Assembly (NCBI RefSeq): GCF_003259895.1
Contig: NZ_QLME01000002.1
Coordinates: 123,489 to 155,488, forward strand
DNA length: 32,000 nucleotides
Reading direction: 5' to 3'
Source: Halanaerobium saccharolyticum
GTDB taxonomy: Bacteria; Bacillota; Halanaerobiia; Halanaerobiales; Halanaerobiaceae
Shown here in pieces: positions 1-32,000 of this stretch. Below the pieces are notes generated by a model. The model searched no databases and was not told the DNA's origin. It worked only from the letters and a program-made list of their open reading frames with translations. A program made the position numbers and the translations under genes. Positions within the stretch are counted from its first letter, which is position 1. Each line of letters begins with the position of its first letter.

Positions 1-30
1 TTTTGGAGGAATTTACTTATTTTTACGTTT

Positions 31-76
31 AGGTACCTGGTACCAAAAACGATTTCGTGTACCTGGTACCAATAAA
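31..76. repeat. REP-like dispersed repeat, copy A: GGTACCTGGTACC-AAAAACGATTTCGT-GTACCTGGTACC
   Basis: Two GTACCTGGTACC units flank an AAAACGATTT core; the same layout recurs at about 23268-23314. Confidence 0.8.
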
Positions 77-96
77 TTAAAGTGGGAGTGGATAGA

Positions 97-1368
97 ATGA
101 ACATTCTTCTCATCGGTAGTGGTGGAAGAGAAAATGTACTTGCCTGGAAATTGGCTCAGAGCAGTAGAGTAGGGGAATTATATATTGCAGTAGGGAATCC
201 GGGTACTGCAGAATATGGTCAAAATCTTGATTTTGATGAAAGTAATCAGGAGGCACTATTAGAATTTGCCTTGAAAGAAAAAATTGATATTACAGTAGTT
301 GGCCCTGAGGCACCTTTAGCAGCTGGAATTGTCGATCTATTTGAAAAACACGGGCTTAAAGTATTTGGTCCCAGACAGAGTGCTGCTAGGCTTGAGAGTT
401 CAAAAGCATTTTCCAAAGAGTTAATGCAGAAATACCAGATTCCAACTGCAGAATATGAGAGCTTTACAGAAGCAGCCAAAGCAGTAGAGTATCTAAAACA
501 AAAAGGAGCTCCAATTGTAGTTAAGGCCTCAGGCCTGGCAGCAGGTAAAGGTGTTATTGTTGCTCAGACAGAGGCGGAGGCAGTAGAAGCGGTTGAGATA
601 ATTATGAAGGATGAAAAATTTGGAGCAGCAGGAGCCAAAGTTGTGATTGAAGAATTTTTAGAAGGTGAAGAAGCAACCATTCTTGCTTTCTGTGATGGTC
701 AGACTATAGTGCCCATGATTGCCTCCCAGGATCACAAACCTGCCTATGATGGGGGCAAAGGGCCTAATACTGGTGGGATGGGAGCTTATGCACCGGCTCC
801 AGTTGTGACCGAGCAGATTAAGGCAGATTTTAAAACTGAAATTATGGAACCAACACTGCAGGCTCTGCAGAGTGAGGGTTTAGAATTTAAGGGTATTATC
901 TATTTTGGTTTGATGATTAAAGATGGAAAAGCTAAGGTTTTAGAATATAATGTACGCTTTGGGGATCCCGAAGCACAGGTAGTATTACCTTTATTAGAAA
1001 CAGATCTGGTAGATGTAATGGAAGCTGTAATTGAAGGGAATTTAGATCAGATTGAAATTAAATGGAAAGATAAAAAAGCTCTCTGTGTGGTAATGGCTTC
1101 TGGAGGTTATCCGGTAGACTACGAAAAGGGCAAAGAAATCACCGGAATTAAAGCAGCTGAGGCAGCTGCAGATATAATTGTTTTTCAGGCGGGAACCAGG
1201 TTAGAAAATGGAAAACTCCTGACAGATGGCGGTCGGGTCCTGGCAGTCACAGCAATGGGAGAGAGCTTTCAAGAAGTAATTGATAAGGCCTATACAGGAG
1301 TAGAAAAAATTGATTTTGAAGATTTTCAGATTAGAAATGATATAGGACAGAAAGCACTGAAAAAATAA
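97..1368 (+). CDS. purD: Phosphoribosylamine--glycine ligase (PurD); likely start is the internal ATG at 97, not 82
   Basis: MNILLIGSGGRENVLAWKL N-terminus and the ATP-grasp motifs HKPAYDGGKGPNTGGMGAYAPAP and VLEYNVRFGDPEAQ; GGGAG-type RBS upstream of 97. Confidence 0.97.
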   Translation: MNILLIGSGGRENVLAWKLAQSSRVGELYIAVGNPGTAEYGQNLDFDESNQEALLEFALKEKIDITVVGPEAPLAAGIVDLFEKHGLKVFGPRQSAARLESSKAFSKELMQKYQIPTAEYESFTEAAKAVEYLKQKGAPIVVKASGLAAGKGVIVAQTEAEAVEAVEIIMKDEKFGAAGAKVVIEEFLEGEEATILAFCDGQTIVPMIASQDHKPAYDGGKGPNTGGMGAYAPAPVVTEQIKADFKTEIMEPTLQALQSEGLEFKGIIYFGLMIKDGKAKVLEYNVRFGDPEAQVVLPLLETDLVDVMEAVIEGNLDQIEIKWKDKKALCVVMASGGYPVDYEKGKEITGIKAAEAAADIIVFQAGTRLENGKLLTDGGRVLAVTAMGESFQEVIDKAYTGVEKIDFEDFQIRNDIGQKALKK

Positions 1369-1389
1369 ATTTAACCGGGAGGTTATAAT

Positions 1390-2553
1390 TTGAAATTTAA
1401 AGATAAGACCAGACAGAAGCTTGGAATTATCGGTGGTGGTCAGCTGGGTAAGATGATGATTTTAGAAGCCAAAAAAATGGGCTTTTATGTTACAATTTTA
1501 GATCCGACAAAGTCATGTCCGGCAGACAGCATTGCTGATCAGCACCTTGTGGCTGATTTTGATGATAGAGAGGCAATTAGAAAACTTGCTCAAAAATCGG
1601 ATTTAATTACTTATGAGTTTGAACATATTGAGGTTGAAGTTTTAAAAGAATTAGAAGCTGAAGATTATAAGATTTATCCAACAGCTCACAGTCTGGAGAT
1701 TATTCAAAATAAATTTCATCAAAAAAACATCTTAATAGAAGAGCAGATTGCCGTTCCAGACTTTAAAAAGGTTACAGATTCAGCTGATATTAAAGAAGCT
1801 GCTCAAGAATTTGGCTATCCACTGATGTTAAAAAGCTGTACAGGAGGTTATGATGGTAAGGGGAATGTGTTAATTGACAGTCAGGCTGAGGTAGATAGAG
1901 CTTTTCAGGAACTGGGATCAAGTAAAGCACCACTGATGGTGGAAAAATATATTCCCTTTAAAAAAGAAATTTCAATTATTGCAGCCCGTGGATTAAGTAA
2001 AGAAATGAAAGTTTATCCAATCGGAGAAAACGATCATCGGGATAATATACTGTACGAAACAAAAGTTCCAGCTGAGATTTCTTCAGAATTAGAGAAAAAA
2101 GCGGAAGAATTTGCTAAAGAAGTACTTGAAGTTTTTGCAGGGATAGGAATTTTTTGTGTGGAAATGTTTGTAACAGAAGCTGATGAGCTTTTAGTCAACG
2201 AAATTGCACCCAGACCCCATAATTCAGGCCATTATACAATTGAAAGCTGTGTAACCTCTCAGTTTGAACAGCATGTGAGAGCAATTACAGCTCTGCCGCT
2301 GGGAGATACTACTCTGCTGAGACCAGCAGTAATGCGCAATATTCTGGGCAGTGGAGAAAAAGGAAAAGCCGAGATAATCGGACTTGATCCAGCACTTGCA
2401 GTAGAAGGAGTAAAAGTTCATATTTATCAGAAGCAGATTTCCAGACCCGGTCGTAAAATGGGGCATTTAACAGTTACGGCAGACAGTCTGGATAAAGCAG
2501 CTGAGAGAGCTTTAAAAGCCAGTCAGTTAATTGAAATTAAGGGTGAAGTTTAA
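1390..2553 (+). CDS. purK: N5-carboxyaminoimidazole ribonucleotide synthase (PurK), TTG start
   Basis: LGIIGGGQLGKMM, GGYDGKGN and NEIAPRPHNSGHYTIE motifs; GGGAGG RBS; adjacent to purE. Confidence 0.96.
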   Translation: MKFKDKTRQKLGIIGGGQLGKMMILEAKKMGFYVTILDPTKSCPADSIADQHLVADFDDREAIRKLAQKSDLITYEFEHIEVEVLKELEAEDYKIYPTAHSLEIIQNKFHQKNILIEEQIAVPDFKKVTDSADIKEAAQEFGYPLMLKSCTGGYDGKGNVLIDSQAEVDRAFQELGSSKAPLMVEKYIPFKKEISIIAARGLSKEMKVYPIGENDHRDNILYETKVPAEISSELEKKAEEFAKEVLEVFAGIGIFCVEMFVTEADELLVNEIAPRPHNSGHYTIESCVTSQFEQHVRAITALPLGDTTLLRPAVMRNILGSGEKGKAEIIGLDPALAVEGVKVHIYQKQISRPGRKMGHLTVTADSLDKAAERALKASQLIEIKGEV

Positions 2554-2577
2554 ATAAAATTAGGGAGGTCAAATTTG

Positions 2578-3108
2578 ATGAAGCCTAAAGTAGGAATTAT
2601 TATGGGTAGTGATTCTGATCTGCCGGTAATGAAAGAGGCAGCAGAAATTTTAGATCAATTTGAGGTGGAATATGAGCTGACAGTTGTTTCAGCCCACAGG
2701 ACACCTGATAGACTATATAATTATGCGGAAACTGCAGAAGAAAAAGGCTTAGATGTGATTATAGCTGGAGCTGGAGGTGCAGCCCATCTTCCGGGTATGG
2801 TGGCAGCAGTGACAACTGTACCTGTAATTGGAGTTCCAGTTAAAACTTCAAAATTGAGTGGGCTTGATTCACTTTATTCCATAGTTCAGATGCCGCCTGG
2901 AGTTCCAGTGGCCACAGTTGCTATTAATGGGGCCAAAAATGCCGCTTTACTGGCAGTACAAATTTTAGCCCGCAGCGACGAAGAGTTAAATAAAAAACAG
3001 AAAGAATATCGTAGAGAAATGAAAGAAAAAGTACTGGCTGCAGCCGAAAAAGTAGAAGATATGGGATATGCAGAATACCTTGAGAGGAGCGAAAAATTTG
3101 CAGAATAG
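2578..3108 (+). CDS. purE: N5-CAIR mutase (PurE, class I)
   Basis: [22 protein letters not shown] and [13 protein letters not shown] motifs; GGGAGG RBS; ATG at 2578. Confidence 0.97.
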
Positions 3109-4510
3109 AGATATTTTTGCTAATATAAGTCCGCTTGATCACCGTTATTCAAGGAGAAAAAAGGATTTTGATGAGATTGGAAAATACCTTTCCGAAAATG
3201 CAACAATTACTTTTCAGGCAGAGGTAGAGCTGGCCTTAGTTAAGGTGCTGGCCAGAAGAGGAATGGCTCCAGAGCAGACTCCCGCTGAAGTTAAAAAAGC
3301 GATTGAAGAATTAACTACAGAAGAGGTTTACGAAGAAGAAGCGAAAACCAAACATAATATCAGAGCCTTAGTTAACTGTATTCAAAAAAAGGTCAGTAAA
3401 GAATGCCGCCCCTATATCCACTTCACAGCTACTTCTTATGATATTGTAGATACAGCCAATTCACTTCGCTATCAGAAGGCAGCTGCAGAATTAATTATAC
3501 CTAAATTAAAAGAATTACATAAAAGCTGGGCAGAGATTGCCCTGCGAGAAAAGGATAGAGTCCAGATTGGAAGAACCCACGGTCAGCATGCAGTACCGGT
3601 TACTTTTGGTTTCACTATCGCTGAATATGTAGCCCGTCTGGGAGAAAGAATAGAAGAAGTTGAAGCCAAAGCAGATAAACTTGTCGGTAAATTTGCAGGA
3701 GCAGTTGGAGCTTATAATGCCAGCGGTATCTTTTTTGAAGATCCGGAAGAGTTTGAAAAGGAAGTCCTGGCTGAACTGGGCTTAAAGCCAGGAGAGCATT
3801 CAACTCAGATAGTTCAGGCTGAGCCGATGACAGATTTTATTCACTCTCTTGTTTCAACCTTTGGTGTGCTGGCAGCCTTTGCTGATGATATGCGCCAGCT
3901 GCAGCGATCTGAAATTGCAGAAATTGGTGAGCATTTTGGCAAAGATCAGGTTGGTTCTTCAACCATGCCCCACAAGCGGAATCCGATTAACTACGAAAAT
4001 GTAAAAAGTTTATGGAAGGCTTTTATGCCTCAGATGACTACAGTTTATATGGACCAGTTATCTGAACACCAGCGGGACCTGACCAATTCAGCTTCTTCCC
4101 GCTTTATTCCGGAGCTGATAACTGCTTTACTTTCTGCAGCAGCCAGATTGACCAGAGTTAGTTCCAAGATGGCAGTAGATCAGGAAAATATTAAGAAAAA
4201 CTTTGAACAGAATAAAAAAATGATTGTAGCTGAACCTTTATATATTATCTTAGCAGCCGCCGGTCATCCAGATGCCCATGAGGCAGTACGGAAGCTGACC
4301 TTAAAAGCTCAGGAGACTGATCTTTCTTTAAAAGAACTGGTGGCTCAGAGCAGGGAGCTGCAGGGATACTGGGAAAACTTTGCCGAGCGTCAGAAAGAAT
4401 TAATTTTAAAACCGGAAAAGTATACAGGTATTGCCGCGGAGAAAACAGAGAAGATAGTTAAAAACTGGCAGCAAAAATTTGATTATGATCTCAAAACGGA
4501 GGTTTTATAA
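3098..4510 (+). CDS. purB: Adenylosuccinate lyase (PurB); likely TTG start at 3098, overlapping the purE end
   Basis: Signature [16 protein letters not shown]; [10 protein letters not shown]-terminus; GAGAGGAG RBS just upstream of the TTG at 3098, in frame with the longer ORF starting at 3068. Confidence 0.95.
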
Positions 4511-4513
4511 AAG

Positions 4514-5233
4514 ATGGAAAAAAAAGAAATGCTCTATGAGGGAAAGGCCAAGCAGATTTTTAGTACAGATCAGGATGATCAGGTAATTGTGCACTTTAAA
4601 GATGATGCAACTGCCTTTGACGGTCAAAAAAAAGGTCAGATTGCAGAAAAGGGTAAGATTAATAATAAAATCAGCAATTTCTTTTTTAAGCTTTTAGAAG
4701 CAAAGGGTATCAAAACTCATTTAATAGAGGAATTGAATGAGCGTGATTCTCTTGTTAAAAAAGTAGAGATAATACCGCTGGAAGTTGTAATGCGCAATGT
4801 TGCAGCCGGCAGTCTGGCCAAAAGAGTTGGGATGGAAGAAGGGACTCCGCTTGAGCAGCCGGTTATTGAATTTTACTATAAAGATGATGAACTGGGAGAC
4901 CCTCTAATCAATGTTTCTCATATTGAGCTTTTAGGACTGGCCGGCCGCGAAGAGCTGGAAAGACTGATTGCACTCGGTCATAAAATTAATGATATTTTAG
5001 TTAAATTTCTAAAAGAGCGGAATGTAGACCTTGTTGACTTTAAACTGGAGTTTGGAAAAACAGCAGAGGGAGAAATTATCCTTGCTGATGAAATTACTCC
5101 TGATACCTGCCGCTTCTGGGATAGTGAATCTAAAGAAAAACTGGATAAGGACCGTTTCCGCCGTGATCTTGGTGATGTTGAAGAAGCTTATCATGAAATG
5201 TATAAGCGGATTACCGGCCAGGACTGGAAATAA
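4514..5233 (+). CDS. purC: SAICAR synthetase (PurC)
   Basis: LYEGKAKQIF, VEVVMRNVAAGSLAKR-like and LADEITPDTCRFWD motifs. Confidence 0.97.
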   Translation: MEKKEMLYEGKAKQIFSTDQDDQVIVHFKDDATAFDGQKKGQIAEKGKINNKISNFFFKLLEAKGIKTHLIEELNERDSLVKKVEIIPLEVVMRNVAAGSLAKRVGMEEGTPLEQPVIEFYYKDDELGDPLINVSHIELLGLAGREELERLIALGHKINDILVKFLKERNVDLVDFKLEFGKTAEGEIILADEITPDTCRFWDSESKEKLDKDRFRRDLGDVEEAYHEMYKRITGQDWK

Positions 5234-5521
5234 GCTAATCAGCTAATAATTAATAAGGATTCTATTTTATTAAAACAGAATATATCTCTTTCCATAGTAA
5301 TTTTAAAATGAATCTAAAATTCTAATTTCGCCTTAAATTGGACTACCTTCCCGATCACAGCCTCCTGCTGTGCGGTCAGTTCAGGACTTCGTGTCCTTCA
5401 GTCCAATTTAATACTCATTATCATCAAGATTCATTATTTAAAATTCCTGGTCTTTCGATATACTCTGTTTAGAATAAAATAGATTTCATTTAATAATATT
5501 TATACCTGATTAGCTTATTCC
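5226..5521. repeat. 296-bp nested imperfect palindrome with a branched core (structured RNA or MITE-like element)
   Basis: Paired arms: GGAAATAAGCTAATCAG (5226-5242)/CTGATTAGCTTATTCC (5506-5521); ATTCTATTTTATTAAAACAGAATATATC (5259-5286)/GATATACTCTGTTTAGAATAAAATAGAT (5457-5484); AATTTTAAAATGAATCT (5299-5315)/AGATTCATTATTTAAAATT (5427-5445); TTAAATTGGACT (5333-5344)/AGTCCAATTTAA (5400-5411, perfect 12 bp). Two inner hairpins: CACAGC/GCTGTG and AGGAC/GTCCT. Confidence 0.85.
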
Positions 5522-5641
5522 ATCCTGTCCGGATGGGTTAGAAGGATAACTATCACAAGAATTAAGTTGAATTAGAATAAAACTATAGAGTCGTTAAATA
5601 TATATTTCTTTAAAAAATAAATATAAGCATAACTTTATAGA

Positions 5642-5662
5642 AGCTTATTTCCAGCCTGGCGG
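5642..5662. repeat. Second inverted copy of the outer arm (AGCTTATTTCCAGCCTGGCGG)
   Basis: Its reverse complement, CCGCCAGGCTGGAAATAAGCT, matches 5214-5236 (CCGGCCAGGACTGGAAATAAGCT) apart from two 1-nt gaps. Confidence 0.75.
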
Positions 5663-5725
5663 TAGTTGGATCAGGGAGCAAAATTGATTTTAAATTATTT
5701 TTTAGTATTAAAGGGAGGAAAATTA

Positions 5726-7201
5726 ATGAGAGAAAGCTGTAATTTCTCTAAAGAAGCAAATAAAGTTCAGCCGGGTTCAAATGAGGTAGAGTTAACTCAG
5801 GCTGAGCTAAATGAAGATAAAATGAGCGAAGAATGTGGAGTTTTTGGCATTTTTAATGCTGATGGTGAAAGCAGTGCGGCAGAACTAACCTATCTGGGGC
5901 TGATTGCCCTGCAGCATAGAGGCCAGGAAAGCGCAGGTATTTGTGCCAATTATCAGGGAGAATTCAATCTGCATAAGAGTATGGGGCTGGTAGAGAGTGC
6001 TTTTGAAAAAGAAGATATTCGGAATTTAAAAGGTGAGATGGCAATCGGCCATGTCCGTTATTCTACCAGTGGTTCCAGCAAGCTTGCCAATGCCCAGCCA
6101 ATTTTAATCAACAGTATGAAAGGTGATCTGGCTCTGGCCCATAATGGTAATCTGGCCAATGGAGCAGAACTCAGAAACAATTTAGAAAGCAATGGTTCGA
6201 TTTTTCATTCTACTTTAGATACTGAGGTTATTGCTCACCTGGTAGCCCGATCCTTTGAAGATGATATTGTAGAAGCTTTAATCCAGAGCCTACATCAGTT
6301 AAAAGGTGGATTTTCGCTGGTGGCAATGACCAAAGATGAGCTGGTTGCTATTCGGGATCCTCGCGGTTTTAGACCACTTTCGATTGGGAAATTGGATAAC
6401 AGCTACATTGTGGCCTCAGAAAGCTGTGCATTTGATATTATTGGAGCTGAATTTGTGCGGGATGTTAACCCTGGTGAGGTTGTTGTAATTGATGAAGATG
6501 GAATTAACAGCAGGCGCTATACAGGTGAAAATGAGACCAGTCTCTGTGTTTTTGAATATATATATTTTGCCCGTCCTGACAGTAATATTTCCGGCCAGAA
6601 TGTACTGCTGGCCCGCAAAGAAATGGGGAAACAGCTGGCCCGGGAGATGGATGTTGAAGCTGATATTGTGGTGCCTGTACCTGATTCGGGAATTGCAGCA
6701 GCCTTAGGTTTTGCCGAAGAATCTGGAATCCCCTATGCTCAGGGTATTTTAAGGAACCGATATATGGGGAGGACTTTTATTCAGCCGACTCAGGAGATTA
6801 GAGATTTAAAAGTCAGATTAAAACTATCACCAATTAAAGAAATTATTAAAGATAAAAAAGTGATTTTAATAGATGATTCAATTGTCAGAGGGACAACCAG
6901 CAAGCAGATTATTGGGCGGATCAAAGAAGCGGGAGCCAAAGAAGTGCATATGGCTATTTCTTCACCACCTGTTGAACATCCCTGCTATTTTGGACTTGAT
7001 ACCTCACGCCGTCAGGAACTTATTGCCAGCAGTAATTCTGTAGAGGAAATAAGTGAACGCATCGGAGCTGACAGCCTTCATTACTTGAGCAAGCAGGGGA
7101 TGCTCCAATCAATTAAGACTGAAGTGGAGCTCGGATTCTGTACAGCCTGTTTTGATGGAGATTATCCGATAGACAGCCGCTACTTAAGTGAGGAGGAATA
7201 A
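5726..7201 (+). CDS. purF: Amidophosphoribosyltransferase (PurF), Fe-S/propeptide type
   Basis: CGVFGIFNADG N-nucleophile preceded by a propeptide; VPVPDSGIAAALGFAEESGIPY and KVILIDDSIVRGTTSKQI PRPP motif; AAAGGGAGG RBS. Confidence 0.96.
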   Translation: MRESCNFSKEANKVQPGSNEVELTQAELNEDKMSEECGVFGIFNADGESSAAELTYLGLIALQHRGQESAGICANYQGEFNLHKSMGLVESAFEKEDIRNLKGEMAIGHVRYSTSGSSKLANAQPILINSMKGDLALAHNGNLANGAELRNNLESNGSIFHSTLDTEVIAHLVARSFEDDIVEALIQSLHQLKGGFSLVAMTKDELVAIRDPRGFRPLSIGKLDNSYIVASESCAFDIIGAEFVRDVNPGEVVVIDEDGINSRRYTGENETSLCVFEYIYFARPDSNISGQNVLLARKEMGKQLAREMDVEADIVVPVPDSGIAAALGFAEESGIPYAQGILRNRYMGRTFIQPTQEIRDLKVRLKLSPIKEIIKDKKVILIDDSIVRGTTSKQIIGRIKEAGAKEVHMAISSPPVEHPCYFGLDTSRRQELIASSNSVEEISERIGADSLHYLSKQGMLQSIKTEVELGFCTACFDGDYPIDSRYLSEEE

Positions 7202-7203
7202 CT

Positions 7204-8238
7204 GTGGGACTAGATTACAAAAAAGCCGGAGTCGATATTGATGCCGGCAATCAGGCAGTTGAACTGATTAAAAATGATGTGCAGTCTACTTTTGGTCCGG
7301 AAGTAATGACCGGACTGGGTGGTTTTGGTGGTCTTTTTAAGCCTGACTTAAGCAATTATCAGAATCCGGTTTTAGTTTCAGGTACAGATGGAGTTGGAAC
7401 AAAACTCAAACTTGCCTTTAAACTGGATCTTCACAATACAATTGGCATTGATTTAGTTGCCATGTCAGTAAATGATATATTAGCTCAGGGAGCACAACCC
7501 TTGTTTTTTCTTGACTATCTGGCAGCTGGAAAACTGGAGCCGGAAAAAACAGCGGAGATTGTAAAAGGAATCGCTGCCGGCTGTAAACAGGCTGGAGCAG
7601 CTTTAATTGGTGGAGAGACTGCAGAAATGGCAGGTTTTTATCAGCCGGGAGAATATGATCTGGCGGGTTTTGCAGTTGGTATTGTGGATCAGGATCAAAT
7701 TATCACCGGAGCTGAGATTAAAGAAGGCGACTTAGTTATTGGACTTAAATCAGATGGTCTGCACAGCAATGGTTTTACCCTGGCTCGAGCAGCACTTTTT
7801 GATAAAGCAGGTTTTGACTACACTGCAGAAGTTAAAGGGCTGGAAAAGAATCTAGGAGAAGAACTGCTCCGCCCAACCAAAATTTATGTAAAAACTGTGC
7901 TGTCTCTGCTTGAAAAATATGAAATCAAAGGAATTGCCCATATCACCGGTGGTGGTTTAATAGAAAACTTACCTCGCATTCTGCCAGAAGGTTTAAAAGC
8001 TGAAATCAAAAAAGACAGCTGGCAGCCACAGCAAATCTTTGAGCTGATTCAGGAAGCAGGAGAGATTGCAGAAAAAGAAATGTACAGAACCTTTAATATG
8101 GGAATCGGAATGACCTTAGTCATAGATAAAGCTGATAAAGATGAAATACTTAAAGAACTTGAGAAAATGGGAGAAAAAGCCTGCCTGATTGGTGAAATAA
8201 AAGCAGGAGCTGCAGACACATCTCTCGAAATAAAATAA
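7204..8238 (+). CDS. purM: AIR synthetase (PurM), GTG start
   Basis: YKKAGVDIDAGN, GTDGVGTKLKLA and GGETAEMAGFY motifs. Confidence 0.97.
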   Translation: MGLDYKKAGVDIDAGNQAVELIKNDVQSTFGPEVMTGLGGFGGLFKPDLSNYQNPVLVSGTDGVGTKLKLAFKLDLHNTIGIDLVAMSVNDILAQGAQPLFFLDYLAAGKLEPEKTAEIVKGIAAGCKQAGAALIGGETAEMAGFYQPGEYDLAGFAVGIVDQDQIITGAEIKEGDLVIGLKSDGLHSNGFTLARAALFDKAGFDYTAEVKGLEKNLGEELLRPTKIYVKTVLSLLEKYEIKGIAHITGGGLIENLPRILPEGLKAEIKKDSWQPQQIFELIQEAGEIAEKEMYRTFNMGIGMTLVIDKADKDEILKELEKMGEKACLIGEIKAGAADTSLEIK

Positions 8239-8251
8239 AGAAGGTGTAAAA

Positions 8252-8866
8252 ATGCTTAAAATAGCTGTTTTTGCCTCAGGCAGAGGCTCAAATTTTCAAT
8301 CTATTATTGACAATATAAAAAGTGGAGCCATTCCGGCAGTAATAAAACTTTTAATCAGTGATACTCAGGATGCTGGTGCTTTAAAAAGAGCAGAACACGA
8401 AGATATAGAGCACCTGTTTATTAATCCAGATCATTTTGAAACAAAAGCTGATTACGAAGAAGAACTGATTGGACTTCTAAAAAATGCCGGAGTTGAACTT
8501 GTAGTTCTGGCAGGGTATATGCGGATCTTATCACCACTTTTTGTGCAAGAATTTAAAAATCAGATTATCAATATTCATCCTTCACTCTTACCTGCTTTTA
8601 AAGGCTTAGATGCTCAAAAACAGGCTGTAGATTATGGGGTTAAATACAGCGGCTGCACCGTTCATTTTGTGGATCAAGGTATGGATACCGGTCCAATTAT
8701 CAAACAGGCAGTGGTGGAAGTTAAAGCAGATGACACCGCTGATGATCTGGCAGCCAGAATTTTAAAAAAAGAACATAAAATTTATCCTGAGGCAGTCAAA
8801 CTAATTGCAGAAGGTAGAATTAAGATTGAAGGACGGAAAGTTAAAATTCTAAAGGAGGAAAAATAA
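8252..8866 (+). CDS. purN: Phosphoribosylglycinamide formyltransferase (PurN)
   Basis: VFASGRGSNFQ, INIHPSLLPAFKG and YSGCTVHFVDQGMDTGPII motifs. Confidence 0.97.
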   Translation: MLKIAVFASGRGSNFQSIIDNIKSGAIPAVIKLLISDTQDAGALKRAEHEDIEHLFINPDHFETKADYEEELIGLLKNAGVELVVLAGYMRILSPLFVQEFKNQIINIHPSLLPAFKGLDAQKQAVDYGVKYSGCTVHFVDQGMDTGPIIKQAVVEVKADDTADDLAARILKKEHKIYPEAVKLIAEGRIKIEGRKVKILKEEK

Positions 8867-8868
8867 CT

Positions 8869-10446
8869 TTGTCTAAAATTAAAAGAGCATTAATCAGTGT
8901 TTCAAATAAGGAAGGTATTGTAGATTTTGCAGAGAGTTTAAAAGAATTTGGAGTAGAAATAATTTCAACTGGTGGTACAGGTCGAATGCTGAAAGAAAAT
9001 GATATCGAGGTCACGGAGATTGATCAGGTAACTAATTTTCCAGAAATGATGGATGGCCGGGTTAAGACTCTGCATCCTGCAGTTCACGGCGGAATTTTAG
9101 CAGTTAGAGATAATGAGCAGCATTTAGAAGAAATTGCAGCTCAGGATATTGAGCCAATTGATCTTGTAGTCTGCAACTTATATCCCTTTGCCGAAACAAT
9201 TGCCAGAGATGATGTAACTCTAGCAGAAGCAATAGAAAATATTGATATCGGGGGACCGACAATGATTCGTTCTGCTGCCAAAAACAACAATGATGTGGCA
9301 GTTGTCGTTGATCCGGCTGATTATGACGAGCTTCTAGCTGAAATGAAGGTTGGTAATGGCGGCTTAACTAAAACTCAGAAGCTAAAGCTTGCCTATAAGG
9401 CCTTCCACCATACTGCAGAGTATGATCAGAGAATACAGAAGTACTTAGGAGAAATTGTGCTGGCTGATGAGGAGAAAAAAGAACTGCCTGAGACATTACT
9501 TGACCGCTATGATAAAAGAGAAGATCTCCGCTATGGAGAAAATCCGCATCAAAAGGCAGCTTTTTACTTAGAGGCTGAACAGAATGAACCATCTATTTCT
9601 ACTGCCGAACAGCTGCACGGTAAGGGAATGTCTTATAATAACATCAATGATACAGATGGAGCTTTAGAGCTGGTTAAAGAATTTGAAGCTAAACCGACAG
9701 CAGCAGTAATCAAACATGCCAATCCCTGTGGAATTGCGACTGCAGATAATTTGAAAGAGGCTTTTGTTAATGCTCATGCAGGTGATCCCTTATCTGCCTT
9801 TGGCTCAATTGTGGCAGCCAATAGAAAAATTGATGCAGCCACAGCTAAAGAAATTGCAGATCAGGATAAATTTATTGAGGTGGTAATTGCTCCGGATTAT
9901 GAGGCTGAAGCTTTAGAAATCTTAAAAGAACGTTCTGATAAAATGCGTATTCTAAAAACCGGAGAGCTTTCTATTAATCGGGAAAAGCCAGGTTACAGCA
10001 TGAAAAAGGTAACAGGTGGACTTTTAGTACAGGACAGAGATTTAGCTCAAACTACTGCTGAAGATCTGGAAGTAGTAACCGAAAAAGCTCCAACTGAAGA
10101 GCAGATTGAAGATTTACTATTTTCCTGGAAGGTAGTAAAACATGTTAAATCAAATGCGATTGTAATGGCTAAAGATGAGATGGTAGTTGGTGTTGGTGCC
10201 GGGCAGATGAGTCGAGTTGATTCGATGATTATTGCCGGACGTAAAGCTGAAGGCCGTCAGGAAGGCGGAGTTGTGGCCTCAGATGCATTTTTTCCTTTCC
10301 CGGATGCTGTAGAAAAGGCAGCAGAGCTGGGCATTAAAGCAATTATTCAGCCCGGTGGTTCAATCCGTGATGATCAGGTTATAGAAGCCTGTAATGAACT
10401 CGGAATTGCAATGGTCTTTACCGGTAAGAGACACTTTAGACATTAA
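8869..10446 (+). CDS. purH: Bifunctional AICAR formyltransferase/IMP cyclohydrolase (PurH), TTG start
   Basis: KRALISVSNKEGIVDFA, DGRVKTLHPAVHGGILA, KHANPCGIA and QPGGSIRDDQVIEACNELG motifs. Confidence 0.97.
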   Translation: MSKIKRALISVSNKEGIVDFAESLKEFGVEIISTGGTGRMLKENDIEVTEIDQVTNFPEMMDGRVKTLHPAVHGGILAVRDNEQHLEEIAAQDIEPIDLVVCNLYPFAETIARDDVTLAEAIENIDIGGPTMIRSAAKNNNDVAVVVDPADYDELLAEMKVGNGGLTKTQKLKLAYKAFHHTAEYDQRIQKYLGEIVLADEEKKELPETLLDRYDKREDLRYGENPHQKAAFYLEAEQNEPSISTAEQLHGKGMSYNNINDTDGALELVKEFEAKPTAAVIKHANPCGIATADNLKEAFVNAHAGDPLSAFGSIVAANRKIDAATAKEIADQDKFIEVVIAPDYEAEALEILKERSDKMRILKTGELSINREKPGYSMKKVTGGLLVQDRDLAQTTAEDLEVVTEKAPTEEQIEDLLFSWKVVKHVKSNAIVMAKDEMVVGVGAGQMSRVDSMIIAGRKAEGRQEGGVVASDAFFPFPDAVEKAAELGIKAIIQPGGSIRDDQVIEACNELGIAMVFTGKRHFRH

Positions 10447-10487
10447 AAAAATTCAGTCTGACTGGATTAATATAGATTTCCCTAATC

Positions 10488-10550
10488 ATTCTCCATTCCT
10501 GATTAATGGACCCTACTCAGCCATTAATAAGGATGGGGAATTTTTATTTT
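10488..10550 (+). terminator. Rho-independent terminator of the pur operon
   Basis: ATTCTCCATTCCTGATTAATGG/CCATTAATAAGGATGGGGAAT long stem followed by TTTTTATTTT. Confidence 0.85.
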
Positions 10551-10555
10551 AAAAA

Positions 10556-10586
10556 TGAAAAAAACCGCCTCGGGAAAAAGGCGGTT
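10556..10586 (-). terminator. Intrinsic terminator oriented for minus-strand transcription
   Basis: The minus strand reads AACCGCC-TTTTTCCCGA-GGCGGTT followed by a T-tract; no minus-strand gene lies to its right. Confidence 0.65.
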
Positions 10587-10882
10587 AAAACAAGGAGAAA
10601 AGTATCTATTACTTTTATCTATGCTTAAAGCTGTCCTCTGCAACAGCTTCAAAAAGGGGATAACAAATCTCTATCTCTTTGCTACAATTATATAATATCA
10701 GTGGATTATTAAAAAAACTTTAAATAAAGATTAGAAAAAGATTAAAAAGAAAAATTAAATTTGACTAATTATAGACTGCAGTCAATTGGGAAATATAACT
10801 TCAAATAACACCGGAACTATCAGTAACAATTACTAATTACTAACATAACAGGGATCATAGCTATATTTTTTTGCAAATAATC

Positions 10883-10911
10883 TTGACAACAACGATAGGT
10901 TTAGTTATAAT
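10883..10911 (+). promoter_or_regulatory. Sigma-A type promoter of the iron transporter operon
   Basis: TTGACA (10883-10888), 17-bp spacer, TATAAT (10906-10911). Confidence 0.8.
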
Positions 10912-10926
10912 TAAAATCGTCTGAAG

Positions 10927-10943
10927 TTGAGAATCATTTTCAA
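10927..10943 (+). promoter_or_regulatory. Fur-like operator
   Basis: TTGAGAATCATTTTCAA, a near-perfect inverted repeat downstream of the -10 of an iron transporter gene. Confidence 0.65.
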
Positions 10944-10970
10944 ACAAAATAAGATCAAGGAGGAATTAAG

Positions 10971-11990
10971 GTGAAAAAATTAATTATAGCAACAATTTTA
11001 ATTAGCATTTTTATTGGTCTGGGGACAGCTGCAGTAGCAGCAGAAGAAGTAAACTTATATACAAATCGTCATTATGATACTGATGAGGAGATTTTGAATC
11101 GTTTTACAGAAGAAACAGGAATTGAGGTTAATGTGCTTAAGGGTGATTCTGATCAGTTAATCGAAAGAATTGCCAGAGAAGGGGAAAATTCTCCCGCTGA
11201 TGTTTTAATTACTGCCGATGCAGGTAGGTTACATAGAGCAAAGGAAAGAGATATCCTGCAGTCAGTTAGTACTGAAACACTTAATCAAAATGTACCAGCA
11301 AATTTAAGAGATGAAGATAATTACTGGTATGGCTTAACAATGAGAGGTAGAGTCATAGTTTATTCTAAAGATCGAGTTGATCCAGAAAATTTAGCAGGTT
11401 ATGGAGATTTAACTTCAGATAAATGGGAGGATAAAATTGTAGTAAGATCTTCCGAAAATATTTATAATCAGTCACTTTTAGCTTCTTTAGTTTCAATTCA
11501 TGGAGAAGAGTGGGCTGAAGAATGGGCAGCCGGTGTTGTTGACAATATGGCCCGTAAGCCTCAGGGTAATGACCGAGCTCAGGCAACAGCTGTTGCAGCA
11601 GGTGAGGGTGATCTGGCAATTATGAACACCTATTATTTAGGTAAAATGATTAATTCTGATAATCCGGCTGAAGTTGAAGTAGCAGAAAATGTTGGAATCC
11701 ATTTCCCTGATGGTGAAAATGGGACCCATATTAATGTAAGTGGAGCCGGTGTTGTCAAAAATGCTCCCAATAAGGAAAATGCTGTTAAGCTCTTAGAATA
11801 TCTAAGTTCAGCTTCAGCACAGAAATTCTTTGCTTCTGCAAATTACGAATATCCGGTTAATCCAGAAGTAGAGGCCTCTGAACTTCTGCAGTCCTGGGGA
11901 GATTTTGAAACACAGAATATTAATCTGACAGAACTTGGAATCCACAATGAGACAGCGGTAAGAATCTTTAACCGTGTTGGCTGGCAGTAA
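10971..11990 (+). CDS. Iron(III) ABC transporter substrate-binding protein (FutA/FbpA-like), GTG start
   Basis: Signal peptide followed by EEVNLYTNRHYDTDEEILNRFTEETGIEVNV; SGAGVVKNAPNKENAVKLLEYLSS. Confidence 0.9.
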   Translation: MKKLIIATILISIFIGLGTAAVAAEEVNLYTNRHYDTDEEILNRFTEETGIEVNVLKGDSDQLIERIAREGENSPADVLITADAGRLHRAKERDILQSVSTETLNQNVPANLRDEDNYWYGLTMRGRVIVYSKDRVDPENLAGYGDLTSDKWEDKIVVRSSENIYNQSLLASLVSIHGEEWAEEWAAGVVDNMARKPQGNDRAQATAVAAGEGDLAIMNTYYLGKMINSDNPAEVEVAENVGIHFPDGENGTHINVSGAGVVKNAPNKENAVKLLEYLSSASAQKFFASANYEYPVNPEVEASELLQSWGDFETQNINLTELGIHNETAVRIFNRVGWQ

Positions 11991-12068
11991 AACAAAGACT
12001 GGCGATTTTAACTTTCAATTTATAATTGATTTCTAAAAAGTGATTTTATTAATGAGGTTGGTGTAAAA

Positions 12069-13703
12069 ATGCAGCTATTAAAAACGCTAAAAAAAGCTTC
12101 TCCAGGCTGGTTTCTGCTGACAGCCGGGATAATAATTCTGCTTTTAATTCCAAATTTAAATATTATTATTAATTTATTTGGAGAAGCAGGTGAGAACTGG
12201 GAGCATGTAAGAGATTATCTGCTTATTAACTACTTTCAAAACTCTCTGATATTAGTACTTGCTACCGGCCTGCTGACTGCTTTTTTGGGAGCAGGTTTAG
12301 CCTGGATAATAGCTGCTTATAATTTTCCGGGACGTGATTTTTTAAGCTGGGGGTTAATTTTGCCTCTGGCCATCCCACCCTATATAGGCGCCTATGTTTA
12401 CCAGGGAATGTTTAGTTATACCGGACCTTTGCAGACATTTTTGAGGAATAATTTTCAGCTGCAGCTTTCACAGCAGTATTTTGATTTCATGAACATCAGA
12501 GGTGCCATCTTTATCTATACAATTTTTCTTTTTCCCTATGTTTTTTTAATGACTAAAGCCTTTTTATCCAGACAGTCAGCTTCTTTACTGGAAAGTTCAA
12601 GGCTGCTGGGGAAAAGTGACAGCACTATCTTTTTTAAGATCATTTTACCTCTTTCCCGCGGAGCAGTAGTTGCCGGCAGCAGTCTGGTGATGATGGAGGT
12701 TTTAAATGATTATGGTGTTGTAAAATATTTTGGGATCAGTACCTTTACCACAGCAATTTTTAAAAGCTGGTTTGGAATGGGAGATTTACCAACATCAGTG
12801 AGGCTGGCAGTAATGGCCATGCTGGTGATTTTTGTAGTTTTATTTATAGAAAAACTGCTGCGGGGAGGTAGAAAGTACAGCTATTCTACTTCTAACATTA
12901 GACCGGTGAGCAGAAGAAAACTGGAGGGCGGCAGAAAAATCATGGCTCAAATTTTCACCTATGGAGTTTTCTTTTTCGGGTTTTTACTTCCCACGGCTCA
13001 ACTTTTATACTGGAGTTTTTTAAGCAGGGGTGGAGGGTTAATGGAAACTCTGCATTTTGCTTTCACTTCCTTTTTAACCGGAGGAGGGGCAGCGGTTCTA
13101 ATTTTGACAGGTGCAGTGATAATTGCAACAACAGCCCGGATGAGTTCCAATTTTGTCTCCAATCTTTTAGCACGGATTACCATTCTTGGCTATTCTATTC
13201 CTGGGGCTGTAATTGCAGTTGGAGTTTTGCTTTTTATGCTGCAGCTTGATGGTGTCTTATCTTTTCTGCAGATGGGATTTGGAATAGAAGCAAACGTTGT
13301 TTTAAGCAGTACCTTAGTTATGTTAATTTTTGCCTATGCAGTGCGTTTTATGGGAATTGCTTTTAATTCGGTTAACAGCGGTTATGAAAAAATTGGTGAA
13401 AGTTATTTTGAAGCTTCCAGAACTCTGGGTAAAGGAGTTACAGAAACATTTTTTAAGATTGATCTGCCGATGCTGAAACCGGCCTTGATGAGTGGTTTTT
13501 TACTTGTTTTTATAGAGATAATGAAAGAACTACCGCTGACCATGATTTTAAGACCCTTTAACTTTGATACTCTGGCGACAAAAGCTTTTGAATATGCTTC
13601 TGATGAGATGATTTATAGAGCAGCCGATCTATCTCTGGTTCTAATTTTCTTTTCAACAGCTGCTATCTATTTAATTACTCATCACCGAAGGAGGAAAAAA
13701 TAA
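12069..13703 (+). CDS. Iron(III) ABC transporter permease (FbpB-like, two fused permease halves)
   Basis: Multiple hydrophobic segments; internally duplicated EAA-type loops (SSRLLGKSDSTIFFKIILPLSRGAV and EASRTLGKGVTETFFKIDLPMLKPAL). Confidence 0.9.
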   Translation: MQLLKTLKKASPGWFLLTAGIIILLLIPNLNIIINLFGEAGENWEHVRDYLLINYFQNSLILVLATGLLTAFLGAGLAWIIAAYNFPGRDFLSWGLILPLAIPPYIGAYVYQGMFSYTGPLQTFLRNNFQLQLSQQYFDFMNIRGAIFIYTIFLFPYVFLMTKAFLSRQSASLLESSRLLGKSDSTIFFKIILPLSRGAVVAGSSLVMMEVLNDYGVVKYFGISTFTTAIFKSWFGMGDLPTSVRLAVMAMLVIFVVLFIEKLLRGGRKYSYSTSNIRPVSRRKLEGGRKIMAQIFTYGVFFFGFLLPTAQLLYWSFLSRGGGLMETLHFAFTSFLTGGGAAVLILTGAVIIATTARMSSNFVSNLLARITILGYSIPGAVIAVGVLLFMLQLDGVLSFLQMGFGIEANVVLSSTLVMLIFAYAVRFMGIAFNSVNSGYEKIGESYFEASRTLGKGVTETFFKIDLPMLKPALMSGFLLVFIEIMKELPLTMILRPFNFDTLATKAFEYASDEMIYRAADLSLVLIFFSTAAIYLITHHRRRKK

Positions 13704-14338
13704 TGCAGTTAGAAATTAAAAATTTAACTTTTGCCTATAATAAAAAAGAAGGTAATATAGTTGATAATTTCAACCTGAAAGTAAAAAAGGGAGAGGTTGT
13801 AGCTTTAGTTGGCGCCAGCGGCAGTGGTAAAAGTACGGTTCTGCGTTTAACTGCTGGTCTGGAAATACCTGACAGCGGAGAAATTTCAATTGCAGGTCAG
13901 ACTGTGGCTGGAGATCATAAATTTAGAGCAGCAGAAAAAAGAGAAGTGGGAATGGTTTTTCAGGATTATGCACTTTTTCCCCATTTAAGTGTGGAAAAAA
14001 ATATTGTTTTTGGAATTGATCATTTAAGTAAAGATAAGAGGAAGTCTCGGGTCAAGGAGCTTTTAAAACTGGTAAATTTAGAGGGTTTTGAAAAACGCTA
14101 TCCCCATCAATTATCAGGTGGACAGCAGCAGCGGATTGCTCTGGCCAGAACTTTAGCTCCGGGACCAGAACTGCTGCTCTTAGATGAACCATTTAGCAAT
14201 CTGGATGCTGAGTTAAAGGACAAGATTAGACGAGAATTAAATGAAATCATAAAAAAAGTCGGAGTCACAACTATTTTAGTTTCTCATGATAGAGAAGACG
14301 CAGAATTTATGCAGGCCAGAGAGATTTTGATGAATTAA
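13703..14338 (+). CDS. ABC transporter ATP-binding protein (FbpC-like, short form)
   Basis: GASGSGKST Walker A, LSGGQQQRIALARTL signature, LLLLDEPFSNLD Walker B; 211 aa. Confidence 0.9.
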   Translation: MQLEIKNLTFAYNKKEGNIVDNFNLKVKKGEVVALVGASGSGKSTVLRLTAGLEIPDSGEISIAGQTVAGDHKFRAAEKREVGMVFQDYALFPHLSVEKNIVFGIDHLSKDKRKSRVKELLKLVNLEGFEKRYPHQLSGGQQQRIALARTLAPGPELLLLDEPFSNLDAELKDKIRRELNEIIKKVGVTTILVSHDREDAEFMQAREILMN

Positions 14339-14422
14339 TAGAATAAAGAGTTGTGCCTTATTAATAATGATTATTGATTACTATTATAACAGGCTTGATT
14401 AACAATTTTTTTAAAAAATATC

Positions 14423-14451
14423 TTGACAAAAACAAGATAGTTATATATAAT
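14423..14451 (+). promoter_or_regulatory. Sigma-A type promoter of the feo cluster
   Basis: TTGACA (14423-14428), 17-bp spacer, TATAAT (14446-14451). Confidence 0.8.
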
Positions 14452-14462
14452 TTTAATTGAAG

Positions 14463-14479
14463 TTGAGAACCATTTTCAT
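14463..14479 (+). promoter_or_regulatory. Fur-like operator
   Basis: TTGAGAACCATTTTCAT, matching the box at 10927 in sequence and position. Confidence 0.6.
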
Positions 14480-14513
14480 TTAAATATTGAAATAAATTAT
14501 TTTTTTATATTAT

Positions 14514-14531
14514 TTTTAGGTTAACCTAAAA
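14514..14531 (+). promoter_or_regulatory. DtxR/IdeR-like operator
   Basis: Perfect 18-bp palindrome TTTTAGGTTAACCTAAAA directly upstream of the RBS/start of a DtxR-family gene. Confidence 0.65.
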
Positions 14532-14546
14532 GTTGGGGGAATTACT

Positions 14547-15224
14547 TTGGAAGCTAAAATTACTCTGTCAGAATCAATGGAGGATTATCTGGAAGCTATC
14601 TTTAATTTAATCAAGGAGAATGGCTCGGCCCGGGTAACAGATATCGCAAATTCACTGGGAATTGCAGCTTCTTCTGTTAATCAGGGCTTAAAAAAACTAA
14701 ATGAGCAGGGGCTAATTAAACAGCAGAAGTATGGTCCGATCAAATTAACTCAAAGTGGTGTTCAGGCGGCCGAAAAAGTCAACTGTAAACATCAGATTTT
14801 ATATCTTTTTTTACACAAGACTCTCGGTGTTGAGCCGGAGACTGCTGACCAGGATGCCTGCAGTATTGAACATGTCTTAAGTCAGCAAAGTTTCGAAAAA
14901 ATGGTTGATTATCTAATCGAAAATAATTATATAGAAGAGCAAAATTGTGCTTTTAAATTTATGGAGAACGAGGAGGAAGAAAAAATGGCAGCTAAAGAAT
15001 TTATGTTAGATAGTATGAGTGTTGGGTCGAAAGCTGAAGTACTAAAAATTGAGTCTAAGGGTCGTCTAAAAAGAAAATTGATGGATATGGGTTTAAATAG
15101 AGGTGCCAGGGTTGAAGTTAAAGGAAAAGCACCAATGGGAGATCCAATCGAAATTAAAGTTAGAGGTTATAGTTTGAGTTTACGCCAGGATGAAGCGGCA
15201 GAGATTCTGGTAAAGGAGGTTTAA
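14547..15224 (+). CDS. DtxR/MntR-family metalloregulator with C-terminal FeoA-like domain, TTG start
   Basis: MEDYLEAIFNLIKENGSARVTDIANSLGIAASSVNQGLKKLNEQGLI wHTH; C-terminal LKRKLMDMGLNRGARVEVKGKAPMGDPIEIKVRGYSLSLR is FeoA-like. Confidence 0.92.
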   Translation: MEAKITLSESMEDYLEAIFNLIKENGSARVTDIANSLGIAASSVNQGLKKLNEQGLIKQQKYGPIKLTQSGVQAAEKVNCKHQILYLFLHKTLGVEPETADQDACSIEHVLSQQSFEKMVDYLIENNYIEEQNCAFKFMENEEEEKMAAKEFMLDSMSVGSKAEVLKIESKGRLKRKLMDMGLNRGARVEVKGKAPMGDPIEIKVRGYSLSLRQDEAAEILVKEV

Positions 15225-15229
15225 AATTG

Positions 15230-15460
15230 ATGCCTTTAGCAATGTTAAGACAGGGAGAGACAGCATGTATTAAAGAAATTGTCGGTGGAAGAACAGCCAG
15301 AGGAAAACTAACCGATATGGGATTTGTAAGCGGGAAAACAGTTAAGATTCACAGAAGTTCTGGTGGACCATTAATTGTTGGACTGGGTGATAATAGAATT
15401 GCACTAGGTAGAGGAATGGCACATAAAGTAATAGTAGATAACAAAGGGTGTGAAAATTAA
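15230..15460 (+). CDS. feoA: Ferrous iron transport protein A
   Basis: ARGKLTDMGFVSGKTVKIHRSSGGPLIVGLGDNRIALGRGMAHKVIV; directly upstream of feoB. Confidence 0.9.
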   Translation: MPLAMLRQGETACIKEIVGGRTARGKLTDMGFVSGKTVKIHRSSGGPLIVGLGDNRIALGRGMAHKVIVDNKGCEN

Positions 15461-17508
15461 TGGCTTTAAATAAAAGGGAAAGAAAAAATACAGAGCTTAA
15501 AGTTGCATTGGCGGGGAATCCAAACTCTGGTAAAACAACGATGTTCAATGAATTGACAGGTTCCAGACAGCATGTCGGAAACTGGCCTGGAGTAACAGTA
15601 GAAAAGAAAACAGGTCGTGCATTTTATCAGGATTATTCACTGGAAGTAATTGATCTTCCCGGTACATATTCTCTGGGAGCATATTCGGAAGATGAAGTTG
15701 TAGCCCGGGATTTTCTGACAGCTGGTGATTATGATGTAGTCTTAAATATTATCAACTCTGCTAACCTGGATCGGAATCTCTATTTTACAGTTCAGTTATT
15801 AGAAATGGGAGTAGACTTAATTGCAGTTTTAAATATGGCTGATGAGGCTGAGAAAAAAGGAATTAAAATTGATAAAAATAAATTAAGTCAGCTGCTGGGA
15901 ACACCTGTAGTAGAAACTGTAGCCAGCCGGGGTAGAGGAATTGATAATCTTTTAGAACAGACTGTTCAAAATAGAGATTTATCAGAAGCTTCCTTAAAAA
16001 TTAATTACGGCAGTGACATTGAAGATTTGATTAGTGAAGTAGTAGAAATGCTTAAGCAGTATGACTTTTCTCAGCAGATCAATCAGCGCTGGGCAGCAGT
16101 CAAGTTAATTGAGCATGACCCCGAAGCTGTAAAATTACTGGAAAGAGAAGTTGGAGCCTCAAAGGCTAAAAAGATTAAGAGTTTAATTGCAGAGAGAGAA
16201 CTTAAGGCTGAAGATGATTTTGATAATGTTATTATTGATAAAAAATATGAATTTATAAATAAAGTTATAGCCGAAAGTGTTCAGAGACCGACAGCAGACG
16301 AAGAACCCGAAAATGTTTCTGACAAAATTGATGCAGTTGTGACTAATAAATATCTTGGTATTCCAATTTTTATGGCAGTTATGTGGGCAATTTTTAAATT
16401 TACTTTTACTCTTGGTGATCCGCTGATTGGTTATATCGAAACCTTCTTTGAAATAGCCGGCGGCTGGATTGGAACACAGCTTTTAGAAATAGGAGTTTCG
16501 CCCTTGATCTCTTCCTTTATAACTGACGGAATTATTGGTGGTGTAGGTTCGGTACTGGTCTTTATACCAAATATCTTTTTGCTATTCCTGGCAATCGGTG
16601 TTTTAGAAGACAGTGGTTATATGTCCAGAGCCGCTTATGTAATGGATAAGGTAATGAGCAAGTTAGGACTGCACGGTAAGTCATTTATTCCTATGATTGT
16701 TGGTTTTGGCTGTAATGTTCCGGGAGTTATGGCGACCAGAACTTTAGACAGTAAGCGAGACCGCATTATTTCAATCTTAATTAATCCACTGATGTCCTGT
16801 TCTGCAAGATTACCAGTTTATGTTGTCTTTGCCGGTGCCTTATTTTCCAGCCATGCAAGTACTGTAGTTTTCTCACTTTATCTAATGGGGATTGTGATGG
16901 CAGTAATTATGGCCGGTATTTTCAACAAAATATTATTTAAAGGTGAGCGTTCTCACTTTGTAATGGAACTGCCTCCCTATCGTTTCCCGACTTTAAAAGG
17001 TGTAATTATTCATATGTGGGAAAAAGTAGGAGCCTTCCTCAAAAAAGCGGGAACAATTATTTTCTCAGTTGTTGTTTTAATCTGGGTTTTAGCTAATCTG
17101 CCTTTAGGGGTAGAATATGCATCTGCAGAAAGCTTTATCGGTCAGTTTGGTCAGCTGGTAGCTCCAATTTTTGCTCCATTAGGATTTGGCAGCTGGCAGG
17201 CAGCAGCCTCACTGGTCTTTGGTATTCTGGCAAAGGAAGTAGTTGTTGGAACTTTAGGAGTTGTTTATGCAGCAGGAGAAGGTGGATTAAGAACTGCTTT
17301 ACTGGCCAATTTTACTCCTCTGGCAGCTTATTCCTTCCTGACAATGGTACTTTTATATACACCGTGTATTGCAACTCTGGGAGCGATTAAATCTGAAACT
17401 CAGAGCTGGAAGTGGACTTTAATCACAGCTTCATACCTTTTTGTCTTAGCCTGGATAACAGCCTTTGTTATTTATCAGGGTGGTATGCTGCTCGGAATTG
17501 GTGTTTAA
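15460..17508 (+). CDS. feoB: Ferrous iron transport protein B
   Basis: ALAGNPNSGKTTMFNELTG, VGNWPGVTVEKKTG, DLPGTYSL, and Gate-type membrane core. Confidence 0.97.
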   Translation: MALNKRERKNTELKVALAGNPNSGKTTMFNELTGSRQHVGNWPGVTVEKKTGRAFYQDYSLEVIDLPGTYSLGAYSEDEVVARDFLTAGDYDVVLNIINSANLDRNLYFTVQLLEMGVDLIAVLNMADEAEKKGIKIDKNKLSQLLGTPVVETVASRGRGIDNLLEQTVQNRDLSEASLKINYGSDIEDLISEVVEMLKQYDFSQQINQRWAAVKLIEHDPEAVKLLEREVGASKAKKIKSLIAERELKAEDDFDNVIIDKKYEFINKVIAESVQRPTADEEPENVSDKIDAVVTNKYLGIPIFMAVMWAIFKFTFTLGDPLIGYIETFFEIAGGWIGTQLLEIGVSPLISSFITDGIIGGVGSVLVFIPNIFLLFLAIGVLEDSGYMSRAAYVMDKVMSKLGLHGKSFIPMIVGFGCNVPGVMATRTLDSKRDRIISILINPLMSCSARLPVYVVFAGALFSSHASTVVFSLYLMGIVMAVIMAGIFNKILFKGERSHFVMELPPYRFPTLKGVIIHMWEKVGAFLKKAGTIIFSVVVLIWVLANLPLGVEYASAESFIGQFGQLVAPIFAPLGFGSWQAAASLVFGILAKEVVVGTLGVVYAAGEGGLRTALLANFTPLAAYSFLTMVLLYTPCIATLGAIKSETQSWKWTLITASYLFVLAWITAFVIYQGGMLLGIGV

Positions 17509-17549
17509 TTTAGAACTGAATTTAAGCTGGATAGCTTAAGGAGGTTATT

Positions 17550-17723
17550 ATGGAATATTTATTCTTAGGGTTTTTAGGACTGGGAAGTCTTTATTATATA
17601 GGAAAAAAAGTTTATGGTGGAATTAAGGGTACAGACAGTCCCTGTGCTGGCTGTAGTGATAGCGGCTGCCCGGTATCTGGTGGAAAAGAATATGATTTTG
17701 ATGAGATTATAAAAGATGATTAA
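17550..17723 (+). CDS. FeoB-associated Cys-rich membrane protein (57 aa, absent from ORF track)
   Basis: MEYLFLGFLGLGSLYYIGKKVYGGIKGTDSPCAGCSDSGCPVSGGKEYDFDEIIKDD*; AAGGAGG RBS at about 17538-17544; one TM helix plus Cys cluster. Confidence 0.85.
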   Translation: MEYLFLGFLGLGSLYYIGKKVYGGIKGTDSPCAGCSDSGCPVSGGKEYDFDEIIKDD

Positions 17724-17734
17724 TATATAAAACA

Positions 17735-17780
17735 TATAGGTACCAGGTACAAATAGGCCTATTTGTACCTGGTACCTATA
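17735..17780. repeat. Perfect 46-bp palindrome, copy B of the GTACCTGGTACC repeat family
   Basis: TATAGGTACCAGGTACAAATAGG/CCTATTTGTACCTGGTACCTATA. Confidence 0.9.
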
Positions 17781-17805
17781 AATAAAAAGAGAAAGGAAGT
17801 TATCA

Positions 17806-17955
17806 ATGATAATCCAATTAAGTGTTTTATTTTTAATGACAGTAATTTTAGCTGCAGGAACTTCTCTCAGACGATTTGCAGTAGAGGGACATGGATGCAA
17901 AGAGTGTGGCTGTGGCAGTGATAACTGCTGTGGAGAAGAGAAAAAAGAAGAATAA
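17806..17955 (+). CDS. Second small Cys-rich membrane protein (49 aa, absent from ORF track)
   Basis: MIIQLSVLFLMTVILAAGTSLRRFAVEGHGCKECGCGSDNCCGEEKKEE*; AAAGGAAG RBS; TM helix plus CxxCxC...CC tail. Confidence 0.75.
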   Translation: MIIQLSVLFLMTVILAAGTSLRRFAVEGHGCKECGCGSDNCCGEEKKEE

Positions 17956-17976
17956 ATATATTTTTTATTTTTGATT

Positions 17977-17998
17977 GATAATGAGAATTGTTTTCATT
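17977..17998 (+). promoter_or_regulatory. Fur-like operator
   Basis: GATAATGAGAATTGTTTTCATT; 15 of the first 19 bases match the classical GATAATGATAATCATTATC consensus. Confidence 0.6.
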
Positions 17999-18020
17999 TA
18001 ATAATAAGGAGGAGAGTAGA

Positions 18021-18311
18021 ATGTCTTTAATGATAGTTGGAGCAGATAATTTAGGATCGATTAGAGATAATGTCAGAGATTTAGGCTTTGAAGAGGTTAC
18101 CCACCTTAGTGGAAGAAAAAAAGCTAAGTTTCGAAATTTTGAAATCCCGGCTGATACAGACTTTGTGCTGGTGATGACCGATTACATAAATCACGCAGTA
18201 ATGCGAAAAGTTAAAAATGCAGCCAAAGAGAGTGGGGTCAGCGTTATTTATGCCCGCCGCAGCTGGTCTGCTATTTATAAAAAGCTGGAAAGAAGAGCAA
18301 TTTGTGTATAA
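18021..18311 (+). CDS. DUF2325 family protein; start refined from 17988 to the ATG at 18021
   Basis: MSLMIVGADNLGSIRDNVRDLGFEEVTHLSGRK...VLVMTDYINHAVMRKVKNAAKESGVSVIYARRS; AAGGAGGAG RBS just upstream of 18021. Confidence 0.85.
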   Translation: MSLMIVGADNLGSIRDNVRDLGFEEVTHLSGRKKAKFRNFEIPADTDFVLVMTDYINHAVMRKVKNAAKESGVSVIYARRSWSAIYKKLERRAICV

Positions 18312-18382
18312 AATAGTGCAGATATATTCTAATGAAAATACAGTTGTAAATTTATAAAACTAAATCAGAAAGGAAGATTATA

Positions 18383-18877
18383 ATGAGTAAAATTGGAGTC
18401 TTTTATGGTAGTACTACAGGAGATACTGAGGAATTGGTTATGAGTCTGGCAGCAGAATTTAAAGATTATGATATTGATATTTATAATGTTAATTCAGCTG
18501 CTAAAGAAGATCTTGAAAGTTATGATAATTTGATTTTTGCTTCTTCAACCTGGGGTTTTGGTGAACTTCAGGATGACTGGGCAGATTTTGTAGATGTAGT
18601 TAAAGAGGTAGACTTAAGTAGTAAAAAAGTTGCCTTTATTGGTACGGGAGATCAGGATATGTATCCGGATACCTTTATAGATGCTATTGGAATCATTTAT
18701 GAAGCAGTAAAAGATAGTGGTGCAGAATTTGTGGGTCAATATCCTGTTGAGAGTTATGACTTTAACGACTCAAGAGCAGTAGTAGATGGGAAATTAATAG
18801 GTTTAGCAATAGATAACACAAATCAGGAAGAATTAACTGCTGAAAGACTTAGTGAGTGGAGTTCGGATTTATTCTAA
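18383..18877 (+). CDS. Flavodoxin
   Basis: IGVFYGSTTGDTEELV FMN-phosphate loop, ASSTWGFGELQDDW and GTGDQDMYPDTF motifs. Confidence 0.95.
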   Translation: MSKIGVFYGSTTGDTEELVMSLAAEFKDYDIDIYNVNSAAKEDLESYDNLIFASSTWGFGELQDDWADFVDVVKEVDLSSKKVAFIGTGDQDMYPDTFIDAIGIIYEAVKDSGAEFVGQYPVESYDFNDSRAVVDGKLIGLAIDNTNQEELTAERLSEWSSDLF

Positions 18878-19006
18878 CTTTATTATTTTGGTGATCAGAA
18901 CTGTGTCGATGTAATTAAGGAAATTGATAAAAATAATCTAAAAGACTATACAGATGAGGAAGCTTTTATGCTGGGAATAATGCTTGGTTATGATAGATTA
19001 AAATAG
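18878..19006 (+). pseudogene. Likely DUF2023-type C-terminal remnant, in frame after the flavodoxin stop
   Basis: Open frame LYYFGDQNCVDVIKEIDKNNLKDYTDEEAFMLGIMLGYDRLK* with no start codon or N-terminal half. Family assignment is from memory. Confidence 0.45.
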
Positions 19007-19048
19007 TGTGAACGTTACTTAAAAAGAAAAGATGAGAAAAGTGAAATA

Positions 19049-19089
19049 AAAACCGGATTCCTGGTTAAGATTAGAGGGAATCCGGTTTT
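19049..19089. terminator. Bidirectional intrinsic terminator between convergent flavodoxin and cstA genes
   Basis: Perfect 13-bp stem AAAACCGGATTCC/GGAATCCGGTTTT with T-rich tracts on both strands. Confidence 0.85.
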
Positions 19090-19176
19090 ATTATCTAATA
19101 AATATTTTTTATTTTACTGAACAGAATTCAATTCCAACATTTTCCAAGTACCCGGTACCAGTTATACCAGTTATAT

Positions 19177-20616
19177 TTACACTGCCTGTTCCTGAACCAT
19201 AACTTCTTCCTCAAAGTGAGTGCTGTTAATCTTGGCAATATAGATTCCCATAGTTATAACTGCGATAATAATTCCTGCAGTTACTGAGAAGGTATAAGGT
19301 AATTGGAAACCTTCTGGTGCATAAAGGATATAAGTAGAAGAAACACCGGTCATAAAGAAGGCTGGAATTGAAGCAATCCAGTGATTTTTACCGTGTTTGG
19401 CAAGCCAGACTGCACCGGCCCATAAAACAACCATGGCCACTGTCTGATTTGACCAGGCAAAATAGCGCCATAAAGCATCAAAGTTAATCTGAGATAGGGC
19501 TCCACCAACAATAAAAATTGGAACAGCCAGCATTAGTCTATTTTTAATTGATTTCTGCTCTAAACCGAAGATATCAGATAAAGTTAAACGCACACTTCTA
19601 AAAGCAGTATCTCCGGAAGTGATTGGAGCCGCAATTACACCTAACATTGCCAGAACTCCACCAACTGCTCCCATCATTGTACCTGTAATCTCGTGGACGA
19701 CACCCGCCGGTCCACCAAGTGAGCTCAGTGCACCATTTAAACCGCCAGTTCCCTGGAAGAATGTCATAGCTGCAGCTGCCCAGATTAAAGCAACAATACC
19801 TTCAGCTACCATTGCACCATAGAAAATTTTACGTCCTTCTTTTTCATTGGTTGTACAGCGGGCCATAATAGGTGACTGGGTTGAGTGGAAACCACTGATT
19901 GCACCACAGGCGATTGTTACAAATAATAAAGGCCACATTGGTAATTCACCGGGGTGCAGATTGTTTAAAGCAATATTTGGAATATTGTAATCTCCAAAAA
20001 TCAATCCTCCACCAACACCTAAGGCCATAATTAAAAGTGCTCCGCCAAAGATTGGATATAATTTACCGATTATTTGATCGACTGGTAAGAAAGTAGCAAT
20101 AAAATAGTAGCCCAGAATAATAATTAACCAGATATTAACTCCCATAAAGCCTGGTGTCAAGTTAGCCAGCAGCATAGCAGGGCCAGTCATAAAAACAGTA
20201 CCCACTAAAACTAAAAGCACAATACTAAATACTCTCATAATCTGTCTGATGGTTCCACCAAGATTTTCTCCGATAATCTCAGAGATAGAAGCTCCTCCAG
20301 AGCGGATAGAAAGCATTCCGGAAAGATAATCGTGGACACCACCGGCAAAAATTGTACCAAGAACTATCCAGAGAAAAGCACTTGGTCCCCATAAAGCACC
20401 GGCGATTGCACCAAAAATAGGTCCTAAACCGGCAATGTTCAAAAACTGGATTAAAAATGCTTTTTTCCAGTCCATTGCTATGTAGTCCACCCCGTCTTCC
20501 ATCGAAATTGCAGGAGTTTCCCGTTCAAACTCTGAATCAAAAATTTTGTCCACAATTTTTCCATAAGTAAAATAACCAATAATTAATACAGCTAAAGAAA
20601 TAAGAAAAGATGTCAT
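19177..20616 (-). CDS. cstA: Carbon starvation protein CstA family transporter
   Basis: AIAGALWGPSAFLWIVLGTIFAGGVHDYLSGMLSIRSGGASI, SGFHSTQSPIMARC and GVIAAPITSGDTAFRSVRL. Confidence 0.93.
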   Translation of the reverse strand: MTSFLISLAVLIIGYFTYGKIVDKIFDSEFERETPAISMEDGVDYIAMDWKKAFLIQFLNIAGLGPIFGAIAGALWGPSAFLWIVLGTIFAGGVHDYLSGMLSIRSGGASISEIIGENLGGTIRQIMRVFSIVLLVLVGTVFMTGPAMLLANLTPGFMGVNIWLIIILGYYFIATFLPVDQIIGKLYPIFGGALLIMALGVGGGLIFGDYNIPNIALNNLHPGELPMWPLLFVTIACGAISGFHSTQSPIMARCTTNEKEGRKIFYGAMVAEGIVALIWAAAAMTFFQGTGGLNGALSSLGGPAGVVHEITGTMMGAVGGVLAMLGVIAAPITSGDTAFRSVRLTLSDIFGLEQKSIKNRLMLAVPIFIVGGALSQINFDALWRYFAWSNQTVAMVVLWAGAVWLAKHGKNHWIASIPAFFMTGVSSTYILYAPEGFQLPYTFSVTAGIIIAVITMGIYIAKINSTHFEEEVMVQEQAV

Positions 20617-20722
20617 TAAATATAACCCCCTAATAAATTTTTATTACAATTTAATTATACATGTATTCAGAGGTTATCAAAGGATTTTTAACTGAATTGT
20701 AAAAATATTATACTCAATTGCA

Positions 20723-21490
20723 TTATTTGAGATTTAAGAGTTTATTTATCTGGTCAACCCTTAAACGACTGACCGGAATTTTATGTTCCGAAAAATCTTC
20801 CATTAACACCTGATATTTACCTTTAAACCAGGGGATAACTGCTTTAATATGTCTCAAATTAACAATATAGCTTTTATGAATCCGAAAAAATTGTTCGGGC
20901 AGCATCTTTTCTAATTCCTTAAGCTGAAACTGAGTCATATAAGATTTTTTGTGGCAGTGAGCCCAGACCTTCTTTTCTTTTGTGGAAAAATAGTAAATAT
21001 CCTCAAAATTGAGCATCAGATAATAATCTTTTTCCATCACTGCAATTTTATTTAGGCATTCTTTTTGCTTTGAACTATTGAGATTTGCAAATAAATTTTC
21101 CAGCTGCTGATTAAAATCAGGGCTCTTTTTGATTTCTTTTTTTGCCCGTTCTAAACTTTCTTCCAGGCGCTGGTCACTGATTGGTTTTAATAAATAATCA
21201 ACAGCAGAAAGCCGAAAAGCCTCTACAGCATATTCATCATAGGCGGTAGTGAAAATAATATAGGGAGCAGTTTTTTGCTGTTTTAAAATCCGGGCTATTT
21301 CGATTCCGCTTTTACCCGGGATCTGAATATCTAAAAAAAGCAAGTCAATTTTATTTTTCTGTAAAAATTCAAACGCCTTTTTGCCATCTGCTATTTCGTA
21401 AAGAACTTCAAAGTCGGGATCTTCTTCAATTAGAAATTTCAATTCATCTCTGGCCAATTTTTCATCTTCGACAATCATTGTTTTGATCAT
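20723..21490 (-). CDS. LytTR-family response regulator
   Basis: REC domain (VEDEKLARDELKFL...LLFLDIQIPGKSGIEIA) and a C-terminal LytTR domain (FFRIHKSYIVNLRHIKAV). Confidence 0.94.
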   Translation of the reverse strand: MIKTMIVEDEKLARDELKFLIEEDPDFEVLYEIADGKKAFEFLQKNKIDLLFLDIQIPGKSGIEIARILKQQKTAPYIIFTTAYDEYAVEAFRLSAVDYLLKPISDQRLEESLERAKKEIKKSPDFNQQLENLFANLNSSKQKECLNKIAVMEKDYYLMLNFEDIYYFSTKEKKVWAHCHKKSYMTQFQLKELEKMLPEQFFRIHKSYIVNLRHIKAVIPWFKGKYQVLMEDFSEHKIPVSRLRVDQINKLLNLK

Positions 21491-23196
21491 CAGTTTGCTT
21501 TTCTCCTTTCAAAAAGAAACTCGGAGGGAATGCTGATTATATTTTGAGTACCCTTACCGGCAGCAGATTTAATTTTGAAGTCTGCATTACTGCCGTAAAC
21601 AGAATGTAATCTCTCTTTTATATTATTGATTCCTATGCGATCATTATTTCCATTTTCAATCTCAGCAATTTTTGCTTCAGTTATTCCCGGCCCATTATCT
21701 TCAATACTGATCTGGAGCTGATCACCTGTTTTTTGAGCACTGACAATAATCTGGCCTCCTTTTTCCTGAGGGTAAATTCCATGTTTAATAGAATTTTCAA
21801 CTAAAGGTTGAATAATAAATGGTGGAATAATAGTATCTTTTAATTCAGTTGGGATTTTCCATTTAACCTGCAGTCTTTTGTCCAGTCTTGCTTTTTCAAT
21901 ACTTAAATAATCCTGACAGAATTCAATTTCTTCCCCTAAAGTTATTTGATAAACATTTCTTTTTAGAGTTCGGCGGAAGATTCCTGCCAGTTTTATCAGC
22001 AGTTCCCGGGCCTGCCCGGGCTGAGTTCTGCAGGAAGCAGCAATTGCATTAAGTGAGTTGAAAAGAAAATGTGGATTAACCTGAGCCTGGAGAGCTTTTA
22101 ATTCAGCTTCACTCTTAAGTTCAGCCTGTTTTGATAATTTGGCCAGCTTAATTTGAGTTGCCAGCAGGTTGGAAATTCCTTCTGCAAGTTTAATATCCAG
22201 CACAGTTATTTTTTGATTACAGCGATATAATTTGAGCAGTCCATAAACACTATTTTCAATTTTCAAAGGAGTAATTACAGCATCAGTTAACTGACATCCT
22301 TGATGATTACAGTTAATTTCCTTTTTATTATCAATCAGGATAGATTTTTTTTCCTCGATGGCTCGGCGGCTGGCTTCAGTTTTGATTTCTTCACCAGCAA
22401 GATGATGATCTTCTCCGGTACCGGTAAAAGCAAGAACCGTTTCTTTATTAGTTATGGAAACAGAATCAACCTGACTTTCCTTTTTGATCATCTTAATAAT
22501 CTCTGCAGCAGCTTCCTGGTCAAGCCCATCTTGTAATAGCGGTAAGGAGCGGTCAGCTATAGAAAGTACTTTTTCTGCCTGTAAAGCTCTAATTTTTTGA
22601 TTATCTTCCTTAACTTTATTCAAAATGCTGATAAAAATTGCTATCCCCAGACTGTTGCTTAAAATCATTGGGATGGCAATGATTTTAACTAATTCTACTG
22701 CCTGTGCCAGAGGGCGGCTGAAAAGAACCACGATGATCATTTCCACAGTTAAGGCAAAAACTCCAATTAAAAATCCATTTTTAAAATCCATCTCATTATT
22801 GCGGTACTTTTTATAAAAAAGCCCCCCAATTAGTCCACTGCTTGTTGTACCTATGGCACAGGCTAAAGCTGTAAAACCACCCAGAGAAAAACGGTGGAGA
22901 CCTGCAATCAAACCAGCTGTAAGTCCGACAAGCGGGCCACCTAAAATTCCTCCCATCAGTGCACCGATAGCTCTAATATTGGCATAGGCATCCATAATAA
23001 AAATTCCCAGAAATGTTCCCAGAATTGATAAGATTGCAAAAAAGATAGTTAAAAATATTTTTTCATATCTATTAAAATTATCAGCAAAAATGTGCTTTAC
23101 ACTACTGAGACGACTTAAAATATATGCAAAAGTTACTATCACACTCATACTTTTAAAAAGGGTAAATAATAATTCGAAAATTCTACTGTTATACAT
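21490..23196 (-). CDS. LytS-type sensor histidine kinase (5TM-LYT sensor, GAF-like region, His_kinase)
   Basis: QAQVNPHFLFNSLNAIAASCR; VQPLVENSIKHG; N-terminal transmembrane bundle GALMGGILGGPLVGLTAGLIAGLHR. Confidence 0.94.
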   Translation of the reverse strand: MYNSRIFELLFTLFKSMSVIVTFAYILSRLSSVKHIFADNFNRYEKIFLTIFFAILSILGTFLGIFIMDAYANIRAIGALMGGILGGPLVGLTAGLIAGLHRFSLGGFTALACAIGTTSSGLIGGLFYKKYRNNEMDFKNGFLIGVFALTVEMIIVVLFSRPLAQAVELVKIIAIPMILSNSLGIAIFISILNKVKEDNQKIRALQAEKVLSIADRSLPLLQDGLDQEAAAEIIKMIKKESQVDSVSITNKETVLAFTGTGEDHHLAGEEIKTEASRRAIEEKKSILIDNKKEINCNHQGCQLTDAVITPLKIENSVYGLLKLYRCNQKITVLDIKLAEGISNLLATQIKLAKLSKQAELKSEAELKALQAQVNPHFLFNSLNAIAASCRTQPGQARELLIKLAGIFRRTLKRNVYQITLGEEIEFCQDYLSIEKARLDKRLQVKWKIPTELKDTIIPPFIIQPLVENSIKHGIYPQEKGGQIIVSAQKTGDQLQISIEDNGPGITEAKIAEIENGNNDRIGINNIKERLHSVYGSNADFKIKSAAGKGTQNIISIPSEFLFERRKAN

Positions 23197-23267
23197 AATC
23201 CTCTCCTTTAAAAGTCATAATCTACTCCTAAATTAATAATACTACAATAGATTTGTTTAATCAAATT

Positions 23268-23314
23268 TGGTGCCTGGCACTAGAAAACGATTTAAGTACC
23301 TGGTACCTACTGGT
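23268..23314. repeat. REP-like dispersed repeat, copy D (TGGTGCCTGGCACTAGAAAACGATTTAAGTACCTGGTACCTAC)
   Basis: Aligns over almost its whole length with the repeat at 31-76, including the AAAACGATTT core. Confidence 0.75.
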
Positions 23315-23420
23315 GATTGCTATTATTTAACTGAATTGATATACTAAAAGATATAGAATAAAACATGCGTTATCAGCCGGGAAAAAATATCGATTAATTT
23401 AAATATAGGAGAGAACAGCA

Positions 23421-25262
23421 GTGCTCAAAATAGTGATTATTATAAATGATCTAATAGAAAAAAACAAAATGAAATCTCACCTTAATCGAGCAAAAAGAAA
23501 AATTGCTGATTTTGATTTTGAACTGGTTAAAGAATTTGATAATAACCGCCAGGCAGTTAATTATCTTTATCAAAATTCCGATGTAGATATAATAATAGTT
23601 GAAAATGCAATGGGTAAAGTGTTTTCTGGACTGGATTTAGTAATGCTGGCAGAAAAAGAATTTCCCCGCTCAAGTTTAATCCTTTTAAATGAGCCTGGTA
23701 GTGAGCTTGAACTTGATTCTAGAAATGTCAGCAATCTGACTGCCATTTTAAATAAGAGGGAAAGTTATTCTACTTTCAGTAATCTGCTATTATTGACTAT
23801 TTTGAAGCAGAAACGCAAAAATGAAGAATCCAGAAAAAGAGAAAAAAAGTTGAATGATTATCGGACAATTATTGATCACACTCATGATGCAATTTTTTTG
23901 CTGGCAGTAGATTGTGACGAAAATTTTTACTATAAGAGAATTAATGCTACTCATCAGCGTTTAACAGCCCTGAGCAATGCCGAAATTCAGGGAAAAAGGA
24001 CTGCTGAAATTTTTGGCGAAGAAGTTGCAGAAAAATTGGAGAAAAACTACCTCAGATGTCTAAGAAAAAAAGAGCGAATTAATTATACGGAGAAATTGAA
24101 ATTTCCTGCTGGGCAAAAGTACTGGCAGACAACATTATACCCGGTTGTTCGAAATGGCAGAGTCGAAGAAATTGTTGGAGCTTCCTATGATATAACTGAT
24201 ATGGAGGCTAAACAGCAGCGGTTAGATTATATTAAAAGACACGATAGACTGACCGGGCTTTACAATAAAGAATACTTCAACCAATTATTTACTGAGCTTA
24301 ATCAAAATCAAAAAGATGATCTGTCTTTAATACTGCTCAATGTTGAAAATTTTCAGCTGCTAAATAAGTTTTTTAGTTATCAAAAAGGAGATCAAATTTT
24401 AAAAGAAATTGCCTCTGTTCTGGCTCAAATTTCGAACCACAATAAAGTTGCAGCCCATCTCTGTGCAGATCATTTTGCTGTAATTTTAAAAAACCAGAGC
24501 AGTTTAGAAGTAGAAAGAACCCTTAATTTTATTAAAAAAGAAATTGCTCAAATTAATATTAAGGGAATTTATATAGATATCGCTGCAGTCTCTCTAAATA
24601 AAGTAAATAATAAAATAAGCAGTCATGATTTCTTTAATGATGGGGTTTCAAAAATAAATTTTCATAGATATAAATCAAGTCAGGATAGCAGTTTCTACTG
24701 CTCATTAATGAAGTATCTCGAGGAAAATAATGATAATGAATTAAGGCAGTATGAAGAGCTTGTTAAAATAACCAAAAAAGCTGCTGCTTATTTTGAATTA
24801 AATGAAAAAGAAAAAGATAAGCTGCTGCATCTGGCCAGACACCATGATCTGGGTAAATTAGCACTGGATAAAAACATTCTCAAAAAGGGAGATAGTTTAA
24901 CAGCAGAAGAGTGGCACGAATATCAAAAACATGTGTTGATCTCTGCTAATTTTGCTGCTTCTTATCAGGATCTGGCGGGAATTTGTGATCTCATTTATTC
25001 TCACCATGAACATTTTGACGGCAGCGGCTGGCCCGAAGGACTAAAAGGGGAAAAGATTCCATATTTAAGCAGGCTTTTTGCAGTCATTAATTTTTACAGT
25101 AAACTTAAATCAAATCTATTTTTTTCTTTTTCCAGAGATAAGTATTATTTTGGAGCCCTGGCAGAGAAAGAAATAGTTAGAGAATTCAATCACTATCGGA
25201 AAAAAGTTTTTGATCCGCAAATTGTGGATAAATTTTTATCTTTTCTTAAAATTAAAAGTTAA
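23421..25262 (+). CDS. Signalling protein: receiver-like N-terminus, PAS, degenerate GGDEF, HD-GYP-like domain
   Basis: RHDRLTGLYNKEYF; ADHFAVIL in place of GGDEF; ARHHDLGKLALDKNILKKGDSLTAEEWHEYQKHV and HHEHFDGSGWPEGLKGEKIP. Confidence 0.88.
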   Translation: MLKIVIIINDLIEKNKMKSHLNRAKRKIADFDFELVKEFDNNRQAVNYLYQNSDVDIIIVENAMGKVFSGLDLVMLAEKEFPRSSLILLNEPGSELELDSRNVSNLTAILNKRESYSTFSNLLLLTILKQKRKNEESRKREKKLNDYRTIIDHTHDAIFLLAVDCDENFYYKRINATHQRLTALSNAEIQGKRTAEIFGEEVAEKLEKNYLRCLRKKERINYTEKLKFPAGQKYWQTTLYPVVRNGRVEEIVGASYDITDMEAKQQRLDYIKRHDRLTGLYNKEYFNQLFTELNQNQKDDLSLILLNVENFQLLNKFFSYQKGDQILKEIASVLAQISNHNKVAAHLCADHFAVILKNQSSLEVERTLNFIKKEIAQINIKGIYIDIAAVSLNKVNNKISSHDFFNDGVSKINFHRYKSSQDSSFYCSLMKYLEENNDNELRQYEELVKITKKAAAYFELNEKEKDKLLHLARHHDLGKLALDKNILKKGDSLTAEEWHEYQKHVLISANFAASYQDLAGICDLIYSHHEHFDGSGWPEGLKGEKIPYLSRLFAVINFYSKLKSNLFFSFSRDKYYFGALAEKEIVREFNHYRKKVFDPQIVDKFLSFLKIKS

Positions 25263-25405
25263 GTGGATAAGTAGATTTAATTCGATAGTTATCCACAAGT
25301 TACTCACAAAACAGGTGTTTTATCCACAGTTGTTAACAATTAATCAACAAAAATTGTGGATTAAAACCCATAGTTACCAACAAGTTATCCACAAAATGTG
25401 GATAT
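25223..25405. promoter_or_regulatory. DnaA-box cluster (oriC-like or DnaA-titration/regulatory site)
   Basis: Perfect TTATCCACA at 25289-25297(+), 25320-25328(+), 25385-25393(+) and 25223-25231(-). One-mismatch boxes at 25262-25270(-), 25355-25363(-) and 25397-25405(-). AT-rich tract follows to about 25470. Confidence 0.7.
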
Positions 25406-25496
25406 TAAAAATAATTACTAATTAAAATAAGTTTAAAAAATTATTTTTCTGAGCAAAAATGTTTAAAAACAGATATTTTGATGAAGGAGGGACGGA

Positions 25497-26546
25497 ATGA
25501 GAAAATTTTCGCGAGTTAAGTCAAGTGAAATCGGGCATACTCCTGGAACTTTACACGGGATTGAGACAGAAGTAGATGCCGAAATTGAATTAATACAGTT
25601 TAATGAAAATTTTGTTGAGAAAAAAACTGTGGAAGATTTTTCTTTAGAATTACTGGAAGCAGATTATGTCAACTGGATTAATATTACCGGAATTCACGAC
25701 GTGGAATTGGTTAAAGAGGTTGGAAAATCAATTGATTTACATCCTCTTACTTTAGAAGATATTACAAATACCCGCCAGCGTCCTAAAAAGGAAGAGTTTG
25801 AGGACTACATTATTACAATCCTGGATATGCTGAGCTATCAGGGAGAATACATTCAGTCAGAACAGGTGAGTTTAATTTTGCTGGAGAATACAGTTATTAC
25901 TTTTCAGGAAGCCCGGGGTGATGACTTTAATCCGGTTCGAGTCAGAATTGAGGAAAATAAGGGACAGATTAGAAAAAAGAAAGCTGATTATTTATTTTAT
26001 GCCTTACTGGATTCAATAGTAGATAATTATTTTCACATTTTAGAAAGGAACGAAGAGGTTTTAGAGGAGCTGGATGATTTAGTTGTTGCAGCTAAAACAG
26101 GGCCTGATACTTTAGAGACTATTCAGGATTTAAAACAGGAAGTAGTTTTTTTGCGCAAGACTATCTGGCCTTTAAATACAATTTTTGGCAACCTTTATCG
26201 GGTAGAATCACCACTGGTAAAAAAAGAAACAGATTATTATCTGCGTGATGTTTATGATCATATTGGACAGCTGATGGATGAGATTGACGTCAGCCGGGAC
26301 ATGCTGTCAAGTATGCTGGATATTTATCTTTCCAATAAGAGCAACAAGATGAACGAAGTAATGCAGTTTTTAACAGTTATCTCTACCATTTTTATCCCCC
26401 TGACTTTTATTGCCGGAGTTTATGGAATGAATTTTGCCTATATGCCGGAGTTAGAACATGAACTTGCCTATCCTGCTGTAATGTTTTTGATGCTGGTGAT
26501 TGCTGTAATCCAATTAATTTATTTTAAGAGAAAAAAATGGTTCTAG
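25497..26546 (+). CDS. corA: CorA-family Mg2+/Co2+ transporter
   Basis: C-terminal FIPLTFIAGVYGMNFAYMPELE with the GMN motif and two TM helices. Confidence 0.96.
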   Translation: MRKFSRVKSSEIGHTPGTLHGIETEVDAEIELIQFNENFVEKKTVEDFSLELLEADYVNWINITGIHDVELVKEVGKSIDLHPLTLEDITNTRQRPKKEEFEDYIITILDMLSYQGEYIQSEQVSLILLENTVITFQEARGDDFNPVRVRIEENKGQIRKKKADYLFYALLDSIVDNYFHILERNEEVLEELDDLVVAAKTGPDTLETIQDLKQEVVFLRKTIWPLNTIFGNLYRVESPLVKKETDYYLRDVYDHIGQLMDEIDVSRDMLSSMLDIYLSNKSNKMNEVMQFLTVISTIFIPLTFIAGVYGMNFAYMPELEHELAYPAVMFLMLVIAVIQLIYFKRKKWF

Positions 26547-29500
26547 ATCTATTAGCAATTATTTCAGCAGCAGGCACAGGAGCGGTAACCGGCTATTTAA
26601 CCAATAATCTGGCACTAAAAATGATTTTCAAAGAGTACGGGCCACTTGGGGGAGTGGTAATTAAGACTAAAGATGAATTTATTGACAGTATTTCTGCCCT
26701 GGTAGAAAGAGATTTGGTTAATCATCATACCTTAGAAGAGGAGTTTTCCCGGCCTGAATTTAAGCAGAATTTTAATCAGAGCCTGGATGATTTTTTGAAT
26801 ATCTATCTTGAACAGCGCACTGGTGATTTCAAACTGGGAGAGCTTCCCGGCTGGAAAGAAAATTTTGAACTTCTAAGTTCAGCTGCTGCTGAGACAGGAG
26901 TTGAGTTTCTGGCAGCAGGCAGCAGAGAGCTGAAGGAGCAGGAGTTAAGTCAACTAATTTCGGAGTCCGGGCAGCAGAAACTGCTGCAGGAAGTTTTCAG
27001 TAAAGTAATAATTAAAGCAGAAGCTGCAGAAAGTGGTGAAAATTTAATTCTCAGATTTTATGAGCAGCTGAAGTCTAAAAGCTTAACTGAGCTTTTAAAT
27101 AAAGAAAGTCAGTCACAGCTGAAAAAGTTGGTTAAAGAATCTGCTCAGTATTTTAGAGATAATTATCAGGATTTAGATAAGCCCGGCAAAGAAGCTTTTA
27201 AGGCAGAAATCAGTCAGCTTTTTAATTTAGAAAAAATTAGTCAGAATATATTAAATGAGCTTAAAGAACTTAAGCTTTCTGATTTGATCAAAGACAGCAG
27301 TGAACTGGAGGAAATTTTATCCAGAGTAGATCTGCATGATCTGGTAAAAGAAATACTTGTAAACTTAAAAATTGAACTGGATAATTCCCAGCTGCTGATC
27401 GAAGATTTTTTTACAGAAGAACTGGAAGCAGATTTAAAGCAGGAATTGTCTGAGCTGATTTCTACTGCTGAATCAGATTTATTGGATTCTCTGGAGTCAG
27501 CCGAAACTGAGCTAAATGATCTGATTCTGGAGGCAGTTGAAGAAGAAATTGAAGCAAGTACAGGTTTTAAGGCAATGAGCCGTCAGGGAATCTATAACAA
27601 ATATCAGGAAAAGATAGAGGAATATGGTCTGCCGGTGACTCATCTTAAAAATTATTTAGAAGCAGAATTAAATTCTGATAACCAAAAACTGGCTGCTGAG
27701 CTGACAGCAAAAATTAAGGAAATTAAAATAGCTAAATTGCTGCCGAAAATTGAGCTGGAGAAAATTATAAAAAATCTGGAAAAGTCATTAGCTGGATTTT
27801 ATCAGCAGTATGAAGATCAAAAGATAATTGAACTTTTTTCAGAAGAAATTTTTGCAGAGGAAATGCTGACAGATAAAATTGTCGAACTAATTTTTAGTTC
27901 TCTGGAAAAAATTAGCGGTGATGCTGATTCAATAGAGATTTTGATAGATTATTTAATGGAGTTAAAGCTGGAGGATCTGCTCAGCCGGGAAAAACTGGTG
28001 CTTAAAAAAGATAAGATTGCCGCTGAAGTATACCGACTGCTATCAGATCAGGACTTACTAACAGCAGAGACAGCAGCTTATCTTAATCAGAATTTCTTTA
28101 ACCTTTTAAATAAAGAGCTAGATAATTCCAGACCTCAATTTAAAAAGGGAATAGCAAGTTATCTCAATCAACAGCAGGGAGAGCTGGCAGCTAAAGAGAT
28201 TAAGTCTTTCTATACTTTATTTCAGGATGATCCGGAGGCTGTTGCAGACTTAACTGAATCAATTACTGCTTTCTTTTATAATAATTTACCTCAGCTTCTG
28301 GAAGGCAAAGTGGCGGAGGCGGCTTCGGCTAATTTACATCAGCTTTCTGATCAGGAAGTCCAGGCTGCCATCGAAGATTTTATGGGCCAGGAATTAAAAC
28401 CGATCACCTATTTAGGGGCCTTACTGGGAGCGGCTGCCGGGATTATATTTTCACTCAGCGGGGCTGAAACGGCAATTTTTAATGCTTCACCGGTCTGGGT
28501 TGATTATTTAAGCTCTGCAATTTTATATGGTGGAGTAGGCTGGCTGACCAATGTGCTGGCAATCTGGATGATTTTTCATCCCTACCAGCAGAAAAATATT
28601 TTGGGAGCCCGAATTCCCTTTACACCGGGAGTTGTTGCCAAAAATAGAAGCCGTTTTGCCGATTCCATGGGTAAATTTGTGGAAAAAGAACTGCTCAAAG
28701 CTAATTCAGCAGCAGAGATTATAGAAAATAATCGTTCGGAAATAAAGGCAAGAACACTGGAATATTTTAAGGACAGTGATTACCAGCAGCTGTTTGAACA
28801 GCTGAGAGATAAAAATGAAATACTGGCAGAGTTTTTGTTTAATAAAGTGGACCAGCTTTTATCGGAACTGGAGGCAGATGATTTTAAAGCTCTGATTGAT
28901 ACTTTAGAGCCGCAGCTGGATACTTTACTGACTCAAAAACTGGCTTCCTTTGATTTTGGAGCTGCAGCGACAAAGTATTTGAGTCAGGAAGAAAACTCTC
29001 TGCCGGAGCTGGAGACTCGTATTGTTTCGGGATTCCAGATGGAACAGCTGGCCGCTTTTGTCAATGGCGAATATAAAATAAATCTAAACTCCAGCCAGCT
29101 GAAACAGCTTCTTAAAAATAAAGAGCTTTATCCTTTCTTTAAATTTCTGGCACCACAGCTTTTGGAAAAGGAATTTGAATTTGATTTAAAGAATTATCTT
29201 TTAAAATTATTGCAGCAGGATTCTGATTACTATCTTGATCAGTCTTTAAATCTGTTTTTTGAGCAGCAGGAGAATATTGCTCGTTTAATCAATTTCAAAA
29301 AAGATGAGATTATAGAAAATGAGAAAGAAAAAGAGGGAGGGATGTTGAAAAACACCCTAATCTCTGGCGCTATCTATATGGCTGATCTGGATCAATTTGT
29401 GGATTCAATAGTCGAGCGGGTTTTCAATAAACTGCAAAATGAATATTTTGTTGAGCACAGAGACCAACTAGAAGGATTTTATTATAATCTGCTGGATAAA

Positions 29501-30289
29501 CTGCAGTCTAGAGATCTGCTGACAGGAGAAAATCTAAAGCTGAATCGGATATTAAAGAACTTTGTCAGCACCAAGCAGGGGTCTGAACTTTTAACCGAGG
29601 TTCTTTATCTAAGTGATCAGCCGCTGGCCAGGTTGATTGATCTGATATTTAAAGAAGAAAAACAGCAGCTGCTCTCGTTAAATATTGAACTAAAGGCTGA
29701 AGCAGCGGCAGAATTTATTAAACAGCAGCTTAACCTGGAGCAAAAATTGAAACTCCTGCTTTTAGTAAAAGACTTATTTACTGCAGAGAATATGAAAAAA
29801 GAAATTTTGCAGCTGCTGCAGACAGTTGATTTAAAAATAATTAACCAGGAATTGAAAAGTTTATTGCAGGAAATACAGTTAATTGATCCAGATTTGTTTG
29901 ATGCTGAATTATTGGCAGAACTTAAAACCAATTTAGCTTCATTACTAAAAAGTGAAGAAGTAAATAGGCTGTTGCTTAATAAAAGTGAAGAAGAGATTAC
30001 AAAGTTAGCTGAGACTCTGGAGCAGGAAATGGATAGGGAAGGTCTGGAATATCTGCTGGCCTTATTTGTAGAAGCCGGTGTTGACAGCTTTAAAGCTAAT
30101 TCGGAAGCTCTGCTTAAAAGTCTGGAATTAAAAGAATTAACAGCTGCTGAAGTTAGAAAAATGAATCCGGTAGAGATAGAAGAAGTTTTTGACAGTTTTG
30201 CCGGCAAATATTTTGCCCACTTAAAGCAGTACGGCTGGTTTGGTGGTATTTTTGGAGTACTTCAGCTGCTGTTGAGAAATATTATTTAA
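26537..30289 (+). CDS. Large DUF445-family membrane protein (1250 aa), internally duplicated
   Basis: AGTGAVTGYLTNNLALKMIFKEYGPLGGVVIKTKDEF near the N-terminus and GGVGWLTNVLAIWMIFHPYQQKNILGARIPFTPGVVAKNRSRFADSMGKFVEKEL mid-protein; long coiled-coil-like linkers. Confidence 0.88.
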   Translation: MVLDLLAIISAAGTGAVTGYLTNNLALKMIFKEYGPLGGVVIKTKDEFIDSISALVERDLVNHHTLEEEFSRPEFKQNFNQSLDDFLNIYLEQRTGDFKLGELPGWKENFELLSSAAAETGVEFLAAGSRELKEQELSQLISESGQQKLLQEVFSKVIIKAEAAESGENLILRFYEQLKSKSLTELLNKESQSQLKKLVKESAQYFRDNYQDLDKPGKEAFKAEISQLFNLEKISQNILNELKELKLSDLIKDSSELEEILSRVDLHDLVKEILVNLKIELDNSQLLIEDFFTEELEADLKQELSELISTAESDLLDSLESAETELNDLILEAVEEEIEASTGFKAMSRQGIYNKYQEKIEEYGLPVTHLKNYLEAELNSDNQKLAAELTAKIKEIKIAKLLPKIELEKIIKNLEKSLAGFYQQYEDQKIIELFSEEIFAEEMLTDKIVELIFSSLEKISGDADSIEILIDYLMELKLEDLLSREKLVLKKDKIAAEVYRLLSDQDLLTAETAAYLNQNFFNLLNKELDNSRPQFKKGIASYLNQQQGELAAKEIKSFYTLFQDDPEAVADLTESITAFFYNNLPQLLEGKVAEAASANLHQLSDQEVQAAIEDFMGQELKPITYLGALLGAAAGIIFSLSGAETAIFNASPVWVDYLSSAILYGGVGWLTNVLAIWMIFHPYQQKNILGARIPFTPGVVAKNRSRFADSMGKFVEKELLKANSAAEIIENNRSEIKARTLEYFKDSDYQQLFEQLRDKNEILAEFLFNKVDQLLSELEADDFKALIDTLEPQLDTLLTQKLASFDFGAAATKYLSQEENSLPELETRIVSGFQMEQLAAFVNGEYKINLNSSQLKQLLKNKELYPFFKFLAPQLLEKEFEFDLKNYLLKLLQQDSDYYLDQSLNLFFEQQENIARLINFKKDEIIENEKEKEGGMLKNTLISGAIYMADLDQFVDSIVERVFNKLQNEYFVEHRDQLEGFYYNLLDKLQSRDLLTGENLKLNRILKNFVSTKQGSELLTEVLYLSDQPLARLIDLIFKEEKQQLLSLNIELKAEAAAEFIKQQLNLEQKLKLLLLVKDLFTAENMKKEILQLLQTVDLKIINQELKSLLQEIQLIDPDLFDAELLAELKTNLASLLKSEEVNRLLLNKSEEEITKLAETLEQEMDREGLEYLLALFVEAGVDSFKANSEALLKSLELKELTAAEVRKMNPVEIEEVFDSFAGKYFAHLKQYGWFGGIFGVLQLLLRNII

Positions 30290-30310
30290 AAATATAGAGA
30301 GGTGATTTTG

Positions 30311-31252
30311 ATGTATTTGACCAAAGGATTATTTTTGTTTTTTCTAATACTAACCCTAGTTCTGGCAGGGTCTTTTTCGGCAGCTGCGGCTGAAGCAACA
30401 GTTGCTGTAACAATTGTTCCTCAGCTGGAAATGGTAGAAGCAGTTGCTGGTGAGAAAGTAGAGGTTGTAGAAATGATCCCTCAGGGATTTAGTCCTGCTA
30501 ATTATGCTCCCTCACCTGCCGAAATGCGGGCCTTTAATGAAGCCAGCATTTATTTTTCGATGGGAGTACCGGCAGATGTGCAGAATATTTTACCCCGGGC
30601 AGAAGAAATGTCAGGACTCAAAGTGGTAAAATTATTTGAAGAAATTGAATCTGAGTATCCCCACCGTTATTTGGGAGAAGAGGATGAGCATCAAGACGAG
30701 GAAGTTGAGCATCAGAAAGAGGAAAATGATGATCACGGACACAGGCATGAGGGAGGCAGAGATCCTCATATCTGGCTTTCTCCAGCTAGAGCTAGTCTGA
30801 TGGTGGAGATAATGCGAGATGAGTTAATAGAAATCCTGCCTGAATATGAAGCAGAATTTAAAGAAAATGCTGAGCAGTATTTAGAAAAAATGGATGCAGT
30901 TGATCAGAAAAATCAGGAATTATTAGCTGAATATCAGGGTCAGGAAATACTTGTTTATCATCCTTCATTTGGATATTTTACCGAACATTATGGTTTAGAA
31001 ATGCTGGCAATAGAAGCAGGGGGTAAAGAACCTGGTCCCCGCCAGCTGCAGGAAATTATAGAATATGCTCGTCAGCAGAGAATAAAGAATGTTTTTTATC
31101 AGGCAAAAATTGACAGCAGCAGAACCAGAGCAGTTGCCGAAGAACTCGGGGGAGAGATCGTGCAGCTTAATCCTTTAGCCTCAAATTACCTCGACAACTT
31201 AAGAGTAATGGCAGAGAAAATGGCAGCTGAGCTTGCAGAAAGAGATGATTAG
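30311..31252 (+). CDS. znuA: Zinc ABC transporter substrate-binding protein (ZnuA/TroA-like)
   Basis: Cluster A-1 (TroA) fold motifs; His-rich EDEHQDEEVEHQKEENDDHGHRHEGGRDPHIWLSP; VYHPSFGYFTEHYG-like motif. Confidence 0.9.
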   Translation: MYLTKGLFLFFLILTLVLAGSFSAAAAEATVAVTIVPQLEMVEAVAGEKVEVVEMIPQGFSPANYAPSPAEMRAFNEASIYFSMGVPADVQNILPRAEEMSGLKVVKLFEEIESEYPHRYLGEEDEHQDEEVEHQKEENDDHGHRHEGGRDPHIWLSPARASLMVEIMRDELIEILPEYEAEFKENAEQYLEKMDAVDQKNQELLAEYQGQEILVYHPSFGYFTEHYGLEMLAIEAGGKEPGPRQLQEIIEYARQQRIKNVFYQAKIDSSRTRAVAEELGGEIVQLNPLASNYLDNLRVMAEKMAAELAERDD

Positions 31253-31254
31253 TA

Positions 31255-32000
31255 GTGACTTATGCAGTTGAATTGAAAGATGTTTCAGTTAAATATGGTA
31301 AGATACCTGCTTTAAAAAATGTAAGCATTCAGATTGCAGAGGGAGCCTTTTTGGGGATTATTGGCCCTAATGGTGGTGGGAAAACCACACTCTTAAAAGT
31401 TATCCTGGGTTTAATTGAGCCTGAAGCAGGAGAGATCAATGTCTTTGGCCATCCTCATAATCAGATGGTTGATAGGATTGGATATGTACCTCAAATTTCT
31501 AATTTTGACCGTGACTTTCCCATCAGTGTTCTGGATGTTGTTTTGATGGCAAGGCTGGGAGGCAGAGTTAGATTTTTTCATCAGTATCAAAAAGAAGATT
31601 TAAAAAAAGCTGAGGCAGTTTTAGATCAGCTTAATCTGCTTCATCTGAAAGATAGGCAGATTGGTAAACTTTCTGGTGGCCAGCTGCAGCGGGTTTTAAT
31701 TGCCCGAGGTCTGGCCGTAGAACCTGAGATTCTGCTTCTGGATGAGCCGACCGCAAATGTCGATGCCAGTTCTACTTCCCAAATTTATGAATTATTAAAG
31801 AATTTAAATCAGGACAGAACAATTATTGTGGCAACTCATGATATGGCTGCAGTGTCTTCTTATTTTGATACTCTGGCCTGTTTAAACGAAAAACTTTATC
31901 ACCATGGTGATAAACGTCTTGATCAGGAGACAACAGAACAGGTTTTTGGCTGTCCGGTAGATTTAATTGCTCACGGCCATCCTCACCATGTATTTGCCCC
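31255..32000 (+). CDS. znuC: Zinc/manganese ABC transporter ATP-binding protein (ZnuC-like), partial at window end; absent from ORF track
   Basis: GTG start; translation VTYAVELKDVSVKYGKIPALKNVSIQIAEGAFLGIIGPNGGGKTTLLKVILGL...LSGGQLQRVLIARGLAVEPEILLLDEPTANVD...THDMAAV. Confidence 0.9.
   Translation, partial: MTYAVELKDVSVKYGKIPALKNVSIQIAEGAFLGIIGPNGGGKTTLLKVILGLIEPEAGEINVFGHPHNQMVDRIGYVPQISNFDRDFPISVLDVVLMARLGGRVRFFHQYQKEDLKKAEAVLDQLNLLHLKDRQIGKLSGGQLQRVLIARGLAVEPEILLLDEPTANVDASSTSQIYELLKNLNQDRTIIVATHDMAAVSSYFDTLACLNEKLYHHGDKRLDQETTEQVFGCPVDLIAHGHPHHVFA

Follow-up and report, generated by a model that had tools for sequence, protein, structure and literature searches.

We favour, with moderate confidence, the explanation that 5226-5521, in the purC-purF spacer of Halanaerobium saccharolyticum, is a complete W-type copy of a low-copy, MITE-like foldback family that is co-transcribed within operons. 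On our best reading of the loci compared, this family would range over the H. saccharolyticum/congolense group, and it appears to be previously undescribed. The elements are AT-rich imperfect palindromes of 190-320 bp, with a conserved module of ~141 nt at the tip and a base that adjoins the upstream stop codon or encloses it. In the window analysed here (a stretch of 32,000 nucleotides), the purC 3′ end pairs with its own inverted copy in a 26-bp helix, which encloses the whole insertion of ~465 bp. The coordinates of all features are collected in Table 1.

The minimum-energy fold of 5226-5521 was a single long, bulged rod with a three-way junction at its tip. The + strand folded with −86.7 kcal/mol, compared to −41.6 ± 4.4 for shuffled sequences (z = −10.4), and the − strand with −106.8 kcal/mol (z = −12.3); none of 200 shuffles folded as well. 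The rod is formed by the arm pairs 5229-5250/5498-5519 (22 nt, 86%), 5261-5271/5473-5483 (11 nt, 100%), 5273-5286/5457-5470 (14 nt, 93%) and 5307-5315/5427-5435 (9 nt, 100%). At the tip, the perfect 12-bp helix P1 encloses the hairpins 5356-5372 and 5383-5397. The GC content was 0.48 in the core, whereas the arms had 0.22-0.24. An earlier, sequence-only reading had described the nested arm pairs, the perfect 12-bp helix enclosing two hairpins, the start of the rod within the last purC codons and a GC-richest junction between AT-rich arms. All of these were recovered by our inverted-repeat search, folding and base composition, and folding, as that reading proposed, gave one rod for 5226-5521 and a larger closed domain for 5205-5730.

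The extent given by the same reading, 5226-5521, marks a real palindrome but is too short. The symmetry reaches 5214-5532 (319 bp), as the final 20 nt of purC and the following GCT recur, inverted, at 5512-5532; the DNA fold of 5211-5545 had z = −12.4. Moreover, the palindrome is nested in a larger closed domain, held by a ~26-bp helix (5209-5236/5642-5668) in the fold of 5205-5730. The last ~25 nt of purC form the base of the rods. The 60-nt purC stretch around the closing helix is 93-98% conserved, compared to 75-95% for the rest of purC.

Table 1. Features of the purC-purF region, in window coordinates.
Feature	Position	Strand	Evidence or remark
purC (SAICAR synthase)	4514..5233	+	ORF, Pfam PF01259; identical to WP_111571041.1, Halanaerobium saccharolyticum
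Outermost closing helix, 5′ strand (last 8 purC codons, stop codon and GCT)	5209..5236	+	Pairs with 5642-5668
AT-rich left arm of the complete W-type element	5229..5304	+	Inverted repeats I1, I13, I8
Family-defining 141-nt module (outer stem 5307-5315/5427-5435, conserved CUAA[A/G]AUUC, three-way junction)	5305..5446	+	Covariance model R1
Three-way-junction core	5333..5411	+	Inverted repeats, fold, covariation
P1	5333-5344/5400-5411	+	Helix of the three-way-junction core
P2	5347-5361/5367-5379	+	Loop CUCCU 5362-5366
P3	5383-5387/5393-5397	+	Loop 5388-5392
Right arm of the W-type element	5447..5519	+	Inverted-repeat search
Inverted copy no. 1 of the purC 3′ end (AGCTTATT-CCA-TCCTGTCCGG)	5512..5532	+	I12; carries the palindrome into coding sequence
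Orphan right arm of a second, T1-type element	5553..5641	+	93.9% identity with its counterpart in the complete T1 element of L011
Inverted copy no. 2 of the purC 3′ end (3′ strand of the outermost closing helix)	5642..5668	+	I7, fold of 5205-5730
Degenerate duplicate of the purF Shine-Dalgarno region (AGGGAGCAAAATTGAT vs AGGGAGGAAAATTAAT at 5712-5727)	5673..5688	+	14/16 matches
Native purF leader (SD GGGAGG 5713-5718, ATG 5726)	5698..5728	+	Aligned with empty sites L005, L006, L014, L017

Inverted copy no. 1 matched the reverse complement of 5214-5236 at 20 of 23 positions, and copy no. 2 (5642-5664) matched that of the purC 3′ end at 23 of 25 with two 1-nt gaps; for neither did any of 2000 shuffles do as well. 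The support for the Shine-Dalgarno duplicate differs, with 21 of 2000 shuffles as good, and a clearer copy of it is found in L004. A small hairpin was located at 5518-5535. The T1 left arm and core that would belong to the orphan arm are absent from the H. saccharolyticum genome carrying the window. A putative switch between the W left arm and the orphan T1 right arm was considered and rejected: the gain on cofolding came mostly from the purC-end helix, and not from a full alternative rod.

The orthologous purC-purF spacer is 25-27 bp long in six related Halanaerobium loci, compared to 492 bp here. Empty sites were found in L005, L006 (H. praevalens), L013, L014-16 and L017, and filled ones in the window, L002-4, L008-12, L020, L025, L026, L028 and L029. 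The empty sites include the outgroups of the purC tree, and they contain nothing but the equivalent of the native purF leader. With an ancestral spacer of 25-27 bp, ~465 bp of the spacer here is inserted DNA. This comparison of filled and empty spacers shows the purC-purF copy to be inserted DNA and not an ancestral purF leader. Presence/absence polymorphism among close relatives, as looked for in a MITE, was therefore seen at this locus. The filled sites include derivatives: T1 and W stand in tandem in L008 and L029, L009 has part of a third unit, L004 carries a deletion derivative, and in L002 an ISL3 copy has inserted into the element.

The 141-nt module occurs in four types, which are 53-64% identical to one another. 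Copies were found by a core pattern scan and by covariance model R1, which scored the module at 5305-5446 with 160.7 bits (E = 8e-33). The W and T1 types lie at purC-purF (L008-L012, L020, L025, L026, L028, L029), in some cases in tandem. The eda type lies between eda and kdgK at 21 loci (L021 plus L031-L050) and was present in all 21 examined. The fourth type follows a cheV-like gene (L022). Three loci are thus known in all for the module; the genome and metagenome scans behind this count were exact pattern matches, which bound the copy number poorly. At all three the copies are in sense orientation, with the base of the rod at the upstream stop codon. The purC-purF and eda-kdgK copies share a species group, and both occur in the same metagenome (L028 and L038). 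The sequence-only reading had taken many copies within a genome to favour a MITE; the occurrence of the module at eda-kdgK and after the cheV-like gene speaks for that side of its proposal, but the copy number was not found to be high.

Within the 32-kb window, self-BLAST and pattern searches gave no second copy. Covariance model R1, run on the purC-purF-centred Halanaerobium loci, found the known copies only, and its weak partial hits were remnants. An arm-pattern scan of the genome collection gave only orthologous purC-purF copies and one chance match in a Methylococcales coding region; six GC-rich metagenome matches were likewise rejected as chance. Four patterns had no match in viral contigs, and blastn found none in plasmids and phages. 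No empty eda site was obtained: 20 of 20 close relatives carry the element, and the synteny of the next relative differs. Among the copies found, none were near-identical at different loci, and hence there is no evidence of recent transposition.

The distribution bears on whether the palindrome could be a purely local accident, that is, an in-situ inverted duplication or template-switch palindrome with neither family nor function. The inverted copies of the purC coding end at the right ends and the rearrangement-prone locus would fit such an origin. However, homologous modules with the same architecture are present at two unrelated loci, the conservation is far above neutral, and nothing in the empty site corresponds to most of the arm sequence. 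As a full explanation this is refuted and we find it barely credible; it survives as the mechanism that would have extended the palindrome into purC.

We also compared the region with known RNA classes, using cmscan against 4227 Rfam 15 models with the T-box in L021 as positive control. The window gave nothing at the gathering score. Nothing relevant was found at E ≤ 10 in 4800-6000 (purine, ZTP, PRPP, THF and other classes), nor at E ≤ 5 in the T1, eda-type and cheV-type loci. The lack of a match to purine, ZTP, PRPP and THF riboswitches, which the sequence-only reading had noted, was thus borne out. A tRNA/tmRNA scan found none. Hammerhead and other ribozymes were considered for the junction and rejected: inspected by eye, it is missing their conserved cores, and there was no Rfam hit. 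No promoter or terminator signal rose above background in 5100-5800. An intrinsic (Rho-independent) terminator was rejected, with 0 terminator-like sites in this interval on either strand and arms of 22-24% GC.

A dedicated cis-regulator of purF, i.e. a novel riboswitch or attenuator sensing a purine-pathway metabolite, might be suspected from the location in the pur operon between purC and purF, from a three-way junction similar in size to those of the purine, ZTP, PRPP and THF riboswitches, and from an anti-SD-like loop able to pair with the purF SD (GGGAGG). Unlike those riboswitches, the element has no Rfam match, it is not kept at the orthologous site, and its module stands beside unrelated genes. 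Moreover, no terminator-like expression platform is present, and the module lies about 300 nt away from the purF SD. These comparisons lend no support to a purC/purF-specific cis-regulator, because the module also follows eda and the cheV-like gene and because six related loci, H. praevalens included, are without it in the same spacer. The distribution largely refutes this reading, which we regard as very unlikely.

The favoured reading, a MITE-like foldback element, was also examined at the element ends. The ends AATAAGCTAATCAG and CTGATTAGCTTATT form a perfect 14-bp inverted repeat. At 319 bp, and with no ORF conserved between the types, the element is small, non-coding and bounded by terminal inverted repeats, as a MITE is, but trivially so, because all of it is a palindrome. 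No direct repeat indicative of a target-site duplication flanks the W, T1, eda-type or cheV-type copies. The right flank carries instead an inverted copy of the left flank, and the exact ends are uncertain, since a simple copy has no empty counterpart. We could not define a terminal sequence common to the copies, nor did we find a partner transposase; those of ISL3 in L002, the only ones seen, were inserted into the element and have unrelated ends.

These observations touch on a further reading, in which a non-autonomous element is moved as single-stranded DNA by a hairpin-recognising enzyme (IS200/IS605 ‘PATE’, REP/RAYT-like, another HUH enzyme or a recombinase), so that hairpins, loops and junction would be the recognition structure of a protein, and not RNA. 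Covarying stems with fixed loops and junctions are what structure-specific DNA recognition predicts, and strictly Watson-Crick pairing, equally good folding of both strands and a consistent orientation relative to genes are compatible with it. The lack of target-site duplications agrees as well, since IS200/IS605 elements do not generate them (PMC7290912). Halanaerobium genomes have been reported to contain numerous IS605 copies and a single PATE-like element, with AAGCT conserved in the hairpin loops (PMC7290912). The PATE-like elements and IS200/IS605 ends of H. hydrogeniformans resemble our element in genus, in being non-coding and hairpin-defined, in lacking target duplication and in AAGCT (PMC7290912), and three of our four types begin at ...AAGCT (after ...AAG|CT). 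However, the eda type does not, and a resemblance of five bases is possibly chance. PATEs carry different hairpins at their left and right ends and have sequence in common with IS605 that bears tnpA/tnpB (PMC7290912), whereas the Halanaerobium element is one continuous palindrome over its whole length, rather than a unit with distinct subterminal hairpins, and no such gene or similarity was found. No TnpA, TnpB or RAYT gene was seen adjoining any copy or within the window, no Rfam match to the IS605-orfB/omega-RNA families was obtained, and the copy number is apparently low. Taken together, we consider this reading improbable.

The structure of the module is supported by covariation in all four helices. 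Double-sided changes were seen in 19 of 38 pairs, compared to 2-5 in slid controls, and 90.6-91.9% of cells were paired, compared to 28-42%; these values, which come from 4-5 independent lineages and an alignment fitted to the model, were reached by 0-1 of 500 shuffles. Homologues with compensatory changes, whose absence, along with that of extra genomic copies, the sequence-only reading had taken as grounds for dropping its proposal, were thus found. Rod folds were obtained for each of the four types (z from −6 to −10), that of T1 being ~300 nt long. Four unpaired motifs are invariant, namely CUAA[A/G]AUUC, UCCUG, AG.UC and AU.AAG. In 20 eda-type copies the L2 loop is AUAUCCUG, and an anti-SD reading of this loop is therefore not universal. 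Only 13 of 532 cells are G·U and 7 are A·C, and the antisense strand folds as well as the sense strand or better.

Conservation exceeded that of nearby neutral sites. Among six orthologous W-type copies the mean identity was 98.8% in the left arm, compared to 65-82% at flanking four-fold sites; it was 97.3% in the core and only 86% in the right arm. Among W-type strains, conservation of the orphan T1 arm was 93.9%. For the eda palindrome, the identity was 91%, compared to 71% at four-fold sites. Between its hosts, T1 has an identity of 95%, above that of codon positions 1 and 2, while their purC four-fold sites reach only 42%. On our best reading of these identities, the element would be conserved through constraint, recent horizontal spread, or both; recent horizontal spread could alternatively account for conservation so far above neutral. 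An invariant left arm beside a variable right arm suggests a sequence-specific function beyond what a foldback element explains. A small ORF was rejected as the cause of the invariant left arm, as no ORF is common to W and T1, and a 25-codon in-frame extension past the purC stop is not conserved in T1.

The same data can be read as a functional structured RNA that has lost its mobility, either an intercistronic module acting generally in cis or a small RNA, acquired long ago and then kept by purifying selection. The loops and junction, presented by the rod, might bind a protein, the ribosome (through the anti-SD-like CCUCCU loop) or another RNA. Covariation across 4-5 lineages, the invariant unpaired motifs, non-coding sequence that is 94-99% identical where nearby four-fold sites reach 65-82%, and the constant presence and orientation of the copies (eda-kdgK in 21/21 loci; sense at 3/3 loci) point this way. 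So does the uneven conservation among sub-regions, which is predicted by selection and not by wholesale recent transfer. However, the purC-purF copy is wholly missing in close relatives, and the host genes are unrelated in function (purine synthesis, KDG catabolism and chemotaxis). The near-absence of G·U and the folding of the antisense strand are unusual for strand-specific RNA selection, the anti-SD loop is not universal, and the 95% identity of T1 is more easily explained by transfer. We regard this reading as possible but rather unlikely.

With equally low confidence, we consider that the 141-nt module could represent a novel class of structured, functional RNA for which a mobile rod serves as carrier; such a domain would insert at stop codons and set the expression ratio of the flanking cistrons. 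It could act by looping itself out to keep the cistrons coupled, by recruiting a nuclease or protein, or by sequestering the SD through the CCUCCU loop. If so, selection, and not recent transfer, would explain the conservation above synonymous sites and, for T1, above neighbouring coding positions. We must also note that the sequence-only reading had posed a new structured RNA and a MITE as alternatives. Each description found support, the MITE-like one from absence in the orthologous spacer of six related loci and presence at unrelated loci, the structured one from covariation and strong conservation. Opposing them was mistaken, for the same object fits both.

Among described repeats, bcr1 of the Bacillus cereus group (Group A bcr repeats) is a small non-coding intergenic repeat of a Firmicute, whose distribution differs among close strains; it is transcribed along with the genes beside it, and its branched or cruciform RNA structure is kept by compensatory changes (PMC3184786). 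The Halanaerobium family is alike in being a patchy, non-coding intergenic Firmicute repeat with a compensated structure. However, bcr1 is ~155 bp long and occurs many times in a genome, between 5-bp direct repeats, whereas the Halanaerobium elements are 190-320 bp, are known at three loci, have no detectable direct repeats and form a single long rod with a three-way-junction cap, starting at the upstream stop codon. The enterobacterial and neisserial MITEs ERIC, YPAL and Correia (NEMIS) are 100-170 bp long, imperfectly palindromic and located in transcribed intergenic DNA, frequently at gene 3′ ends, and as co-transcribed long RNA hairpins they can alter mRNA stability or processing (PMC3184786). 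By analogy, the mode of action of the Halanaerobium element may be similar. In contrast, these MITEs end in defined terminal inverted repeats accompanied by a TA duplication, number tens to hundreds of copies that lie in both orientations, and have no conserved branched tip; on none of these points did the Halanaerobium element agree with them.

Under the foldback-element explanation, the element would have entered as a MITE-like mobile or recombining unit. As neither a promoter nor a terminator could be detected in its surroundings, it would be transcribed together with the rest of the pur operon. Within the mRNA, the element would fold on itself as a closed rod domain, looping out the insertion and placing the purC stop near the purF ribosome-binding site; the rod may also be an intercistronic processing or stability hairpin. 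At the DNA level, the palindrome would drive template-switch correction, producing strictly Watson-Crick ‘compensation’ and extending the palindrome into the purC coding end. Unequal recombination driven by the same palindrome would yield the tandem copies, partial copies and deletion derivatives. The basis for these DNA-level mechanics is the two independent inverted purC-end copies, the rarity of G·U and the about equal folding of both strands. Quasipalindrome template-switch mutagenesis is known from E. coli genetics. It would explain both the one-step, strictly Watson-Crick compensation and the copying of the inverted purC 3′ end. Nevertheless, it is a mutational mechanism and not an element family, and it leaves the dispersal to other loci and the conserved loops unexplained.

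Halanaerobium is the dominant genus of hydraulic-fracturing brines, and an apparently undescribed structured foldback family is documented here in it. A tempting false lead is removed, as the element is not a new purine-pathway riboswitch. The family offers a clear example of inserted non-coding DNA in essential operons that is conserved far above neighbouring synonymous sites. Its palindromes, in which host coding sequence is copied, inverted, to the far side, directly record palindrome growth by template switching. With the covariance model and with both empty and filled alleles available, the question of RNA versus DNA can be tested directly. If the module acts as DNA, it would point to an unrecognised hairpin-dependent mobility system; if it acts as RNA, it would be a portable intercistronic regulatory domain.

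The window purine operon runs purD-purK-purE-purB-purC | purF-purM-purN-purH, and 492 bp separate its purC (WP_111571041.1, from a strain named Halanaerobium saccharolyticum) from purF. At six related loci, that of H. praevalens among them, only 25–27 bp lie between the purC stop and the purF start (GGAAATAA-GTTTTAGCATTAAAGGGAGGAAAATTAATG), so that ~465 bp (5234–5697) are extra in the window. This comparison shows the window purC-purF copy to be inserted DNA; a pur-specific riboswitch reading of 5226–5521 was rejected. In the purC tree, the filled sites form one clade with empty outgroups, and two empty alleles sit inside the filled clade. The pattern indicates either that the insertion was gained once and later lost or replaced by another allele, or that it was gained several times.

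The sequence-only reading had described a 296-bp nested palindrome at 5226–5521. All its arm pairs were found, and RNA folding predicted the single bulged rod with a three-way-junction tip, closed by the perfect 12-bp helix 5333–5344/5400–5411. The fold reached −86.7 kcal/mol (z = −10.4) on the + strand and −106.8 kcal/mol (z = −12.3) on the − strand, and none of the shuffles equalled the real sequence. The structure is real and statistically extreme. GC content peaks at the junction as described (core 48%, AT-rich arms 22–24%). The extent, however, had been drawn too small. Residues 5512–5532 repeat, in inverted orientation, the final 20 nt of purC followed by GCT, and the palindrome therefore runs 5214–5532. 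The purC end recurs inverted once more at 5642–5664, which forms a ~26-bp helix with 5209–5236 in the fold of 5205–5730, enclosing the complete insertion.

Parts of the window copy and mean identity among six W-type (window-type) orthologues; right arm, linker and tail share one range, and four-fold sites are from the same pairs
Feature	Coordinates	Mean identity (%)
purC end	5209–5236	
W left arm	5229–5304	98.8
Module (outer stem and junction P1/P2/P3)	5305–5446	
Core		97.3
Module 3′ side		96.4
W right arm	5447–5519	83–86
Inverted purC copy 1	5512–5532	
Linker	between inverted purC copy 1 and orphan T1 right arm	83–86
Orphan T1 right arm	5553–5641	93.9
Inverted purC copy 2	5642–5668	
Tail with degenerate duplicate of purF SD region	5673–5688	83–86
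Native purF leader and ATG	5698–5728	
Four-fold degenerate sites, purC and purF		65–82

The complete T1 type, a second element type, is by itself a rod of ~300 nt, and the orphan block in the window is exactly its right arm. This identification accounts for the 13-nt perfect inverted repeat 5224–5236/5642–5654, which was otherwise puzzling. The locus was shown to be rearrangement-prone. T1 stands alone at three loci (L011, L012, L025), is followed by a W copy without the outer left arm in L008 and L029, and L009 carries W plus a partial third unit. The filled site L004 is a 155-bp derivative from which deletions at short direct repeats have removed the centre, the T1 arm and some of the right arm. 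In L002 and L003, an ISL3-family insertion interrupts the W-type left arm at the equivalent of window 5311/5312 (L002 3302–5657, with two transposase genes; L003 1846–1863; JGI metagenomes 3300027365, 3300009194); its end is GGTTCTTCTCCGTTTCCG.

We also observed that 5673–5688 (AGGGAGCAAAATTGAT) matches the purF SD region 5712–5727 (AGGGAGGAAAATTAAT) at 14/16 positions, a value reached by 21/2000 shuffles. The duplicate, clearer in L004 (3313–3345, TTTAGATTAGGGAGAAAAATTAAT), could be what is left of a long target duplication, or the leader could have been duplicated in tandem. The purC frame is open for 25 codons beyond its stop (5234–5311, ANQLIINKDSILLKQNISLSIVILK-stop), across the near-invariant left arm. 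The same-frame extension in T1 ends after 11 codons; as it is not kept there, the open frame is probably due to chance. A weak antisense sigma-70-like match within the left arm (5279–5307, − strand; TTTAAA-17-TATATT, 9/12) would direct transcription back into purC, and occurs at background frequency for such AT-rich DNA.

An arm-pattern scan of the genome collection returned orthologous copies only. One of them, L008, carries two units in tandem; the first, T1-type, shares only ~60% core identity with the W-type of the window and keeps the same junction via many double substitutions. When metagenomes were scanned with a second pattern, derived from the positions that W and T1 have in common, five additional purC-purF copies appeared, together with one in the spacer from eda (KDPG aldolase) to kdgK (L021) and one directly after a cheV-like gene (L022). 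With covariance model R1, an eda-kdgK copy was located in 20/20 further Halanaerobium loci from isolates and metagenomes, and one of these (L038) shares its metagenome with a purC-purF copy (L028). Extra copies, one of the tests named in the sequence-only reading, thus exist at the eda-kdgK and cheV-like loci. The four types are 53–64% identical; every copy lies in sense orientation relative to the flanking genes and forms the tip of a long rod based at the upstream gene's stop codon. The element belongs to a family of conserved, structured foldbacks that is apparently undescribed; literature searches turned up no account of such an element in Halanaerobium. Downstream of the eda-type palindrome, the spacer holds a second, imperfect and unrelated hairpin, GACTGGATTGCTC...GAGCAGGTTAGTC (L032 2345–2440; L021 5926–6104), and the L021 spacer differs by a 56-bp indel from the other 20 loci.

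In a model-based alignment of 14–16 sequences from 4–5 lineages, 90.6–91.9% of cells held standard pairs, and 19/38 pairs had changed on both sides, supplying homologues with compensatory changes. With partners slid by 1–3 columns, 28–42% paired, with 2–5 both-sided pairs; only 0–1/500 shuffles equalled the observed values. The branched-rod structure is thereby shown to be conserved. Fixed unpaired positions include CUAA[A/G]AUUC located 5′ of P1, UCCUG within the P2 loop, AG.UC where P2 and P3 join and, on the 3′ side, AU.AAG. In three types the P2 loop sequence is CCUCCU(G), similar to the 16S anti-Shine-Dalgarno sequence; in the 20 eda-type copies it is AUAUCCUG, so this likeness is not constant across the family. 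G·U pairs were rare (13/532 cells vs 7 A·C), and the antisense strand folds equally well or better. The pairing data are therefore compatible with RNA or single-stranded DNA, and the selected structure may be either, on either strand.

Judged by identity, conservation of the element is far above neutral. The eda palindrome is 91% identical vs 71% at flanking four-fold sites, and the orphan T1 arm of the window matches that of a complete T1 at 94%, with four-fold sites at 54–62%. The orphan arm thus stays 94% conserved after the loss of its partner. The left arm is nearly invariant while its pairing partner varies. Uneven conservation within the element speaks for purifying selection, which may act on it. 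Between hosts with 42% identity at purC four-fold sites and 92.5% at codon positions 1 and 2, T1 elements are 95% identical; identity above the protein-coding constraint argues for recent spread between lineages, which may also have occurred, the two explanations being compatible.

No Rfam 15 family matched the window or the homologous elements at other loci, bearing out the lack of a riboswitch match noted earlier. The positive control was a T-box leader in L021 (120 bits, 8687–8898, − strand, upstream of serS), a Halanaerobium contig with the eda-kdgK element. The scans found no tRNA-like gene, no terminator, no promoter signal above background and no ORF shared between element types. As for MITE hallmarks, there was no target duplication and no transposase partner, and high copy number was not demonstrated; MITE membership is thus not established. 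The two candidates of the sequence-only reading, a new structured RNA and a MITE-like element, were each partly right. IS200/IS605-derived PATEs are present in the genus (PMC7290912), but share only an AAGCT pentamer with the family. Its closest analogues are bacterial small palindromic intergenic repeats. The bcr1 repeat of the Bacillus cereus group is transcribed, its distribution is not conserved, and compensatory changes preserve its cruciform RNA structure (PMC3184786). ERIC and Correia elements form hairpins at the 3′ ends of genes, are co-transcribed and influence mRNA stability (PMC3184786).

Two other structures were seen in the window. Seven DnaA-box-like 9-mers in both orientations, four of them perfect TTATCCACA, lie at 25223–25405 (183 bp), in the spacer from a PAS-GGDEF-HD gene (23421–25262) to corA (25497–26546). 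Matches with ≤1 mismatch number 19 in the window vs 8.6 expected, and the fold of the cluster (z = −7) arises because the boxes are opposed. Since dnaA is not its neighbour, the interval is a candidate DnaA-box cluster or secondary site of DnaA binding. A perfect 46-bp spacerless palindrome at 17735–17780 (TATAGGTACCAGGTACAAATAGG|CCTATTTGTACCTGGTACCTATA), followed by an A/T run, lies between feoB (15460–17508) and a flavodoxin gene (18383–18877) and could be an operator or terminator.

The window insertion is shown to carry inverted copies of the upstream coding end. The palindrome extension is strong in purC, 8 nt in eda (p about 0.02) and absent in the cheV-like gene. Template switching in hairpins is a known quasipalindrome mutation mechanism; within this hairpin, it would account for the strictly Watson-Crick compensation and for this pattern of palindrome growth. 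The element would be transcribed together with the operon genes, and self-folding is predicted to loop out the insertion that separates the purC stop from the purF ribosome-binding site. By analogy with ERIC, Correia and bcr1, the element may change how the flanking cistrons are processed or how stable they are.
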